Part shown: piece by piece, positions 1-64,000 of the stretch | Layout of the letters: every line of letters starts with the position of its first letter | Numbering within the stretch: the first letter of the stretch is position 1 | Assembly (NCBI GenBank): GCA_049584655.1 | Contig: JBAUYF010000001.1 | Span: 7,290 to 71,289, forward strand | Reading direction: 5' to 3' | DNA: 64,000 bases | Origin: Thermoplasmata archaeon | GTDB taxonomy: Archaea > Thermoplasmatota > Thermoplasmata > Lutacidiplasmatales > UBA184 | Made by a program: the position numbers and the translations under genes | The notes under the pieces: generated by a model | Database searches by the model: none | Seen by the model: the letters and a program-made list of their open reading frames with translations, nothing else | Told to the model about the DNA's origin: nothing

Positions 1-69
1 TCGGATCTCGTCCGGGGAGAGGAACGCGAACTGTAGACTCTTGATCTTCTTGGAGAGACCTTGCGCCAT
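1..69 (-). CDS. rpoA1: DNA-directed RNA polymerase subunit A' (first 23 codons only; gene continues past the left edge)
   Basis: The reverse complement of 1-69 translates to MAQGLSKKIKSLQFAFLSPDEIR, the conserved N-terminus of archaeal RpoA'/Rpb1. It starts 9 nt after the rpoB stop, in the canonical rpoH-rpoB-rpoA' order. Confidence 0.75.
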   Translation of the reverse strand, partial: MAQGLSKKIKSLQFAFLSPDEIR

Positions 70-78
70 GGTGACCTC

Positions 79-3000
79 CTACCGCATCTCCTCGAGTTGG
101 AGCCGCATGATCACGCCGAGACTGACCAGTTCTTCGAGGAGCAGCTTGAAGGAGTAGCTCATTTCGACCGGATAGATCGACGAGGTGTTCCCACAACTCG
201 GACAGCGGAGCGAGCCCGCCCGCGTATCCGGGATCGCAATGTGGCCGCACTCAGAGTTCCCGCAGACATACTGGATCGTACCGTCGGACTCGTCCAGGAG
301 GCGGTCCTTGATGACCATCGCGACGCCGTGTCCGATGAGACAGTCGCGCTCCATTTCTCCGAAACGGAGTCCGCCTTGCCGCGACCGACCTTCGGTCGGC
401 TGGCGGGTGAGGATCTGAACCGGGCCACGGGAACGCATGTGCATCTTCCCGGCGACCATGTGGTGCAGTTTCTGATAGTAGATCACGCCGATGAAAACCT
501 CCGCCTCGAGTCGGCGGCCCGTCCGGCCATCGTAGAGGGTTTCGCGTCCCGAGGGATGGAATCCGAGCGCCTTCAAACCCTCCCGGATAGCTTCCTCTCG
601 TTCGCCGGAAAATGCGGTCCCATCGATCGTCCGACCCTCCAGGGCTCCGACCTTGCCGCCCAACATCTCGAGCACGTGAGCAACGGTCATGCGCGACGGA
701 ATCGCGTGGGGATTGATCAGCAGGTCCGGGGAGATCCCCTGGCGCGTGAACGGCATATCCTCCTGCGGCACGATCAGACCGATGACGCCTTTCTGACCGT
801 GGCGGGAAGCGAACTTGTCTCCCAATTCGGGAACGCGCTGGTTGCGGACTTTGACTTTGACGAGTTTGGAGATGTTCTCTCCTTCCGTAAGGATCACGTT
901 GTCGACCCATCCGGATTCGCCGAAACGAACGGTCACCGAAGTTTCGCGACGTTTCTGCGGGGTCAAGAGGTCGGTCTTCTCTTCGAGGAACCGCGGCGGA
1001 CTGGTCTTGCCGATCAGCACATCGCCTTCCGTCACCTCGAGTTCGGGGAAGATCAGACCGTCTTCGCCCAAGTTTCGATAGGCGGTGTCGACGCGTGCCC
1101 CAGCGACATCGGGTCGCGGGATCTCAAAGCGGTCCTCTTGACCGCCGGGATACTTCCGCTCCTCCCCCCGGTATGTCCGGAAGAAGGACGAGCGACCGAG
1201 CCCCCGGTCGATCGCGGCCTTCGAGAAGACCAACGCATCTTGCATGTTGTATCCCTCGTAGGAGAGAACGGCGACGACGAAGTTCTGTCCGGCCGGACGC
1301 TCGGTGAAGTGGACGTAGCGCATCGTCTGCGTGCGGAGCAGTGGCGCCTGCGGGTAGTGGAGTAAGTGGCCGCGCGTGTCCGGCCGCCGGCGGTAGTTGA
1401 CCGACTCGACACCCAGCGCTTGCTTGGCCATTCCCGAACCCATCGTGTTACGCGGCGTCGAATTGTGTTCCGGATATGGGATGAGCCCGGTACAGACCCC
1501 GAGCATCAAGTTCGGGTCGATCTCGAGATGCGTGTGGCGCTCGTTGAGTAGATTCTCCGAAGTGAACTCGGCGTGGCAGTGACCGCATTGAACGGTAGCA
1601 TGATCGCCTCGCTCACCCACCGAGACCCAGCGAACATCGCCGCGCGAGAGAGCGCGTTCACACTTCGGACACCGCTCGGGAGAATGATATCCGTCGACGG
1701 CGATGAGGGAATCCTCCTCCTCTTCCGCGTCAATCCATTCGACCTTGCCCTGACGAATCAGATCAGTGAAGGCAAGCGTCCCTCGGCCCAACTCATCGAG
1801 GTCGGAGCGCGTTACCTTCGGCACTCCACCTTTCACGACGATCAGGGGACGTCGGAGGCGACCGGGGTCGCAGTGAACGATGACTTCGTTCATTTCCTCG
1901 TCGTAGCGCACGTTGATTTCGTAGGTCTTGTCCTGCAAAGTCGGAGAAAGAGTACCCGCGCGCCGGCGATCGCGGATCTCCCGCACGAGGTCGAGCGGAT
2001 TGGAGTGCAGACCGATCAGGTTCCCGTTGACGTAGACGCGGGCGGCTCGCTTCCCTTTCGTCGCAGAAGAGTCCTGGAGTATCTCGGGTCCGATCTCGCG
2101 CGTGTTCAAGTCCCGTAGGATGAGTGTGACTTCCTCTTCATCCGCGCCTTCCGATACATCGACGCAGAGCGCGTAGTTCTTGACGAGGCCGCAGTTCTGC
2201 CCTTCGGGCGTTTCATTGGGACAGAGACGTCCCCATTGCGTAGGGTGTAGATCGCGTGCCTCGAAATGGGGCTGACTGCGGGTGAGTGGGCTCGTAACTC
2301 GGCGGAGGTGAGAGATCGCGGACATGTGGCTCGTTCGGTCGAGCACTTGGCTGACCCCGGCGCGGCCCCCCACCCAGTTGCCTGTTGCGAGGGCGTGCAC
2401 CAATCGCTGGGTGAGCAAGTCCGGTCGGATCGCGCTGGCGATCCGCAGATCCTTTTTCCGGGCGAACGAGCGCTCGAGTTGGTACTTGAGGTCCTTGAGG
2501 AGCAGGGAGAACGCGACGCGGAAGAGATCCTCCATCAAGTCGCCGGCGAGCTTGAGTCGCTTGTTCGCGTAGTGATCCTTGTCGTCCTCCCCCCGGACTT
2601 TAAGGTGAAGTTCGAGGACGGTACGGGCCATGCGGGCGAGATACAGGGCCTTCTTCAGCCGGTCCGTCTTGATGTCGCCGAGGTGCGGGAGGAGCGACCG
2701 ATCGAGAATCCCATCGACCTTGCGTTGCCGGTACTCCTTGGCCTGCCCCGTCGCGAACTTCTTCTCGAGATAAAGAAGCGCGTCTTCGGTGGTGAGGATC
2801 CCCTCGGGCGGGTACAGCTTCTTGGAAATGCACTCCTCCAGATTCACGTTGAGGAGGTGCTTCATCGTTTGGACGAACGGTTCGTCCAACGGAAGTAGCT
2901 CGCCGAGCACCGCCTGGAAGATCTCCTCGTCGTTCTTCATCCCGAGGGCCTTCATGAGAATGGCCAACGGGATCTGGCCGGACGCGGTCGGAACTGAGAC

Positions 3001-3753
3001 CTGCAGAATTCCGTCCTTCTTTTTCTCGACGACGGTCAAGGAGCGGTAGCCGCCGCGCTGGCTGAACACCTTCGCGCTCTCGATCGGAGTCCCGTACCGC
3101 TCGTTGTACTCCGCGAAGATCCGGTTCGGAGCCAAGTCCTCGAGACTGATGATCACGCGCTCGGTTCCGCCAATGATGCAGTACCCTCCGGGGTCGAGCG
3201 GGTCCTCGCCGTACTCCACCAGCTTGGCGCGATACTCCTCGGCCGAGAGCCCATAGTCCGAGTACTTCTCGATCGTACCCTTCTGCAAGTTGCAAGGGCG
3301 GCTCTTGACCATGATCGGTAGGTCGCCTATGTGGACGGTTTCGGGCGCGCGTTCGACTCCGTTTTCGACTACGGTGACGTTGAGGTAGATCGGCGCTTGG
3401 TACGTGAGGTTCCGCAGGCGAGCCTCCATCGGCGTCAAGGTCGGCTTGGATCCCACCGGTTCCTTGACGAAGGGTTGCCCGACGAGGATCGTCGGTTCGG
3501 CCGAGGGGCTCACAAGTCCGGTCCGTGGGTCGCGCCGTCGTCCGACACGCACGTAGATCGAGCTCTTGGTCTTCTGAACGTCCAGCCGGATGATGCCGCG
3601 CTCGCTGGAGTCCTCACTGACCCGAGCTTCGTCGACGATCCGCTGCATCCGAGAGTTCGGATTGTCGGAGGTCGGCAGAAAGTCGTTGAAGCTGGCCAGG
3701 TGATGGTTGACGATCGATCGCTCTCGGAAGAAGGCGTCTACGATTTCGCGCAT
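79..3753 (-). CDS. rpoB: DNA-directed RNA polymerase subunit B (unsplit B''+B', 1224 aa)
   Basis: 1224-aa ORF with Rpb2/RpoB signatures ([77 protein letters not shown]) and the C-terminal Cys4 clamp zinc motif (CGNSECGH...CPSCG). Confidence 0.97.
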
Positions 3754-3762
3754 GGAATGGAA

Positions 3763-4104
3763 TTACTCTCCTACGGAAGGTATGACGACGCGATAGGCGA
3801 TCGCTTCGCCGGCCGTCTGGGACGGTCGTCGTATGCGGACCAGTCGACCGACCAAGAGCTCATGGGCTTCCTTCGCGGCGACGAACTTGGGATCGGTCTT
3901 GAGTCCGGGGTCCGAAAGGAGAATCTTGGGGAGGCGCTCGAGGGATGTCCCTAGGGTTTGGACCATTTCCGCGGTCTCGCTTTCCGAAAGGAGCTCGTGC
4001 GGCGGCACCAGATGATGCGCCACGAAGGGCCGTGGGGGTGCCGCATTCGCGGCGGCGGCGCCCTTCCCGGTGCGTTTCTTGGGCTTCGCTCGCGTGGGAC
4101 TCAT
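3763..4104 (-). CDS. rpoH: DNA-directed RNA polymerase subunit H (Rpb5 homolog) with a Lys/Ala/Pro-rich N-terminal tail
   Basis: The C-terminal part (HHLVPPHELLSESETAEMVQTLGTSLERLPKILLSDP...LVRIRRPS) matches RpoH, and it lies directly upstream of rpoB. I placed the start at the ATG at 4104 because the longer 143-aa frame reads through a tRNA gene. Confidence 0.85.
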   Translation of the reverse strand: MSPTRAKPKKRTGKGAAAANAAPPRPFVAHHLVPPHELLSESETAEMVQTLGTSLERLPKILLSDPGLKTDPKFVAAKEAHELLVGRLVRIRRPSQTAGEAIAYRVVIPSVGE

Positions 4105-4125
4105 GGTTGAACCTCGGGAAGGCCC

Positions 4126-4268
4126 CGGGCCCGGGGGGATGTCCGGAGAGGCTCCGACGCGTGCACGGAGCCTCCCGATCGAACCCCCGACCACCTGGTT
4201 AAAAGCCAGATGCTCTTTCTAGGGTCAACGGCAGAACCGTCCGACCAACCTAGCTGAGCTACGGGCCC
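4126..4268 (-). tRNA. tRNA-Lys(UUU) interrupted by two non-canonical introns (D-loop and T-loop)
   Basis: Hand-folded on the minus strand. Acceptor GGGCCCG/CGGGCCC plus discriminator G. D-stem GCTC...GAGC encloses 40 nt, where about 10 are expected. Anticodon stem TCTGG/CCAGG with loop CTTTTAA. T-stem GGGGG/CCCCC with loop TTCGA-[38 nt]-AT. Both inserts form strong hairpins (GGCTCCG...CGGAGCC in the T-loop insert). Confidence 0.8.
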
Positions 4269-4327
4269 GTAGCCGTTCCGGTTCGTCCGGACCCGAGCGC
4301 CGTATTTCAGGTTTCGCCTCGGCGGGC

Positions 4328-4651
4328 TCACTGAATACTCTCCAAACTCGAAATGATCGACCAGATGGCGGTGCGCCCATGCGTCGGAACATTCGGATCG
4401 TTCGCCAGGTCGTCGAGCACGTAGACCGCACTCGCGATCCGAACGTCGAGGGCGACTCGGGGTTTCGCGAGCTCGTCCTTCGCGCCTTGTGCGCCGCGGC
4501 GGACGTTGCGTGGGACGGATCCGTCCTCCGCGAGCTGTCCCAACGATTCGACGATCCGTTCTACGGCGTTCTTTCGTTCCTCAGTCTCGGGGAACGCAAC
4601 CGCAGGAGTGAGCGCGGCGGTGCCGCCGTTGGCAGCTGGCGCCGGGCTCAT
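4328..4651 (-). CDS. UPF0147-family small archaeal protein
   Basis: 107 aa carrying the family-typical string VPRNVRRGAQ...DVRIASAVYVLDDLANDPNVPTHGRTAIWSIISSLE. Its ATG overlaps the stop of the upstream gene (ATGA). Confidence 0.65.
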   Translation of the reverse strand: MSPAPAANGGTAALTPAVAFPETEERKNAVERIVESLGQLAEDGSVPRNVRRGAQGAKDELAKPRVALDVRIASAVYVLDDLANDPNVPTHGRTAIWSIISSLESIQ

Positions 4652-4989
4652 GTCCGGTGAGCCTCCCCGCCTTCCTTGTAGGCCGTTACGACGAGCAACG
4701 TCTTCGTTTCGCGGATGCCGCGAACCGTGGGCAGTCGGTGGAGGACGAACTCCTTGAGCTCTTCATAGTGGGGAAATCGGACCTTCAGAAAAATGTCGGT
4801 GTCGCCCGTGACGAGGAATACATCCTCGACCTCGGTGAACTTGCTGACTTCGGAGGCTACGGTATCCGCTTCGGAGGTCTCCACCTTGAGAGCGATCAGG
4901 GCCACGACCGATTCATCTCCCCAGACTTTGGTGAACGCGCTCTCGACGGCCCGGCTGACCGGCGCCTTGCCTGTAGTTGGTTTCTCCAT
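4648..4989 (-). CDS. Stand-alone Lrp/AsnC-type ligand-binding (RAM) domain protein
   Basis: The alpha/beta pattern VALIALKVE...VEDVFLVTGDTDIFLKVRFPHYEELKEFVLHRLPTVRGIRETKTLLV is typical of the AsnC_trans_reg domain. I chose the internal ATG at 4989 (MEKPTT...), which is preceded by a purine-rich AGAGGAAAC. Confidence 0.6.
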   Translation of the reverse strand: MEKPTTGKAPVSRAVESAFTKVWGDESVVALIALKVETSEADTVASEVSKFTEVEDVFLVTGDTDIFLKVRFPHYEELKEFVLHRLPTVRGIRETKTLLVVTAYKEGGEAHRT

Positions 4990-5056
4990 GTTTCCTCTTT
5001 GGAATGTACTAGTACAGAACCCTACGACGTGTGCGAATGCCCCGTGCCCATACCCA

Positions 5057-5338
5057 CTAGATGGCCGGAGCCGATTCAAACTCCTCTTGGAGGTCGTTGA
5101 TCACTTGGTCTATCACGGCCCCCGCGGACGGTCCCCGGTACTCCCGGACCCCACCCGCTTCGCTCGAGACGCGCGCCACAAGTTCGGCGCTTCCGCGGAG
5201 AAACTCGACACTACAGATGAGCTCTTCCATGAGAAGGATCGCGGCCCCCTGCGCGCAGCCGGCCGAAAATGGCCCTGTATATAGGCTTTGGCTTAGCTCG
5301 CGCGCGCGTTCGGCATTCGGGCGGATCCGACCGCTCAC
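5057..5338 (-). CDS. Hypothetical small protein (93 aa)
   Basis: The composition looks balanced and protein-like (…AVIDQVINDLQEEFESAPAI), unlike the R/S/P-rich overlapping + frame. It is on the same strand as, and just upstream of, the RAM-domain gene. I recognised no family. Confidence 0.3.
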   Translation of the reverse strand: MSGRIRPNAERARELSQSLYTGPFSAGCAQGAAILLMEELICSVEFLRGSAELVARVSSEAGGVREYRGPSAGAVIDQVINDLQEEFESAPAI

Positions 5339-5440
5339 ATTGCCCTCGTTGCACCTGAAAAGTCAGCGCGTCCTAGATTTCCGGCTCGGCCTGCCTCGCT
5401 CGAAATGCTTCGCGCTTAGCGTTATGAGCCCGGTTCCCTT

Positions 5441-5728
5441 TTGGAGGTCCGGGAAACTTTGTCCAAGCCAATCGGACAACCGGTGCGGGTGGAAGTTCGG
5501 GTCGAGCTGAAGCCCGGCATTTTGGACGCAGAGGCCGAAAGTATCCAAAAATCACTGAGTCTTCTCGGGATTCCTGCCGTGACCAAGGTCTCGACCGCGC
5601 GGGTGTACGACCTCGATTTTACAGGGGTCTCGGAAAGCGAAGCGCGTCGGCTCACGGCCGAGGCCGTCGATCGGTTGCTCGCGAACCCGGTGATTCATCG
5701 GGTCACCGTCCTCCCGTCCAAGGCGTAA
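5441..5728 (+). CDS. purS: Phosphoribosylformylglycinamidine synthase subunit PurS
   Basis: VRVEVRVELKPGILDAEAESIQKSLSLLGIPAVTKVSTARVYDLDF matches PurS, and it lies directly upstream of purL. The true start may be the in-frame GTG at 5483. Confidence 0.8.
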   Translation: MEVRETLSKPIGQPVRVEVRVELKPGILDAEAESIQKSLSLLGIPAVTKVSTARVYDLDFTGVSESEARRLTAEAVDRLLANPVIHRVTVLPSKA

Positions 5729-5733
5729 GGCCG

Positions 5734-8067
5734 ATGACTCGGGGCAAGCCGTCAAGCGAAATCGAGTGGGCCCCCGAAGCGCGTATCGTTCCGGTTCGGA
5801 ACGCGTCCCCGAAGGAACTGCTCGCCATATCGGCACGAGGGAGTTTGGGATTTGACCCGAGCGAGCTGGCCCGAATCCGTCGGTACTTTCGAGCAGCCAA
5901 GCGAGACCCTACTGACGTAGAGTTGGGTGGCCTCGCCCAAAGTTGGAGCGAGCACTGCAGCTACAAGAGCTCCCGTCCGATTCTACGACGCTACTTCGGT
6001 TCGCTCCATCCCCCGGGGAAAGTATTGGGTACGGGGGATGCGGGGGTCCTCCGATTTGAGGACGGCTACGCCTACGCGATCCGTATTGAGTCGCACAATC
6101 ACCCATCTGCGATCGAACCGTATGGCGGAGCCGCCACCGGTATCGGAGGAATTCTCCGCGACGTACTTGCGGTCGGTGCGAAACCCATTGCACTGGCGGA
6201 TCCGCTTTTCTTCGGGCCGCTCGACTCGCCTGCGGCCAGCGTTCCAAAGGGCGTCAAAAGTCCCCGCTACATCACGTCAGGAGTCGTCGCGGGTATTCGC
6301 GATTACGGCAATCGCGTGGGCGTTCCGACCGTGTCGGGTGGGGTCTACTTCGATCCGGCCTACCTTGTGAATCCACTCGTCAACGTGGGCTGCGTTGGAT
6401 TTCTTCCTCGGACTCGCTTGCGTCCGAATCGCGCTCAGCACGTCGGGGATCGGCTCGTGCTGGTCGGCGGTCACACGGGCCGGGATGGGATTGGTGGAGT
6501 AGCATTCGCTTCCCGCGAGTTGAGCGATCAGAGCGAAGCCGAATCGCGGGGAGCCGTTCAACTCGGCAATCCCATTCTGAAGGAACCCCTGATTCGCGCC
6601 TGCGTGGAAGCGTTCGATCGAGGACTCGTTGCGGCGCTCAAGGATTTGGGTGGCGGAGGCCTCGCCTCGGCATCGGGTGAACTGGTCCATGCGGGAGGCT
6701 TCGGTTCCCGCATCGAACTCGACCGAGTACCCCTTCGCGAGCCGGGGCTGGCCCCCTGGGAGGTTTGGATCTCGGAATCCCAGGAGCGGATGCTCTTGAA
6801 CGTCCGGCCGAAGCACCTCGAGGCCTTGCTGGACATCTTCCGGCGTTATGACGTACCGGCGACCGACGTGGGGGAAGTCACCCGGGGACCGCTGGAGGAG
6901 ATTCGATGGAATGGTCGATGCGTCGCCCAGCTGGACCTCGCATTTCGAGTGGATCCGCGTCCGGCCAAGCGAAGAGTCCAACGCCGGCCCAAACGCGTCA
7001 CGAAGTCGGCGAAGGTTGGGGATGGGCCGTTGAGTGAGCTGGTGGAACGATTGGTCCTCGCCCCAGATTCCGTTTCCCGCGAATCGATCATTCGGGTTTA
7101 CGATCATGAAGTTCAGGGTCGAACGGTCATCAAATCCCTGCACGGCCGCGTGACATCTCCCTCACACGGCGACGCGGCCGTCGTTCAGCCTCGCCTCGAG
7201 AGTTGGCAGGGTCTCGCGATCGCGACGGCGGCCCAACCTTGGGCGTGCCGCGAGGATCCTCATCTCGGAAGTGTCGCGGTCGTCGAGGAAGCCGCGCGCA
7301 ATCTGTACTCCGTTGGCGCGCGGCCCGATGCCTTCACCAATTGCCTCAACTTCGGCAACCCGGAAGATCCCAAGGTCATGGGCGATTTCTCCTCCGCGGT
7401 GCGGGGGCTTGCGGAAGGAGCTCGCGCGCTGGGACTCGCGGTCCCCTCGGGGAACGTAAGCTTTTACAACGGGGGCCTTGGGGCGGCGATTCCTCCCACG
7501 CCCGTTCTCATGGCCACCGGAATCGTGCCGGACATTCGGAGAGCGGTTACCTCGGACTTTAAGGAAGAGGAAAACCCGATCTATCTCGTGGGAAAGTCAT
7601 CCCCCTCCATGGGAGGTTCCCTGTGGGCCCGACTCGCGGGTTTGCGCGGCCTAGCGCTTCCTCCCGTGGACCCGAGGGGTCTTCGGCGACTCGGAGAAAA
7701 ACTCCTGACGGCAGGACAAACCGGGGTGCTTCGCGCGACCCACGACGTTTCTGACGGGGGGCTAGCGGTTACCTTATGCGAGATGGCCTTCGGAGGCGAA
7801 CTCGGATTTAGTGTGGATCTGGCCGGAACCGGCCTCGCGACCCCCCAAGAAGCGTTGGTCGCCGAAGGGAGTTCTCGTTTTGTCGTCGAAGTGACCGGTA
7901 GAGAGGAATCCCGCTTCACTCAACTGTTTCGGCGGACGCCTCACGTGCGGCTGGGGCAGGTTACGCGACGCCGATCTGGGGTCTTAAATTGGAAGCAGGC
8001 ACCTGTCGAAGAGTTAGAGCTCGCGTCCCTCTACGAGCGTTGGCGCGCCGGGCTCGAAATCTCGTAG
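5734..8067 (+). CDS. purL: Phosphoribosylformylglycinamidine synthase II
   Basis: 777 aa with the PurL motifs LAQSWSEHCSYKSS, IESHNHPSAIEPYGGAATGIGGILRD and the duplicated AIR-synthase-like domains. Confidence 0.95.
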   Translation: MTRGKPSSEIEWAPEARIVPVRNASPKELLAISARGSLGFDPSELARIRRYFRAAKRDPTDVELGGLAQSWSEHCSYKSSRPILRRYFGSLHPPGKVLGTGDAGVLRFEDGYAYAIRIESHNHPSAIEPYGGAATGIGGILRDVLAVGAKPIALADPLFFGPLDSPAASVPKGVKSPRYITSGVVAGIRDYGNRVGVPTVSGGVYFDPAYLVNPLVNVGCVGFLPRTRLRPNRAQHVGDRLVLVGGHTGRDGIGGVAFASRELSDQSEAESRGAVQLGNPILKEPLIRACVEAFDRGLVAALKDLGGGGLASASGELVHAGGFGSRIELDRVPLREPGLAPWEVWISESQERMLLNVRPKHLEALLDIFRRYDVPATDVGEVTRGPLEEIRWNGRCVAQLDLAFRVDPRPAKRRVQRRPKRVTKSAKVGDGPLSELVERLVLAPDSVSRESIIRVYDHEVQGRTVIKSLHGRVTSPSHGDAAVVQPRLESWQGLAIATAAQPWACREDPHLGSVAVVEEAARNLYSVGARPDAFTNCLNFGNPEDPKVMGDFSSAVRGLAEGARALGLAVPSGNVSFYNGGLGAAIPPTPVLMATGIVPDIRRAVTSDFKEEENPIYLVGKSSPSMGGSLWARLAGLRGLALPPVDPRGLRRLGEKLLTAGQTGVLRATHDVSDGGLAVTLCEMAFGGELGFSVDLAGTGLATPQEALVAEGSSRFVVEVTGREESRFTQLFRRTPHVRLGQVTRRRSGVLNWKQAPVEELELASLYERWRAGLEIS

Positions 8068-8076
8068 GAGGGCCGC

Positions 8077-8808
8077 GTGACCTCCACGGCGCTCGTCTCA
8101 GGGGGCAAGGATTCGATCTACTCGGCCTTTCTCGCAGAAACGCAAGGCTGGGTCATCGACGAACTCCTGACGATCGCCCCAGAAGACCGCGACTCGATGC
8201 TCTTCCACACCCCCAACCTTCGGTGGGTCGCATTGCAGGCGGAGGCGTGGGGCAAAATTCACCGGACGGTTCCCGCCACGGGAGCGGGCGAGGACGAGGA
8301 GTCGAAAACTCTCGAACGCGCTCTCTCGGGGTCCAAGGGGTTGGTGGTAGCGGGCGCGATCCAATCGTCGTACCAATGGGCCCGGCTTCATCGGGTCTGT
8401 TATCAGCTCGGGCGACGACTCTACACTCCGTTGTGGGGGAAAGAACCGGGAATCGTCGTGCGCGCCGAGATCGACGCCGGGCTCGACATTCGCCTCGTGC
8501 ACCTGGCCGCCGAGTCACTGGACCCCCGCCTGATCGGAAAACAATTGGACCCGTTGCTGTTGGAAGAGTTGGAACGCCGGAGCCGCGAGATACGTCGACT
8601 GAACGTGGCGGGTGAGGGGGGGGAGTTCGAGACCCTCGTGGTCGACGCGCCGTTCTTTCGAAGGAAGCTCGTGATTGACGAGGCGGAGGTGACCGAGCGC
8701 GGCGATACCACGCGTCTGACCGTGCGTCGCGCGCATCTCGAGCCGAAGCGTCCGGTGGAAGGCGCAGATCGCGAGAGTGAATCTTATCCCCTTCCCAGCT
8801 CCGTGTAA
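8077..8808 (+). CDS. Diphthine-ammonia ligase-like PP-loop ATPase (MJ0570/DUF71 family)
   Basis: N-terminal PP-loop ALVSGGKDS and the motif GEGGEFETLVVDAPFF typical of the Dph6/MJ0570 family. Confidence 0.75.
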   Translation: MTSTALVSGGKDSIYSAFLAETQGWVIDELLTIAPEDRDSMLFHTPNLRWVALQAEAWGKIHRTVPATGAGEDEESKTLERALSGSKGLVVAGAIQSSYQWARLHRVCYQLGRRLYTPLWGKEPGIVVRAEIDAGLDIRLVHLAAESLDPRLIGKQLDPLLLEELERRSREIRRLNVAGEGGEFETLVVDAPFFRRKLVIDEAEVTERGDTTRLTVRRAHLEPKRPVEGADRESESYPLPSSV

Positions 8809-8813
8809 AAATC

Positions 8814-9569
8814 GTGCCGAAGACCACCTCGCAGGTTTCGGGAGTCGAGAAGGCTCGCGCGGCGCTAGGCGATCGCCGCGCCGGCCCGAATCTCAACTGG
8901 CTTCGGGCGCTCCTCCCGGAATTTTCGGAAAGGCGCATCATCCAGACGCTCAACGAAACCCGGAACTTGGTTCCGCTCGAACGTACGATCCGGGAGCGCC
9001 ACCGGGGAGGAGGCCGCGCCTTTTACGCACAGTTCCGAGCGCCGTTCGAATTGTACGCGTTGGTGCGACTGCTGAAGCCAGACCATGTGGTGGAGACCGG
9101 CGTTTCGTCCGGCGTCTCCTCCGCCCATTTTCTGACGGCGCTGCGACGGAATGGACACGGAACCCTCCACTCAATCGATCGACCGCTGATCCAACGTGCT
9201 CCGAAACTTCGACCCGGTGACTCGCCGGTGAGCGTTCCTCCTGGTCGATCGTCCGGGTGGGCCCTACCGGATGAGTTACGGGAAGGGTGGGACCTTCGAC
9301 TCGGTTCGAGCCAAGAGCGACTTCCGGAAGTCGTTTACGATATTCCATCGCTCGGAATCTTCCTTCATGATAGTCTTCACACGCCTCGCCATCTAACGTT
9401 CGAACTCTCCACCGTGGCGCCGAAACTAGTTGGAGGCGCCGTCGTTCTAGCGGACAATACGGCGTGGACGGGCTATGCTTTTGGCCGATTCGCCCGGCGC
9501 CTTGGTGTCCGAACGCATCGACGAGGACGTTCGGATCTCGTCGGCTTGCGGATGCCGCCCTCGGCATAG
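8814..9569 (+). CDS. Class I SAM-dependent methyltransferase
   Basis: Rossmann motif I-like [16 protein letters not shown] followed by GTLHSIDRP, with overall O-methyltransferase/Methyltransf_24-like spacing. Confidence 0.55.
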
Positions 9570-9658
9570 TCGGCGACCTTATCCCACGCCACGTTTTTGG
9601 GGCCCTGATGGCGGCGAGCCGATCTGACCGGCCGCGTGCTTCGGGTGTGAGGTCGCGA

Positions 9659-11326
9659 ATGTCGACCACGGACCCGGTACGGGCCGCGGATGAAAGATGG
9701 CAAGGGGAGGTACTAGCTCCGACTCTCGCGAAATCGCCCGAGCGGAAGGACCGGTTCACCACCCTGGGGGGCATTCCGGTGGATCGACTCTACACACCTC
9801 GGTCCAGCCCGGTTGACCTGCGTCGAATCGGTTATCCGGGTCAATACCCGTTTACTCGAGGAGTTCACCCCACGATGTATCACGGTCGCCTCTGGTCGAT
9901 GCGGATGTTCTCGGGATTCGGAACTCCCGAGGACACGAATCGTCGATTCCGTTACTTACTCCAGCACGGTGAATCCGGGCTCTCCATCGCCTTCGACGAT
10001 CCTACTTTGTACGGCCTCGACGCGGATGATCGGGAATGTCTCGGCGAGGTCGGGAAATGTGGAGTCAACGTCTCGTCGCTGGAGGACATGGGTCGACTCC
10101 TGAATCGGATCCCGCTCGGCGATGTCACAACGAGCATGACGATCAACGGACCGGCGAATATCATTTGGGGGATGTTCATCCTGACCGCCGAAGGAATGGC
10201 GGTCCCCCGGTCGAAGCTGGGAGGAACGACGCAAAACGACATCCTCAAGGAGTACATCGCCCAGAAGGAGTTCCTCTATCCGCCTCGGCCCGCCCTCCGA
10301 TTGGTGACCGATACCATCGAATTCGCGGTGCGCGAAATGCCACGCTGGAATCCGATCTCGATTTCTGGTTACCACATCCGCGAGGCCGGTTCCACGGCGG
10401 TCCAGGAGCTGGCGTTCACCCTCGCGGATGGTATGACGTATGTCGAGGAAGCGGTGAAACGCGGTCTCGACGTGGACTCCTTCGCCCCGCGGCTCTCGTT
10501 CTTCTTCAATTCCCATAACGACTTCTTCGAGGAGATCGCGAAATTCCGGGCGGCGCGTCGGATCTGGGCGGTCACGATGCGCGATCGCTTCGGCGCCAAG
10601 AAGGAACGCTCTCAGTGGCTTCGGTTTCACACGCAGACGGCCGGCTGCTCGTGTACGGCCCAACAACCCGAGCTCAACATCGTCCGCACGACGGTGCAGG
10701 CGTTGGCTGGTGTCCTCGGGGGTACGCAATCGTTGCACACCAACTCCTACGACGAGGCGCTCCAACTACCCACGGAGGATGCGGTTCGGATCGCGCTGCG
10801 AACGCAGCAGATCCTGGCTCACGAGAGCGGGGTGGCCGACGCGGTCGATCCGTTTGCGGGCAGCTACTATCTCGAGTGGCTCACCGACCGGATGGAAGAG
10901 GAGGCGCGACGCTACTTCGATCGCATCGACGAGCTCGGGGGCGTGGTGGCGGCGATCGAGAAAGGCTTCCTGCAACGTGAGATCCAGGAGGCGTCGTTCC
11001 GGTACCAACGCGCCGTCGAGTCGGGCACGGAAAAAGTGGTCGGCGTCAATGCCTACACGGTCGACGAACCGATCCGCGTTCCTCGCCTCAAAATCTCCGA
11101 ACAGGCCCGGTCGGCCCAATCTCGCCGATTGAAGGCCCTGCGGAGTCGACGTGACGCGCGCCGACATGCGACCGCGCTCGAGCGCTTGAAGAAGGTGGCG
11201 GAGACGGAAGATGAGAACACGATGCCGGCGATCCTCGACGCGCTGCGAGCTCGTGCCACGCTCGGCGAGCTCGTCCACGCGTTCCAGGAAGTCTACGGCG
11301 CGTATCGCGAACGATCGATGTACTGA
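9659..11326 (+). CDS. Methylmalonyl-CoA mutase, large (catalytic) subunit without the B12-binding domain
   Basis: [62 protein letters not shown] and the rest match the MCM catalytic barrel. The ORF opens at 9464 but overlaps the preceding gene. The ATG at 9659 (MSTTDP) or 9608 is the likelier start. Confidence 0.9.
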
Positions 11327-11331
11327 CCCCC

Positions 11332-12786
11332 GTGTCGTCGACGCCTTCCTCCTCGCCCCGTCGTCGTTCGCCGGCCAAAGATTCCACGGCGCTCATCGAT
11401 CGATACCGCCAGGAGCTCGACCATCTGTTCCGGCTGCGCCGCTTCGGGATGCATCCGGGACTGGACGTCATCCATGCCCTCCTGGGGGGATTAGGGAATC
11501 CGGAGCAGACGTTCCCCGCCATCCACGTCGCCGGTAGCAAGGGGAAGGGGTCGGTGGCGGCCATGACCGCGGGCATCCTTTCCGCCCACGGACTGCGTAC
11601 CGGCCTTTACACGTCCCCACACTTGCAGAGTTACCGAGAGCGGATTCAGATCGACCGAACACCGATCGGACGCAAGGGGGTGGTCGACGGTTTGGACCGG
11701 ATTCGGCCGTTGACCGAGGCGCTCCTCGCCCAAGGCGCGATTGACCAGGCGCCGACCTTCTTCGAAACGACGACCGCGCTGGCCCTCGATCATTTCGCGC
11801 GGGAGAACGTCGATGTCGCAGTGGTCGAAGTCGGCATGGGAGGCCGACTCGATGCAACCAATTCCATCCGGGCGCCGGTGGGTGTCATCACGACGATCGA
11901 GTACGAGCACACCGAATTCTTGGGGACAACCCTCACCGCGATCGCGCATGAGAAGGCGGGTATTTTGCATCCCGGAATGGTGGGCGTCATCGGAGAGACC
12001 AAGCCGGAGCCGCTCGTCGAGATCGATCGCTGTGCCCGGGACCGAGGCGTCGGACTCGTGCATTGGGGACGGGAGTTGCGAAGCGAGGATCGTCTGCTCT
12101 CGGAGCGCGGGCAACGCATCACCCTCATTACTCCCGGGCATCGTTACGAGGACGTCGAGCTTCCGCTGTTCGGAATCTTCCAACCGGCGAACGCGGCCGT
12201 CGCCGTCGCGGCCGTCGAGCGTTTTTTCGAGGCGACTCACCGCACGTTGGATCCCGAGCTTATTCGAGATGGGCTGGCCAAGACCCGTTGGCGCGGGCGG
12301 ATCGAGCGCATCGCGCGACGTCCCGACCTCTTCCTGGACGTGGCGCACACGCCCGAAAGCGCGCGTGGGCTCGCCCAAAGCCTGGCGGAGATCTACCCCT
12401 TCGCCGAAGCGGCGGACAATGCGATCCTCTTCGGGTGTCTCGCCGACAAGAGGGTGGAGCCGATGCTCGATGCGCTGGCTCCCCTCGCGCAGACGATCGT
12501 CATGACACCCGTCCGTTCGGATCGCACGGCGGCTCCCGACGATCTTCGTCGCGCGGCGCTGGGGCGTTTCCCTTTCATCGTCCGTGCCCCGGGTTCCAAG
12601 GAAGGGCTTGCCTTGGCGCGCGCGGCGACCGATCGAGGAGGGTTCACGCTGGTGGCGGGCAGCGATTATCTCGTGGGGGAGATCCTGAACGACCAGGAGG
12701 GTCGAGTAGACGGAGAACCGGATCTCTCGGATCCGGTGGCACCGATTTCCGCCGCGTCCCCTGCGCGAGCTAGGGCGACGCGATGA
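11332..12786 (+). CDS. folC: Folylpolyglutamate synthase/dihydrofolate synthase (Mur ligase family)
   Basis: P-loop HVAGSKGKGSVAAM, then TSPHLQSYRERI and the Mur-ligase middle and C-terminal domains. Confidence 0.85.
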   Translation: MSSTPSSSPRRRSPAKDSTALIDRYRQELDHLFRLRRFGMHPGLDVIHALLGGLGNPEQTFPAIHVAGSKGKGSVAAMTAGILSAHGLRTGLYTSPHLQSYRERIQIDRTPIGRKGVVDGLDRIRPLTEALLAQGAIDQAPTFFETTTALALDHFARENVDVAVVEVGMGGRLDATNSIRAPVGVITTIEYEHTEFLGTTLTAIAHEKAGILHPGMVGVIGETKPEPLVEIDRCARDRGVGLVHWGRELRSEDRLLSERGQRITLITPGHRYEDVELPLFGIFQPANAAVAVAAVERFFEATHRTLDPELIRDGLAKTRWRGRIERIARRPDLFLDVAHTPESARGLAQSLAEIYPFAEAADNAILFGCLADKRVEPMLDALAPLAQTIVMTPVRSDRTAAPDDLRRAALGRFPFIVRAPGSKEGLALARAATDRGGFTLVAGSDYLVGEILNDQEGRVDGEPDLSDPVAPISAASPARARATR

Positions 12787-13601
12787 AGCCCCGACCCGTC
12801 GCTATCGATTGGGAGCTGGTGCTCGACCGCCTTTCGGAGTTCTATCACACGGGCGATTGGCGCGTGCCCTATCTCCGCGATCACGCCGAATCTCCATTCC
12901 AGGTATTGATCGGTACCATACTATCGCAGCGCACGCGTGACGCGAATACGGACGTCGCGTCGCGGCAACTGTTCGAGCGGTTCCCGGACGCGGAGTCGCT
13001 CGCGCGCGCCCGAATTCCAGAGGTCGAGCGGCTGATCCGTCGCACGGGATTCTACCACGTCAAGGCCCGTGCGATCCGGGCATGCGCGCAAGATCTATTG
13101 CAACGCTTCCATGGAGCTGTGCCGTCCAATATTCCCGATCTGCTCACGCTGCCGGCGGTCGGCCCCAAGACCGCGAACTGCGTGCTCGTTTTCGGCTACG
13201 GGATCCCGGCGATCCCCGTCGACACGCACGTGCATCGCATCGCGAACCGGCTGGGAGTGGTACAGACCGACCAGCCAGAAGAGACGGAAGCCCGATTGCG
13301 TGAAGTCCTCGACTCTCGCTATTGGGTCCCGTTGAATCCGCTCCTCGTCCAGCACGGGCAAAACATCTGCCGGCCCCGTCACCCCCTGTGTCCGAAATGT
13401 CCGATTGAAGACCTCTGCGCCACGGGTATAGCCTTGAGAAACGGGCGCGACCCTCCGCGTCCGGAGGATCGGACGATCCCGGTGCAACGCGAGCGCCGCC
13501 ACCATCCCAAACGCCGGCGGAGGAAGGTTCCGACCCCGACTGTTAGGACGACGATTCGGAAATCGAAGGCGCGAGTCGCTCGCCAGACCAAAGGCCTATA
13601 G
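12783..13601 (+). CDS. nth: Endonuclease III (HhH-GPD DNA glycosylase with 4Fe-4S loop) carrying a basic C-terminal tail
   Basis: LIGTILSQRTRD, LPAVGPKTANCVL, VDTHVHRI and the FeS motif CRPRHPLCPKCPIEDLC. Its start overlaps the folC stop (ATGA). Confidence 0.9.
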   Translation: MKPRPVAIDWELVLDRLSEFYHTGDWRVPYLRDHAESPFQVLIGTILSQRTRDANTDVASRQLFERFPDAESLARARIPEVERLIRRTGFYHVKARAIRACAQDLLQRFHGAVPSNIPDLLTLPAVGPKTANCVLVFGYGIPAIPVDTHVHRIANRLGVVQTDQPEETEARLREVLDSRYWVPLNPLLVQHGQNICRPRHPLCPKCPIEDLCATGIALRNGRDPPRPEDRTIPVQRERRHHPKRRRRKVPTPTVRTTIRKSKARVARQTKGL

Positions 13602-13628
13602 AGTTCGCCCGTCTCGGACGGGACGCCG

Positions 13629-16202
13629 ATGGATCCCTCGGAGTACGACCTGAATTTCTTTCACCAGGAAGGGTTTCGACGGCGGACCTGCACCGGGTGT
13701 GGCCACGCCTTTTGGACGCTCGGCGATTTCGATCGGTGCCAGGAGGATCCGTGCACGCCGTACGGTTTCGTGGGACATTCCCCACTGAAGCGGCCGTATT
13801 CCCCCTCGGAGATGCGCGAGACGTTCCTCAGCTTCTTCGAGCACCGCGGTCACCAGCGGATACGTCGCTACCCCGTTGTCGCACGCTGGCGCAACGACGT
13901 GTTCTTCACCCAGGCGAGCATCTATGACTTCCAGCCCTGGGTCACCAGCGGAGCGATCCGTCCGCCGGCGAATCCGCTGACGATCTCGCAGCCGTGCGCG
14001 CGCTTCAATGACCTCGGAGAAGTCGGTCGGAGCGGCCGGCACATGACCCTGTTCGAGATGATGGCGCACCACGCCTTCAATCGACCGGATCATGAAGTGT
14101 ACTTCAAAGAACGATGTACGGCGCTCTGCCATGAGCTCGTGACCCAAGAGCTCGGGGCGGATCCTCGCGCCCTCACCTACAAGGAGGAAGAGTGGGAAGG
14201 GGGCGGGAACTTGGGCCCCTCGTTGAGTGTGGGGATCAGTGGGCTCGAGATCGCGACGCTCGTATTCATGGAGTACATTCGGGAAGGGACGACCGTCAAG
14301 GCGATGCCCTTGACGGTCGTCGATACCGGTTACGGGTTGGAGCGGTTCACTTGGTTGTCGCAGGGAACGAAGACCGCCTACGAAGCGGTTTTCGGTGAAC
14401 CCTATACGGAACTTCGCCGCACGTTTCCAGCTTCCGAAAGCGCCATCCTGGTGGACCACGCGAGGGCGGTGAACTTCTTGCTGACGGACGGAGTAGTCCC
14501 GTCGAACAGCCAGGAGGGTTACTACGCTCGCCTCGTGCTGCGGCGGATGCTCCGCATTCTCGCGAAGACCCCCGAGGCGCCGGAGCTCGTTGCCGTGCTC
14601 GATCGAGTCGGTCGGGAACTCGCGCGCGACTATCCGGAACTGGGTGCCAACCGAGAGGACCTGCACCGAGTCGTGCACGCCGAAGAGAGCCGGTATTCCG
14701 AGTCGATCGCACGCGCCCGAGGTCTGATCCGGCGCGCGGAAGAAAGGGCCGTTCAGTCCGGTCGACGGATCGGCGAGTCGGAGCTGGTCGAGTGGTATGA
14801 CTCCCTTGGCGTGCCGCCGGATGTCGCCGTTGAAGAGCTGCGGCATCCCCCGGCGATCCCGGACGACTTCTACGCGCGCGTCGCCGCGCTTCACGAGAAC
14901 GAGCGGCCCGTCAATGAATACACCGAGACGGAAGCAACGGTTCCGGAGTTACCGGCCGAAATCCCGCCGACGGAGGCACAGTATTTCCTGGACCCCTATA
15001 CACTGGCCTTCTCCGCCCATATCGTCTGGACCGAAGGCGCTCTGGTCGTCCTCGATCGGACGTACTTCTACCCGACCGGCGGAGGACAAATCACCGACAC
15101 AGGGTTCCTAGGTGAGATTCCCGTTGTGGAGGTGATTCGGCGGGGTCCGTGGATTTTTCATCGAATGGACGGTCGCTCACCGTGGCATGCCGGCGAGCGC
15201 GTGCACGGCCGAATCGACGCGCCGCGTCGCATGCAATTGATGCAGCACCACACGGCGACGCACATCCTCAACGGAGCGCTGCGTGAGCTCCTCGGCCCCC
15301 ACGTCTGGCAGGCCGGCGCGTACAAGAGTGTCGAGGGCGCGCGCATCGACATCACGCACTTTCAGGCTCTCACACCTGCCGAGCTGAACCACGTCGAACG
15401 GCGGGCCAACGAGATCGTGCGGGAAAACCGCGAGGTCAAAAGTTACTTTGAGCTCCGGACGGAGGCGGAGCGGCGGTTCGGATTCACCCTCTACCAGGGC
15501 GGGGCCGTCCCCGGCAAGCAGCTACGGATCGTGGAGATCGAACGGTTCGACGTCGAGGCGTGCGGCGGGACCCACTGCACCCATACGAGCGAGGTGGGGG
15601 GGATCTCGATCCTCTCCACCGATCGCATTCAGGACGGTATCGTGCGCGTCACGTTCGCCGCCGGGGAGCGCGCCCTCGTCGTGCACGAAGCGCATGAGAC
15701 GATCCTGCACGACGCGGCGCAGCGATTGGGGGTACCGATCGAGAAGATCCCCGAGGGCATCGAACGACTCCAAGCCCAATTGGACGAACACCGGCGCCTC
15801 CGGCGAGACGAGCTCAAGGAGGATCTAGCCTCATTATCGAGCCGGCTATCGGAAGATGCCCAGGCAACTCAACGCGTGGGGTCGGCCGTCATTGTGACTT
15901 CCCTCGTCGATCTCGACCGGACCGGGTTGATGGAACTCTCTCGGATCCTGACGCGCGAGCCCGACCGGGTCGCGGTGCTCGCGGCCGAGCGCGAGTCCCG
16001 AGGGACGCTCTTTATCGGTTCATCGTCCGCGCGAGTCTCGGCCCAAGCCCTGCTGGAGCGCGTCAAAGGTAGCTTCGGAGGCAAGGGCGGGGGCAACGTC
16101 TCGGCGGCAACGGCCGTTGGCGAACCGGGGGCCGCGCTAAGGACGGCGCTGGCCGAGGCGTCGGATGCCGCTCGCAGGCAGCTGCTTGGGGAACCCAAGT
16201 AA
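13629..16202 (+). CDS. alaS: Alanine-tRNA ligase (archaeal type)
   Basis: 857 aa with the class II core, the editing-domain motif HHTATHIL...CGGTHC and a C-terminal DHHA1-like region. Confidence 0.95.
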   Translation: MDPSEYDLNFFHQEGFRRRTCTGCGHAFWTLGDFDRCQEDPCTPYGFVGHSPLKRPYSPSEMRETFLSFFEHRGHQRIRRYPVVARWRNDVFFTQASIYDFQPWVTSGAIRPPANPLTISQPCARFNDLGEVGRSGRHMTLFEMMAHHAFNRPDHEVYFKERCTALCHELVTQELGADPRALTYKEEEWEGGGNLGPSLSVGISGLEIATLVFMEYIREGTTVKAMPLTVVDTGYGLERFTWLSQGTKTAYEAVFGEPYTELRRTFPASESAILVDHARAVNFLLTDGVVPSNSQEGYYARLVLRRMLRILAKTPEAPELVAVLDRVGRELARDYPELGANREDLHRVVHAEESRYSESIARARGLIRRAEERAVQSGRRIGESELVEWYDSLGVPPDVAVEELRHPPAIPDDFYARVAALHENERPVNEYTETEATVPELPAEIPPTEAQYFLDPYTLAFSAHIVWTEGALVVLDRTYFYPTGGGQITDTGFLGEIPVVEVIRRGPWIFHRMDGRSPWHAGERVHGRIDAPRRMQLMQHHTATHILNGALRELLGPHVWQAGAYKSVEGARIDITHFQALTPAELNHVERRANEIVRENREVKSYFELRTEAERRFGFTLYQGGAVPGKQLRIVEIERFDVEACGGTHCTHTSEVGGISILSTDRIQDGIVRVTFAAGERALVVHEAHETILHDAAQRLGVPIEKIPEGIERLQAQLDEHRRLRRDELKEDLASLSSRLSEDAQATQRVGSAVIVTSLVDLDRTGLMELSRILTREPDRVAVLAAERESRGTLFIGSSSARVSAQALLERVKGSFGGKGGGNVSAATAVGEPGAALRTALAEASDAARRQLLGEPK

Positions 16203-16324
16203 GCTCCCGGAAACCTCTCCACTTCCGGCGAAAGCTTTACCATCCCTTCGCAGCCATGATAACAGCGGGACTCGAAATGCGACAGCAAAAAGGGGACCCC
16301 GCGGTCCCGCCGGAGCCGTAGCGC

Positions 16325-17869
16325 ATGACGGAGAATAACGGACAATCGGTGGGGGGCACTCCCCTCGAGGTCATTGAATTCCTGAGCGGGAAGGGCGGAA
16401 GGTCCCTGATCGTGAAGGGCGGGGCCGGAACGGGAAAGACCACCTTCGGGCTCGAACTGCTGGAGCGGATCGGGAAGCCGAGTGAATCGTACTATCTTTC
16501 CACCCGTGTCGGAGATGAAGCACTCTACCGACAATTCCCGTGGCTCAAGTCCTCCGAGATGCGCTCTCGAGTCTTGGATGCGGGTAAACTGTTCCTCGAT
16601 GCCATCAACGCCGGGGGTAAGCGAGAAGGCTCCGAGCTTCCCGAGAGCGAGCAGAAGAAGGTTCGCGCCGCGCGCGAAGTGATGCGATCTTTCGGCGAGG
16701 AACATGGGCCTCCGACGCGCGTCGACCGCACGCATCTCCAGGCGCTGCTCAAGCGGAACCCGATGCCGGAAGTGGAGAATGTCTACAATCGGATCGAACG
16801 GGCGCTTCCGGCGAAGTCCCTGCTCGTGATCGACTCTCTCGAGGGTGTGACCCACAAGTACGGACTCGAGATGGAAGAGTTCGTGATGGCCCTTCAGAAG
16901 GATCTCGTCGAGGGTTCGAGCACGAACGTCGTGATGATCCTGGAGAAACCCGAGGCCGGCGGGATCGAATATCTCGTCGATGGGTTGATCTCCATTCAAC
17001 GCGAGGAGTTGGACGAGCGACGCGTCCGGCACCTGCGACTCGAGAAGTTGCGGGCGACGGCCATTGGCCGTCCGCGATACGCCGTGACCTTAAATGGCGG
17101 CCGTTTCGAGGCCCTGGGGATTCAGGATCGAAATCACACCCCTGTCGCGCAGGGAATGTGGAAGCCGACCGCGGATTCCGAGCGGTTCTACTCCACGGGA
17201 ATCCCGGATTTCGATCAGCTGCTCGGGGGTGGATTCCGCCGCGGGAGTTTCAATGCCTTCGAAGTCGACGTCAACGTCGGGATCGACGATTACTACATGC
17301 TCTTCACGCCGACGTACTTGAACTTCCTCGCCCAAGGTCGCGGCGCGATCGCCGTGCTTGCAGCCGGCGAATCCCCCGAGAAGTTGCGGGAGACGCTGAC
17401 CCGGCACACGCCCCCGAACGTATTCGATACGCGGGTACGGATCTGCGACTACGCGGCGAATGAGACGGAAGAGAGCTACATCGTCCCCATGGCCCGGTTC
17501 GGTCGAGATGACGCCCTGCGGGCGATGGTGACCGCGACCAAAGCGGCGCGCGGCCCGGAACAGAAGCCGTTCATCGAATACACCTCGTTCGACACCCTCG
17601 AAAGCCTGATGGGCGACCAGGTCGCGATTCGGATGTATTTCAATGGCGTTCAGCAGACCAAGCTGGTCGGCAACCTCGGCATCGGGCTGCTCAAACCCGG
17701 GCTCCTCGTCTCGAGCGAGATCCTCAACATGATGGACACCTACTTCCGGATCATCAATATCGACAATGCGCCGTGCATCTACGGCATCCGGCCCCGGACC
17801 ACGATCCACGCGATCTCGCCCGATCCCGACAAGGGCGCTCCGTACGCCAAATTGACCCCGATCGTCTGA
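16325..17869 (+). CDS. Two-domain KaiC/RecA-superfamily (GvpD-like) ATPase; the second P-loop is degenerate
   Basis: Domain 1 has Walker A (KGGAGTGKTTFGLELL). Domain 2 keeps the KaiC-type entry GIPDFDQLLGGGFRRGS, but the Walker A position reads FEVDVNVGIDDYY. Confidence 0.6.
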   Translation: MTENNGQSVGGTPLEVIEFLSGKGGRSLIVKGGAGTGKTTFGLELLERIGKPSESYYLSTRVGDEALYRQFPWLKSSEMRSRVLDAGKLFLDAINAGGKREGSELPESEQKKVRAAREVMRSFGEEHGPPTRVDRTHLQALLKRNPMPEVENVYNRIERALPAKSLLVIDSLEGVTHKYGLEMEEFVMALQKDLVEGSSTNVVMILEKPEAGGIEYLVDGLISIQREELDERRVRHLRLEKLRATAIGRPRYAVTLNGGRFEALGIQDRNHTPVAQGMWKPTADSERFYSTGIPDFDQLLGGGFRRGSFNAFEVDVNVGIDDYYMLFTPTYLNFLAQGRGAIAVLAAGESPEKLRETLTRHTPPNVFDTRVRICDYAANETEESYIVPMARFGRDDALRAMVTATKAARGPEQKPFIEYTSFDTLESLMGDQVAIRMYFNGVQQTKLVGNLGIGLLKPGLLVSSEILNMMDTYFRIINIDNAPCIYGIRPRTTIHAISPDPDKGAPYAKLTPIV

Positions 17870-17881
17870 GCGCTCCGACGG

Positions 17882-18544
17882 TCAGCGTCCCAGATGAGGC
17901 GCCGCCGGTAGCAGGTAGATCAGGAGCCAGAGGACGACGCCGGGCACGAGGATCATCGTGAGGTCATCGTCCCACCAGGAGCGCTTGGGCCACTCCACCG
18001 TGATCGCGATGGCGGCGGCCACGAACGCGAAAAGGAGCGAAGCGGCTACGGTCCAGCCACCCACGAGCCAGAATGCGGGGAAGGCCAGCGCCACATAGAC
18101 GATTCCCGCCACAAAAGGGTAGGACCGGCGAATGGTGGGGTGCAATCGAAGCTCGCCGATCAAGGGATCGACGATCGCCGCGCCTAGTATGACGGCGACG
18201 GCGATCGGCTCGGGGAAGAACAGAAGCGCGATCGCCAAAGCGGTGGCATAGAATGCGTAACTCCCGATGCGATGGGCCTCGAAGGACCGGATCGTGGGCA
18301 GCTCCAGTCCGACCGCGTGGCGGAGCGCTTCGATGACGACGATCGCGGCGACAAGCAGGAGGAGAACGCCCCACTTGGGTATGATGACGAAGAAATTCTC
18401 GGGGACGAGATAGTAGACGACCGCCAAGCCTCCCAACAAGTGGAGGATGCGCCGCCACACTCGTTCGCCGAGCTCCGGGTCGCCCCCGAGTTGGGTGCCC
18501 AGCCAACGACGCAGGCGGCCGCCACGGTGCAGCCGGATCGCCAT
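17882..18544 (-). CDS. Polytopic membrane protein, possibly of the dolichol kinase / CTP-dependent polyprenol kinase family
   Basis: 220 aa with about 6 hydrophobic helices. The strings ILGAAIVDPLIGELR and WWDDDLTMILVPG resemble the conserved acidic motifs of that family. The assignment is weak. Confidence 0.4.
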   Translation of the reverse strand: MAIRLHRGGRLRRWLGTQLGGDPELGERVWRRILHLLGGLAVVYYLVPENFFVIIPKWGVLLLLVAAIVVIEALRHAVGLELPTIRSFEAHRIGSYAFYATALAIALLFFPEPIAVAVILGAAIVDPLIGELRLHPTIRRSYPFVAGIVYVALAFPAFWLVGGWTVAASLLFAFVAAAIAITVEWPKRSWWDDDLTMILVPGVVLWLLIYLLPAAPHLGR

Positions 18545-18640
18545 ATCGGTGTCGGGAAACGAAAGGCGGTATGGACCTTTCGTAGGCCGGTCCCCACCCG
18601 CGCGCGAAACATTTTAGGGTACGACCGTTCGGGGCACGCC

Positions 18641-19099
18641 ATGAAGGTCGTGATCCTGGTTGGGAGCAAATCCGACCTCGAAATCGCCGAGAAGGTGCGG
18701 ACCCGACTGACCGAGTTTCACGTTCCCTGCGAGGTCCATGTGGCGTCCGCGCATCGGAATCCGGAGAAGGTCGATCGACTCGTCTCCGATCCGACGGTCG
18801 ATGTCTTCATCGCCATGGCGGGACTCTCCGCCGCGCTTCCGGGCGCCGTCGCCGCCCGCACGCTCAAGCCCGTGATCGGTGTTCCGCTGCACCGCGGGCT
18901 CGGTCTGGATAGTCTCCTCTCCGTCGTACAGATGCCCCCCGGTGTCCCAGTGGCGGCGGTCGGATTGGACGCGGCGGAGAATGCGGCTCTTCTCGCGACG
19001 TCGATCCTGGCCCTTCATTACCCGGAACTGGTGGACGCGCTCACTCGGTATCGTCAGAAATGGCGTGACGAATCGGGGGGAGCCGTCCCTTCTCCATGA
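18641..19099 (+). CDS. purE: N5-carboxyaminoimidazole ribonucleotide mutase / AIR carboxylase
   Basis: MKVVILVGSKSDLEIAEK...ASAHRNPEKV...AMAGLSAALPGAVAA...PVIGVP matches PurE. The upstream part of the 275-aa frame is antisense to the membrane-protein gene and was discarded. Confidence 0.9.
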   Translation: MKVVILVGSKSDLEIAEKVRTRLTEFHVPCEVHVASAHRNPEKVDRLVSDPTVDVFIAMAGLSAALPGAVAARTLKPVIGVPLHRGLGLDSLLSVVQMPPGVPVAAVGLDAAENAALLATSILALHYPELVDALTRYRQKWRDESGGAVPSP

Positions 19100-20043
19100 A
19101 AAGCCCGTCTGAATTTTGTGCGGCCGCGATCGAGCGGATTCGGGCCGAGGCGCCTGGTCGCGTGATCGTTGCAGCGAGCGGGGGAATCGATAGCACCGCG
19201 GCCGCGATCCTCGCACAGCAAGCTCTCGGCGACCGCTCGACGGCGTTGTTCGTCAATACGGGCCTTCTCCGAAAGGGCGAGGTCGAACGGGTGGAGAGCA
19301 TCTTTCGCGCCGCGGGCCTCCGCCACGAAGTCTTGCCGCGTTCCGAGCTTTTCTTATCTGCGCTGGCCGACGTAACCGACCCGGAAGAGAAGCGACGTCG
19401 GATTGGAACTACCTTCATCCGAGTCTTCGAGACGGAGGCGAAGCGCTTTGGAACCGACCGCCTCGTCCAAGGGACGATCGCGCCCGATTGGATCGAGAGC
19501 GGAGGGGCGCTGCGAGACACGATCAAGACGCATCACAACGTGGGAGGCATCCCGAAGGACAGTCGGTTACGTCTCATCGAGCCTCTACGCGACCTCTACA
19601 AGGACGAAGTCCGGGAGCTGGCTCGGTTTCTCAAGATCCCAGAACCGGACCGGCAACCGTTCCCGGGACCAGGGCTCGCCGTCCGAGTCGGCGGTGCGCT
19701 TACGCCCGAACGAGTGGAACGGGCGCGGGTCGCGAACGCGGTCGTGGAAGAGGAGGTCGAGCGAGCGGTAGGAGCGGGCACGATGCCACTCCCCTGGCAA
19801 TATTTCGCGGTCCTACTGCCGATCCGAACGGTCGGGGTCACGGGCGACAATCGGGTCTACGGGGACGCGGTAAGCGTGCGGATCGTCGAGTCGATCGACG
19901 CGATGACGGCGGTCGCGATGGACGTTCCCCGCACGGTGCTCAAGCGGATCTCGGAGCGGATCACGCGCGAGCTCCCAGGTCAGGTCGTCCGCGTCTTGTA
20001 TGACGTAACCGACAAGCCGCCGGCGACGATCGAATGGGAATAG
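19096..20043 (+). CDS. guaA: GMP synthase (glutamine-hydrolysing) subunit B, ATP pyrophosphatase
   Basis: PP-loop VAASGGIDSTAAA, KTHHNVGG, and the C-terminus YDVTDKPPATIEWE. The ATG overlaps the purE stop (ATGA). Confidence 0.92.
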   Translation: MKSPSEFCAAAIERIRAEAPGRVIVAASGGIDSTAAAILAQQALGDRSTALFVNTGLLRKGEVERVESIFRAAGLRHEVLPRSELFLSALADVTDPEEKRRRIGTTFIRVFETEAKRFGTDRLVQGTIAPDWIESGGALRDTIKTHHNVGGIPKDSRLRLIEPLRDLYKDEVRELARFLKIPEPDRQPFPGPGLAVRVGGALTPERVERARVANAVVEEEVERAVGAGTMPLPWQYFAVLLPIRTVGVTGDNRVYGDAVSVRIVESIDAMTAVAMDVPRTVLKRISERITRELPGQVVRVLYDVTDKPPATIEWE

Positions 20044-20104
20044 AAACCCCGGCGCCGAAGACCCTATCTACTCCCGGGGTCGATGACAAATTGGGAATCG
20101 TTTC

Positions 20105-20335
20105 GTGACCGCTCCAGGTAAGCCGACGGGCGTCGAGCGAACGATCCGGATCCCCGAAGAGGTCGCTCATGACCTCGAGCAGCGCATCGAGGGCAGCGGT
20201 TTTGCTACGGTGGATTCCTTCGTCTCCTTCGTTCTATCGCGGCTCCTCGAGCAGCCGGCGAGCGATACTCCCTTCTCGGAAGAGGAGGAGCGTCAGATCA
20301 AGGAACGGCTACGCTCGCTCGGCTACATCGATTGA
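20105..20335 (+). CDS. Ribbon-helix-helix (CopG-like) small protein
   Basis: RTIRIPEEVAHDLEQRIEGSGFATVDSFVSFVL reads as beta-strand then helix-helix. The acidic linker and the terminal KERLRSLGYID are common in archaeal CopG-like proteins. Confidence 0.45.
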   Translation: MTAPGKPTGVERTIRIPEEVAHDLEQRIEGSGFATVDSFVSFVLSRLLEQPASDTPFSEEEERQIKERLRSLGYID

Positions 20336-20379
20336 AGCGGGTCCGCTAGGCCTAAACGCCTGCAAGCGGTGCATCGTTC

Positions 20380-20652
20380 GTGCTGCGTTGTCCCTTCTGC
20401 GAGGCTCCCGAGACCGACCGCATTGACCTCGAGGGACGGCGATTTCTCGTCTTTCGCTGCATGTTTTCCCCGGAGGTCGATCCTCAATTGACCGACTCGG
20501 AGATTGCCGAGCGGCTAGGTGCGAGCTTCGGTACCGACGGTCGTCCGTACTTCCGCGAGACGTGCGATCGACTGCACGTCTATGTCACCAAGGGCGAGGG
20601 CGCGCGGGTTCTCCTCGGGCCTCGGGACGCGAGCCGCGGGCCGACTTCGTAG
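20380..20652 (+). CDS. Hypothetical small Cys-containing protein
   Basis: 90-aa ORF with a GTG start. It has an N-terminal CPFC plus two further Cys residues (RCMF, ETCD). I recognised no family. Confidence 0.35.
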   Translation: MLRCPFCEAPETDRIDLEGRRFLVFRCMFSPEVDPQLTDSEIAERLGASFGTDGRPYFRETCDRLHVYVTKGEGARVLLGPRDASRGPTS

Positions 20653-20659
20653 AACACCG

Positions 20660-21337
20660 TTATCCGTATCGAACCAGAAACCGCTGCGCCACGATCGCCA
20701 GGATCCAAGTGTACTGGGCGGCCTGGACATTTAGGAAGCTGACGCCAATCGCGGCGACAAAGATCAGGGGGGTCAATCGACCTCGTGTCGTCGTGTAGTG
20801 GATCGTCGCTTCCGGTAGTTCCGGACTGACCAGGCGGTGGTTGGACGTCGCATACGTCCAGATCGCGTTGAGGGTGAGGCCGGTGACCGCCTGGATTGCC
20901 GAGAAGAGAATGACCGCGACCTGGGTTGACTGGTAGTCAGAATAGACCTCAAGGATGAACGGCATCACCGCGATCTCGAGCAGCAATGCGAGATTGAGAT
21001 TCGTCAGCACCGAGTCATAGCGCACGATGTACCGGAACGTTCGATGATGCGCCCGCCACCAGATGGCGATCATCACGAACGCGAACACGTAGGCGAGGAA
21101 TTGGCCGTACTCCCGATTGAGCGCGGCACCAAGGGCCCCCGAGCTTTGCTGCGGATTGAGACCGTTCGTGTTGACGATCGGGACGGTCAGCGTGAGAACG
21201 AGGAGGGTGAGGGCGAAGGCGAAGACCCCGTCGCTCAGCGCGAGAATGCGGCTGAGATCTTCCCCGGGCTCATCCCCGAAGTGCGAGGCTCCATGACGGC
21301 CGCCGGAGCTTGTCTCCTTCTTCTCGTCGGCTTCCAA
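20660..21337 (-). CDS. TMEM175-family (DUF1211) potassium channel
   Basis: Signature RILALSDGVFAFALTLLVL at the start of TM1, followed by about 6 TM helices. Confidence 0.8.
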   Translation of the reverse strand: MEADEKKETSSGGRHGASHFGDEPGEDLSRILALSDGVFAFALTLLVLTLTVPIVNTNGLNPQQSSGALGAALNREYGQFLAYVFAFVMIAIWWRAHHRTFRYIVRYDSVLTNLNLALLLEIAVMPFILEVYSDYQSTQVAVILFSAIQAVTGLTLNAIWTYATSNHRLVSPELPEATIHYTTTRGRLTPLIFVAAIGVSFLNVQAAQYTWILAIVAQRFLVRYG

Positions 21338-21397
21338 TCACGGGGGGAAAGAGCCGGGTCCTATAGTAGTGCGGGTTCGCGCGCTCCCGCGCATCGA

Positions 21398-22282
21398 CTA
21401 CGCGGAGGCGGGAGAGCGGATCTTGGCGAGGGCGGGGTCCGTCGACACGAGATGGCGTGCGAGTCCGAGCTCTTCGGGCGTGGCGCCCAGGGCCAAGCCG
21501 ACTAGTTGCGGCAGGTGAAAGATCGGCATGTCGAGCTTTTCACCCACCTGCCTCGCCGCTTTGTTCTGATAGGCGTCTAGCGAGATATGGCAGAGGGGGC
21601 ACGGTGTCGCCATCGCGTCCGCGCCATGGTCCCGGGCATCAACGATCTGGCGGCCCGCGATACGGCTCGCCGTGGATTCGCGTACGAATTGTATCGGAAA
21701 TCCACAGCACATTACGCGGCCCCGGTAGTAGACGGGGTCGGCCCCGATCGCGGACAAGAGGTCCTCGAAGGAGTGGGGATCCTCGGGACTTTCCCACTTC
21801 AACTCCGCCGCGGGGCGGAGGAGGTGGCATCCGTAGAACGCCCCGACCTTGAGTCCCGAGAGCGGCCGCTTCACTTGGGCGCGGATCGTCGCGACGCCAA
21901 TGTCTTCGACCAGGATTTGCAGCAGATGCTTCACATGGACCGTGCCCCGATACGAGACGCCGATCTGTTGGAGGGCCCCGTCGACCTTGGCACGAACTTC
22001 CGGTTCTTCCAAGCGGCGATTCGCCAACGTGAGCATCCCTTGGCAGGTCGAACAAACCGTCATCAGATCCAGCCCGGCCTTTTCGGCGATCGCGAGGTTC
22101 CGAGCGTTGAGCGCGAGGTTGAGCGTCGAGTTCGCTTCGTCGATGAATCCGGACCCGCAACACGAGAAATTTGGAAAATCGACCAACTCGATCCCGAGCC
22201 GGCGCGCCACCCAGCGTGTGGCCATGTCGAGCTCCTTGCCGGACGCTTGCGCGACGCAACCCGGATAATACGCGATCTTCAT
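21398..22282 (-). CDS. Succinate dehydrogenase/fumarate reductase third subunit, HdrB-like with two CCG domains
   Basis: Starts [17 protein letters not shown], then FSCCGSG and a second YGCHLLRP...CCGFP repeat (CCG motifs). Its ATG overlaps the sdhB stop (ATGA). The rest of the 540-aa frame is an out-of-frame overlap with sdhB. Confidence 0.8.
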
Positions 22283-23253
22283 TGTTCGCTCTCGTCCGCG
22301 TCCTCGAGCAATTCGTACAACTTGTCCACTTCCTCTTGTCCCTCGATCTTCGGGGGGGCGTGGAGTATCTCGGGCTTCTTGCGATACACGCGCAGTCCCT
22401 GCGGGATCTGGCCGATCATCTCGATCGGGTTGTACGTTTGACGCACCAGCTTGAATTCGTTCAGGATTCCGCGCTCGCGAATATTCTCCTTGAATCCCAC
22501 GGCGTGCTTCGACCCATGCTCCGTCGCGCCTTGGAGCGCGATCGCCATCTCCTTGAGATCGCGGATCCGCTCGGACGGCCGCACATCCTTCGGACACGCT
22601 TCCGTACAGAGGTGACAACGCAGGCACAGCCATAGCCCTCCGGTCTGGATCCGCAGCAAGCGTTCTTCGTGCCCTCCGTCTCGCGGATCGACCACGAATC
22701 GGTACAACTTCGCGAGGGCCATGGGTCCGGGAAACTCGGAGTCCGCTTCTACGGCCGGACAGGCCGAGTAGCACGCCGCGCACGCAATGCACCGCGGAGT
22801 TTCCTTGAATCGTTCGACTTGAGCGGGGGTCATGGGATTCGCCTCTCCGACCGGCATGGGCTTGGCTGGGTCGGGGATCAGATGTGGCTGGATCTTTCGA
22901 TAGTTTTTCCAGAACGACGCGGTCTCGACTACGAGGTCGCGGAGGACCGGTTGATTTCCCATCGGATCGATCACGATCCGGCCGTGGGCGGCGATCTCCG
23001 GCCCGATCTGGGTCTGACACGCGAGCCGACTCTTCGAATTAATGAGCATCGCACACGACCCGCAGATCGCGCTCCGGCACGAGTAGCGCAACGTCAGCGT
23101 AGGGTCAATGTCCGATCGGATGCGCAGGAGCGCGGTCAACACCGGGGTGTGCGGCGGCAAGTCGAGCGTGTACCGTTGATAGTGCGGCCGAGCATCGCGG
23201 CCGGGGTCGTACCGGAACACGTCGATCGGGGTCGAGACCGTCGCCGTCGCCAT
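22279..23253 (-). CDS. sdhB: Succinate dehydrogenase/fumarate reductase iron-sulfur subunit
   Basis: 2Fe-2S motif [16 protein letters not shown] and ferredoxin-type clusters [12 protein letters not shown] and [12 protein letters not shown]. The start at MATATVSTP overlaps the sdhA stop (TGATG). Confidence 0.9.
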
Positions 23254-24926
23254 CAGTAGACGCGCTCCTTGGGGTCCCATCGCGTGTAGGCAACGGGAGC
23301 GTACGACAGCTGCGGTCCGGACGGCGACCGCGCCGCGAGCGTGTGCTTCATCCAATTCCGGTCATCGCGCTTCGGGAAGTCGATACGGCTGTGGGCGCCG
23401 CGACTTTCAGTTCGCGCAATAGCGCCCACGGTAATGACCTCCGCCAACTCCAACATGTGTCCGGTTTCCAACGCATCGGTCAAGTTGAGATTATAGACCT
23501 TCGATTGATCGATCACGCGAACGTTTTCAAAGCGCCGTTTCAGGTCGCGGATCTGAGTCAACGCTTGCGTGAGCTCGCTGGGCTGTCGATATATTCCGAC
23601 CAGCCGATCCATCGTGGCCTGCATCTCCATGCGCAAGTGCTGGGGCTCCTCGCCCTCGGCCCGGTCGCTCATCTTGCGCAAGAGTTGCGTCTCGGATTCC
23701 AAGTCGGTCTCGTGGAGGACCGGCTCGGGTGCCGACGTAGCGTACGCGGCGGCAGCGATACCCGCCTGCTTTCCGAACACGAGGGTTTCCAAGAGCGAGT
23801 TTCCGCCCAAACGATTGGCCCCGTGAATCGAAACACATGCGGCTTCCCCGGCCGAAAAGATACCGGGAACGTTGGTCGCCCCGTGAATGTCCGTGCTGAC
23901 TCCGCCCATCATGTAGTGCTGCGCCGGCATCACCGGGATCGGTTCGGTAACGGGATCGATCCCCGCGAAAAGACGGCAGAAGTCACAGATCTCTTGGAGC
24001 CGGCTCTCGATCCGCTCACGACCGAGGTGCATCAACTCGAGGTGCACATAGCCGCCCGGGAATCCGCGCCCTTCATTCACTTCGGTGATAATCGCTCGTG
24101 ATACGACATCGCGGGACGCCAATTCCAGGACGTGCGGGGCGTACCGCGCCATGAATCGCTCGCCTTGCCCGTTCTTGAGAATCCCCCCTTCTCCCCGCGC
24201 GCCTTCTGTAATCAGAATACCAGACTCGAGCAACGCGGTCGGATGAAATTGTACGAACTCCATATCTTTGAGGATCGCGCCCGCTTGGTATGCGGCGGCG
24301 ATACCGTCCCCCGTGCAGCTGTGGGCGTTCGTGGTGCGCCCGTACACCCGACCCGCCGGACCGGTCGCAATGATCACGCTCTTCGCGGCAATCTCTTCAA
24401 AGTCGCCGTGCCGTCGATCAAACGCCACGATTCCCTGAACTCGTCCGTCCCGGACGACGAGGTTCGTTAGATCCCACTCTTCATAGAGTCGGAACTCCGA
24501 GGTTTCCAAGTGCTCCCAGAGGGCCTGCAAGAGGGCCAGCCCGGTGCGATCGGCGGCGTAGATCGTGCGGGGGAAGCCGGCACCGCCGAACGGTCTACGG
24601 GCGAGCGCGCCGTCGTCGGCACGACTGAAAATTGTTCCGAAATGTTCCATCTCGACGACGGTCGGTCCCGCCTCGCGACAGAAGAACTCGATCGCGTCCT
24701 GGTCTCCGAGATAGTCCGAACCCTTGACCGTGTCGTAGATGTGCGTATCGACGGAGTCCTCCTTACCGACCGCGGCATTGATACCTCCCTGCGCCGCCCC
24801 CGAATGCGACCTCAGAGGATGGAGCTTCGACACCAGAGCAACATCGCACCCCGCCTGAACTGCGGCGAGCGCGGCACGTTGGCCGGCAAGTCCCGCACCA
24901 ACGACGACCACGTCGTGCCGCTGCAT
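23253..24926 (-). CDS. sdhA: Succinate dehydrogenase/fumarate reductase flavoprotein subunit
   Basis: FAD-binding motif [11 protein letters not shown], covalent-FAD region [18 protein letters not shown], and [13 protein letters not shown]. Confidence 0.95.
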
Positions 24927-25124
24927 GAAAACTCGATGCGCCGGAAATCGGGTCAGTCTTTAACCTCGACGGACGCCGGTCGCTGTCCGCAATCGACTTG
25001 GAGAACTTATCGACGTCAGTGTGGATGGCCGGCCCGCGCGCGAGTCAATTACGCCGGGCGGGCCCGTCGAAATCGCGCGCCTTTCACGCTCGCTAGTGAA
25101 GGCGACGTAATATCTCGAGGAGCG

Positions 25125-25132
25125 CTTATATA
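25125..25132 (+). promoter_or_regulatory. TATA-like box (CTTATATA) upstream of psmB
   Basis: An AT-rich octamer in otherwise GC-rich intergenic DNA, about 50 nt upstream of the psmB ATG. Confidence 0.35.
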
Positions 25133-25177
25133 GAGAGCTCGGGTCCACCGCGCCGTCTTCCTACCTTAGGTGGGGCC

Positions 25178-25855
25178 ATGATGCAAAAAACTGTCATTCC
25201 CGCGGATGAAGAGCGGCTCCTGAAAGGGACAACCACAATCGGCATCGTTTGCAAGGACGGCGTCGTGCTCGCGACCGAGCGACGTGCGACCGCCGGCACA
25301 ATGATTGCCAACAAACAGACGCAGAAGTTGTTCCGTATCGATAGCAATCTTGGCATGACCATCGCCGGCTATGTCGGCGACGCCCAGGTGCTGGCTCGCT
25401 ACCTTCGCGCGGAAGTGTCCTTGTATCGGCTGCGGCGCAACGCGCCACTCTCGATCGAGGGGGCGGCCACTCTTTTGGCGAACATTCTCAACGGTAGCCG
25501 TATGTTCCCCTATCTGGCTTGGATGATTGTCGGCGGCACTGATTCGAAGGGTGGCCACGTATTCTCAGTTGATCCTGGTGGGGGCTCCATCGAGGACCGA
25601 TACGTTTCGGTTGGCAGCGGCTCGACGTTCGCCTACGGCGTTCTAGAAGAAACCTACTCGCGCGATCTCTCCGTATCGGATGGGGTCGATATCGCGCTCC
25701 GCGGACTCACGGTTGCAATGAAGCGGGACTCGGCGAGCGGAGATGGGTACCTCGTTAACACAATCACCGCGAAGGAGTACAAGGAGTACTCCGAGGACGA
25801 AATTAATAAACGCCTGAAGGCGCTTAAGATTCCCTTGCCACCCGTATTACCGTAG
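25178..25855 (+). CDS. psmB: Proteasome subunit beta
   Basis: Propeptide followed by the catalytic Thr: LLKG|TTTIGIVCKDGVVLATERR. Confidence 0.95.
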   Translation: MMQKTVIPADEERLLKGTTTIGIVCKDGVVLATERRATAGTMIANKQTQKLFRIDSNLGMTIAGYVGDAQVLARYLRAEVSLYRLRRNAPLSIEGAATLLANILNGSRMFPYLAWMIVGGTDSKGGHVFSVDPGGGSIEDRYVSVGSGSTFAYGVLEETYSRDLSVSDGVDIALRGLTVAMKRDSASGDGYLVNTITAKEYKEYSEDEINKRLKALKIPLPPVLP

Positions 25856-25911
25856 TATCCTACCGACTCCGGGCGAACCCTTTCCGCGCGCCAACCACTT
25901 CTGATTGAACG

Positions 25912-27816
25912 ATGAGTTTCGACTCGCTCATAGAGCAAACGAAAGAGGCATTACGTGAAGTGCTCCCCGAGGGCATCGAGGTCACGGACATCGAGCTCGA
26001 GGGACCCCATATTGTCCTCTATACCAAGCAACTCGATTCCTTCCTCTCCGGCGGCGATCTGCTTCGACAGGTGGCGCAGCGATTGCGCCGGCGGGTGCTC
26101 GTGCGGAGCGATCCGGAGACGCTGATCGATCCCAAAGAAGCGGAAGGAGCGATCCGCGAACTCATTCCCGCCGAAGCCGAAATCACGCAACTGTACTTTG
26201 AACCTGAAACCGGGGAAGTCACGATCGAAGCGTCGAACCCGGGCGCGGCGATCGGTCGGGGCGGATCGGTCCTCAACGACCTCAAGCGTCGAATCGGATG
26301 GGTCCCGACCGTCGTCCGGACCCCGCCTATTCCGTCGAAGACCGTCGAGGAAGTTCGGATCCATCTTCGGAACGAATTCGACACTCGACGCTCCTTCCTC
26401 AAGAAAGTCGGCGTACGGATCGCGCGGGACCGGCTCCCCGAAAAGATCTGGGCGCGGAACACCGCGCTCGGTGGGTATCGGGAAGTGGGGCGCAGCGCTC
26501 ACTTGCTGGGGACACAGAACTCCAAAGTGCTCATCGACTGCGGGATCGATCCTGGCTCGGATCGGACCCCGTTCTTCAACGCCCCCGAACTCCTCCCGCT
26601 CGATTCGCTCGATGCGGTGGTCGTCACCCACGCACACCTCGATCACTGCGGATTGATCCCCGTACTGCTGAAGTACGGCTACCACGGGCCGATCTATTGC
26701 ACGGCGCCGACGCGCGATCTGATGACGCTGATGTTGCTCGATGCGATCAAGGTCGTGAATCAAGAGGCACGCAAGGGACTCTACGACTCGTCGCACGTCC
26801 GAGAGTTGGTGACTCGAACGATCCCCTTACGATGGGGAGAGACCACCGATATTGCGCCCGACATTCGGCTGACCATGCACAACGCCGGCCACATCTTGGG
26901 CTCCTCGATCTGCCACTTCCACCTAGGTGATGGTGACCACAATCTCGCCTACAGCGGGGATATCAAGTTCGAACGCAGTTGGCTCTTCAATCCCGCGACA
27001 AATCGATTCCCTCGGCTCGAGACGCTGGTGCTCGAATCCACCTACGGAGGCTACCGAGACATTCAACCGAGCCGGCAGCAAGCGACGGAGGATTTCTCAC
27101 ATCTGGCGACTACGATCCTCGGACGCGGGGGCAAGCTCATCGTACCGGTTTTCGCCGTAGGTCGGTCTCAGGAAGTGATGCTGGTGCTCGAGGAGAAGAT
27201 GCGAGAGGGCAAGATCCCGCGTGTCCCCGTGTATCTGGACGGGATGATCTTCGAGGCGACGGCGATCCATACCGCGTACCCTGAGTTCCTGAACAGTCAG
27301 CTACGTACCCAGATCTTCCAACAGGGTGACAATCCATTCCTGTCGGACATCTTCCGCCGCGTCGATTCGGGTCAGATGCGGAACAACATTCTCGATACCA
27401 AAGAGTCGTGCATCATCCTCGCCACGTCGGGGATGATGAGCGGCGGTCCCGTCATGGAATATTTCCGCGCGTGGGCTCCGGAGGAAAAGAATGGGATCCT
27501 CTTCGTTGGGTACCAGGCCGAAGGAACGTTCGGACGCCGGCTCCAACGGGGACTTTCGGAAGCCAGTTTCATGGATGGTTCGCGCCAGCAGAACGTGCCG
27601 GTCCGACTGGAAGTGGCCACGATCGAGGGATTTTCGGGTCACTCGGACCGGGTCCAGTTGATGAATTATGTCGCGACGCTCGACCCGCGCCCGCAGCGCA
27701 TCTTGTTGAACCACGGGGAAGAGTCGAAGGCGGTCGATCTCTCGACCAGCCTCCACAAACGATTCAATTTGGAGAGCCGCGCCCCGTACAACTTGGAAGC
27801 GGTCCGCCTTCTCTGA
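25912..27816 (+). CDS. aCPSF1: KH-domain / metallo-beta-lactamase / beta-CASP ribonuclease
   Basis: 634 aa with N-terminal KH-like domains (GAAIGRGGSVLNDLK), the MBL motif VVTHAHLDHCG, and beta-CASP plus C-terminal motifs (GFSGHSD, LNHGE). Confidence 0.93.
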   Translation: MSFDSLIEQTKEALREVLPEGIEVTDIELEGPHIVLYTKQLDSFLSGGDLLRQVAQRLRRRVLVRSDPETLIDPKEAEGAIRELIPAEAEITQLYFEPETGEVTIEASNPGAAIGRGGSVLNDLKRRIGWVPTVVRTPPIPSKTVEEVRIHLRNEFDTRRSFLKKVGVRIARDRLPEKIWARNTALGGYREVGRSAHLLGTQNSKVLIDCGIDPGSDRTPFFNAPELLPLDSLDAVVVTHAHLDHCGLIPVLLKYGYHGPIYCTAPTRDLMTLMLLDAIKVVNQEARKGLYDSSHVRELVTRTIPLRWGETTDIAPDIRLTMHNAGHILGSSICHFHLGDGDHNLAYSGDIKFERSWLFNPATNRFPRLETLVLESTYGGYRDIQPSRQQATEDFSHLATTILGRGGKLIVPVFAVGRSQEVMLVLEEKMREGKIPRVPVYLDGMIFEATAIHTAYPEFLNSQLRTQIFQQGDNPFLSDIFRRVDSGQMRNNILDTKESCIILATSGMMSGGPVMEYFRAWAPEEKNGILFVGYQAEGTFGRRLQRGLSEASFMDGSRQQNVPVRLEVATIEGFSGHSDRVQLMNYVATLDPRPQRILLNHGEESKAVDLSTSLHKRFNLESRAPYNLEAVRLL

Positions 27817-27868
27817 CCCCCCCCGCGGGACCGAGTCGCGGCCGGCCTCACGCGGGTTAGACAAACCC

Positions 27869-27875
27869 ATTTATA
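27869..27875 (+). promoter_or_regulatory. TATA-like box (ATTTATA)
   Basis: AT-rich heptamer about 33 nt upstream of the GTG at 27905. Confidence 0.3.
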
Positions 27876-27904
27876 CGAAGGGACGGCTGATTCGGACGTC
27901 TGGT

Positions 27905-29428
27905 GTGGACCGGACATTCCAAATGTCTTCTGCACGCCGCCGGTTTCTCGTAATCGGACTTGATGGGGGAACCTTCGACCTGCTCGACCCGCTCATGCAG
28001 GCCGGAGAGCTTCCCTTCCTCCGCTCACTCACGGAGCGGGGGGTTCGGGCGCCCCTCGAGTCGGTTTACCCCCCCAAGACCATCCCGGCGTGGTACTCCT
28101 TCGCGACCGGGCAGGACCCCGGCGGGCTCGGGATCTTCGGATTCACGCAGCCCGATGAAGTGCCAGGTAAGAGCAAGCTCGTACAGACCTTCCGGCCCCA
28201 TGAGGCGATCTGGGACTGCCTCTCTCGAAACGGGGTACGCGTCGGGGTGCTCAACTTCCCACTCCACAGTGGCTACCCGCTCAACGGATTCGTTATCCCC
28301 GGCATGCTCAACGAAGACCCCGTCAGCTACCCCACGCAGCTGAAGGGGGAGCTCGAGGCGGAGCTGGGAGCTCCTTACCCCAATGAACTTCCCCCGTACC
28401 GTACGTTCGAGCGTGCGGGCTGGATGGAGCTCGCGACCCGAGATGTCGCCCATCGAGGTCGCGCCGCCGCGATCCTCGCGGAACGGGAGCGCCCCGAATT
28501 CCTCTTCGTACTGTTCCGCGAGACCGATCGGGTCGAGCACCAGCATTGGGGCGAGCTTTCCCGGCCCGTCGACGAGATCCCGACCGACTTGCGACAGTTC
28601 TGGCGAACCGTGGACTCAGCCTGTCATGCGATAGACACCGCCTTCCGAGCCGGTGGGTCGCCCGCCCTGACACTCGTCGTTTCCGACCATGGCCACGGAC
28701 GCGCTGAGTCCGACTTCTTCACCAATCGCTGGCTCGCCGCCAATGGATTCCTACGATTCCGAAACCAGCGCGAGAGCCTCCGACGTCAATCCCTTTCCCG
28801 ACTCGCTTTCGTTCTGCAACGGTTCCCCAGCGTCGAGAAGTTGATCGAACCAATCGCGGACATTCTCCGGGGGGGTCCGGTTCGCGAGAAGTTCGGCTCG
28901 TACATTACCGGCGCCTCGAGCTTCGAAGCGGTGGCCGAGCGGATCGACTGGGAGCGGACGCTGGCGTATTCGTACCCGGTCCCGGAAGGGATCTATCTCA
29001 ATCTGCGCAACCCGTCGCTCACCCCAGAACGGGCGGCGGAGGTCCTCCAAGAGATCCGCGGGAAGCTCGAGGCCTATCCGGATGCGCACATCGAGGTGCT
29101 CGATCCCCAGCGCATCTACCAGGGAAAGAACCTCGTGCACGCCCCTTCCCTCTTCGTCAAGATCGATGGGCTCCGCACCGATCCGCGCATGGATTTCAGC
29201 TACCCGCAACCGCTTTTGCGGGAACGGCCTACGTTCTTCTATGGGACGGGAACGCATCGCATGCTCGGAATCCTGATCGCGGCGGGAGATGGGGTTCTTC
29301 CCCAACGCTTGAGCGAGCCCCTTTCGTTACTCGACGTCGCTCCAACCGTATTGGAAGGAATGGGCGTCTCGGTTCCGAAGCGTATGTCGGGCCGGTCGTT
29401 CGCGCGACGGATCGGCAGCGCCACCTAG
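27905..29428 (+). CDS. Alkaline-phosphatase-superfamily protein (type I phosphodiesterase/nucleotide pyrophosphatase-like)
   Basis: RRFLVIGLDGGTFDLL...PPKTIPAWYSFATGQDPG...VVSDHGH is typical of the PF01663-like AlkP core. The start could instead be the ATG at 27923. Confidence 0.7.
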   Translation: MDRTFQMSSARRRFLVIGLDGGTFDLLDPLMQAGELPFLRSLTERGVRAPLESVYPPKTIPAWYSFATGQDPGGLGIFGFTQPDEVPGKSKLVQTFRPHEAIWDCLSRNGVRVGVLNFPLHSGYPLNGFVIPGMLNEDPVSYPTQLKGELEAELGAPYPNELPPYRTFERAGWMELATRDVAHRGRAAAILAERERPEFLFVLFRETDRVEHQHWGELSRPVDEIPTDLRQFWRTVDSACHAIDTAFRAGGSPALTLVVSDHGHGRAESDFFTNRWLAANGFLRFRNQRESLRRQSLSRLAFVLQRFPSVEKLIEPIADILRGGPVREKFGSYITGASSFEAVAERIDWERTLAYSYPVPEGIYLNLRNPSLTPERAAEVLQEIRGKLEAYPDAHIEVLDPQRIYQGKNLVHAPSLFVKIDGLRTDPRMDFSYPQPLLRERPTFFYGTGTHRMLGILIAAGDGVLPQRLSEPLSLLDVAPTVLEGMGVSVPKRMSGRSFARRIGSAT

Positions 29429-29440
29429 GGCGGCTCCTGG

Positions 29441-30586
29441 ATGGCCCCCTGGACCATCGATCTGCTCACTTCCGGTCCGCCGACCGACGAGCTCTTCGAC
29501 CCCGCATTTATCGCGTGGGAGCTACTTCGTACCCTAGGGGAGCGCGGCCACCAGGTTCGGGGGTTCTATCCGGATCCCTTAACGGGAAATCCGCCCCCGG
29601 CGCCGCCCGGCGTTGTGGCGGTTCCCGTTCCTTCCCATCCGTCCGACCGCGGAGATGTCGAGGCGTATCTCCGCAACGCCCGTGAATTACGTACGCCGAA
29701 TGCGGATGTCTTGGTACGCCTCCCCTTAGGCGCGGGAGGATCGATCGTCGTCCCGCGCGCACCCCACTCTCCAAAGGTCGCTTCCTTCATCCGAGAGCTC
29801 GCAATTGACGGGGGGACGGCGCGGGCGACCCCCCCCACGGGATTCTTTGGGCGACTCGGTCAGTGGCGCGACCGGCGCGCGGTGCGTCGGCGTGAGGGCG
29901 CCGCGATTCGAGAGTCTGACCTGCTCATCGTTCGTCAGAAGGAATTGGGAGACCGCATTGGCACGGTGTACGGGATCGAGCGACCCAAGCTGGCCTTCCT
30001 CCTCGATCCCGTCGCGGCCCCCATGCTCTCCGACACACGGCCGATGACCCGTCAGCATCTGCGCATTCCTCTCGACGTGCCGGTCGTGGCGTACGCCCCC
30101 GGAGCCGGACCGAACGGCGCGGCGGACCTCGACCTCGCCTTGGAAGCGTTCCGGCGGATTCGGGTCTTCTTTCCCGGCGCCCGATTCGTCGGCGTGGGCG
30201 TCCCGGTCCATACGGACCCGGGAGTCCTCATTCTCCCCGACCGCGACCGGAATTCGGTCGACACCGCGTTCGTAGCCGCCGACGTGGTACTCGTACCGCG
30301 CACCGCGGACGCGGAAGACCCGATCCCGCTCTATGCGTTACGGCACGGAAAAGCCGCGATCGTCGGGGATGGCGCGTCCGTAGGAGCGTCGAGCCGTACC
30401 AAAGTCGTCCGCATCGTTCGGTCGCTCGACCCCGGCGATGTCGCCTCGGATCTCGCCGAGCTTTTGGCAGATCCTGCCCTTCGGAGGACCCTGGGCGAAG
30501 CGGCGCAAAAGTTCGTGGCGCCGCGTACCTATCCGAGAACAGCCGAGCGACTCGAGGAGCTGCTCGGCCCCATTGTGGGTCGTTGA
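29441..30586 (+). CDS. Glycosyltransferase, GT-B fold (GT4/GT1-like)
   Basis: The C-terminal half has the GT-B donor-binding pattern (…ADVVLVPRTADAEDPIPLYALRHGKAAIV…). The N-terminal half is divergent. Confidence 0.55.
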   Translation: MAPWTIDLLTSGPPTDELFDPAFIAWELLRTLGERGHQVRGFYPDPLTGNPPPAPPGVVAVPVPSHPSDRGDVEAYLRNARELRTPNADVLVRLPLGAGGSIVVPRAPHSPKVASFIRELAIDGGTARATPPTGFFGRLGQWRDRRAVRRREGAAIRESDLLIVRQKELGDRIGTVYGIERPKLAFLLDPVAAPMLSDTRPMTRQHLRIPLDVPVVAYAPGAGPNGAADLDLALEAFRRIRVFFPGARFVGVGVPVHTDPGVLILPDRDRNSVDTAFVAADVVLVPRTADAEDPIPLYALRHGKAAIVGDGASVGASSRTKVVRIVRSLDPGDVASDLAELLADPALRRTLGEAAQKFVAPRTYPRTAERLEELLGPIVGR

Positions 30587-30587
30587 A

Positions 30588-31157
30588 CTACGGCGAAAAT
30601 TCCTCGAGGCTCCACGACTTCGCGGGCCGCCCCCCCTGTTGAAAGCGCGCCCAGCCACGCAGATACGTCCAGCCGACTTTGGGAGGCAGTACTCCCGATT
30701 CCATGGCGTCTAAGAGATGGCGAAACTCCGCTCGGAGCGACTCATACGGATCGTTCTCGCCCGGCGCGATCGATGGGGCGGCCGGCCGTAAGATCTCGAT
30801 CGTTCCGCCGCGAACCAACCAGATCCCGACGCGGGCCGTCCGTTCGTTCCTCGGGTGAGCTAAGAGGCGCTGCCCGAGCGACTCCCGGGGCACCACCACC
30901 GCCGTCCAACTTCCCCATCCCCGACGCGCCACTGCTTGAGCCAAGACTCCCTTCCAATCGGCGAGCTTGAGCTCGATCAAGCCGACCTCCTCCCCCCGCC
31001 GGGCGACGACGTCGAAGTAGTCCGATCCATCCGGGTCGACCCACACGCGGTACCCGAGGGGCGCGAGGTATCGCTCGACCGGCACGGCGAGATCGGACTC
31101 TCGCGGTCGGCGTTTTTCGGTATCCGGAACCGGGGAGGTCGGGCCGGCCACTGTCAT
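30588..31157 (-). CDS. PD-(D/E)xK (Hjc/archaeal Holliday-junction-resolvase-like fold) nuclease-domain protein, translationally coupled to mutL
   Basis: VPVERYLAPLGYRVW...DYFDVVARRGEEVGLIELK supplies the E...D...ExK catalytic pattern. The ATG at 31157 overlaps the mutL stop (ATGA). About 100 extra C-terminal residues have no recognised domain. Confidence 0.55.
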   Translation of the reverse strand: MTVAGPTSPVPDTEKRRPRESDLAVPVERYLAPLGYRVWVDPDGSDYFDVVARRGEEVGLIELKLADWKGVLAQAVARRGWGSWTAVVVPRESLGQRLLAHPRNERTARVGIWLVRGGTIEILRPAAPSIAPGENDPYESLRAEFRHLLDAMESGVLPPKVGWTYLRGWARFQQGGRPAKSWSLEEFSP

Positions 31158-32929
31158 CCCCCACTGCGGAGAAACCATCGGTCGAGTCGGGCCCGGGTGA
31201 TCTGAACGCGAATGGGTCGGCCATGCGGACATGCGTAGTTTGCCTCGGGCAGTTCCTCGAGTTGTAGCAGGATCCGCTCCATTTGACGACGTTCGATCGA
31301 ATCACCAGCTCGTACGGCGGCGTGGCAGGCGATCGACGCTGCCCGCCGTTCTTGAATACCATTCGGTACTGAAGGTCGACCGCCGTTGGCGAGTTCGTCC
31401 AAGAGGGCAATCAGTGTCTCGGGAGGCGCCAGATGTCCGTGATGGACGGGCACAGATCGAATGCGATAGGCATCCGCGGCGAACCGGTCCACTTCGTACC
31501 CGGCCTCATCGACCGTCGTCTCCATCTGCTGGAGAAGCTGCGCTTGCCGAGCCGTGAGATGTAGCGTCACCGGGCTGAGCAGCTCCTGACGTGCGAGCCG
31601 CCCATGGGCGAGGATCGAGTCGAACAGGAGACGCTCACTCGCGGCATGTTGATCGATCAGGACGAGCCCTTCCGCCCCTTCTGCGATCCAATACAATCGA
31701 AACAGGACTCCTTGCAAAACGAGCGCAGATTGGGACCCGCGCTGCCGGATCGCGCTGGGCGGCCCCTCGTCAAACAGACGACGTTGGCTCGCGTGTCCGG
31801 AGTCGAATCGGATTGGTAACGGCACGACCGGGTCGTAGGCGGAGAGCGCTCCCAAGTTCCGATGACTGCCGACGGCCTCCGGCGACGGCAACGATTCCGG
31901 AAGCTCCGAGACCATCGGAGTCCCTTGGAGGGCCCGCCGGGCTTCTTGCCGCAGAGCGTCCGCAATCTCGCGTTCCCGCACAATCCGAACCTCGCGCTTT
32001 GTCGGGTGGACGTTGACGTCCAAACGCTCGAGGTCGAGCTCGAGATGCACGACGCCGGTGGGGAAGCGTGTCCGGGGAATGTACCCTTGATAGGCGACCT
32101 TGATCGCCTGGGCCAGGACCCGACTGAACACCGAACGGCCGTTCATCGCAAAGTAAAGGCCCGACGCACTTCCCCGTGCCGCCGCAGGCCGGCCGAGCAC
32201 CCCCCGAACGTAGCCGCTCGTCGGAAGCTCGGCGGCCAACGGAAACGATTGGGCGGGGAAGTCTGCCCCGAACACGTGGGCGCTCGCCTCGAGCAGGGAG
32301 GTGGTGGCCGGGTAGCGGGCGACCACGCGCCCCTCGGCTTCGACCGAAAGCCCTACCTCCGGTCGCGCCAGGTAGAGGCGCTCCACAGTGGAGAGAATCT
32401 CGACCTGCTCGGCCGCTGGCGCATGCATAAACTTCCTCCGGGCGGGTGTGTTGAAAAAGAGGTCGTGCACCCGAACGGTGGTTCCGACTGGATGACCTTC
32501 CACCAGCTCCCTTCCCTCGACGCCGCCGAGCAGCGTGCGCCCGTGGGCGCGATCGGACTCCGGAGGACGAGAGACGAGCTCGAGGCGCGAAATCGCGCCG
32601 ATCGCGGCAAGTGCTTCGCCGCGAAAACCGAGCGTGCCGATTCTATGGATGGGCCCCCCGGGATCCAACTTGCTCGTCGCGTGGCGCTCGAGGGCCAGCC
32701 CCAGTTCGTCCCGCGGAATTCCGGTTCCGTTATCGGTGACCTCAATGCGTGTCAGCCCACCGGTAGTCAGACGGACCCAGATCGAGGTTGCTCCCGCGTC
32801 GACCGCGTTCTCTACCAATTCTTTCACGACGGAGGCCGGTCGCTCGACGACCTCGCCGGCGGCGATGCGTGCCACGAGATCGGGAGCGAGTCGTTGGACG
32901 GGCCGGCGTTCCACGGGCGCGGCGGTCAA
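31154..32929 (-). CDS. mutL: DNA mismatch repair protein MutL (endonuclease-proficient type)
   Basis: GHKL ATPase N-terminus (IAAGEVVERPASVVKELVENAVDAG, DNGTGI). C-terminal endonuclease motifs DQHAASERLLFD and ACPHGRP. The TTG start overlaps the mutS stop. Confidence 0.93.
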   Translation of the reverse strand: MTAAPVERRPVQRLAPDLVARIAAGEVVERPASVVKELVENAVDAGATSIWVRLTTGGLTRIEVTDNGTGIPRDELGLALERHATSKLDPGGPIHRIGTLGFRGEALAAIGAISRLELVSRPPESDRAHGRTLLGGVEGRELVEGHPVGTTVRVHDLFFNTPARRKFMHAPAAEQVEILSTVERLYLARPEVGLSVEAEGRVVARYPATTSLLEASAHVFGADFPAQSFPLAAELPTSGYVRGVLGRPAAARGSASGLYFAMNGRSVFSRVLAQAIKVAYQGYIPRTRFPTGVVHLELDLERLDVNVHPTKREVRIVREREIADALRQEARRALQGTPMVSELPESLPSPEAVGSHRNLGALSAYDPVVPLPIRFDSGHASQRRLFDEGPPSAIRQRGSQSALVLQGVLFRLYWIAEGAEGLVLIDQHAASERLLFDSILAHGRLARQELLSPVTLHLTARQAQLLQQMETTVDEAGYEVDRFAADAYRIRSVPVHHGHLAPPETLIALLDELANGGRPSVPNGIQERRAASIACHAAVRAGDSIERRQMERILLQLEELPEANYACPHGRPIRVQITRARLDRWFLRSGG

Positions 32930-35556
32930 GGTCCCTCCGGCGGGGATTCGGCGCGTGCGCGCTGCTGAAGCTCGTGCAACCGGCGGAGTGCCTCGAGGGG
33001 AGTCAACCGGTCCAGATCGAGCGACCGGATCTCCGCTTCCAGTGCCGAAATCGAGGGAGCGCGGGCGTCCGCGAGGAGGATCGCTTGGGTGTAACGAGTC
33101 GGTCCCCGTGCCTTTCGCTTCGAGTCAGTCACGTTCACTCCGCCTTCCTCCAACCGACGGAGAAGCAGGTCCGCTTCTCGCACGACGGAAGGCGGCATCC
33201 CGGCGAGCCGCGCGACGTGAACGCCGTAGCTACGGTCGGTACTTCCGGGAACCACTTGATGAAGGAACACGATTCCCCCGTCTCGTTCTTCTACGGCCAG
33301 GTGAACGTTGCTCGCACCGCGCAGGTCCTCGATCAACTCCGTCAACGGATGGTAGTGCGTGGCGAGGACGCTGCGGCATTGCACCGTATCGTGTAGATAC
33401 CGAATCGTGGCCCACGCAAGCGCGAGACCGTCGAAAGTACTCGTTCCGCGTCCCACCTCATCCAGCAGGATTAGCGACTTGGGGTCTGCCGCGCGTAAGA
33501 TCTGGGCGACCTCCGACATTTCGACCATGAAACTCGACTTGCCTCGTCCGATCTCGTCGGTGAATCCCATCCGCGTGAACAACGAGGACACCACCCCGAT
33601 GCGTGCGAATTTCGCAGGGACGAACGAGCCTGCTTGGGCGAGGACCACGAGCAGTCCGACCTGTCGCATGAAAGTTGACTTGCCGGACATGTTCGGCCCG
33701 GTCAACACCAAGAGTCGGGCGTCGGCGGCGTCCATCTCGATGTCATTGGGGACGAAGCGTCCGCTCAACATCCGGTCGAGGATCGGGTGGCGTCCCTCTC
33801 GTATCACTAGTGCGGTCGAATCATCCACCGTCGGGCGCACCAGCCGCTGCTCCTGCGCCAATAGCGCGAAAGAGGCCAAGGCATCGACGATCCCGATCGC
33901 GCGCGCGACGCGGTGAATACGCGGGAGCTCCCGTTCGACCTCGGACAGAAACTGTTCCCAAAGTCCGGCTTCGGTCTCTCTCGCCTTCTCGCGCGAAGTC
34001 AAGATTTGGCGCTCGAGTTCACCGAGCCGATCGGAGGTAAACCGTTCCGCTCCAGCGAGGGTCTGCTTCCGACGAAAATCCGAGGGAGCTTTGTCCAGGT
34101 TCGGTCGCGAGATCTCGAAATAATAACCGAAGACCTGGTTGTAACCGATCTTCAGCGTCCGGATCCCGGTCCGCGCCTGCTCCGCGCGTTCAAGCGCCTC
34201 CAACTCGGCGAGCGCCGCGCGTTCCGTCTGCAAGATCTGGTCGAGTTCGGCGGCATGACCGGGCCGGAACAATCCGTGATCCTCGTCGGAGACGGGGAGC
34301 GTGTCGGGTAGCACCGTATTCAGTCGGTCCAAGAAGGACGCCGGCGGCACAGCCTCCTTGGCCAACCGATCGATCCAAGGGGTGGAAGGCCCATGCGTCA
34401 GCATTTCCCCGACGCGATTGGCTTCTCGGAGGCTCTCACGAAGCGTGCCGAGCTCAACGGGGCGAATCCGGCGGCCCGCGAGTCGGGCGCCGATCCGAGA
34501 GATATCGGCGACGCGACCCAAGGTAGTGCGAAGCACGAGGAGGTCGGCGCGGCGCTCGACCAGGGCTTGAACGGCACTCAATCGCTCCTCGATCCGCTCG
34601 ACTTCGGCGAGGGGATTCTGCAACCAAAAACGGAGAGTTCGCCGACCGGGAGCCGTGACGGTAGAATCCCACACATCCAGGAGGGTCGTTCCCTTCGGAT
34701 CGTCTGGGTTCATCGGGCGATTGATCTCGAGGTGGCGCAGCGTCTTCGCATCCAGGAGTTGGCGCTTTCCTAAAAGCCGGGAATCGACCGGCTCGAGGTA
34801 GGGCAAAAGACGCGGCTGGGTCGATCGGACGTAGGCAGCCAAACGCGAGCCGACGGCCGCGAGCGAGGCGGACAACGTCGGTATCGTCGAGAGCGAGATC
34901 GGAAGTTCCTCGACGGGTAGAGGTGCGGGAGCCGGTTCGAGTCGGGCGCGCGGAAATTCCTTGGCCAGCGTTCGCAACAGGCCGCCACCGGAGGATTCAC
35001 CCGATGGGACTGTCACGAGGATCTCACGGGGCTGGAACGGGGCGAGCGCCGTGACAATCCCTTCGACGCCCGTGCTCGCGGCGGTGCCATGAAACCACTC
35101 TCCCGTCGTAACATCGACGACGGCAAATGCACCGGGCGCTTCCGGAAGTATCTCCACGCAGGCGAGAAAATTATGGTCCGGTGTCCCCAGGATCCGGTCC
35201 TCGACGACGGTACCCGGTGTAACCACACGGGTGACCTCGCGCCGTACGAGGCCCTTGGCAAATCGCGCGTCCTCGACTTGATCGCAAAGGGCTACCTTGT
35301 ACCCCTTCCGCACCAGGCGCCCGAGATACGATTCGACTGCGTGGTGCGGAACCCCCGCCATCGGAGTACGTTGCCCCTGGGCGTCGGCCGAGCGCGCGGT
35401 GAGGACGACCTCCAGTTCGCGCGAGAGCAGCTTCGCGTCCTCGCCGAACGTCTCGTAGAAATCGCCCACGCGAAAGAGCACGAGGTGTCCCGGATAGCGG
35501 GCCTTCACCGCCTCGTATTGGTCCAACAGCGGCGTCGACACCGCGGGCGCACTCAT
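32926..35556 (-). CDS. mutS: DNA mismatch repair protein MutS
   Basis: TPLLDQYEAVKARYPGHLVLFRVGDFYETFGEDA, Walker A GPNMSGKSTFMRQ, DEVGRGTSTFDG. I set the start at the ATG at 35556 because the longer frame would run into the tRNA-Ser gene. Confidence 0.95.
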   Translation of the reverse strand: MSAPAVSTPLLDQYEAVKARYPGHLVLFRVGDFYETFGEDAKLLSRELEVVLTARSADAQGQRTPMAGVPHHAVESYLGRLVRKGYKVALCDQVEDARFAKGLVRREVTRVVTPGTVVEDRILGTPDHNFLACVEILPEAPGAFAVVDVTTGEWFHGTAASTGVEGIVTALAPFQPREILVTVPSGESSGGGLLRTLAKEFPRARLEPAPAPLPVEELPISLSTIPTLSASLAAVGSRLAAYVRSTQPRLLPYLEPVDSRLLGKRQLLDAKTLRHLEINRPMNPDDPKGTTLLDVWDSTVTAPGRRTLRFWLQNPLAEVERIEERLSAVQALVERRADLLVLRTTLGRVADISRIGARLAGRRIRPVELGTLRESLREANRVGEMLTHGPSTPWIDRLAKEAVPPASFLDRLNTVLPDTLPVSDEDHGLFRPGHAAELDQILQTERAALAELEALERAEQARTGIRTLKIGYNQVFGYYFEISRPNLDKAPSDFRRKQTLAGAERFTSDRLGELERQILTSREKARETEAGLWEQFLSEVERELPRIHRVARAIGIVDALASFALLAQEQRLVRPTVDDSTALVIREGRHPILDRMLSGRFVPNDIEMDAADARLLVLTGPNMSGKSTFMRQVGLLVVLAQAGSFVPAKFARIGVVSSLFTRMGFTDEIGRGKSSFMVEMSEVAQILRAADPKSLILLDEVGRGTSTFDGLALAWATIRYLHDTVQCRSVLATHYHPLTELIEDLRGASNVHLAVEERDGGIVFLHQVVPGSTDRSYGVHVARLAGMPPSVVREADLLLRRLEEGGVNVTDSKRKARGPTRYTQAILLADARAPSISALEAEIRSLDLDRLTPLEALRRLHELQQRARAESPPEGP

Positions 35557-35617
35557 TGGCCCCGGTGCGAGCGGCGGTCCCGATATAATCCCGCCGATGC
35601 GCCCGGGAATCGGGAGG

Positions 35618-35701
35618 CGCTGAGGGGGAGATTTGAACTCCCGTGGCGAAATCGCCACCAGCTTTCAAGGCTGGCGCCTTGCCGGGCTAGGCTACCTCAG
35701 C
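35618..35701 (-). tRNA. tRNA-Ser(UGA), no intron
   Basis: Minus strand: GCTGAGG-TA-GCCT-AGCCCGGCA-AGGC-G-CCAGC-CTTGAAA-GCTGG-long variable arm (TGGCGATTTCGCCAC)-GGGAG-TTCAAAT-CTCCC-CCTCAGC-G. Confidence 0.9.
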
Positions 35702-35773
35702 AACCCACGCGTCGAACACACCGCTTCGTGGAATAAACTCTCGTTCTGGGCCCGGCCAGCCCCTTCGTCGGAA

Positions 35774-35876
35774 TGCAGGTGCCGGGAGTTCCGCCCGGGC
35801 GACGTCCGTCGCCCGGAGTTTCGAACCCGGGTGGTCAGCTTGGAGGGCTGACATCCTACCACTAGATTACACCTGC
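35774..35876 (-). tRNA. tRNA-Gly(UCC) with a 32-nt T-loop intron and C at position 33
   Basis: Minus strand: GCAGGTG-TA-ATCT-AGTGGTA-GGAT-G-TCAGC-CCTCCAA-GCTGA-CCAC-CCGGG-TTCGA(A)-[about 32 nt forming hairpin CCGGGCG...CGCCCGG]-(C)T-CCCGG-CACCTGC-A. Confidence 0.75.
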
Positions 35877-35916
35877 ATCGGCTGGCCGGACATTCGCGGC
35901 CGACTGACTTCCGTGC

Positions 35917-36489
35917 CTAATGCTTTGCCCTCGATTTCGCCGAATGCGCGGCGGAGAGCTCCAGTAACGCGACTCGTTCCAGCACCAACGCTTCCCACGA
36001 AGACTCGGGAACGACGGAGCGATCGGCGGCGTCGATGCCCAGTCGGTCGAGGAGGGTCACATCCGGGGCTCGCGGGTAAGCTGCGGGGTCGGGTTCGAGT
36101 CCGAAGGCTTCGAGGATGGCGCTCGGCTCGCGGGGCTTCTCCATCACCACTACGAATCGTTCGGTTTGGTCCGAGAATCCCACCTTGCCCAGGGCGCGGG
36201 GAAGCTGGTCGTCCCCCGCGACGTAGAGGGCATACTCGGCGCTTCGGTCTCGGAGACGTTCTTCGCCGCGTGCTCGCGCTCGACCCAAATGGGCCCACGC
36301 CGAAAGCAGATGGCGTTCCCCGGCGATCCCGGCTGCATCAAAGAGTGCGACGAGCGACGGATCGGCGGCGTTCAACCGACGGAGCTCCTGGATTAGTTGG
36401 GGAGTCGTTGGAATCCCAGGTTGGGGTCGCCGGGCGCCAATGGCGAGGAGCGAACGCGTCTCGGCGGGAGGAAGCGGTGGAGGTGTCAT
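35917..36489 (-). CDS. cgi121: KEOPS complex subunit Cgi121-like
   Basis: LRRLNAADPSLVALFDAAGIAGERHLLSAWAHLGRA and the C-terminal EALVLERVALLEL resemble archaeal Cgi121 (compare the ...ILNAD... and ...ERVLEKIALIEL pattern). Confidence 0.55.
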   Translation of the reverse strand: MTPPPLPPAETRSLLAIGARRPQPGIPTTPQLIQELRRLNAADPSLVALFDAAGIAGERHLLSAWAHLGRARARGEERLRDRSAEYALYVAGDDQLPRALGKVGFSDQTERFVVVMEKPREPSAILEAFGLEPDPAAYPRAPDVTLLDRLGIDAADRSVVPESSWEALVLERVALLELSAAHSAKSRAKH

Positions 36490-36508
36490 TTCGTTCCGCG
36501 TTCGGCGA

Positions 36509-37222
36509 TCATTCTTTCATGAATCGGAGAAACTCGGCTCGGGAGCGAGGCTGCAAGACATAATTTTCCCGCTTCTCGCGTCCGATCGTAGAGGTGGGAG
36601 TAGGGCCATAGTCGTGGCCCGGCAGGACCACCAACGCATCGTCAAGTTTGAGGATCCTGCCCATCAGACTGTCGTACAATGCAGAGGGGTCTCCGCCGGG
36701 GAGGTCCGTCCGACCACATTCGCCCACGAACAGCGTGTCCCCAGTCGCGAGCTGGCCCTCGAACAAGTAGAGGACACTATCGGGAGTATGACCCGGTGTA
36801 TGAATTACCTGGAAACGGATTCGGCCTGATTCGACCACGTCGCCGTCCCTGACCGAAAGGTCCTGATGCAACGGCGCGGACGCCTGGGCGACCACCTTCG
36901 CCGCGGTCCGCTCGCGGAGCTCCGCGTTGCCCGCCACATGGTCGCGGTGACTGTGCGTGTTCATGATGTACCGGACTTTCACGCGATGTTCGTCGATCGC
37001 GCGGAGCACGGGGTCGATCCCGAAGGATGGGTCGATCACGACGCCTTCTCCCCCCTCGGCGTTCGCCACCAGGTACGTGAAGTTGAGGTACGGTCCAATC
37101 TGATACTGTTCGAGGAGCACGGCCGGGACCAACGTCACCCGGTATTTGATGGAGGAGGACTGATTACGGCGACGTCGTCGCTTCAGCACCCTCGGGAGTG
37201 GATCGACCTCCCGTGACGGCAT
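36509..37222 (-). CDS. MBL-fold metallo-hydrolase (glyoxalase II-like)
   Basis: NTHSHRDHVAGN (the HxHxDH motif), then HTPGHTPDS and LPGHD. The in-frame GTG at 37138 would remove the 59-nt overlap with the upstream gene. Confidence 0.85.
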   Translation of the reverse strand: MPSREVDPLPRVLKRRRRRNQSSSIKYRVTLVPAVLLEQYQIGPYLNFTYLVANAEGGEGVVIDPSFGIDPVLRAIDEHRVKVRYIMNTHSHRDHVAGNAELRERTAAKVVAQASAPLHQDLSVRDGDVVESGRIRFQVIHTPGHTPDSVLYLFEGQLATGDTLFVGECGRTDLPGGDPSALYDSLMGRILKLDDALVVLPGHDYGPTPTSTIGREKRENYVLQPRSRAEFLRFMKE

Positions 37223-38090
37223 CCAGGACGACTCGCCCTTCCGTTCCCTCCGCGTACCAGAACGGCACGTGTAAGAGCGTCAACGCTCCGATGCGCACGT
37301 CTTCGGGACCGGGTGAGATTTTCCGAGTCTCAATGACGAGGGCTCCGCCGTGCTGTTCCGTATGATCGACGCTGACGGAGTGACGCCGTCGGAGCGTTTG
37401 TTCCGCGAGCAGGCGAGCCTGCGCTTCGTTCACCTGTGGTTCAAGACGTTGGTGAGGCTCGGCGAGTTCGTCCACCAATTCCCGATCGCCGGGCTCCCAG
37501 ACCTCGACCCGACGAGATAAGGCGTTCACTGCGACAAGGTGCTCGCTCGACGGCCCCGTTCCCCCGTGTGCCGCAGGACTTCGCACCCGATACCCGGCGA
37601 CGTAGAATGGTACGAGACGCAGCGTGATCCGAAATCCCTCGACCCCGGCGAGTTCTTCCGCCTCTTCGCGGCTCAATCGGGGGCGAACCGTGCGTACGCC
37701 TTCAGGAAAGAGCGCCGAGGGCGGATCGAGCGCGCTCGGAACGCCCACTTCCTCCACGAGAACACCCATAGGACCGACGGCGGACGGAAGGAGAAGTTCC
37801 CCCAACGCCGGACCCAAAGTACTCGGATCGAGGATCTCCATGTTCCGCTCCGCCGCCAAGGAACGGGCGACCGCCCCCGGCTCCTCGGCATAGACGATCG
37901 ATCGGTGGACCACATCAGCGGGAAAGATGCTCTCCAAGTCTGCCGGCGAACGCAAGGAACGTACCACAACCACCGCTCGCCGGTCGCGCATCCGGACTGC
38001 CAGCAAGCCGTCCGCATGGTCCGTAAGGCGGTAGCCGGCCGCTTCGAATAGTCGGCGCAAGATGGAGGGAGTACCCTCGCCGTGCGCCAT
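37164..38090 (-). CDS. Hypothetical protein (N-terminal region weakly restriction-endonuclease/Mrr-like)
   Basis: Coding-like composition, and SILRRLFEAAGYRLTD...LLAVRMRDRRAVVVVRS resembles the Mrr_cat beta-sheet core. I preferred the start at M24 (38090) so that space remains for divergent promoters. Confidence 0.45.
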   Translation of the reverse strand: MAHGEGTPSILRRLFEAAGYRLTDHADGLLAVRMRDRRAVVVVRSLRSPADLESIFPADVVHRSIVYAEEPGAVARSLAAERNMEILDPSTLGPALGELLLPSAVGPMGVLVEEVGVPSALDPPSALFPEGVRTVRPRLSREEAEELAGVEGFRITLRLVPFYVAGYRVRSPAAHGGTGPSSEHLVAVNALSRRVEVWEPGDRELVDELAEPHQRLEPQVNEAQARLLAEQTLRRRHSVSVDHTEQHGGALVIETRKISPGPEDVRIGALTLLHVPFWYAEGTEGRVVLDAVTGGRSTPEGAEATTSP

Positions 38091-38186
38091 CGGTCTTGTC
38101 CATGGGGGACCCCCATATTTCGCTTCTGTCGGAACGGTGGACCAGGCGAGCCCCGCCACCGTAACCCTGATGATTCCTCGAGCGAC

Positions 38187-39008
38187 GTGGGCGCCGTGCC
38201 ACGGTATTGGGTCGGCTGCTCCGGATGGGGCTACGACGATTGGGTCGGTCCGTTCTACCCACCGGGGACCCCGGCGGGAGATTACCTACGGCGCTATGCC
38301 CGCGTCTTTCCCCTGGTGGAGGTCGATTCCAGCTTCTATCGTCCGCCGTCTCCCTTTCTCATCCGCCGTTGGATTTCGGTCACCCCGGAGGGATTTCGAT
38401 TTACGCTCAAGGCGCCACAGGATCTCACGCACGGCCCGGCCGGCCCCAAGAGCACCGCGGCGCTCCAAACATTCTTGGAAGGATTGCCCATGGTTCATGC
38501 GGCAGAAAAGCTGGGAGCGGTCGTCCTTCAGTTCCCGGCGTCGTTTCGCCGGGACCGAACTCCCGATCGACTTGCTGAACTATTGAACGCGATTCCCGTC
38601 GAGTATCCTCTGGCCGTAGAACTCCGACACGCCTCGTGGTGGACCGACGCGACCCGACGTGAGTTGGAAGGGCGATCTGCCGCCCTGGTCTGGTCCGTGA
38701 TCCCGCATGCCGAGCCTCCGGCATGGGTCACGGCTCCCTTCTTGTACGCGCGATTCGTCGGAGATCGCGCCCTTACGAAATTTGATCACGTCCAACGGGA
38801 TAAGCGGGCCGAGATGGAATCCTTGCGGGACCGATTCGAAAACGAGGGTCGATCGGCCCTGACCGTATACGCGCTCGTCAACAATCATTACATGGGATTT
38901 GGACCGGGGAGCGCGCAGGTACTGCAGGAAGTCCTGGGTTTGGTACCGTCCGACCTCGCGAACGCGGCACGCGATGTGCAGCAGCGCTCCCTCGACGCGT
39001 CCGTGTGA
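38187..39008 (+). CDS. DUF72 (UPF0759) family protein
   Basis: YWVGCSGWGYDDWVGPFYPPGTPAGDYLRRYARVFPLVEVDSSFYRPP is the DUF72 N-terminal signature. The ORF opens at 38082, but a GTG at 38187 or 38196 gives the normal family N-terminus. Confidence 0.8.
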   Translation: MGAVPRYWVGCSGWGYDDWVGPFYPPGTPAGDYLRRYARVFPLVEVDSSFYRPPSPFLIRRWISVTPEGFRFTLKAPQDLTHGPAGPKSTAALQTFLEGLPMVHAAEKLGAVVLQFPASFRRDRTPDRLAELLNAIPVEYPLAVELRHASWWTDATRRELEGRSAALVWSVIPHAEPPAWVTAPFLYARFVGDRALTKFDHVQRDKRAEMESLRDRFENEGRSALTVYALVNNHYMGFGPGSAQVLQEVLGLVPSDLANAARDVQQRSLDASV

Positions 39009-39067
39009 GGGACCGGATCGTTCCGGGCCGTCCCCCAGTCTGAGTCGTCCCCCTCTCGAGGACAAGC

Positions 39068-39074
39068 TATTTAT
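39068..39074 (+). promoter_or_regulatory. TATA-like box (TATTTAT) upstream of cdc48
   Basis: AT-rich heptamer about 34 nt upstream of the ATG at 39105. Confidence 0.35.
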
Positions 39075-39104
39075 CGAAACCACAGGTCCAAGGGACTGTA
39101 ATCG

Positions 39105-41330
39105 ATGGGGGAGGCAATCACCCTCCGAGTTGCGGAAGCGTTCCAACAGGATATCGGGCTCGGGACCGCACGGCTGGACGTCCAGACCCGGCAGCGACTC
39201 AAAGTCGGCGTCGGAGACGTTATCGAGATTCGAGGGCGAAAGACGACGCCCGCGCTCGTGAGTCGCGCGCAGGCCGACGACGAAGGGAAGGGACTCATTC
39301 GCATCGAAGCCGTCGTTCGAAGGAACGCGGGCGTGAGCATCAGCGACCGCGTTCAGGTCCAGCGCGTCGATTGCCCCAATGCGGACGCCATTACGATCGC
39401 GCCGATCTACGCGGGTTCTGCCAAGATGGATTTGGGGCCCGGCCTCGAGAGTTTTGTTTCGAAGGCGCTCTCCCGCCGCCCGTTCGTCCGCGGCGACGTC
39501 TTCGTGATCCCGGGGGTCTTTCTCATGGGCGGATCGCTTCCGTTCATGGTCGTTTCGACCCAGCCAAAGGGGATCGTACAGGTCGCGCCCACTTCCCTGA
39601 TCACGATCAAAGAGGAGACCGTCAGCGAGACCGAAGTCGCGGCACCGCGGGTCTCGTACGAGGATATCGGTGGGCTCAAGGAAAAGCTCGGACGAGTACG
39701 CGAGATGATCGAGCTCCCGCTCAAGCATCCCGAACTTTTCGATAGGTTGGCCATCTCGCCCCCGAAGGGCGTACTCCTGTACGGTCCGCCCGGGACGGGG
39801 AAAACGCTCATTGCGAAAGCGGTGGCGAATGAAGCGGGAGCCCACTTCATCGGGATCCAGGGGCCCGAGATCATCTCGAAATATTACGGAGAAAGCGAGA
39901 AAGAGCTTCGAGAGAAGTTCGAAGAGGCGGAGAAGAACGCTCCCTCCGTTATTTTCATTGACGAATTGGATTCCATCGCGCCTCGACGCGATGAAGTGGT
40001 CGGCGAAGTCGAGCGACGCGTCGTGGCGCAATTGCTCACCCTGATGGATGGTCTCTCAGGGCGGGGCAATGTCATTGTCATCGCCGCGACCAACCGCGAG
40101 GAAGCGATCGATCCTGCGCTTCGTCGCCCCGGACGATTCGACCGAGAAATCGAGATTGGTGTTCCGACCCAAGCGGGACGCCTGGAGATTCTTCAGATCC
40201 ACACACGCGGGATGCCTATCGAAGGGACGGAACGGGATCGCGATCGGGTGCTCCGCGACCTGGCGGCGTTGAGCCACGGTTTCGTGGGAGCCGACTTGGC
40301 TGCTCTAGGACGGGAGGCAGCGATGCGGGCGTTGCGTCGATTCCTTCCCGAGATCGATTTTGACAAGCCGATCCCGCTCTCGCTGCTCGAGCGGATGAAG
40401 GTCACGGAACGCGACTTCAAGGAGGCGTTGAAGCAGATCGAGCCCTCGAGCCTGCGCGACGTCGCGATCGAGATCCCGACGACGAGATGGGAGGAGGTCG
40501 GCGGACTTGACCGAGTACGCCGGATCCTGGAAGAGTCGGTCGAACTCCCGTTCAAGAACCCTCAAGCGTACCGGCACATGGGCATCGAACCGCCCCGAGG
40601 CATCCTACTCTACGGCCCCCCGGGTGTCGGGAAGACCTTACTCGCAAAGGCGGCGGCGACGGAGAGTCAGGCGAACTTCATTTCGGTGAAGGGACCCGAA
40701 GTCATGAGTAAATGGGTCGGGGAGAGCGAAAAAGCGATCCGGATGATCTTCAAGAAGGCGCGACAGGCGTCTCCGGCGATCATCTTCATCGACGAGGTAG
40801 ATTCGATTGCGCCCAAACGCGGGATGCAAACTTCGAGCGGCGTAACGGAACGAATCGTGAACCAATTGCTCACCTCTATCGATGGGCTCGAATCGCTCGA
40901 GCGGGTCCTGGTCATCGCGGCGACCAATCGACCGGATATCTTGGACGAGGCGCTCCTTCGGACCGGCCGCTTCGACCGCCTGCTCTACGTGGAACCGCCG
41001 AATGCCGCTGGGCGTCTCGAAATCCTGAAAGTCCATTCACGCAAGATGCCTCTCGCCGAAGACGTGAGTCTGACCGAGCTTGCGCAACGTACGGAAGGGT
41101 TCGTGGGGAGCGACTTGGCCGCCCTGTGCCGCGAAGCCGGCCTGACCGCGATCCGCGAGAACATCAAAGCAACGACGGTGACGATGGCGCACTTCGACGA
41201 GGCGCTCAAACTCACGCATGCCTCATCGGATCCAGAGTCGCTCAAGTTCTACGAGGACTTCGCGAAGCAAGTGATGCGAGAACGAGTGAGCCGGAAGCGC
41301 GAAGAACCGATGCAGGCCATCTACCGCTAG
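39105..41330 (+). CDS. cdc48: CDC48/VCP-type AAA+ ATPase
   Basis: 741 aa with an N-domain (LRVAEA...[10 protein letters not shown]) and two AAA modules, Walker A GPPGTGKT and GPPGVGKT. Confidence 0.95.
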
Positions 41331-41376
41331 GCGTCCGCACCCCGAGATGTCTCGCCGGTAAGTCGATGCAAGCAAG

Positions 41377-41384
41377 CTATAAGT
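41377..41384 (+). promoter_or_regulatory. TATA-like box (CTATAAGT) upstream of the surface-protein gene
   Basis: AT-rich octamer about 58 nt upstream of the GTG at 41440. Confidence 0.25.
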
Positions 41385-41439
41385 AGAGGGGCAAGGTTCG
41401 GCGCCGAGTTCGCCGATAGGGAACGAGGATCAAGGAGCA

Positions 41440-44400
41440 GTGGCATCGTTGGGAAATCGGGCGTTACGTCTCGCGTTTTGGCTGCTGCTCGTCGTGTTCT
41501 TCACGTCGACTTTGATGGGCACGCCTTTGACCCGAGCCGCCTCTCCCAACTATATTCTGCTCGGCTACGTGACGCAATCTTCCGGAGCCCCTGCCTTGCC
41601 GGGGGTCACGGTCGACCTCATGTCGCAGGCGACCCACACGGTCTACACGACCACGACCCTTCCGGGGACGAGTGGGCAGTTCAAGTTCACTCTCACGAAT
41701 ACGCAGGGCGCCCTCGCGCCGGGTTGGTGGGGCGTGTGGGTACCTCCCCAAGCGAACGATAGTCTCGTTGGCTGCACGCCGTGCGCGGTTCAGCCCCAGA
41801 ACCCGAACCCGGTCTTCGCGTACCAAACCGCCCAGACGTTGACCTCGACCGGCTCGCCCGTGGAGATCACCGGCGTTACGCTGAGCCCGTACAACTCGGT
41901 ACTCACCGGCACGGTCGACTACGCTGGGTCTCCCTATGCGGGCGCCATCGTGCAACTCCTCAACCCCACCTACGATAACTTCGCGTTGGGAAACAATACC
42001 TCCACGGCTTCGGGTGCGTTCTCGCTGAAGGTCCCGACGGGTACCTATGTCCTCCAAACGATCGTACCGGGACCGACTTCGTACTACAACTACACGCGAG
42101 TCGTCGTGACCACCGGGACCCACGCGCTCGGAGTCATTAGCGTCAACAACTACATTGTCTCGGGATCGGAATTCCTCAGCTCGAACCCCTCCGCACGGGT
42201 GCCGAACGGAGGTAACGTCACGCTCTACGACCAGTATAATGGGTACATCTATAGTGCGCCCACGTACCCCGGTGGCTACTACGCGATTGGCAGCTACTCC
42301 AACTTCTCTGGTGGCGGACACCAGCTCTTTGACGTCATTTTGAGCCCGATCGGATATGGAACGATCTACTACCCCCTCTCCGTTGGCGGGGCGGGAGGAG
42401 TCGTGCGGAACGTCTACATGTCCCCGATCGCCCCGCCCGCTCAATACCAAACGACCCTCAACTTCTCGCAGGTCAACACCACGCGCGGCACGGGTAGTCT
42501 GGCCGTCACGACTCAAGCCACCCTACTCAACGACTCGACAATCCCGATCCTCGCGAACACGAGTGTCGGGCAGATCTGGGCGCAACTTGGACTTGACTTC
42601 GATCATTCCACCAACTTCGTATCGACCAATTGGGCCGAAGTAGCGAATTGGATCAATTCCACGGGGCCCTTCTTCCCGGCCGTACAAGCGGGGGCGACCG
42701 TCAACGGGACTCTCTTCGTGCAGCCCACAACCGGCTACTCCTTCACGAACTCGACGACCTGTAGTGGCACCTGCGGCCTTACCAGCGCGGCGACGATTTC
42801 CCTCGGTTACAGCCAGAATTTCAAGCTGAACGGAACAATCCCGGCCGGTCGGAACCAGTATTCCATTGGCTTCTCGTTCCGCCATCCGACCAATTCCGAA
42901 GCGATCAACTACACCGTCGTGCTCCCGGCGGGATTCTCGCTTGCGGCGGGAACTCAGGCTCCGACCGACAGCAAACTCGTCCCGGACGCGCAAGGAACCT
43001 GGACCAGCTTTACGCTCGTCTCACAGCCCAGCCCGACGCCCGGCGGAACGGCTTCGTTCACGATCGTGAAATATACGAACGTCACGGCCAACGTGAACGT
43101 TACCTCAACTGCTTTCACCTTCTCCACCCACAACGTCCTGAATTCCTCGCACGGGGGGTTCACGGTCGTCCTTGGCCCGGGTGAGGCAGCCTCCTTCACT
43201 GGAATCAATTCCACTTTCCCGGCAGGGACCAATGGAACCAAGTTCGCGTGGGTGTGGGGCGATGGCGGCTCGAACTCGACCGGTTCACCCTCGATCAATC
43301 ACACCTACGCGGTGAGCCACGACTATCCCTACAACGGAACGTTAACGGTAACCTCGTCCGGAGGTTTGACGAACTCTACCACCTTCCATGTGTGGGTAGC
43401 TCAGGGACCGGCGGTCGCGAATATTACGACGAACGCCACGGCCGGCGAAGGGAAGAAAACGTCGGCAGGGACGTACTACCTCATGCTCAACTGGTCGCGC
43501 AATCTACAACTCAACGCGAGCGCGAGCACCTCGACAATATCGACGGGTCCTTCGGTCCCGCCCGGGGTCATTTCCGTCGCGTCGTGGACGATCGTCGCTC
43601 ACAACTACAACAAGACGGCCAACTATTCCTGGAGCGCGAGCGTCAATCCGTTCTCGAATCTGACCCTGCCTTTCCTGGGAGCCGGTTACTATCTGAGCAA
43701 CGGGACGGTCGGATCCGTTCGAGTCCCCTTCCTCGGCTGGCAATACAACGTCACGTTGACCGTTTGGGATGCGGCGGGATATCAAGCGAGCACGACCCTC
43801 GTCATCTTGGTCCAAGATACCCAAAAACCCGTCGCGTCGTTCCAACTGTTGAACGGAGGGAGCAAGGTCATTTCCGGTAGCGGGGTCATCGAGGGCGCGA
43901 ATCACACCGCGATGGTCCAGTTCGATGCCCGGAACTCCACCGACCCGAACAATGGAACGATCGTAAAGTACGTTTGGAACGTCACGAACAATCAGTCCGG
44001 CTACGCGCGTCGGATGCCATTACAGACCGCCACTCCACCCTATCAGACGACCGCCAGCCCGTATCCTCGACTATGGCTCGCTCCGTCGACCAAAGCCTAC
44101 AACGTCAATCTGACCGTGACGGACCGCGCCGGTAATGTGGCTTGGTCGACCGGTACGGTCACGATCTCCATCAATTCGACCACGCGCCCGATCATGAAGG
44201 CGAGTAACCTCACCGGCCCCTCGACCCTCACCGCCGGTTCCTCGTACACGTACTGGGTCAACGTCACCACCGGGGGCGGAACGCTCGCGGTCGCTCAGAA
44301 TGTCACTGTGAACTGGTACACCCTCTCCCCCAGCGGCGGAGGCAGCCCGAGCTACATCGTCAGCAATCATTCAGTTCAGTTCTACAACTACACCTCACCC

Positions 44401-44784
44401 GGCGTTCCGAACAGCTCGCCGTTCGCGAGCGGAACGATCTCGCTCTCGTACAATCAGACCGTGCGGGCGGTCGTCCACTGGACCCCCTCCACCTCGGGGA
44501 ATTTCGTCCTCTACGCGAACGTGACCGCGACCAATGAGTTCGCCGGCGATTATCCGTCGGGTCCGCAGATCGCCGAAATGTCGATCACGGTGAATCCCAA
44601 CCCGCTCACCCTCGCGCTCGAGTACGGGGCGATCGCCGCGGTCGCCGTCGTGGTGATCGTGCTCCTGATCATCTTCTACCGCCGCCGAGTCTCCCGCGGG
44701 ACGACCAAGGCTTCGTCTTCCTCTCGATCCGGCCTCATCCGCGGCAAGCGTTCCTCCGATGAGGGCGAAGACGACGACTCGTAA
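41440..44784 (+). CDS. Large secreted, C-terminally membrane-anchored surface glycoprotein (S-layer candidate) with PKD-like repeats
   Basis: N-terminal signal peptide (LRLAFWLLLVVFFTSTLMG). About 48 N-x-S/T sequons by hand count. PKD-like motif WVWGDGGSNSTGSPSINHTY...YNGTLTVT. C-terminal TM helix (GAIAAVAVVVIVLLIIF) followed by RRR and an acidic tail. Confidence 0.8.
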   Translation: MASLGNRALRLAFWLLLVVFFTSTLMGTPLTRAASPNYILLGYVTQSSGAPALPGVTVDLMSQATHTVYTTTTLPGTSGQFKFTLTNTQGALAPGWWGVWVPPQANDSLVGCTPCAVQPQNPNPVFAYQTAQTLTSTGSPVEITGVTLSPYNSVLTGTVDYAGSPYAGAIVQLLNPTYDNFALGNNTSTASGAFSLKVPTGTYVLQTIVPGPTSYYNYTRVVVTTGTHALGVISVNNYIVSGSEFLSSNPSARVPNGGNVTLYDQYNGYIYSAPTYPGGYYAIGSYSNFSGGGHQLFDVILSPIGYGTIYYPLSVGGAGGVVRNVYMSPIAPPAQYQTTLNFSQVNTTRGTGSLAVTTQATLLNDSTIPILANTSVGQIWAQLGLDFDHSTNFVSTNWAEVANWINSTGPFFPAVQAGATVNGTLFVQPTTGYSFTNSTTCSGTCGLTSAATISLGYSQNFKLNGTIPAGRNQYSIGFSFRHPTNSEAINYTVVLPAGFSLAAGTQAPTDSKLVPDAQGTWTSFTLVSQPSPTPGGTASFTIVKYTNVTANVNVTSTAFTFSTHNVLNSSHGGFTVVLGPGEAASFTGINSTFPAGTNGTKFAWVWGDGGSNSTGSPSINHTYAVSHDYPYNGTLTVTSSGGLTNSTTFHVWVAQGPAVANITTNATAGEGKKTSAGTYYLMLNWSRNLQLNASASTSTISTGPSVPPGVISVASWTIVAHNYNKTANYSWSASVNPFSNLTLPFLGAGYYLSNGTVGSVRVPFLGWQYNVTLTVWDAAGYQASTTLVILVQDTQKPVASFQLLNGGSKVISGSGVIEGANHTAMVQFDARNSTDPNNGTIVKYVWNVTNNQSGYARRMPLQTATPPYQTTASPYPRLWLAPSTKAYNVNLTVTDRAGNVAWSTGTVTISINSTTRPIMKASNLTGPSTLTAGSSYTYWVNVTTGGGTLAVAQNVTVNWYTLSPSGGGSPSYIVSNHSVQFYNYTSPGVPNSSPFASGTISLSYNQTVRAVVHWTPSTSGNFVLYANVTATNEFAGDYPSGPQIAEMSITVNPNPLTLALEYGAIAAVAVVVIVLLIIFYRRRVSRGTTKASSSSRSGLIRGKRSSDEGEDDDS

Positions 44785-44833
44785 GAATGGATTCGCGGCC
44801 TTCGCCGCACGAGCATTAATCGAAATTCAAGAT

Positions 44834-44850
44834 CGCGGTACATGACCGCG
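44834..44850. terminator. Short hairpin between convergent genes
   Basis: CGCGGT-acatg-ACCGCG, a 6-bp stem between the surface-protein gene (ends 44784) and rpoN (ends 44870). Function not established. Confidence 0.2.
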
Positions 44851-44869
44851 GAGGAAGATCGGACGCGAT

Positions 44870-45067
44870 TCAGCCGTAGGGGCCGACTTCGTCCAATAGG
44901 TCGACGTGCGTGAGGAGCATCCGTCGGCAGCAGTAGCGCTCCAATCCGAGGGCATTCAGGACTTCCCCTGCCGGCTCGCCGCGGCTCGTCCGCTCGCGGA
45001 ACTGATCCCAGTGTTGTCCAATGACCGCTCCGCACGTGAAACAGCGGACCGGTACCATCATCGTCAT
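44870..45067 (-). CDS. rpoN: DNA-directed RNA polymerase subunit N (Rpb10 homolog)
   Basis: MMVPVRCFTCGAVIG...LERYCCRRMLLTHVDL. The start may be M3 or M4. Confidence 0.9.
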   Translation of the reverse strand: MTMMVPVRCFTCGAVIGQHWDQFRERTSRGEPAGEVLNALGLERYCCRRMLLTHVDLLDEVGPYG

Positions 45068-45092
45068 GGAAATCTCGTCCTCCCCGAGCGTC

Positions 45093-45500
45093 TCACCGAT
45101 AAGACTTCTGGCGTCGCTTGCGCGCGCCGCGTCCCCCGGGTCGCTTCGGGAGCTTGCGCCGCGGGTCGTTCACCAAGAGCGATCGGTCGTAGTGTTTGAA
45201 CATCTCATTCAAGCTCGCGTCCTTGAGCCAGGCGAGGAGGCCCCGGGCCACGGCGGTCCGTGCCGCCGAGGCTTGGCCCATGATCCCACCGCCGGTCACG
45301 GTAACCGAGATGTCGATCCCCTTCCATCGGTCGCCGACCATCAGCAAGGGTTCCTGGATCTTGAGCCGCACGAGCTCGGGTTCGAGAATCTCGAGCGGTC
45401 GACGGTTGACGCGTACCTGCCCATTCCCCTTCTGGAGGGTCGCGCGGGCGATGGCGGTCTTCCGCTTGCCGGTAGCCAGGACGACGTGCGGGGCCTTCAA
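45093..45500 (-). CDS. rps9: 30S ribosomal protein S9 (uS9)
   Basis: GKRKTAIARA..., GGGIMGQASAARTAVARGL, and the C-terminus RKRRQKSYR. Confidence 0.95.
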   Translation of the reverse strand: MKAPHVVLATGKRKTAIARATLQKGNGQVRVNRRPLEILEPELVRLKIQEPLLMVGDRWKGIDISVTVTGGGIMGQASAARTAVARGLLAWLKDASLNEMFKHYDRSLLVNDPRRKLPKRPGGRGARKRRQKSYR

Positions 45501-45994
45501 ATCCGAGCCCCCAGGAGCCGCGTGATCTCTTCCAGCGTAACGGGAGGTCGCAGTGCGGGCCGTACCTTAGCGCCGTCCAGAGTCTGCTTGGCAGCCTCCT
45601 GATATTCCGGTGGAGTCCCGATGAAAACTTCGAGGCGGTCAAACGCTTCCTTTCCACGGGTCTTGAGATGGGGGACCATCCCGCGCACGGTCCTCCGAAA
45701 GATGCGGTCCGGGTACCGGGGATAATGGGGTCCCATCCGTTTGGATCCTCGAGCGCGATTAGTTGTGTACTCTGCGAGCACGTTTTCGCGCGATCCGGTA
45801 ATCACGCACTTTTCTGAGTTGACAACGACGATCGATTCGCCGGCGAGGAGCCGCTGCGCGATCAGGCTCGCCGCCCTTCCCAAAACGAGCCCAGTCGCAT
45901 CGATTACGGCAGGGGCCGCACCCGCAGGCGCCGAGTGGTCCCGCCCTGGTGCTTCAGCCAACGAGCCGCACCCCCGAACCATCGGGTTTGGCAC
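45497..45994 (-). CDS. rpl13: 50S ribosomal protein L13 (uL13)
   Basis: VIDATGLVLGRAASLIAQRLLAGESIVVVNSEKCVITG. Its stop overlaps the rps9 start. Confidence 0.9.
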   Translation of the reverse strand: MPNPMVRGCGSLAEAPGRDHSAPAGAAPAVIDATGLVLGRAASLIAQRLLAGESIVVVNSEKCVITGSRENVLAEYTTNRARGSKRMGPHYPRYPDRIFRRTVRGMVPHLKTRGKEAFDRLEVFIGTPPEYQEAAKQTLDGAKVRPALRPPVTLEEITRLLGARI

Positions 45995-46319
45995 GCAAAA
46001 GCTCGTGAATCGTCAAGGCCTTCCCGCCGGCGGCGTGGATTTTCGCCCGCGCTTCGGCGGAGTAGTGAAACGCAGCGACCGTCATCGGTTTCGTGAGCGC
46101 GCCCTCCGCGAGCAACTTTCCGGGCACCACGACCGTTTCCTGCGCGGCCACGAGTCGCTCGAGATTCCCGACGTTGACGGGGTCGGTTTGATGACGCGGG
46201 CGGGCGAGCCGCTCGGCTACGGACTGCCAAATTGGCGCCTTGTGCGACTTAGCCGCTCGACGTAGTTCCACGAGCACGTGACGTAGCTCGGGATTCTCCT
46301 TACGGATCGTACGAAGCAT
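45954..46319 (-). CDS. rpl18e: 50S ribosomal protein L18e (eL18)
   Basis: NPELRHVLVELRRAAKSHKAPIWQSVAERLARPR, at the conventional position ahead of rpl13-rps9-rpoN. Confidence 0.9.
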   Translation of the reverse strand: MLRTIRKENPELRHVLVELRRAAKSHKAPIWQSVAERLARPRHQTDPVNVGNLERLVAAQETVVVPGKLLAEGALTKPMTVAAFHYSAEARAKIHAAGGKALTIHELLRAKPDGSGVRLVG

Positions 46320-46346
46320 GGCGGGTCGCCCACGACCCGGGTGGCC

Positions 46347-46355
46347 GATATAAGG
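46347..46355 (-). promoter_or_regulatory. TATA-like box (CCTTATATC on the minus strand) for the rpl18e-rpl13-rps9-rpoN operon
   Basis: Centred about 30 nt upstream of the rpl18e ATG (46319), implying a very short leader. Confidence 0.35.
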
Positions 46356-46449
46356 ATTGCCGGAAAGCGCGTTCGCGCGGCCGGTACGTTTCTCCTCCGC
46401 CGACCGGCAACCACGTGTTGCGTCCGTTGTTTCCTCTCTCGAACAACGG

Positions 46450-46457
46450 TTAAATAA
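46450..46457 (+). promoter_or_regulatory. TATA-like box (TTAAATAA) for the PRC-barrel gene
   Basis: About 34 nt upstream of the ATG at 46488, immediately preceded by an 8-bp hairpin (CCGTTGTT...AACAACGG). Confidence 0.35.
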
Positions 46458-46487
46458 GGTGCCTCACCATCGTGCAGCGAGGACGAC

Positions 46488-46730
46488 ATGCGCAAGTTTC
46501 TATCCGAGCTTCGCGGCAAGACCGTAATGACGAACGACGGACAGATCTTGGGCATGATCGAAAACTTCGTCGTCGACACGCAATCCGGGGGCATCGCGCA
46601 CGTATTGGTGACCCCGAGTGAGGATGTCGAAGCTCGGCTGTTTCAGACCGATGGCTCCGGCCGCTTAGTGCTCCCTTTCAAGAGCATGCGCGCGGTGAAG
46701 GATGTCGTCGTGATGGACATTGGGAAGTAA
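46488..46730 (+). CDS. PRC-barrel domain protein
   Basis: LRGKTVMTNDGQILGMIENFVVDTQSGGIAHVLV... is a typical small archaeal PRC-barrel protein. Confidence 0.7.
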   Translation: MRKFLSELRGKTVMTNDGQILGMIENFVVDTQSGGIAHVLVTPSEDVEARLFQTDGSGRLVLPFKSMRAVKDVVVMDIGK

Positions 46731-47589
46731 TCCTACCGACGCGCCCTTCATTTCGATCGTCGTCACCGTTCGGAGCGAAGCGCCGCATTTGCGGCAGCTC
46801 TTCGATAGCCTCCTTGTCCAGGAGGAACCATACGAAGTCGTCCTTGTCGACGCACTCTCCCGGGACGGAACGTGGGAGATCGCGCAGTCCTACGCGGCAC
46901 GGTACCCGGCGCGTTTTCGCGTATTTCAGAAATACGGCTCGCGCGGCATCGGTCGGAACGCCGGGGTAGCGGCGGCAAAGGGGTCGTTCATCGTATTCAT
47001 TGACGGAGATTGCATCGCTGACTCCCAATGGCTGCAGGCGATGCGTCGTGGGTTTCGTAACTCGCTGGTCGTGGCGGGACGGACGGTACCGCTGGGTCGC
47101 TCGCGCTTCGGGCCACTCGAACGGGTTGAGCTCTACCAGCACGGGAACGACGTGACCTATCCGAGTTGCAATCTCGGTTATCAGCGGGCCCTCTTCGAAC
47201 AACTAGGAGGCTTTGACCCGCGCTTCATCACGGCTGAGGATATCGACCTTAATCTCCGCGCGGTACGCGCGGGGGCTACGATCGTTTTCATCCCGACGGC
47301 GATCGTCTACCACTACCTCCGGGCGACCATGGTCCGATTCCTCTTCCAAGCGTTTTGGAACGGATACGGCCGCAAGCAATTGACTGAAAAACAGGGATCG
47401 TTGTGGGGCAACTATCGAGTGAGCCGGTTGCTCCAAAACCAACGCTCTCCCATGGCCTGGACCCGCATCACGGCCGCCCTCGGAGGCTACTTCGCTCGAG
47501 TGGTGACCGGGGTCGGCGAGCGGCTGAGCGCGGAACCGTCCGAGATGCCCGTTCGCGAAAAGGACCCTGCCGCGGGAACCGGGGTCTGA
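46720..47589 (+). CDS. Glycosyltransferase family 2
   Basis: ISIVVTVRSEAPHL...EVVLVDALSRDGT...FIDGDC (DxD) ...AEDIDL is the GT-A fold signature. Confidence 0.8.
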   Translation: MGSNPTDAPFISIVVTVRSEAPHLRQLFDSLLVQEEPYEVVLVDALSRDGTWEIAQSYAARYPARFRVFQKYGSRGIGRNAGVAAAKGSFIVFIDGDCIADSQWLQAMRRGFRNSLVVAGRTVPLGRSRFGPLERVELYQHGNDVTYPSCNLGYQRALFEQLGGFDPRFITAEDIDLNLRAVRAGATIVFIPTAIVYHYLRATMVRFLFQAFWNGYGRKQLTEKQGSLWGNYRVSRLLQNQRSPMAWTRITAALGGYFARVVTGVGERLSAEPSEMPVREKDPAAGTGV

Positions 47590-47621
47590 TTCTACCCGCC
47601 TCGCGGCGCTGCGGATGCCGA

Positions 47622-47981
47622 CTACGCGGCCTTCAGAAGTTCCGCGACCTTGACCGCCTCGGCTAGGATCTTGTTGGCATCGGCGCTCTGATCGACTACA
47701 GCGACCAAGAGTGCTTTCTTTCCGCTGCCCACGATGATTGTCTTGGAATCGTTCCCCTCGATCACGATTCGCTCGGGCGGCGCCCGATTCAGCTCGGTAT
47801 TCGCGGTCGCGGCCGCGCCGAGGATCGTCGCGCACATGATTGCAAAGGTCTCCGTATACACGCCCGCCGGCACGTCCGCGTACAGGACGAGCCCATCTCG
47901 AGAAACGAGGGCGGTCGCGATACCCGAGATGCGAGTCTTGAGGTCCTTGATCACAGCCCCGACATTACCCGTTGCCATCAT
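47622..47981 (-). CDS. Roadblock/LC7 (MglB-like) domain protein
   Basis: GIATALVSRDGLVLYADVP...ETFAIMCATILGAA...ALLVAVVD is the Robl_LC7 pattern. Confidence 0.8.
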   Translation of the reverse strand: MMATGNVGAVIKDLKTRISGIATALVSRDGLVLYADVPAGVYTETFAIMCATILGAAATANTELNRAPPERIVIEGNDSKTIIVGSGKKALLVAVVDQSADANKILAEAVKVAELLKAA

Positions 47982-47992
47982 AGTGGGGGTTT

Positions 47993-48394
47993 CTACAGCT
48001 CCTCAATACGGAATCGACATTCGGCGTTGCCGGTGGACGCACACATCTCTTCCGTACACTTAACGCGCCCCCCCTTAAAACGTTCGTAGAACTCGCGGAG
48101 GATCCCCCGTAGGCGGTGGCAGGTGGGGATATCGCTCGGAGAGACCTCGATCGACCCTTTCACGATGACTTCGGTGTCCGAAAAGGTGACCTCTTCGATC
48201 CAGCCGCGCTCCTTGAGCGCTTGTCCGGCCTTCTCGTAGAAGTGCGGTCGGTCCTTGAGCGCTTCTTGCGCCATGTCCGAACCGATGACCGAGCCTTCCT
48301 TGAAGAACAGTCCATGACAGGCGTGGGACATGACCCCCTCGTAGAGTTCCTGGATACGATGGAGGTCGGACTGGTTCAATTTGACATAGCGCAT
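47993..48394 (-). CDS. V4R (4-vinyl reductase-like) domain protein
   Basis: 133 aa. The C-terminal region with CHRLRG...CTEEMCASTGNAECRFRIE resembles the Cys-bearing end of V4R domains. It lies adjacent to the roadblock gene. Confidence 0.5.
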   Translation of the reverse strand: MRYVKLNQSDLHRIQELYEGVMSHACHGLFFKEGSVIGSDMAQEALKDRPHFYEKAGQALKERGWIEEVTFSDTEVIVKGSIEVSPSDIPTCHRLRGILREFYERFKGGRVKCTEEMCASTGNAECRFRIEEL

Positions 48395-48470
48395 ATACGC
48401 CGGTGGGACCGTTCCGCCCCTCTATTAAGGTGTCGTGAGGACGGTATCACCGCGCGCTCGCATGACTCCT

Positions 48471-49271
48471 TTACGAGGGTGGCTCAGGGTTCGCGGCGTC
48501 TCCAACCGGTTCCGCAGCGAGGTTCGACTCGAGCCCTGCGAGACCCCGGATTCGGCGCCCCCCCACCTTGGGCCAAGTGCCGTTGCGGTCGAGCAACACG
48601 GCGGAAATCCCGAGGCGAGTCGCCGCCCGAACGTCGCTCCAGAACAGATCTCCGACGAATGCGGACTCCGAAGCGGTAACCTGGATCCGATCCAGAGCTA
48701 GCCGAAATGCAGAGGCGGCCGGAAGGCATGTCGCCGAAGCATCGTCTCCGGCGAGGACCAGGAGTTCTTCCGGTAGTTGCGCACGATGCAGCATCCAGCG
48801 TGCCGACTCGCGCGGAAGAGGAGTGATAATGCCTACCGTCACGCCCGCGGATCGAAGGCGTTCGACGGCCGGCAACGCGTCATCGTAACGTTCGACGTCT
48901 CCCATCGGCTTGAGGAAACGAGTGACGACCGCTTCCGTTTCGAGCCCGGGAAGTGGATGCCCGGCAATCGCCCACAGTGTCTCGCGTAGGTGCTGCCGGT
49001 AGGCTTCGAGATCCACCGCGGGTTCAGCGCCGACGAGTCCGCGCCACCGGCGGCGATCCCAGTGATGCTGCGCCCGTCGAAGGGCGGCCAGCGCATGCCG
49101 CTCCGAGAGCGCTGGCCCGCGGGGCCGCCAGGCCCATTGCCAAGCGGAGAGAGTCTGAGTGGGAACGATCGTATCATCGAGGTCGAAGAGGAATCCTCGA
49201 AACTCGGTGTCGCCGATTTTCAGCGTCACGGGCGATCGAGCTCTATCCGCGCCCGGTCTTCTGAAGCTCAA
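48471..49271 (-). CDS. HAD-superfamily hydrolase
   Basis: Motif I FLFDLDDTIV, and a later VGD...SDV motif. Confidence 0.75.
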   Translation of the reverse strand: MSFRRPGADRARSPVTLKIGDTEFRGFLFDLDDTIVPTQTLSAWQWAWRPRGPALSERHALAALRRAQHHWDRRRWRGLVGAEPAVDLEAYRQHLRETLWAIAGHPLPGLETEAVVTRFLKPMGDVERYDDALPAVERLRSAGVTVGIITPLPRESARWMLHRAQLPEELLVLAGDDASATCLPAASAFRLALDRIQVTASESAFVGDLFWSDVRAATRLGISAVLLDRNGTWPKVGGRRIRGLAGLESNLAAEPVGDAANPEPPS

Positions 49272-50106
49272 GTAGGTCTTCGGTCGAGACCTTTTCGCCC
49301 TTCTTGAGGCGGGCCAAGAAGTCCTCTTCCCGCGGTGGTTCCGCGTCCGCCCACGTCGAAGGCGTCCGCCCTCCCCTCGCTGCGGCGAGCATCTTTTCGA
49401 TATCGCGAACCTCTTCGATCGCCGCGATATGAGCGCGATGAGCTTCGTCCGCGGCGGTCTTCACCTCGATGAGTCTGGCTTGGACTTCGTCCGCCTGACG
49501 ACGCAGCTCGTCCACGGACTCGTAGAGGGTCACCATCGCCTCGTGCTCGCGCTGGGCTTCTTCGGCGAACTGCCCCACAGCAGCGTGATGCTTCTCGGCT
49601 TCGACGCGGGCCTCCGCGACGCCTGCGAGAGCCTGATCGATCTCGGGATCCTGTCGTAGTTGATCGTCCTGGTCCTTGATCGCTTGCTCGAGGCGTTTCA
49701 TCTCCTCGATCAAGCGCTTCTCTTGCTCCCCCGTCAGGGCCGTCGTCATGTGGCGGAACTCCAATTCTTTGAGTTCCTTCCGCAGACGCCAGACCGGGAC
49801 GGCGCCAGGGCGCGGGGCTCGAGCCCGCTTGAGCTCCTGGACGCGATCGCTCAACTCCTGGAGCTTGCGGTTCCACTCTTCTCGGAGCCGCTTCTCTTCG
49901 CGAACCTGGTCGTTTAGCGTATCGCGATGGCGACGATGTTCTTGGGCCTCCGAGCTCTTCTGATGCAACTCATCGATGATGCGACCGCGCTCGTCTGCGC
50001 GCGTGCGCGCCTCCGCATTGAGCTTGTCGCGCCGAGCCCGGAACTCGTCCGCCCGGGCATTGGATTCGGCGCGCTTTCGCTCGAGTTCATCCGTCGCGTC
50101 GGTCAA
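49243..50106 (-). CDS. Archaeal coiled-coil protein (COG1340-like)
   Basis: 287 aa, almost entirely heptad-like and E/R/K/L/A-rich. No enzymatic motif. Confidence 0.6.
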   Translation of the reverse strand: MTDATDELERKRAESNARADEFRARRDKLNAEARTRADERGRIIDELHQKSSEAQEHRRHRDTLNDQVREEKRLREEWNRKLQELSDRVQELKRARAPRPGAVPVWRLRKELKELEFRHMTTALTGEQEKRLIEEMKRLEQAIKDQDDQLRQDPEIDQALAGVAEARVEAEKHHAAVGQFAEEAQREHEAMVTLYESVDELRRQADEVQARLIEVKTAADEAHRAHIAAIEEVRDIEKMLAAARGGRTPSTWADAEPPREEDFLARLKKGEKVSTEDLLELQKTGRG

Positions 50107-50288
50107 AGAGCCACCGCCCGTCGAATTTCACGAGGTCGGGAATCGTTCGACAGAGGCGACCGATATAAAGCCTTCCAGCGAACCGAGCGCGCGGCGCCGT
50201 GTGGCGCGCGAGGCGTCCACCTGACGAAGACTCGAGACCTTCCTTTCCCGCGTCACACTAATATGCCCACCTCCCGCTCATCGCTCTC

Positions 50289-51740
50289 GTGGAAGAGGTC
50301 GGCCGTATTTTTGGCGACGTGGGGTTGGGTCAGTTCCAACTCAGCCTCACGCATCCGGTCGAGCGAGGCGACTACCTCGCTGTCCAGGATGAACTCCACC
50401 ACCGCGAAGTCCTCTGCCAGCTCGACGATCTCCATCGGAAGAGCGACTTGGACGTAGAACGCGCGAGCACGATCGCGGATGCGGACGCCCCGTCGATTCA
50501 CCAAAATCTGTTGGGCGTTGCGCGAATCATCGGGTATCGGGACGAGACCGGAGTGGTGAAGCTCCCGACGATTCCATTTCGACCTGGCGCACGGGTGGAC
50601 CGGGCTGAGGAGCCGCTCATCGCCGATGTACTGGGATTGAAACATCGCGCCCATACTGGCGCGTACGTCGGATTACTTCGGAGCCACAATCTGCGGATCG
50701 AACTCGACATCAATCAGCTCGTGCAACGTCACGTCAGCGTCCTCGCCAAGACGGGCGGCGGCAAGAGCTACCTGTTGGGCGTGCTCATCGAAGAGCTTCT
50801 CCGGCACAAAGTGACGTGCGTTGTGATCGACCCTCATGGCGAGTACGGGTCACTGCGAATTCCCGCGGAGAAGAACGGTGTCCACGCCCGATTCGCCGTC
50901 GAGTCCCAGGGATTCGGGAAACAGATCCAGGAATACTCGCCGGACGTGTCGCTGAACCCGAGCGCCAAGCCGCTCACGTTTTCGCTTCGTCACTTGGATC
51001 CGCGCGACCTGCTGGTCTTCATGGGTCTGACCAACGTGAAGACGTTCCTGGCCCCATTGAAAGCCCTGCTCGAACAGGTGGCCGCGACGACCCCCGATTT
51101 CACCGTTCGGGACCTCGTGCGTGCCGCCGGGCAAAGTGAGGGCAACGTCGCCGAGATGCTCCAGGAACGTCTCGAGTACTTGGAACAGACGAAATTACTC
51201 GGACCACAGGGCACGAGCCTCAACGAGCTCGTGAAGCGAGGGGAAGCGACCCTCATCAACCTCCGCGGAGTGGCTCCAGACGTTCAGGAGCTTGTCGTCG
51301 CCCGGATCGCCTCCACGCTCTTCGAGAATCGGAAAAAAGGGAAGATCCCCCCCTTGTTCTTGGTCATCGAAGAGGCGCACAATTTCGCTCCGCAGCAGGG
51401 TTCCGCCACGTGCTCGCGGGTCCTCAAGAATATCGCGAGCGAGGGGCGAAAGTTCGGACTTGGTCTGTGCGTCGTCACGCAACGCGCGGCGCGCATCGAC
51501 AAAACGGTGCTCTCGCAATGCAACACGCAGCTCATCCTGCAGGTTACGAACCCGCTCGACCTGAAGGCGATCGCTCAGTCGATCGAAGGCCTGACCGACG
51601 GCATGACCGAAATGATCCAATCGCTACCGGTCGGCGTCGCACTCGTAACCGGCGGGGGGTATCACACCCCGCTTTTCTGCGAAGTTCGGCCCCGCGCGAC
51701 CAAGCACGGCGGCGAGAGTGTCAAGATCGTTGACAACTAA
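50289..51740 (+). CDS. HerA-like (DUF87) P-loop ATPase/helicase
   Basis: N-terminal HAS-barrel-like region, Walker A VLAKTGGGKSYL, Walker B LFLVIEEAHNF, and VVTQRAARIDKTVLSQCNT. Confidence 0.8.
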   Translation: MEEVGRIFGDVGLGQFQLSLTHPVERGDYLAVQDELHHREVLCQLDDLHRKSDLDVERASTIADADAPSIHQNLLGVARIIGYRDETGVVKLPTIPFRPGARVDRAEEPLIADVLGLKHRAHTGAYVGLLRSHNLRIELDINQLVQRHVSVLAKTGGGKSYLLGVLIEELLRHKVTCVVIDPHGEYGSLRIPAEKNGVHARFAVESQGFGKQIQEYSPDVSLNPSAKPLTFSLRHLDPRDLLVFMGLTNVKTFLAPLKALLEQVAATTPDFTVRDLVRAAGQSEGNVAEMLQERLEYLEQTKLLGPQGTSLNELVKRGEATLINLRGVAPDVQELVVARIASTLFENRKKGKIPPLFLVIEEAHNFAPQQGSATCSRVLKNIASEGRKFGLGLCVVTQRAARIDKTVLSQCNTQLILQVTNPLDLKAIAQSIEGLTDGMTEMIQSLPVGVALVTGGGYHTPLFCEVRPRATKHGGESVKIVDN

Positions 51741-51757
51741 CCGTGCGCCGAATCCGA

Positions 51758-53287
51758 CTAGGCCCGCGCCGAGTCGAGCAGGTAGCGAGTGACGAGGCGG
51801 ACTCCGAACGCAGTCGCGCCCGCGTTCTGGTAGGCGGGCTGGTACTTTCGGGTCGGACCCGACGTGTAGGCAGGCCCGGCGATGTCCAGATGCGCCCACG
51901 CGGTCTTTCCAACGAACGTCTCGAGAAAAGCAGCCGCCGTGAGCATGCCGGCCGACATGATCTCGGTAGAGTTTCGGACGTCCCCCAGGTCGCTCTTCAC
52001 CAGTTCTCGATGGTAATCCGTGAGCGGCATGCGCCAGATGGGCTCCCCGGTGATCGCGGACGCGTCGAGGAGGCCCTTCGCCAGTTTATCGTCATTCGAG
52101 ACCATTCCGCCCATCGCATCGCCGAGGGCGACGACCTGGGCTCCCGTAAGGGTCGCGAGGTCGATGATCTCGTCCGGATGATACTTGTCCACGACGTAAC
52201 CGAGCGCGTCTGAGAGCACGACGCGCCCTTCGGCGTCCGTGTTCAGTACTTCGATCATATGGCCGTCATACGTCCGGATCACGTCGCCCGGCCGGTAGGC
52301 GGTGCCGCTGGGGAGATTCTCCGCGCACGCCATCACACCCACGACCCGGGGCGGCACTTTCAACGTCGCGGCCGCCCGCAGAATGCCGAGGACGGCGCAA
52401 GCCCCGGACTTGTCGAATTTCATATTGGACATGCTCATCCCGGGCTTGAGTGAGATCCCTCCCGAGTCGAACGTGATGCCCTTGCCGACGACGGCCACGG
52501 TTTTGCCGGATCGGTTTCCGCCGCCGTATTCGAGTAAGATCATCCGCGGTGGATGCGACGACCCGCTTCCGACCCCGAGGATGCCACCGCAGTGCAGTTC
52601 GGCCAGCTTCTTCTCGTCCAGGACGGCGACCCGTAGGCCGAACTCCTTACCGAGCAAACGCGCCTCTTCGGCCAGTCGTTCGGGCGTCGCGGTATCCGCC
52701 GGTAGATTGGCGACATCCCGGGTCCAGAGGACCGACTCGACGACACCCAATTCCTGGTCGAGAACGCGCTTGAGGGCTGATTCTTCCCGCGCGTGTTCCT
52801 CGCCCAAATTGATCGTGACATCTTCGACCCCACCCTCGGTGGTCGTCTTGTATTTCAGGAACTCATAGCCACCGAGCGCTGCGCCATCGGTGATGGCGGC
52901 GACCGCGGCTTCGCTCGCAACTGTTTCCGCGACGAAGGAGCTGAGCCGAAAGCCGACCGTGCGAACGCCCTTCCCTTTCAGCGACTTGACGACTTCCGCG
53001 GAGGCCCGTCGAACGGTCTCCGCATCGAGCGAGGTTCGGGGTCCCAGGCCGATCAGGATCACACGACCGCGCTTATCCGGTCGGTGGAAGATCGTGACCT
53101 CTTTCCGTTTCCCTTTGAGTTCGCGCTTCTGCCAGGCTTCTTTCAGCAGCCCTTGCGTCGCTTCGTCTTCTTTGACCAGGGAGCGTGGGAACGAATCGTC
53201 TTTCTCGGCGCGTTCCCCAACCCCGCTGATCGAGGCATCGACCGCCGCGGCGGTAGTGGCCTCGCGACGATCGAGATGGACTTTCAT
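51758..53287 (-). CDS. pepA: Leucyl aminopeptidase (M17)
   Basis: VGKGITFDSGGISLKP and NTDAEGRVVLSDAL. I chose the start at the ATG at 53287 (MKVHLD). Confidence 0.9.
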   Translation of the reverse strand: MKVHLDRREATTAAAVDASISGVGERAEKDDSFPRSLVKEDEATQGLLKEAWQKRELKGKRKEVTIFHRPDKRGRVILIGLGPRTSLDAETVRRASAEVVKSLKGKGVRTVGFRLSSFVAETVASEAAVAAITDGAALGGYEFLKYKTTTEGGVEDVTINLGEEHAREESALKRVLDQELGVVESVLWTRDVANLPADTATPERLAEEARLLGKEFGLRVAVLDEKKLAELHCGGILGVGSGSSHPPRMILLEYGGGNRSGKTVAVVGKGITFDSGGISLKPGMSMSNMKFDKSGACAVLGILRAAATLKVPPRVVGVMACAENLPSGTAYRPGDVIRTYDGHMIEVLNTDAEGRVVLSDALGYVVDKYHPDEIIDLATLTGAQVVALGDAMGGMVSNDDKLAKGLLDASAITGEPIWRMPLTDYHRELVKSDLGDVRNSTEIMSAGMLTAAAFLETFVGKTAWAHLDIAGPAYTSGPTRKYQPAYQNAGATAFGVRLVTRYLLDSARA

Positions 53288-53303
53288 GGCTCCGGCCGGT
53301 CGA

Positions 53304-53684
53304 TCAGAACGACGGTCGGAGTTTTTGCCGATCGATCCGGACACCCGTCGGCGTGAGGCAGAGCAAGTTCTTGGCGATACCGGCGACGTCGCCGTTGACA
53401 TCTTTGGCGACGTTCTTGAGATCGATGCTCATGCGCCGTACGGCGTTGGTGTCATTCGCGATCGAGGTGTAATCGACGATCACCACGTCGCCCTGATACG
53501 CCAACTTGGAGACGTTGTGGAGGTCCTCGAAACGGAGGATTTCCGCCATCCGGACCGTGCCGCGGGCGCCGGCCAAGGCGCTGGCCTCGTCTTCGAACTG
53601 CATTGTGCCGAGGTCGAGAAAACTCCCTTCTTCCAACGTGTCCGACCCGTGACGTCGCCGGAGAATCCCACTTTTGTTCGCCAT
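53304..53684 (-). CDS. sepF: Cell division protein SepF (archaeal, DUF552)
   Basis: ILRFEDLHNVSKLAYQGDVVIVDYTSIANDTNAVRRMSIDLKNVAKDVNGDVAGIAKNLLCLTP. Start at MANKSG. Confidence 0.8.
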   Translation of the reverse strand: MANKSGILRRRHGSDTLEEGSFLDLGTMQFEDEASALAGARGTVRMAEILRFEDLHNVSKLAYQGDVVIVDYTSIANDTNAVRRMSIDLKNVAKDVNGDVAGIAKNLLCLTPTGVRIDRQKLRPSF

Positions 53685-53734
53685 GATCGCAAGCCCCTGA
53701 TCTCGAACCTTCGAGGGAGACTCGCTTCTTAAGG

Positions 53735-54514
53735 CTATGGTTCCATCGCTTGACGCTCGATCCCCCGCTCGCCTTTCATCCCGGCATTTCGGGCAATCCG
53801 AGCGCAAAACGTGACGCGATAGACGTCCTGTCCGTTGCGACGACCGAAGAGCGTCGCCGACTCCTTGATCTGGGCGCCCAGTCGATGCTTCAAGAGTCGA
53901 GCTACGCCCCGGGCCGCTAGAGTATCGACCAGATAGAAGTCCCAACCCTCGGGGAGAGCTTCGCTCCAGCTAATCGCCTTTCGCCAGTCGGGTCGCATCT
54001 CCGGAAGGACACCCTGCCACTGATGTTCGAGCCGATTCCGGAGCTCCGCGGCGGACTCGTGGGGCCCTTTGGCTTCGCCGCGAAGTTGGAGGACCGCGGT
54101 ATAGTAATGCCCGGAACGACGGCTGCACTCCGGACAAGTGTGATGCTCCATCTTGACCTGAAGGTCGACGCCTACTTCTCGTTCCAGCCCCCGGAAGCGG
54201 ACTAGGGCCGTACCGTGCAGGTCTCGGAGCATTGGGTTCTGGCTGGTCTCCTCCCAACGAACGCGACGGATCCCGACCTCCGGGTGGACCCGGAGAAGCG
54301 GAGTGAGGTCCTCGGCTGTGAGGAGAGTCGAAGTTCCCGATCGTTCCCAATGCGAACCGACCTTACGGGCCCCGCACATTGGACAGAGAATGACCTTCGG
54401 TCGGAGGGGGGCCGCGACGAGTTCGAGCCGGTCGGCCGAGCATTCGGCACACATGCCCTCTTGCAGGGGCCGGTCCGTCCGCCCACAGACGACGCAAAAC
54501 TCGCCTTCGACCAT
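53735..54514 (-). CDS. NMD3-family ribosomal large-subunit export/biogenesis protein homolog
   Basis: N-terminal Cys clusters CVVCGR...CAEC...CPMCG and a later CPECS, with NMD3-like spacing. Confidence 0.75.
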   Translation of the reverse strand: MVEGEFCVVCGRTDRPLQEGMCAECSADRLELVAAPLRPKVILCPMCGARKVGSHWERSGTSTLLTAEDLTPLLRVHPEVGIRRVRWEETSQNPMLRDLHGTALVRFRGLEREVGVDLQVKMEHHTCPECSRRSGHYYTAVLQLRGEAKGPHESAAELRNRLEHQWQGVLPEMRPDWRKAISWSEALPEGWDFYLVDTLAARGVARLLKHRLGAQIKESATLFGRRNGQDVYRVTFCARIARNAGMKGERGIERQAMEP

Positions 54515-54538
54515 GCTATTCCCTCCCGTCCCGATCGG

Positions 54539-54865
54539 TCATTCGGGAACGGTAAAGATCTCGGCATGCGGAACCCCTCCGAGGATCCCGCATCCCTCCT
54601 CTTCCACGAATCCTTCCTCTTGCGCCCACTTGAGCGTCTGCGTGCCCAAGAGATTGACGACCGTCGCCAGCCGCAAGGCAAGCACGAACTCCTCCTTGGT
54701 CACGAGCCGTTCGCCGTAGAAGTGGCCGGAGACCTTGGCCGTTCGACCGGAAGTTCCTACGGGAAGGTCGCGCCCGACGAGGTCCGCGTCGCACGCCGCC
54801 ACGACGACTTCGGCGCGTACACGGTGAACCCGCATCACGACACGCGGCGGATCCTCTGTTTCCAT
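54539..54865 (-). CDS. DUF424 family protein
   Basis: VAACDADLVGRDL...FYGERLVTKEEF...ATVVNLLG...GGVPHAEIF matches the DUF424 pattern. Confidence 0.65.
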   Translation of the reverse strand: METEDPPRVVMRVHRVRAEVVVAACDADLVGRDLPVGTSGRTAKVSGHFYGERLVTKEEFVLALRLATVVNLLGTQTLKWAQEEGFVEEEGCGILGGVPHAEIFTVPE

Positions 54866-54925
54866 CGTGGCCCCCTCCTTTCCGAAGCGGCGGGCGGGGT
54901 TAAGACGCTGTAGGGCGCCGAACTC

Positions 54926-57046
54926 TCAAAATCGCAAGCGTTGCCACCGACCAGGGCGCAGCTCCGCGATCTCGCCCTGATTCCGGAGCGACTGAAACAG
55001 ACCCTCCGTCCGGGCCGGCGGGATGCCCTTGCGCTCCGCCTCGGCCTTGAGCTCTTCGAAAGTGAACGTGCCCGAGCTCTTCGAAAGTTCCGTCATCAAG
55101 TCCGTCAGGAGCTCCATGCGTTCCCGCTGGCTGTGACTCACTCCGGTCGCAACCACGTCAATGTCCAGCTTGCCCTCGAAGGTCGTGACACGCTTGAGGA
55201 AGCTCTCCATGATGTGGATCCCACGCTGCGCATCGTCAAGACCGACGACCGGGGAAAGGCGAGCGCGCGCGGCGGCTTCACTCAAGCGTACGAGGGCCTC
55301 GAGCTGTCGAGCGGTGATGGGAACCGGCGCGTCCGGTTCCTCGCCTTGCTTGCGCACTTCAACGTAGTAATCCTCCAACGCCTGGAGTGCTTCGTTCGAG
55401 AGAACGGGACGAACCGTCTTGCGTGCGTAAGCGATGTATTTCTTCAGGAGCGCGGGAGGGAAGGGTAGGGTCGACGAGGCGGATTCCGGTTCGAAAGTGG
55501 CATTCGCCTCTCGGGCCTCGCCTTCTCGGTGCGATCGCAGGATTCGACTGGCGAGGGAACGATCGCGCGCCTGGTTCGGTCGATCTTGGATCGAAAAGAT
55601 CACATCGAAACGCGAGAGTAGAGTGGGTGGCAGGTCCAACTGCTCGGTTATCGAGCGATCCCGGGTGAACCGTCCGTACTTGGGATTCGCCGCGGCCAGC
55701 ACGGGGCAGCGCGCATTCAGCGTCGCGGTGATCCCCGCCTTCGCCACGGAGACCGTTTGCTGCTCGAGCACCTCATGCATCGCCGATCGATCTTCCGGGG
55801 TCATTTTGTCGAGTTCATCGACGACCGCAATGCCGCCGTCCGCGAGGACCAACATCCCGGCTTCGAGGACCCATCGACCACCGCCGAAATCATCCTTAAC
55901 GGCGGCGGCGGTCAGTCCGGCTGCCGTCGCTCCTTTCCCGCTGGTGTAAATTCCTCGCGGTGCTACATCCGCGATATATCGGAGCAACTGGCTCTTCGCG
56001 ACGCCGGGATCCCCTACCAGGAGCACGTGAATATCCCCGCGTACCCGAACCCCATCGGGGTGCCGCTTCTCGACCCCTCCAAAGAGCTGCAGCGCGATCG
56101 CTTCCTTCTCCTCGTCCATCTCCTTGATGGTCGGCGCGAGCGACAACACGATCTTGTCGACGACCGTGGGGTCGCCTCGGAACCGCGAGAAGAGGCGCTC
56201 CTCTTCCTCGGTAATCTCGATCTCCTCGTATTCCAGCTGCTTGAACTCCAAGGAGTTCGCCAACACGAGCAAATCGAAAGTGGTGTTTCGAACTAAGCCT
56301 CCACGCGCCACCGAGGCCCGCTGAAAACTCTTCAAGACGCCGTTGACGACGAGACGATTGCCCGGAATCACTTGACCGCTCAGGTCCTCGATCAGCAGGA
56401 CCGCCAGCCCCTGCGGGTGGGCGCCCCCCTTCAGACTCTCGGGATTCTCTTGAATCTCGATTCGCTGGGAGTCAATGTACGTCGATTTTTCGGGCAGTAA
56501 GCGGAAGCGGGTTCGCCCTAGGGGTTTCCCGCAGCCGCCCTGGGACTCCGGACACTCCAAGGGTTCCCGGAACACGAGTGAGATCTCGTCTTGTGGTTCA
56601 TGGAACTCGACACGACATGCCGCGCACGAGAAGACGGCATCTCGGATCTGGGGCCGAACTTCGGTGACCTTGCGCACGATTCCGTCGAGGCCCACGAAGC
56701 GATTCAGGTCGCTCTCACGGATCGCTCGGATCGAGCGGTGGGCAGTGATGGGGAGCCCGATCACGCGAAGGCGAAGGCCCTCCGCCTCGGGACCCGGCAC
56801 GGGAAGCAGCTCGCGCATGCCGCGTTGACCGGCCGCGAGAACCTCTTCGGGACGCTCGATCAAGAGGTCGGCCAGAGCAAGGTCGGTTTCCTCGATGTCG
56901 GAGAAGTGGATCTCGAGCGTCCTTTCCTCGGGAAATCGATCTTGGAGCTCGAGGATCCGCGGTCGCAGTCCCCGCTCCTCGAATACCGCGGCCCATCGGC
57001 CGGTCAGCTCGAGCGGTGCGGGCAGAGTCCGAGTTGCAGCTACCAT
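54926..57046 (-). CDS. mcm: MCM replicative helicase
   Basis: Zinc motif CAAC...C...C, Walker A LLVGDPGVAKSQ, Walker B VVDELDKM, and arginine finger SRFD. The ATG at 57046 avoids overlap with aspS. Confidence 0.95.
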   Translation of the reverse strand: MVAATRTLPAPLELTGRWAAVFEERGLRPRILELQDRFPEERTLEIHFSDIEETDLALADLLIERPEEVLAAGQRGMRELLPVPGPEAEGLRLRVIGLPITAHRSIRAIRESDLNRFVGLDGIVRKVTEVRPQIRDAVFSCAACRVEFHEPQDEISLVFREPLECPESQGGCGKPLGRTRFRLLPEKSTYIDSQRIEIQENPESLKGGAHPQGLAVLLIEDLSGQVIPGNRLVVNGVLKSFQRASVARGGLVRNTTFDLLVLANSLEFKQLEYEEIEITEEEERLFSRFRGDPTVVDKIVLSLAPTIKEMDEEKEAIALQLFGGVEKRHPDGVRVRGDIHVLLVGDPGVAKSQLLRYIADVAPRGIYTSGKGATAAGLTAAAVKDDFGGGRWVLEAGMLVLADGGIAVVDELDKMTPEDRSAMHEVLEQQTVSVAKAGITATLNARCPVLAAANPKYGRFTRDRSITEQLDLPPTLLSRFDVIFSIQDRPNQARDRSLASRILRSHREGEAREANATFEPESASSTLPFPPALLKKYIAYARKTVRPVLSNEALQALEDYYVEVRKQGEEPDAPVPITARQLEALVRLSEAAARARLSPVVGLDDAQRGIHIMESFLKRVTTFEGKLDIDVVATGVSHSQRERMELLTDLMTELSKSSGTFTFEELKAEAERKGIPPARTEGLFQSLRNQGEIAELRPGRWQRLRF

Positions 57047-57059
57047 CCGACCCACCCTC

Positions 57060-58341
<1,282 letters not shown>

Positions 58342-58370
<29 letters not shown>

Positions 58371-59976
58371 CGGCCGGCACCTCCTTACGCGCGAGCGCGG
58401 CGTTTACGAGCGCCAAGTACAGCGGGTGTGGCGCTTCGGGACGAGAGAGGAATTCGGGGTGATACTGTACGCCAATGAAGAAGGGATGACCCGGGATCTC
58501 CAGCACCTCGACCCTTCCGTCCACGGCCCGCCCCGACACGAGGAGTCCCTGGTCGCGGAATCGATCGAGGTAGGCGGGGTTGATTTCGAAGCGATGGCGG
58601 TGACGCTCCCAGATCTCCGTTCGGCCATAAATGCCGGCGATGCGTGAACCCTCGGTCAGCTCCACGCGCTGGGCGCCGAGACGCATCGTGCCGCCCATAT
58701 CGGCAAGTCCCTGCTGCTCCTCGAGCAGGCACACCACGGGGTCCGGGGTGTGGGGATCGACCTCCGACGTATTGGCCTGCGCTAGACCGAGGACGTTCCG
58801 AGTAAATTCCACGGCGGCCATTTGAAAGCCGTAGCACACGCCGAGAAACGGGATCCCTTGCGTTCGAGCTATCTCGATCGCCATGGCTTTTCCTTCGACG
58901 CCGCGCGCACCAAAACCGCCGGGGACGAGGATCGCATCCGAGCGTTTCAATCGGACGAGTAACGACGGATTTTTCGGGATATCTTCGGCGTCGTACCACT
59001 GAAGGCGCACTTCGCAACCAAGGTGACCCTGACAGTGGTGGAATGCCTCGGTATGCGACAGGTAGGCGTCGCGCAGCTCGGTGTACTTTCCCACCACAGC
59101 GATTTCTACAAAACCCTCGGCACGCCGATACGTCGCCAGGAATTCCTTCCATGCCGCATAATCAGGGGTACGGTCCGGGAGTCCGAGAAGGCGACACAGG
59201 TGCTGGCCGACTCCTTGCGCCTCCAAGACGAGTGGCACTTCGTAGATGACGGATTGGTCGGGTACCGATATCACCGCCTCGGGTGGAACATCGCAAAAGA
59301 GCGAGATCTTGGCCTTGATGTCGGGGGCGAGTGGTGCCGGCCCCCGCGCGACGATCATCGTTGGTCGAATTCCGATCGCGCGAAGCTCGCGCACGGAATG
59401 TTGGGTCGGCTTGGTCTTCGCTTCGCCGACTGGCCCAACGACCGGGACGAGGGTCGTGTGGACGAACGCCATATGGCCCTCTCCTAGTTCGTAGGAGAGC
59501 TCTCGCAACGCCTCAAGGAATGGCATGGACTCTATGTCTCCCACGGTCCCACCAACCTCTACGAGCACGACCTCCGCACCGGTTGCTTGCGCGACTTCTC
59601 GGATCGTCCGCTTGATCTCGCCAGTCACGTGGGGAATGATCTGAACCGTATTGCCCAGGTAATCGCCACGTCGCTCTTTCTCGATGACCGCCCGGTAGAT
59701 TTTGCCGGTCGTCAGATTATGCGTTCCGACGAGGCTTTGTCCCAGGAATCGTTCGTAGTTGCCGAGGTCGAGGTCCGCCTCGGTGCCATCGTCCAGGACG
59801 AAAACTTCCCCGTGTTGGTACGGGTTCATCGTTCCGGCGTCGACGTTGAGATACGGGTCGATCTTGAGGATCGTGACGGGGATTCCTCGGGCCTTGAGAA
59901 GGCGTCCCAGCGACGAGGTGGTGATTCCCTTGCCGAGGCCGGATATCACTCCTCCACTTACGACAACGACTTTCAC
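58342..59976 (-). CDS. pyrG: CTP synthase
   Basis: MKVVVVSGGVISGLGKGITTSS..., with the glutaminase domain motifs GVCYGFQ and HRHRFE. Confidence 0.95.
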
Positions 59977-60008
59977 GGCTTGCTCCGTGATTGGTAGCCA
60001 GACGTTTG

Positions 60009-60015
60009 CATAAAA
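60009..60015 (-). promoter_or_regulatory. TATA-like box (TTTTATG on the minus strand) upstream of pyrG
   Basis: About 35 nt upstream of the pyrG ATG (59976). Confidence 0.3.
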
Positions 60016-60079
60016 CCTGTGCCCGCTTCGTTCAGTATGTCACGCACTGGATCCCCGATTTTCGCCCGGCACGGACGCT

Positions 60080-60853
60080 TCAGTGCTGCACTCGGCGTCC
60101 GGAGGGATCGCGTTTGTAACGTCCGAAATCCTCCAGCCCTACCAGCCGCTCGGCGGGAAAAACGGGTCCGTCAACGCAAACATGTAATGGCCCCAGAGCA
60201 CACGCATCGCACAGGCCCAGGGCGCACTTCATCTGGCGTTCTACGGAGCAGAAAACTGGGACGTGGTGCCGCTTCGCCGATTCGCAAACCTTCTGCATCA
60301 TGATCTCGGGACCGCAGGTCCAAACAACATCGAAGGACTCTTCACCCAGAAGTCGGTCGGCGAGCAGCGTCACGAACCCTTTGGCTCCCCTCGTACCGTC
60401 GTCCGTCGCTTCTACGACCCGGGCGCCCATGCCCCGAAATCGGCCCGCGAAAAGGAGCTCGGCGGCCGTGGTCGCCCCCAACGCAGCGGTCAACTTCGCT
60501 CCTTGGGTCGCTGCGCTCTCCGCCGCCGGCGCGAGGACCGCCGATCCCGAGCCCCCACCCACGATGAGAATCCGTCGTGGCGCCAGGTCGAATCGGTTCC
60601 CGTAGGGGCCTCGAATTCCAATGCGGCTTCCGACTGGGATCGACTGGATGGCTCGGCTCGTGGATCCCATGACCTTCACCGTGATTCCCTTCGAGGGCCC
60701 GGTGTAGGACAGGGACATCGGAATCTCGTCGTCGCCCGGTATCCAAACCATCACGAATTGGCCGGGATCGGCTTGTGGGGCGTAGGAAAACCGTAGCGTG
60801 ACGGTACTGGGGGTTTCCTGAACTCGGCCCGTGACCGCTACGACCGTTCGCAC
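60080..60853 (-). CDS. pyrK: Dihydroorotate dehydrogenase electron-transfer subunit
   Basis: FAD/NAD(P)-binding ferredoxin-reductase fold plus the C-terminal 2Fe-2S motif C...CALGLCDAC...C. Confidence 0.9.
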   Translation of the reverse strand: MRTVVAVTGRVQETPSTVTLRFSYAPQADPGQFVMVWIPGDDEIPMSLSYTGPSKGITVKVMGSTSRAIQSIPVGSRIGIRGPYGNRFDLAPRRILIVGGGSGSAVLAPAAESAATQGAKLTAALGATTAAELLFAGRFRGMGARVVEATDDGTRGAKGFVTLLADRLLGEESFDVVWTCGPEIMMQKVCESAKRHHVPVFCSVERQMKCALGLCDACALGPLHVCVDGPVFPAERLVGLEDFGRYKRDPSGRRVQH

Positions 60854-60903
60854 GAGCGTGACTATTCTCGGGTCGTATTAGCCGTTCGGAGGGCCAATGA
60901 GTC

Positions 60904-61824
60904 TCAGGTATTCGGTGGGTGGGCTACTCCGATAACGTCCTCGAGGCGATGGATCCCCAATTCGTCCAAGAGATGGTCAAGTTCGCGAACGAGCCGCCCG
61001 AAGACGCCAATCCCTTCCCAGGCAACGACGGTCCCCACCTCGACCGCTCTCGCGCCCGCCATGACGTATTCGAGTGCGTCTTCGGCGCGAACGATTCCCC
61101 CCACGCCAAGGATCGGTATCCGAAGCCTCTCGAAGAGTTGCCAAACTACCGCCAGTCCAACGGGCTTGATTGCCGGGCCACTGAGACCGCCCAGCCCATG
61201 GGAGAGCACGGGTCGTCGGAGCCGGACATCGACTCCGAGCGCGCGAAGGGTATTGATCGCACTAACGGCCGCCGCGCCCCCGCGCTCCGCGGCCAGCGCC
61301 AATGCCACCGCATCGGCTGTATTCGGGGTAATTTTGGCGATGACGGGTATCCGGACGGCCGACACGACAGCACGTGTGATCGACTCGACGTCCGCGGGAT
61401 CCGATCCTACTTCCGTCCCGACACCCTCCGCGTGAGGGCAGCTGAGGTTCAGCTCGAGGGCCGCGACCCCCTCGGCTTCCATCTGGCGAGCCAATGCCGC
61501 AAACTCGCTCGCGTCTGAGCCAAATATGGATCCAATCACCGTGGTTCCCGCCCCCCGAGCCGTTGCGATCTCTTTCGGATAATCCTCGATCCCGGGATTG
61601 GGAAGCCCCATCGCATTCAGGAATCCCCAATGCTCGAAGCTCTCGATCGTAGGGTTGGGGTAACCCATGCGAGGTCCCGAACCGATCGACTTGGTGATTA
61701 CCCCACCCGCGCCAGCTTTCCAGGCGCCGAGGAGCGATTCCCCGCTTTCTCCCCATATGCCGGAAGCTAGCAGGAAGGGGTTCCGCAACGTGAGTCCCGC
61801 CACCCGGACGGAGAGATCGGCCAC
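60904..61824 (-). CDS. pyrD: Dihydroorotate dehydrogenase (class 1B) catalytic subunit
   Basis: GLTLRNPFLLASG, ELNLSCPH, and GGLSGPAIKPV. Confidence 0.93.
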   Translation of the reverse strand: MADLSVRVAGLTLRNPFLLASGIWGESGESLLGAWKAGAGGVITKSIGSGPRMGYPNPTIESFEHWGFLNAMGLPNPGIEDYPKEIATARGAGTTVIGSIFGSDASEFAALARQMEAEGVAALELNLSCPHAEGVGTEVGSDPADVESITRAVVSAVRIPVIAKITPNTADAVALALAAERGGAAAVSAINTLRALGVDVRLRRPVLSHGLGGLSGPAIKPVGLAVVWQLFERLRIPILGVGGIVRAEDALEYVMAGARAVEVGTVVAWEGIGVFGRLVRELDHLLDELGIHRLEDVIGVAHPPNT

Positions 61825-61848
61825 GACAATTGCTGACGGGTGGTGTCC

Positions 61849-61854
61849 TTAAAT
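61849..61854 (+). promoter_or_regulatory. TATA-like box (TTAAAT) upstream of clpB
   Basis: About 28 nt upstream of the ATG at 61880. Confidence 0.3.
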
Positions 61855-61879
61855 CAGTATTTCCGCTTGAACCCGACCG

Positions 61880-64000
61880 ATGCACCTCGACAAACTCACG
61901 GATGCCGCGCGTCAGGCCCTCGAGGGCGCGTTTCAGCTGGCCTCCGAGCGACGGCATGCCTCCGTCGAACCGGAGCACCTTCTGGCGGCCCTTCTCGCGG
62001 ATTCCGAAGGGACGACCACGGCGCTCCTGAATCAACTTCACGTTCCCGTCGCGCGACTCAAGGAGCGGCTCGATGCCGCCCTCGGAAAGCTTCCCACCGC
62101 GGACCACGTGGCGCCTTCCGACCAATTTCTGTCGCGAGCGCTCACGCAAGTGATTGACGCAGCCGAGGCGGAGGCCGCGCGTAGAAAGGATCGGTATACG
62201 ACCGTCGACGAGCTCCTCCTCGGTCTCGTGGCGACAACCTCCCCGAGTAGAACCATTCTGGAAGAGTTCGGCGTGCGGAAAGCCGCCCTCGAGGAGGCAC
62301 TCAAGTCCCTGCGCGGGGGCGAGCGACCGGTTTCCAGTCGGCAAGAAGAGTCGCAGTACCGCGCCTTGGAGAAGTATGGCCGGGATCTGACCGAACTCGC
62401 CAAATCTCGCAAACTAGACCCCGTCATTGGACGGGACGACGAGATCCGACGCACCATCCAGATCCTCTCCCGACGGACGAAGAACAATCCCGTCCTCATC
62501 GGGGATCCGGGGGTTGGCAAAACGGCGGTTGTCGAAGGGTTGGCGCAGCGTATCGCCAACAACGACGTGCCGGAGTCGCTGCGCGAGCGTCGCGTCGTGG
62601 CGCTGGACTTGGGCGCCTTGCTCGCGGGGGCGAAATTCCGCGGCGAGTTTGAGGAGCGGATCAAAGCCGTCTTGCAAGAGGTCGAGCGCTCGGAGGGCCG
62701 GGTCCTCCTCTTCATCGACGAACTGCACACCCTTGTGCATGCGGGAGCGACGGAAGGCGGATCCCTGGATGCCTCGAATCTGCTCAAGCCGGCCCTCGCG
62801 CGAGGAACCTTGCACGCGATTGGAGCTACAACGATCCAGGAATATCGCAAATACATCGAGAAGGACGCCGCACTGGAGCGGAGGTTCCAGCCCGTCATGG
62901 TTCAAGAGCCCACTGTCGAGGATACGATCTCCATCCTTCGCGGATTACGGGAGCGATACGAGCTTCACCACGGCGTGAAAATTCATGACTCCGCGTTGGT
63001 GGCGGCCGCCACGCTCTCGGCCCGCTATATCTCCGACCGTCACCTACCGGACAAGGCCATCGACGCCATGGACGAGGCGGCCTCGATGGTGCGTCTCACG
63101 CTCGATTCCCGACCGACCGAACTGGATCAACTTACGCGGCGCATTCGTCAATTGGAGATCGAGCGCGCCGCGCTCAAACGCGAACGAGACGCCGCCTCCA
63201 AGGATCGTTTGGCCAAGCTCGAAAAGGAGCTAGCGAACCTCAAGGAGCGGGAAGGGGCACTCCAGAGTCGGTGGAAACGCGAGAAGGAACAAGTCGAACA
63301 AATTCGCGCGCTCCGAGCCGAGGTGGAAAAGGCAAAGGCCGAGGAAGAACAGGCGGAACGCTCCGGCGATTTGGAGGCCGCCGCCCGACTTCGGTACGGG
63401 AAACTACCGGAGCTTCAGAAGAAACTCGCCTCGGTGAGCAAAGGGGTCGAGGGTCCGGCAGGGGACTCGCTCCTTCGGGAGGAAGTCGACGAGGAGGACG
63501 TTGCCCTGGTGGTATCGAAATGGAGCGGGGTTCCATTAGCCCGTTTACTTCAGGGCGAGACGCAACGACTTCTTACGATGGAAGAGGAGCTTCGGCGGCG
63601 CGTCGTGGGCCAGGACGAAGCCGTTCGCACAGTGGCCGCAGCCGTGCGACGTTCTCGTTCCGGTTTGGGTGACCCCAATCGACCTATCGGATCGTTCCTC
63701 TTTGTGGGGCCGACGGGCGTGGGCAAGACGGAACTCGCCAAGGCGCTAGCGCTCTTTCTCTTCCACAACGAGAAGGCGCTCGTACGAATCGACATGAGCG
63801 AATACACCGAGAAGCACACCGTCGCGCGACTGATCGGGGCGCCGCCCGGATATGTGGGCTATGAGGAAGGCGGACAGCTCACTGAGGCGGTTCGCACCCA
63901 TCCCTACACCGTGCTCCTGTTCGACGAGATCGAGAAAGCCCACCCCGAGGTCATCAACATTCTACTTCAGCTGATGGACGAGGGGCGATTGACCGACGGA
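61880..64000 (+). CDS. clpB: ClpB/Hsp104-type AAA+ disaggregase (C-terminus beyond the right edge)
   Basis: Not in the ORF track because no stop falls inside the window. My own translation from the ATG at 61880 gives [26 protein letters not shown]..., [44 protein letters not shown], a coiled-coil middle domain, and the second Walker [15 protein letters not shown]. Confidence 0.93.

Follow-up and report, generated by a model that had tools for sequence, protein, structure and literature searches.

A tRNA-Lys(UUU) gene with two probable BHB introns, in the D-loop and the T-loop, belongs to a family conserved across a broad clade of Thermoplasmatota

The 64-kb stretch of archaeal DNA analysed here (hereafter the window) carries a tRNA-Lys(UUU) gene on its minus strand, followed by two RNA polymerase genes. 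The features of the locus are the following.

4126..4268, minus strand: tRNA-Lys(UUU) gene, 143 nt including the discriminator G (4126); CCA is not encoded.
4303..4309, minus strand: candidate archaeal TATA box UGAAAUA, 35-41 nt upstream of the tRNA 5' end.
3763..4104, minus strand: rpoH (RNA polymerase subunit H/Rpb5), identified by Pfam PF01191 and its translation; the start codon lies 21 nt downstream of the tRNA.
3753..79, minus strand: rpoB, unsplit, located after rpoH.

The order tRNA-Lys, rpoH, rpoB is kept in all Thermoplasmatota loci examined. The putative promoter element UGAAAUA is invariant in the window and in two relatives (L070 and L038), while its flanks diverge. Read on the minus strand from 4268 to 4126, the tRNA gene has the sequence GGGCCCG-UA-GCUC-(40 nt)-GAGC-A-UCUGG-CUUUUAA-CCAGG-UGGUC-GGGGG-(45 nt)-CCCCC-CGGGCCC-G. 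Its acceptor stem, anticodon arm and T-stem are perfect, as had been stated, with the anticodon loop given as CTTTTAA, in a first-pass annotation made from the letters alone. The D-loop and the T-loop are each about 30-40 nt over normal length.

The first-pass annotation had proposed that this gene is split by two non-canonical introns, such that a cloverleaf forms on the minus strand only after two inserts are removed. The unspliced gene was called neither by ARAGORN nor by the Rfam tRNA model, the latter giving no match even at E<=10. With its intron option, the only call that ARAGORN made was a tRNA-Arg on the opposite strand, split by an 'intron' of 140 nt, which we rejected as spurious. 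After removal of both inserts in silico, ARAGORN called a tRNA-Lys(ttt) of 74 nt, composed of segments of 21, 39 and 14 nt, with a 9-nt D-loop and a 7-nt T-loop (UUCGAUU). The need to remove two inserts was thus borne out; the ARAGORN run that the annotation had recommended recognised the spliced form and missed the gene as it stands. The spliced product is identical at 72/74 positions to intronless genes of two Thermoplasmata MAGs (L045 and L095), and at 69-71/74 positions to four other intronless genes. The 143-nt RNA folds at -79.1 kcal/mol, with a z-score of -4.85 relative to 200 dinucleotide shuffles, and a cloverleaf that contains both BHB motifs can be drawn with standard pairs only at 3-6 kcal/mol above the minimum free energy. 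The gene sequence recurs in other assemblies: it is identical in an independent Logan assembly (L121), and a JGI assembly (L122) shows a single-base difference, which falls in the apical loop of intron 2. Samples that contain the organism include SRR28012030 and JGI 3300075518.

Splice sites were set by the BHB rule, that is, with a cut after the second nucleotide of each bulge. We checked the rule on the canonical 37/38 intron of a relative (L008), in which the ends of the exons are given by the conserved loop CUUUUAA; the bulges of this intron, U36-A37^G and A-G^A38 (^ marks the cut), lie around the helix CUUU/GAAG. Applied to the gene in the window, the rule gives three exons and two introns.

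4248..4268, minus strand: exon 1, tRNA positions 1-20, with the acceptor 5' strand, U8 A9, the D-stem 5' strand and the D-loop; AGCUAGGU.
4217..4247, minus strand: intron 1, 31 nt, gene positions 22-52, at tRNA position 20/21 in the D-loop, placed by BHB geometry and covariation; UGGUCGGACGGUUCUGCCGUUGACCCUAGAA.
4178..4216, minus strand: exon 2, tRNA positions 21-59, with A21, the D-stem 3' strand, the anticodon arm (loop CUUUUAA), the variable loop UGGUC, the T-stem 5' strand and the T-loop UUCGAU.
4140..4177, minus strand: intron 2, 38 nt, at tRNA position 59/60 in the T-loop, placed by a strict hBHBh' motif and covariation; CGGGAGGCUCCGUGCACGCGUCGGAGCCUCUCCGGACA.
4126..4139, minus strand: exon 3, tRNA positions 60-73, with U60, the T-stem 3' strand, the acceptor 3' strand and the discriminator G.
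4250..4253, minus strand: exon strand CUAG of the central helix of the D-loop BHB (tRNA positions 16, 17, 17a and 18), pairing with the intronic CUAG at 4219-4222.
4219..4222, minus strand: intron strand CUAG of the same helix, pairing with 4250..4253.
4180..4183, minus strand: exon strand UUCG of the central helix of the T-loop BHB (tRNA positions 54-57), pairing with the intronic CGGA at 4142-4145.
4142..4145, minus strand: intron strand CGGA of the same helix, pairing with 4180..4183.

A search for the BHB motif at the insert boundaries, which had also been recommended, found it at both inserts. At the D-loop the 4-bp central helix CUAG/CUAG is flanked by the 3-nt bulges GUU (G19-U20^U) and AAA (A-A^A21); the inner helix is GGUC.../...GACC, and the 3' bulge AAA directly abuts the D-stem. 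This geometry agrees with the earlier reading of a D-stem that encloses 40 nt with an insert of about 30 nt, and sets the insert at 31 nt. It could be followed across 37 genes, in 34 of which the central helix has 4 bp, and 98.3% of the cells of this helix are paired in the alignment of D-loop cassettes described below. Removal of intron 1 leaves the 9-nt D-loop AGCUAGGUA, which is the same as in all six intronless orthologues. The motif is not a strict hBHBh', since A14 and G15, which face the 3' bulge, do not pair and form a 2x3 internal loop with it; it is of the relaxed HBh' kind on its 3' side, with the inner helix present.

The D-loop motif can also be read in a slipped register, in which U17-G19 pair with C-C-U-A (UAGG/CCUA), the bulges are UUG and GAA, gene positions 23-51 are removed and an 11-nt D-loop, AGCUAGGUUAA, remains. 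The minimum-free-energy fold leans towards this reading, as it pairs G20-C46 and so extends the helix to 5 bp (CUAGG/CCUAG). The three closest relatives (L038, L070 and L115) read CCCUAC on the intronic strand, which leaves UAGG/CCUA intact and puts a C-C mismatch into CUAG/CUAG. The centroid structure, however, has the CUAG/CUAG pairing, and only this pairing gives the 9-nt D-loop AGCUAGGUA of the six intronless orthologues. It also places the 3' bulge AAA directly against the D-stem. Moreover, the first pair of the inner helix, G23:C46, is replaced by A:U in three relatives (L051, L085 and L097), a change that one would expect only from a paired position 23, as in the CUAG/CUAG register. Because of the match to the intronless D-loops, the covariation of G23:C46 and the agreement of the centroid, we prefer the CUAG/CUAG register, with cuts at tRNA position 20/21, and consider the slipped one unlikely.

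At the T-loop, the 4-bp helix UUCG/CGGA lies between the bulges AUC (A58-U59^C) and CAU (C-A^U60). The outer helix is the T-stem GGGGG/CCCCC and the inner helix is the intron stem of 10-11 bp, so that this motif is a strict hBHBh'. The central helix has 4 bp in 35/35 genes, and 100% of its cells are paired in the alignment of T-loop cassettes. The boundary reads UUCGAU^C...A^U and yields the mature T-loop UUCGAUU. The length of 38 nt given in the first-pass annotation was correct, but its boundary at 58/59 is one base off; the BHB geometry places it at 59/60.

To collect relatives, one genome per species was scanned with the first 20 nt of the gene, which returned 120 loci. Among these we found 36 related tRNA-Lys(UUU) genes whose D-loop is interrupted at the same site, 34 of which also have a T-loop insert. 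A third, canonical intron at 37/38 is present in 14 of the relatives; the gene in the window does not have it. The D-loop introns of the relatives measure 27-41 nt and the T-loop introns 28-83 nt. The 36 intron-bearing genes come from MAGs labelled Thermoplasmata, Thermoplasmatota, Methanomassiliicoccales, Methanomassiliicoccus or 'Methanobacteriota'. The orthologous gene is intronless in six more distant MAGs, titled Thermoplasmata, Thermoplasmatota or Thermoplasmataceae. Among loci long enough to tell, the gene lies just upstream of rpoH-rpoB in the intron-bearing loci and in 5/6 intronless ones, and because of this shared position we treat the intron-bearing and the intronless genes as orthologues.

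The N-terminal 400 residues of RpoB were compared with those encoded in the window. Identity is 89-92% for L070, L038 and L115, which carry both introns, about 59-64% for the other intron-bearing lineages and 49-52% for the intronless ones. The closest MAGs are GenBank JAKIWQ01, JAKIVX01 and DATJRX01, and a closed genome, CP070732.1, carries the two-intron gene at about 152-160 kb. We infer that the introns are old: they are common to a large clade that includes the Methanomassiliicoccales and are absent from more distant MAGs, including one titled Thermoplasmataceae. The first-pass annotation had remarked that multiple introns at D- or T-loop positions are best documented in other lineages, not in organisms with the euryarchaeal-looking gene content of the window. 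The introns are not an oddity of one organism; much of the Thermoplasmatota has them as a rule.

Exons and introns differ in their degree of conservation. Between the window and its closest relatives, the exons are identical at 70-71/74 positions, whereas the introns match at 19-22/31 and 27-28/38 positions (61-74%). Exon 1 is identical in every relative compared (21/21), exon 2 matches at 35-37/39 positions and exon 3 at 13-14/14; the anticodon stem in exon 2 shows compensatory changes among the relatives.

For the covariation analysis, cassettes of fixed length were cut around each motif and aligned without gaps. The D cassette (29 distinct sequences) has 92.2% of its cells in standard pairs and 45 cells with a double change, and its covariation score is 0.285, compared with 0.108 for shuffled alignments. 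For the T cassette (27 distinct sequences) the corresponding values are 89.6%, 53 cells and 0.350 compared with 0.154. In both cases 0/500 shuffles reached the observed score. All pairs of the inner helices have changed on both sides (7/7 in the D cassette and 7/7 in the T cassette). When the 3' partner was slid by at least one column, the fraction of paired cells fell to 29-48% (D) and 29-69% (T). The central helices vary little, since one of their strands is the conserved tRNA loop, and the intronic strand stays complementary to it. These compensatory changes indicate that the BHB structures are maintained by selection.

Taken together, the locus 4268..4126 is very probably a functional, single-locus tRNA-Lys(UUU) gene with two protein-spliced BHB introns, at 20/21 and 59/60. 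The proposal of two non-canonical introns in the first-pass annotation is in this way upheld by splicing in silico, by the BHB geometry, by covariation in 27-29 distinct relatives and by the intronless orthologues. Since the helices covary, and the exons are near-invariant while the introns diverge, we regard chance and assembly error as ruled out, and a decaying pseudogene as practically so. On the pseudogene reading, insertions would have disrupted a tRNA-Lys copy while a working tRNA-Lys(UUU) gene exists elsewhere. It could draw on the failure of standard tRNA finders to call the gene and on the extent of the examination, which covered 64 kb of the genome. Against it, the locus sits where the normal tRNA-Lys(UUU) orthologue is found across the phylum, all stems are kept in the near-invariant exons, and the diverging introns carry compensatory changes that preserve the BHB motifs. 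Furthermore, the MAG SMAG_U14898 yielded one other tRNA-Lys gene sharing this 5' end, which encodes the CUU isoacceptor and is not a second UUU gene (L013 and L023). A pseudogene is therefore very improbable, and we return to the reading as a functional gene.

Even less probable, to the point of being barely credible, is that the inserts are retained, which would give a tRNA-like RNA with expanded D and T arms, or that they leave the RNA without EndA, for example by self-splicing. Room for such readings comes from the fact that splicing of the gene is deduced from sequence rather than from transcripts. Retained inserts, though, would part G18-G19 from A21 and split the T-loop, and so break the D-loop/T-loop interaction, which every elongator tRNA needs. 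Removal without EndA is at odds with the selection that visibly maintains the hallmarks of an EndA substrate, a helix of 4 bp with bulges of 3 nt. Two further candidates were rejected. Group I introns of tRNA genes are longer than 200 nt and lie in the anticodon loop; the inserts here are 31 and 38 nt long, lie in the D- and T-loops, have no ribozyme core and no Rfam match. A split or permuted tRNA gene was set aside as well, the three exons being collinear within 143 nt.

In the precursor of the functional gene with two BHB introns, C16-G18 of the D-loop pair with the intronic CUAG, and U54-G57 of the T-loop with the intronic CGGA. For the steps that follow we propose a pathway by analogy with characterised archaeal systems. 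EndA would cut after the second nucleotide of each bulge, and the ligase RtcB would join the three exons into the 74-nt tRNA, whose ends would be trimmed and to which CCA would be added. The predicted junctions are AGCUAGGU^AGAGC (GGU^AGAGC) and GGGGGUUCGAU^UCCCCC (UUCGAU^UCCCCC), with ^ marking the joint.

In the literature, Euryarchaeota with an alpha4 or alpha'2 EndA are described as limited to a single, canonically placed intron in each tRNA gene; these enzymes are described as strict, and intron diversity is treated as co-evolved with EndA architecture (PMC4090602, PMC4033280, PMC5829648). The taxa listed with multi-intron tRNA genes are Crenarchaeota (with Thermoproteales best documented), Nanoarchaeum, Korarchaeum, ARMAN-1/2, Methanopyrus kandleri and Methanothermobacter thermautotrophicus, and include no Thermoplasmata (PMC4033280). 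The 'Cluster II' euryarchaea, to which the present lineage belongs, are said to encode only alpha'2 EndA (PMC5829648). Our search of the full-text literature turned up no account of tRNA introns that are non-canonical or multiple in either Thermoplasmata or Methanomassiliicoccales, and a comparative study of Methanomassiliicoccales genomes makes no mention of tRNA introns (PMC4153887).

The two introns resemble known archaeal non-canonical BHB introns: they are short (tens of nucleotides), lie outside 37/38, occur more than once per gene, engage exon loop nucleotides in the BHB, and their removal restores the cloverleaf. Asgard and Bathyarchaeia tRNA genes also carry T-loop introns of the 59/60 kind (L022, L049, L062, L037 and L084). 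The canonical 37/38 intron of haloarchaeal tRNA-Trp and tRNA-Met has the same motif and presumably uses the same enzymes, whereas both introns of the present gene lie in the elbow loops. In contrast to the Thermoproteales, with their scattered and recently transposed introns, we find two specific introns in one gene conserved across a broad clade. The pylT genes of 'Ca. Methanohalarchaeum thermophilum' HMET1, a euryarchaeon of the alpha'2 group, likewise have one or two BHB introns, but they encode tRNA-Pyl and come from another lineage and a single organism, and conservation and covariation were not analysed there (PMC9071458). The finding extends a known kind of intron, with a known mechanism, to a further lineage. 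What lifts it above routine is the conservation across a clade in a group thought to lack such introns, together with a D-loop intron that fits awkwardly with an alpha'2 EndA: a branch of the Thermoplasmatota that includes the methanogenic Methanomassiliicoccales of animal guts keeps two or three introns in tRNA-Lys(UUU).

The first-pass annotation had further suggested that the genome should encode a broad-specificity splicing endonuclease. A phmmer search with EndA queries from M. jannaschii, A. fulgidus, Thermoplasma and Methanomassiliicoccales found no EndA among the ORFs of the window, and phmmer searches against the 120 tRNA-Lys loci and 80 metagenome loci gave matches only on contigs that are not from Thermoplasmata. 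A protein search with the C-terminal unit of A. fulgidus EndA returned Archaeoglobus-like and DPANN proteins only, and a genome scan with a Halorubrum-led EndA alignment returned haloarchaea only. Using an N-terminal A. fulgidus fragment we obtained a 59-aa fragment of T. acidophilum EndA (PDB 2OHC); a protein search with it yielded no candidates, and a genome scan led to endA on a contig of Thermoplasma sp. An alignment led by this Thermoplasma EndA was then used for a second genome scan, and the Thermoplasmatota EndAs recovered were aligned for a profile search of proteins.

In this way 24 EndA genes were recovered, on contigs titled Thermoplasmata, Thermoplasmatales, Thermoplasmataceae, Thermoplasmatota, Methanomassiliicoccales or Sysuiplasma. 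Single two-unit proteins of 289-361 aa are encoded by 23/24; the remaining ORF (L207) is 243 aa long when counted from its first start codon. Five of the EndAs were submitted to Pfam: each contains both EndA domain families, and the four proteins of Methanomassiliicoccales type contain two copies of each family. This domain content is that of the alpha'2 architecture. The profile search gave 2,876 relatives, and the best 120 of these 2,876 are all 342-398 aa long. Five high-GC or named hits (P0103, P0129, P0112, P0156 and P0111) proved to lie in other assemblies, none of them from the lineage of the window or from the MAGs of L038, L070 and L115; P0156, like P0055, is an alpha'2 EndA of Methanomassiliicoccales. 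The recovered EndAs have no insertion at the site of the A. fulgidus EKGDL, where the Crenarchaea-specific loop (CSL) would lie, nor between the FRxY motif and the catalytic His. The suggestion of a broad-specificity EndA, such as the alpha2beta2 type with a CSL or the epsilon2 type with an ASL, finds no support in the retrieved enzymes, which are alpha'2 proteins without CSL or ASL insertions; this statement holds at the level of the lineage, as the EndAs of the window genome itself and of its three closest MAGs are not among them.

What these enzymes would have to do differs between the two introns. Because its motif is a strict hBHBh', the T-loop intron should need no special enzyme, and any archaeal EndA should accept it. 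The D-loop intron poses a real question of specificity for an alpha'2 EndA. The wild-type alpha'2 EndA of A. fulgidus 'hardly cleaved' a D-loop BHB intron, and cut it only with the CSL grafted in place of EKGDL (PMC3241643). In A. pernix an elongator tRNA has a BHB intron inside its D-loop, as tRNA-Lys(UUU) does here, but the A. pernix EndA is an alpha2beta2 enzyme with the CSL, which is needed for efficient D-loop cleavage (PMC3241643), whereas the recovered Thermoplasmatota EndAs are alpha'2 proteins with no insertion there. The alpha'2 EndA of the lineage may tolerate more than that of A. fulgidus does, this particular motif may in itself be an adequate substrate, or a motif-based scan may have overlooked a second enzyme.

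It is possible, and we put it forward tentatively, that a large Thermoplasmatota clade has long kept a D-loop intron together with T-loop introns, at least in tRNA-Lys and tRNA-Gly, with only an alpha'2 EndA that lacks every known specificity loop. If true, these alpha'2 enzymes would process a relaxed D-loop BHB that the A. fulgidus model enzyme hardly cuts, and the limit on intron position would have to come from something other than EndA architecture and the known loops. The lineage would then have an unrecognised determinant or helper, or the exact shape of the D-loop motif would suffice.

The tRNA-Gly concerned lies in the same window.

35876..35774, minus strand: tRNA-Gly(UCC) gene with an intron at 59/60.

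It was found in a loose scan of the whole window for hidden tRNAs, defined by a T-loop, a T-stem and a 7-bp acceptor stem. The scan gave 66 matches, nearly all of them chance matches in GC-rich coding sequence; only the Lys gene, a Ser gene and the new Gly gene held up. The 59/60 intron of tRNA-Gly(UCC) is kept in 60 metagenomic variants, and as a second case of such an intron in the window it also speaks for the reading of the tRNA-Lys(UUU) gene. Two of the three tRNA genes in the window are missed by ARAGORN and Rfam. Because standard tRNA finders miss such genes, annotations of Thermoplasmatota MAGs will under-count tRNAs, and tRNA-Lys(UUU) or tRNA-Gly(UCC) may be wrongly reported as missing. 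The current archaeal modes of tRNAscan-SE are able to detect introns of this kind, and intron-bearing genes may already lie unremarked in databases.

A second intron-bearing gene, encoding tRNA-Gly(UCC), was found in the window, hidden from direct annotation. Unspliced, it received no call from ARAGORN or Rfam; after in-silico removal of the intron, ARAGORN called tRNA-Gly(tcc). The gene is located 75 nt upstream of tRNA-Ser(UGA) and comprises the following features:

35774-35876, minus strand: hidden tRNA-Gly(UCC) gene, called by ARAGORN after intron removal
35788-35819, minus strand: 32-nt intron of tRNA-Gly(UCC) in the T-loop, at 59/60, with a BHB motif

The BHB motif of this intron is formed by an outer helix CCGGG/CCCGG and a central helix UUCG/CGGA. 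All 60 distinct tRNA-Gly variants from soil and peat metagenomes retain an intron of roughly 30 nt at position 59/60, and the inner helix displays compensating changes across these variants. With tRNA-Gly(UCC) added to tRNA-Lys(UUU), non-canonical introns occur in two of the window's three tRNA genes.

Almost all tRNAs carry U33. The anticodon loop of tRNA-Gly(UCC) reads CCUCCAA, with C33 at window position 35844 (tRNA position 33). This C33 was common to approximately 46 of the 60 metagenomic variants, while the usual loop CUUCCAA occurred in about 13. Conservation of C33 is unusual for an elongator tRNA.

Introns were also detected in other lysine tRNA genes of relatives. In three MAGs of Methanomassiliicoccales and Methanomassiliicoccaceae (L060, L098 and L105), the tRNA-Lys(CUU) gene contains a T-loop intron of about 22 nt at 59/60, with a UUCG/CGAA helix and the 3′ bulge CAU; the tRNA-Lys(CUU) genes of four other MAGs (L013, L054, L077 and L114) are intronless. 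The tRNA-Lys(UUU) gene of the Thermoplasmata MAG CWP4-2.bin.83 (L085) extends to 233 nt and contains three introns, and its T-loop intron is 83 nt long compared to 28–38 nt in other tRNA-Lys(UUU) genes. A three-intron tRNA-Lys(UUU) is also present on contig JALGZR010000247.1 (L106). This contig belongs to a MAG titled 'bacterium', and DATGZD010000158.1 (L101) to one titled 'Candidatus Sulfotelmatobacter sp.', yet in both cases the tRNA gene with its introns is clearly archaeal. Their filing under such titles probably reflects binning contamination.

Upstream of the tRNA-Lys(UUU) gene of the window, two leader elements (4289-4309, minus strand) are invariant across the window and two of its closest relatives (L070 and L038), in contrast to the divergent sequence on either side:

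4309-4303, minus strand: UGAAAUA, invariant in the window, L070 and L038
4296-4289, minus strand: UCGGGUCC, invariant in the window, L070 and L038

UGAAAUA is likely a TATA box. The second element contains GGGUCCG, which is similar to GGGCCCG at the tRNA-Lys 5′ end and might base-pair with the 3′ strand of the acceptor stem. On the downstream side, the rpoH start codon follows the tRNA-Lys discriminator after a spacer of only 21 nt (4104-4126, minus strand), which includes a Shine-Dalgarno-like GAGG that is conserved in L070 and L038. The gene order tRNA-Lys, rpoH, rpoB is phylum-wide. Possibly, the tRNA and the RNA polymerase operon share one transcript, with the tRNA excised from the operon leader.

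The EndA proteins recovered from Thermoplasmatota occur in two forms (L204-L216 versus L217, L219, L220 and L243-L260). The short Thermoplasmatales-type EndA is mostly 289–319 aa long, and roughly 30 residues are missing from its catalytic unit in the stretch that joins the LSLxE helix to the VYxDL motif. This segment is present in the full-length Methanomassiliicoccales-type EndA of 346–361 aa.

Follow-up and report, generated by a model that had tools for sequence, protein, structure and literature searches.

Introns at non-canonical positions of archaeal tRNAs have been found at a published list of sites, which includes both 59/60 in the T-loop and 20/21 in the D-loop (PMC4090602). Those at 59/60 are known from Crenarchaeota (e.g., Thermoproteales), Nanoarchaeota and DPANN archaea (Marck and Grosjean, 2003; Sugahara, 2008; via PMC4090602), whereas Euryarchaeota, which have splicing endonucleases (EndA) of the α4 or α'2 type, are credited with only single introns at the canonical position 37/38 (PMC4090602, PMC5829648, PMC6379350). 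Efficient removal of relaxed or non-canonical introns is ascribed only to the (αβ)2 and ε2 enzymes, which have specific loops (PMC4090602, PMC5829648, PMC6379350). Cluster II Euryarchaeota encode only α'2 EndA (PMC5829648), and the α'2 EndA from T. acidophilum is listed among the enzymes of narrow specificity (PMC6379350). In Thermoproteales, large-scale transposition of introns from one tRNA to another has been inferred from near-identical introns (Fujishima et al., 2010; via PMC4090602). A second rule concerns the nucleotide 5′ of the anticodon, which in elongator tRNAs is U33 with rare exceptions (PMC5041475). For example, eukaryotic initiator tRNA-Met has C33 and Candida tRNA-Ser(CAG) has G33 (PMC5041475), and the tRNA-Cys(GCA) of Sulfolobales has C33 (PMC7668247).

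The locus analysed here departs from what is described for its relatives in both respects. It lies in a stretch of 64,000 nucleotides of DNA (referred to as the window, at its full length), on which an earlier note had been made from the letters alone. The reading that we favour, and to which we give a probability of roughly 0.9, is that the locus, from an uncultured soil archaeon with high GC content in the Thermoplasmata, is a functional gene for tRNA-Gly(UCC) which is matured by bulge-helix-bulge (BHB) splicing of a T-loop intron, which owes this intron to a single gain, and in which C33 is tolerated. This reading draws on the sequence and its fold, on covariation, conservation and phyletic pattern, and on the α'2 EndA gene of one member of the clade. 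The features of the locus and its surroundings are collected in Table 1.

Table 1. Coordinates in the window of the tRNA-Gly(UCC) gene, its intron and related features (a slash within a sequence marks a splice site; MFE, minimum free energy)
Feature	Position	Strand	Basis or remarks
tRNA-Gly(UCC) gene	35774..35876	minus	precursor 103 nt, spliced 71 nt; discriminator A73; CCA not encoded
tRNA-Gly exon 1, tRNA positions 1-59	35820..35876	minus	acceptor 5′ strand through T-loop U54-A59
tRNA-Gly intron, position 59/60	35788..35819	minus	32 nt; ACTCCGGGCGACGGACGTCGCCCGGGCGGAAC
tRNA-Gly exon 2	35774..35787	minus	U60, T-stem 3′ strand CCCGG, acceptor 3′ strand CACCTGC, A73
Anticodon UCC	35842..35844	minus	sequence reading; ARAGORN on spliced form
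C33, 5′ of anticodon	35845	minus	sequence reading; anticodon loop CCUCCAA
Central BHB helix, 5′ strand U54 U55 C56 G57	35822..35825	minus	MFE fold; followed by 5′ bulge A58 A59/A
Central BHB helix, 3′ strand CGGA (intron nt 27-30)	35790..35793	minus	followed by 3′ bulge A C/U60
Inner intron hairpin (h′ helix)	35794..35817	minus	U:G plus CCGGGCGAC paired with GUCGCCCGG, loop GGAC; MFE fold
Promoter-like box	35917..35927	minus	CAAAGCATTAG, BRE/TATA-like; 41-51 nt upstream of mature 5′ end
tRNA-Ser(UGA)	35616..35701	minus	ARAGORN, Rfam; no intron; 72 nt downstream of tRNA-Gly
tRNA-Lys(UUU), two introns	4126..4268	minus	precursor 143 nt; BHB geometry, covariation
tRNA-Lys D-loop intron, position 20/21	4247..4217	minus	31 nt; central helix CUAG:CUAG, bulges GU/U and AA/A
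tRNA-Lys T-loop intron, position 59/60	4177..4140	minus	38 nt; UUCG:CGGA, bulges AU/C and CA/U, 11-bp inner helix

Archaeal tRNA-Gly is recognised by an NCC anticodon (C35, C36) and by A73. Judged by its UCC anticodon, its A73 and a standard cloverleaf with stems of 7, 4, 5 and 5 bp, the locus is a gene for tRNA-Gly(UCC). Its layout is GCAGGTG (acceptor)-TA-ATCT-AGTGGTA-GGAT (D arm)-G-TCAGC-CCTCCAA-GCTGA (anticodon arm)-CCAC (variable region)-CCGGG (T-stem)-TTCGAA/ACTCC...GGAAC/T-CCCGG-CACCTGC-A, with exon 1 containing the acceptor 5′ strand, the D arm, the anticodon arm, the variable region, the 5′ strand of the T-stem and U54-A59. The intron-bearing precursor is detected neither by ARAGORN, with or without its intron option, nor by Rfam at the gathering threshold; with a permissive E-value the Rfam tRNA model gives a local match at 35871..35810 (26.9 bits, cut-off 29), which misreads the first intron bases as T-stem. 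When 35819..35788 are deleted, and only then, ARAGORN calls the remaining 71 nt tRNA-Gly(tcc) with the T-loop UUCGAAU, the predicted exon junction being GGUUCGAA/UCCCGG (UUCGAA/UCCCGG). What the earlier note says of the sequence all holds, on the minus strand. It was right in stating that a cloverleaf forms only after removal of about 32 nt from the T-loop, and right also in describing the neighbouring tRNA-Ser(UGA) as intron-less, as found both with ARAGORN and with Rfam. The spacer of 72 nt between the two genes contains a TTTATT box of the tRNA-Ser's own. Upstream of the tRNA-Gly gene a CAAAGCATTAAC-like box is the sole A/T-rich element at about −53 to −40 in 89 distinct upstream regions of the clade, which are otherwise GC-rich and variable; the box resembles an archaeal BRE/TATA element and probably serves as promoter.

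A BHB motif consists of two 3-nt bulges on opposite strands with a 4-bp helix between them, and this arrangement is found at the junctions of the insert. In the window the 5′ bulge is formed by A58, A59 and the first intron base and the 3′ bulge by the last two intron bases and U60. The flanking helices are present too: the T-stem CCGGG/CCCGG is the outer helix h (exon-exon, 100% paired), the intron hairpin with its inner helix of 9-10 bp is h′, and excision restores the cloverleaf that ARAGORN recognises as a 71-nt tRNA-Gly(tcc). The unconstrained MFE fold of the whole precursor contains the T-stem, the 4-bp helix UUCG:CGGA and a 3-nt 3′ bulge. In the isolated T arm the lowest-energy fold (−29.8 kcal/mol) has a 4-nt 5′ bulge AAAC, and the strict 3-nt/3-nt form lies at −28.7 kcal/mol, i.e., 1.1 kcal/mol higher; the central helix of this fragment has a pairing probability of about 0.5-0.56. 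The archaeal splicing endonuclease cuts two nucleotides into each bulge. From this rule and the BHB geometry it follows that the splice sites are exactly at 59/60 and that the intron is 32 nt long. Folding, together with the covariation in the family described below, identifies the insert as a bona fide BHB intron at the known non-canonical position 59/60 and thereby provides the BHB-compatible junctions whose absence the earlier note had named as refuting its reading.

The same note had considered the splice point to be ambiguous, since AACTCC is repeated at both junctions. This ambiguity is removed by the BHB geometry. The repeat, which has a period of 30 nt and would leave a 9-nt loop if splicing followed it, occurs only in the window and in its closest relative, L042, and is absent from 83 of 85 relatives. 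Because the repeat is not conserved, a target-site duplication brought about by insertion of a mobile element was also rejected.

How general the intron is was seen from exact-pattern scans of one genome per species. With the D arm and the C33 anticodon loop as pattern 72 genomes were found, all of them soil and peat MAGs labelled Thermoplasmata or Thermoplasmatales; with the same D arm, a base other than C33 and the UCC anticodon, about 19 further high-GC Thermoplasmata MAGs turned up among many DPANN and other archaea. Present in both lists are AcS and SubAcS MAGs, i.e., those of Lutacidiplasmatales (TMEG) from Sheridan et al. (PMC9287336), where introns are not mentioned. Logan assemblies of environmental runs also match the window. 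In these approximately 90 species-level MAGs (high-GC soil and peat Thermoplasmata, including Lutacidiplasmatales) every complete gene has an insert at 59/60, namely 68/68 unique C33 orthologues and 18/18 U33 orthologues. Among the 68 unique C33 sequences the intron is 28-34 nt long (mode 30) and variable in sequence, the bulges are AA/N (5′) and NN/U (3′), and the central helix is paired at 4/4 positions in 59; A57 in nine sequences results in an A.G or A.C mismatch in this helix. One sequence with A57 is compensated (UUCA:UGAA). The strict BHB is obtained by MFE alone in 50/85 sequences.

Covariation was analysed in a sequence-only MAFFT alignment of 86 distinct orthologous sequences, with 500 column shuffles and slid-partner controls. 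Cloverleaf-plus-BHB pairing is found in 95.7% of the cells as compared to 89.1% in the shuffles, none of which (0/500) reaches the observed value, and to 33-46% with slid partners. Double changes have occurred in 13 pairs, and the central BHB helix is 97.4% paired. Each of the 9 aligned pairs of the intron hairpin has undergone compensatory change on both sides, with 84.9% of the cells paired. The exons are nearly invariant, and the few changes in their stems are compensatory (6:67, 27:43, 28:42). By every comparative test, then, the gene behaves as a functional one.

When genes with this T arm and acceptor but an uninterrupted T-loop were scanned for, at least 120 genomes were obtained, from Methanomassiliicoccales, DHVE2/Aciduliprofundum, Thermoplasmatales and other Thermoplasmatota. 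All 120 matches listed are tRNA-Gly(UCC) without a T-loop intron, about 36 of them with a canonical intron at 37/38, and none is from an assembly that carries the T-loop-intron form. The search for another tRNA-Gly(UCC) copy that the earlier note had proposed is hereby answered in part: no intron-less copy from the approximately 90 assemblies is among the matches listed. Since the intron-less matches listed fall in other Thermoplasmatota, the 59/60 intron is a synapomorphy of one high-GC clade, and it would have been gained once in the ancestor of this clade and been inherited vertically since. Outside the clade the intron was noticed in two divergent forms: L094, from a low-GC Thermoplasmatota MAG, has a 14-nt mini-intron at 59/60 plus a canonical intron, and L038, from the Thermoplasmatales MAG Yes46-08, has an insert of about 230 nt.

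The window contains a second tRNA gene with a T-loop intron, that for tRNA-Lys(UUU), which has in addition an intron in the D-loop. It was not detected by ARAGORN, nor by Rfam even with a permissive E-value threshold. The splice site in the D-loop was set by BHB geometry and covariation, ARAGORN being too permissive when given D-loop deletions. Removal of this intron yields a consensus D-loop, AGCUAGGUA, and its central helix covaries in the clade (CUAG:CUAG, GUAG:CUGC, GCAG:CUGC, CCCG:CGGG). A genome scan with YGRRNNTCCCCCCGGGCCCG was unspecific, with many chance matches in GC-rich bacteria, and supplied at least 17 further tRNA-Lys genes of the clade. Both introns are present in these at least 17 further distinct Thermoplasmata MAG sequences (at least 18 with the window), and four of the MAGs had also supplied tRNA-Gly loci. 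A census of T-loop introns by regular expression in 0.7 Mb of clade loci gave mostly false positives in coding DNA; beyond the Gly genes only the tRNA-Lys of the window was convincing.

By BHB geometry the T-loop introns of both genes are exactly at 59/60, in agreement with the earlier note, which had seen in the shared position the pattern to be expected from intron gain by transposition to homologous sites. A recent copying of the intron from or to tRNA-Lys(UUU) would indeed account for the identical position and for the identical central helix UUCG:CGGA, and the transpositions inferred in Thermoproteales (PMC4090602) provide a precedent. We nevertheless consider it very unlikely. The shared CGGA end is dictated by its pairing with the conserved UUCG of the T-loop, and in each of five genomes the parts of the Gly and Lys introns that lie inside the BHB-constrained ends show no better alignment with each other than shuffled sequences do (z −0.98 to −0.11). 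The note had itself remarked that the two sequences differ. Similar introns in different tRNAs of one genome, by which transposition of the Thermoproteales type is recognised, were thus not found, and since the likeness is at chance level a recent transposition is unsupported. Moreover, each intron has become fixed in the clade; a transfer between the two genes, if there was one, would be ancient and no longer traceable; an ancient transposition may have taken place. We therefore read both introns as old and as passed on by vertical inheritance, that of tRNA-Gly in about 90 species and that of tRNA-Lys in at least 18 distinct sequences, and not as products of a recent transposition.

The other peculiarity of the tRNA-Gly, the C33 pointed out in the earlier note, is not confined to the window. 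In the clade position 33 is C in 68/86 and U in 18/86 distinct sequences, and neither A nor G was found in the clade genes, though the scan pattern allowed both. The general U33 rule for elongators does not hold for this tRNA-Gly, which in this respect departs from the general rule, not from the definition of a tRNA-Gly. Outside the clade 118 of the 120 genes among the matches listed have U33, from which it follows that U33 is ancestral. The two exceptions have C33 and no T-loop intron, and C33 is therefore independent of the intron; a coupling of the two was rejected, since the intron occurs also with U33, and C33 also where the intron is missing. Within the clade, L133 is 98% identical to L012 although the two differ in C33/U33, L030 is nearer to L089 than any U33 sequence is, and U33 sequences often have a C33 sequence as their nearest. 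Position 33 has switched several times. A change elsewhere in the exons that would compensate for C33 was sought and rejected, no other exon position in the clade comparison changing together with position 33.

The rarity of elongators without U33 raises the question whether C33 is absent from the mature tRNA as a result of C-to-U editing, or whether it marks a specialised, non-standard decoding role. The free alternation of C and U between close relatives is what a correcting activity would allow, and C-to-U editing is known for another position of an archaeal tRNA (CDAT8 in Methanopyrus). However, tolerance of any pyrimidine at position 33 would be the simpler and is in fact the simplest reading, given that A and G do not occur even though they were allowed for; C33 has a precedent in an archaeal elongator, the tRNA-Cys of Sulfolobales (PMC7668247); and no other exon position changes along with C33. 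Editing or a special role is therefore very unlikely in our view. What is left is an exception to a nearly universal rule which is genuine, recurs, is so far unexplained and has one archaeal precedent.

That the locus is a decaying pseudogene or tRNA-like remnant with an insertion in the T-loop, AACTCC being its target-site duplication and a separate intact gene supplying the tRNA-Gly(UCC), a possibility which the earlier note itself had named as refuting its reading and to which the failure of standard tRNA finders, the unusual C33 and the 6-nt direct repeat at both ends of the insert lend some colour, is hardly credible and is rejected on the strength of 86 distinct orthologues in which the exons do not vary, stem changes are compensated and the intron is structured and covarying, of the conserved promoter-like box, of the restriction of the repeat to the window and L042 (83/85 relatives lack it), and of the absence of an intron-less copy with the same T arm and acceptor in the approximately 90 assemblies among the matches listed.

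For the functional tRNA-Gly(UCC) gene that we favour, the following maturation is envisaged; its steps, from transcription to cleavage and ligation, and the base at position 33 of the RNA are predicted from the DNA. The gene's own promoter would give rise to a 103-nt precursor transcript, in which the 3′ end of the intron, CGGA, would pair with U54-G57 of the T-loop. With the T-stem outside and the intron hairpin inside, this pairing would complete the BHB motif. EndA should then cleave on either side of the intron, directly after A59 and directly before U60, and an RtcB-type ligase would join the exons to the 71-nt tRNA with the consensus T-loop UUCGAAU. Because the intron is located in the T-loop, the elbow between T-loop and D-loop would form only after splicing. 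C33 is most likely kept in the mature tRNA, which would still decode GGN codons.

Which type of EndA is available for this was traced in one member of the clade, the MAG SMAG_U3737, whose contig DASWZL010000029.1 carries an intron-bearing tRNA-Gly locus (L016). A tblastn search of the window and the clade loci with EndA from M. jannaschii (query checked against PDB 1A79) gave no useful match, and a first EndA profile search returned mostly Archaeoglobi and Methanococci plus one Thermoplasmatales homologue. An exhaustive representative search with this homologue, followed by a filter for the amino-acid composition of GC-rich organisms and by the step from cluster members to contig, led to a 354-aa EndA (P0276) on contig DASWZL010000047.1 of the same MAG. 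P0276 is colinear with EndA from A. fulgidus and is composed of two N-terminal-plus-catalytic repeats, i.e., it has the α'2 architecture, with the catalytic Tyr, His and Lys kept in the C-terminal repeat. It has no insertion at the graft site of the Crenarchaea-specific loop (CSL) in PDB 3P1Y (YGSRVGDRLELSLLE versus YGSEKGDLVTLSLIE in A. fulgidus), and its stretch from the catalytic Tyr to the His (FRAYPRNPEHSH) lacks the additional residues of the ARMAN enzyme. The hallmarks of a broad-specificity EndA, which are a heterotetrameric or three-unit organisation or an inserted loop with a conserved Lys, are thus not seen in P0276, beside which further EndA paralogues may exist in the clade.

The T-loop introns have the strict BHB and should be cuttable by an α'2 enzyme wherever they are located. 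For the D-loop intron of tRNA-Lys this is less obvious, since A14 and G15 are unpaired opposite its 3′ bulge. In its widest form the claim would be that a large and abundant lineage of soil Thermoplasmata, including Lutacidiplasmatales, has fixed introns at 59/60 (Gly-UCC and Lys-UUU) and 20/21 (Lys-UUU) with only a loop-less α'2 enzyme of the narrow type at its disposal, and that its elongator tRNA-Gly has C or U at position 33 freely. We put this forward tentatively and regard it as rather doubtful. If it is true, either α'2 enzymes handle more than has been assumed or the clade has broadened their specificity by a route not yet described, and a position 33 that is freely C or U would be a natural test of the need for U33 in decoding.

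The significance of these findings lies partly in a clade of approximately 90 species which has conserved T-loop and D-loop introns together with a loop-less α'2 enzyme (traced in one member). This combination would imply that the position of an intron is not limited by the type of enzyme as long as the BHB is strict. The tRNA-Gly and P0276 are a pair of substrate and enzyme on which the claimed limits of specificity can be tried, and the dozens of species in which position 33 of an elongator is naturally either C or U offer a ready comparison for what the U-turn nucleotide does. There is also a practical aspect. Since tRNA-Gly and tRNA-Lys(UUU) are both missed, genomes annotated with ARAGORN or with Rfam at its curated threshold would seem to be without two essential tRNAs, and this may distort inferences on completeness and codon usage in archaea that are widespread in soils.

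Compared with the known systems, the 59/60 introns described here have much that is familiar. With those of Crenarchaeota, Nanoarchaeota and DPANN archaea they share the position, the BHB architecture, the expected processing by EndA and RtcB, the short length, the variable sequence and, in tRNA-Lys, the presence of several introns in one tRNA. They differ in their host, which is a member of the Thermoplasmata, whereas only single 37/38 introns are given for Euryarchaeota in the reviews (PMC4090602), and in that the tRNA-Gly intron is not patchy in its distribution but fixed and vertically inherited over about 90 species. With the Thermoproteales introns they have in common that equivalent positions are occupied in different tRNAs of one genome; near-identical introns in unrelated tRNAs, however, are absent here. 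The canonical 37/38 intron, which occurs in the same gene in about 36 of the 120 other Thermoplasmatota among the matches listed, is similar in geometry: the T arm, like the anticodon arm, has a 5-bp stem and a 7-nt loop, both introns are inserted after the sixth loop nucleotide, and in both the intron's 3′ end is paired, in identical register, with loop nucleotides one to four. The T-loop intron differs in that its location would keep the elbow from forming before splicing and in that standard tRNA finders miss it. As for position 33, the tRNA-Gly resembles the initiator tRNA-Met of eukaryotes, tRNA-Ser(CAG) of Candida and tRNA-Cys(GCA) of Sulfolobales in that the departure from U33 is genomically encoded and conserved in a clade (PMC5041475, PMC7668247), and differs from them in that it concerns Gly-UCC in a different phylum and that C33 and U33 alternate among close relatives instead of one state being fixed. 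No report of non-canonical tRNA introns in Thermoplasmata was found in a full-text literature search. It is thus the lineage that is new, the kind of intron being already known.

The tRNA-Lys(UUU) gene of the window, which was detected there neither by ARAGORN nor by Rfam, is interrupted by two introns, and both of these are also found in at least 17 other distinct Thermoplasmata sequences. The central helix of its D-loop intron covaries. A14 and G15 are left without a partner and face the 3' bulge of this intron.

Coordinates of the features discussed (window positions unless an accession is given)
Feature	Position	Strand	Remark
tRNA-Lys(UUU)	4126-4268	-	143-nt precursor, two introns
tRNA-Lys D-loop intron	4247..4217	-	31 nt, site 20/21
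tRNA-Lys T-loop intron	4177..4140	-	38 nt, site 59/60
MutS gene	32926-35658	-	directly downstream of tRNA-Ser
GGTTTATTC box	within Gly-Ser spacer 35702-35773		~30 nt upstream of tRNA-Ser
CAAAGCATTAAC-like box	35917-35927	-	~45 nt upstream of tRNA-Gly; conserved clade-wide
tRNA-Gly(UCC) with C33, L038	JASEEW010000011.1, from ~5802	-	Thermoplasmatales archaeon Yes46-08
tRNA-Gly(UCC), L094	JAMCUS010000019.1		Thermoplasmatota FK_Sedi_A_Bin.118, GC 0.33

Divergent inserts occupy site 59/60 of tRNA-Gly(UCC) in two other archaeal genomes. The gene at locus L038 carries there, as the window gene does, an insert, in this case of ~230 nt, with the junctions TTCAAA-CGGTAGTAGC...CCACCCTGGAAT-TCCCGG and a central helix of UUCA:UGGA. 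The gene at locus L094 has a canonical intron at 37/38 together with a 14-nt mini-intron at 59/60 (TTCAAA-TGGTATTCTGAAAA-T), from which the inner helix is nearly absent. A canonical 37/38 intron of ~13-42 nt is also present in the orthologous tRNA-Gly(UCC) of about 36 of the 120 genomes of other Thermoplasmatota among the matches listed (L144-L263); those with the intron are Methanomassiliicoccales and unnamed Thermoplasmata. The gene has thus gained introns at sites that differ between lineages. C33 arose outside the intron-bearing clade as well as within it, since it is found in the intron-less tRNA-Gly(UCC) of two Thermoplasmata MAGs of lower GC (L163, JBMFNP010000012.1; L208, JAOAJK010000005.1).

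Two MAGs, JOPF257 (L026 and L044) and SMAG_U12189 (L058 and L066), each contain two differing intron-bearing copies of tRNA-Gly(UCC) on separate contigs, which could reflect either a gene duplication or a bin with mixed strains.

The separate boxes upstream of tRNA-Gly and tRNA-Ser suggest that these adjoining genes each have their own promoter. The longest open reading frame for MutS encodes 910 amino acids, a length at which it would overlap tRNA-Ser. In the matching Logan contig the gene was called with 876 amino acids, so the real start of MutS probably lies further in.

The splicing endonuclease EndA of the clade belongs to an abundant protein cluster, with dozens of soil-metagenome contigs, and its gene order is conserved: CarS-like, phosphoribosyltransferase-like and EndA, followed by convergent chorismate synthase and EPSP synthase (L384-L398).

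Inserts in the T arm, the variable region or the D-loop were also seen in tRNAs of DPANN or unclassified archaea (L093, L109, L128, L137, L126, L372); some of these tRNAs have a canonical intron as well. These are examples of the already known spread of such introns beyond the Thermoplasmata.
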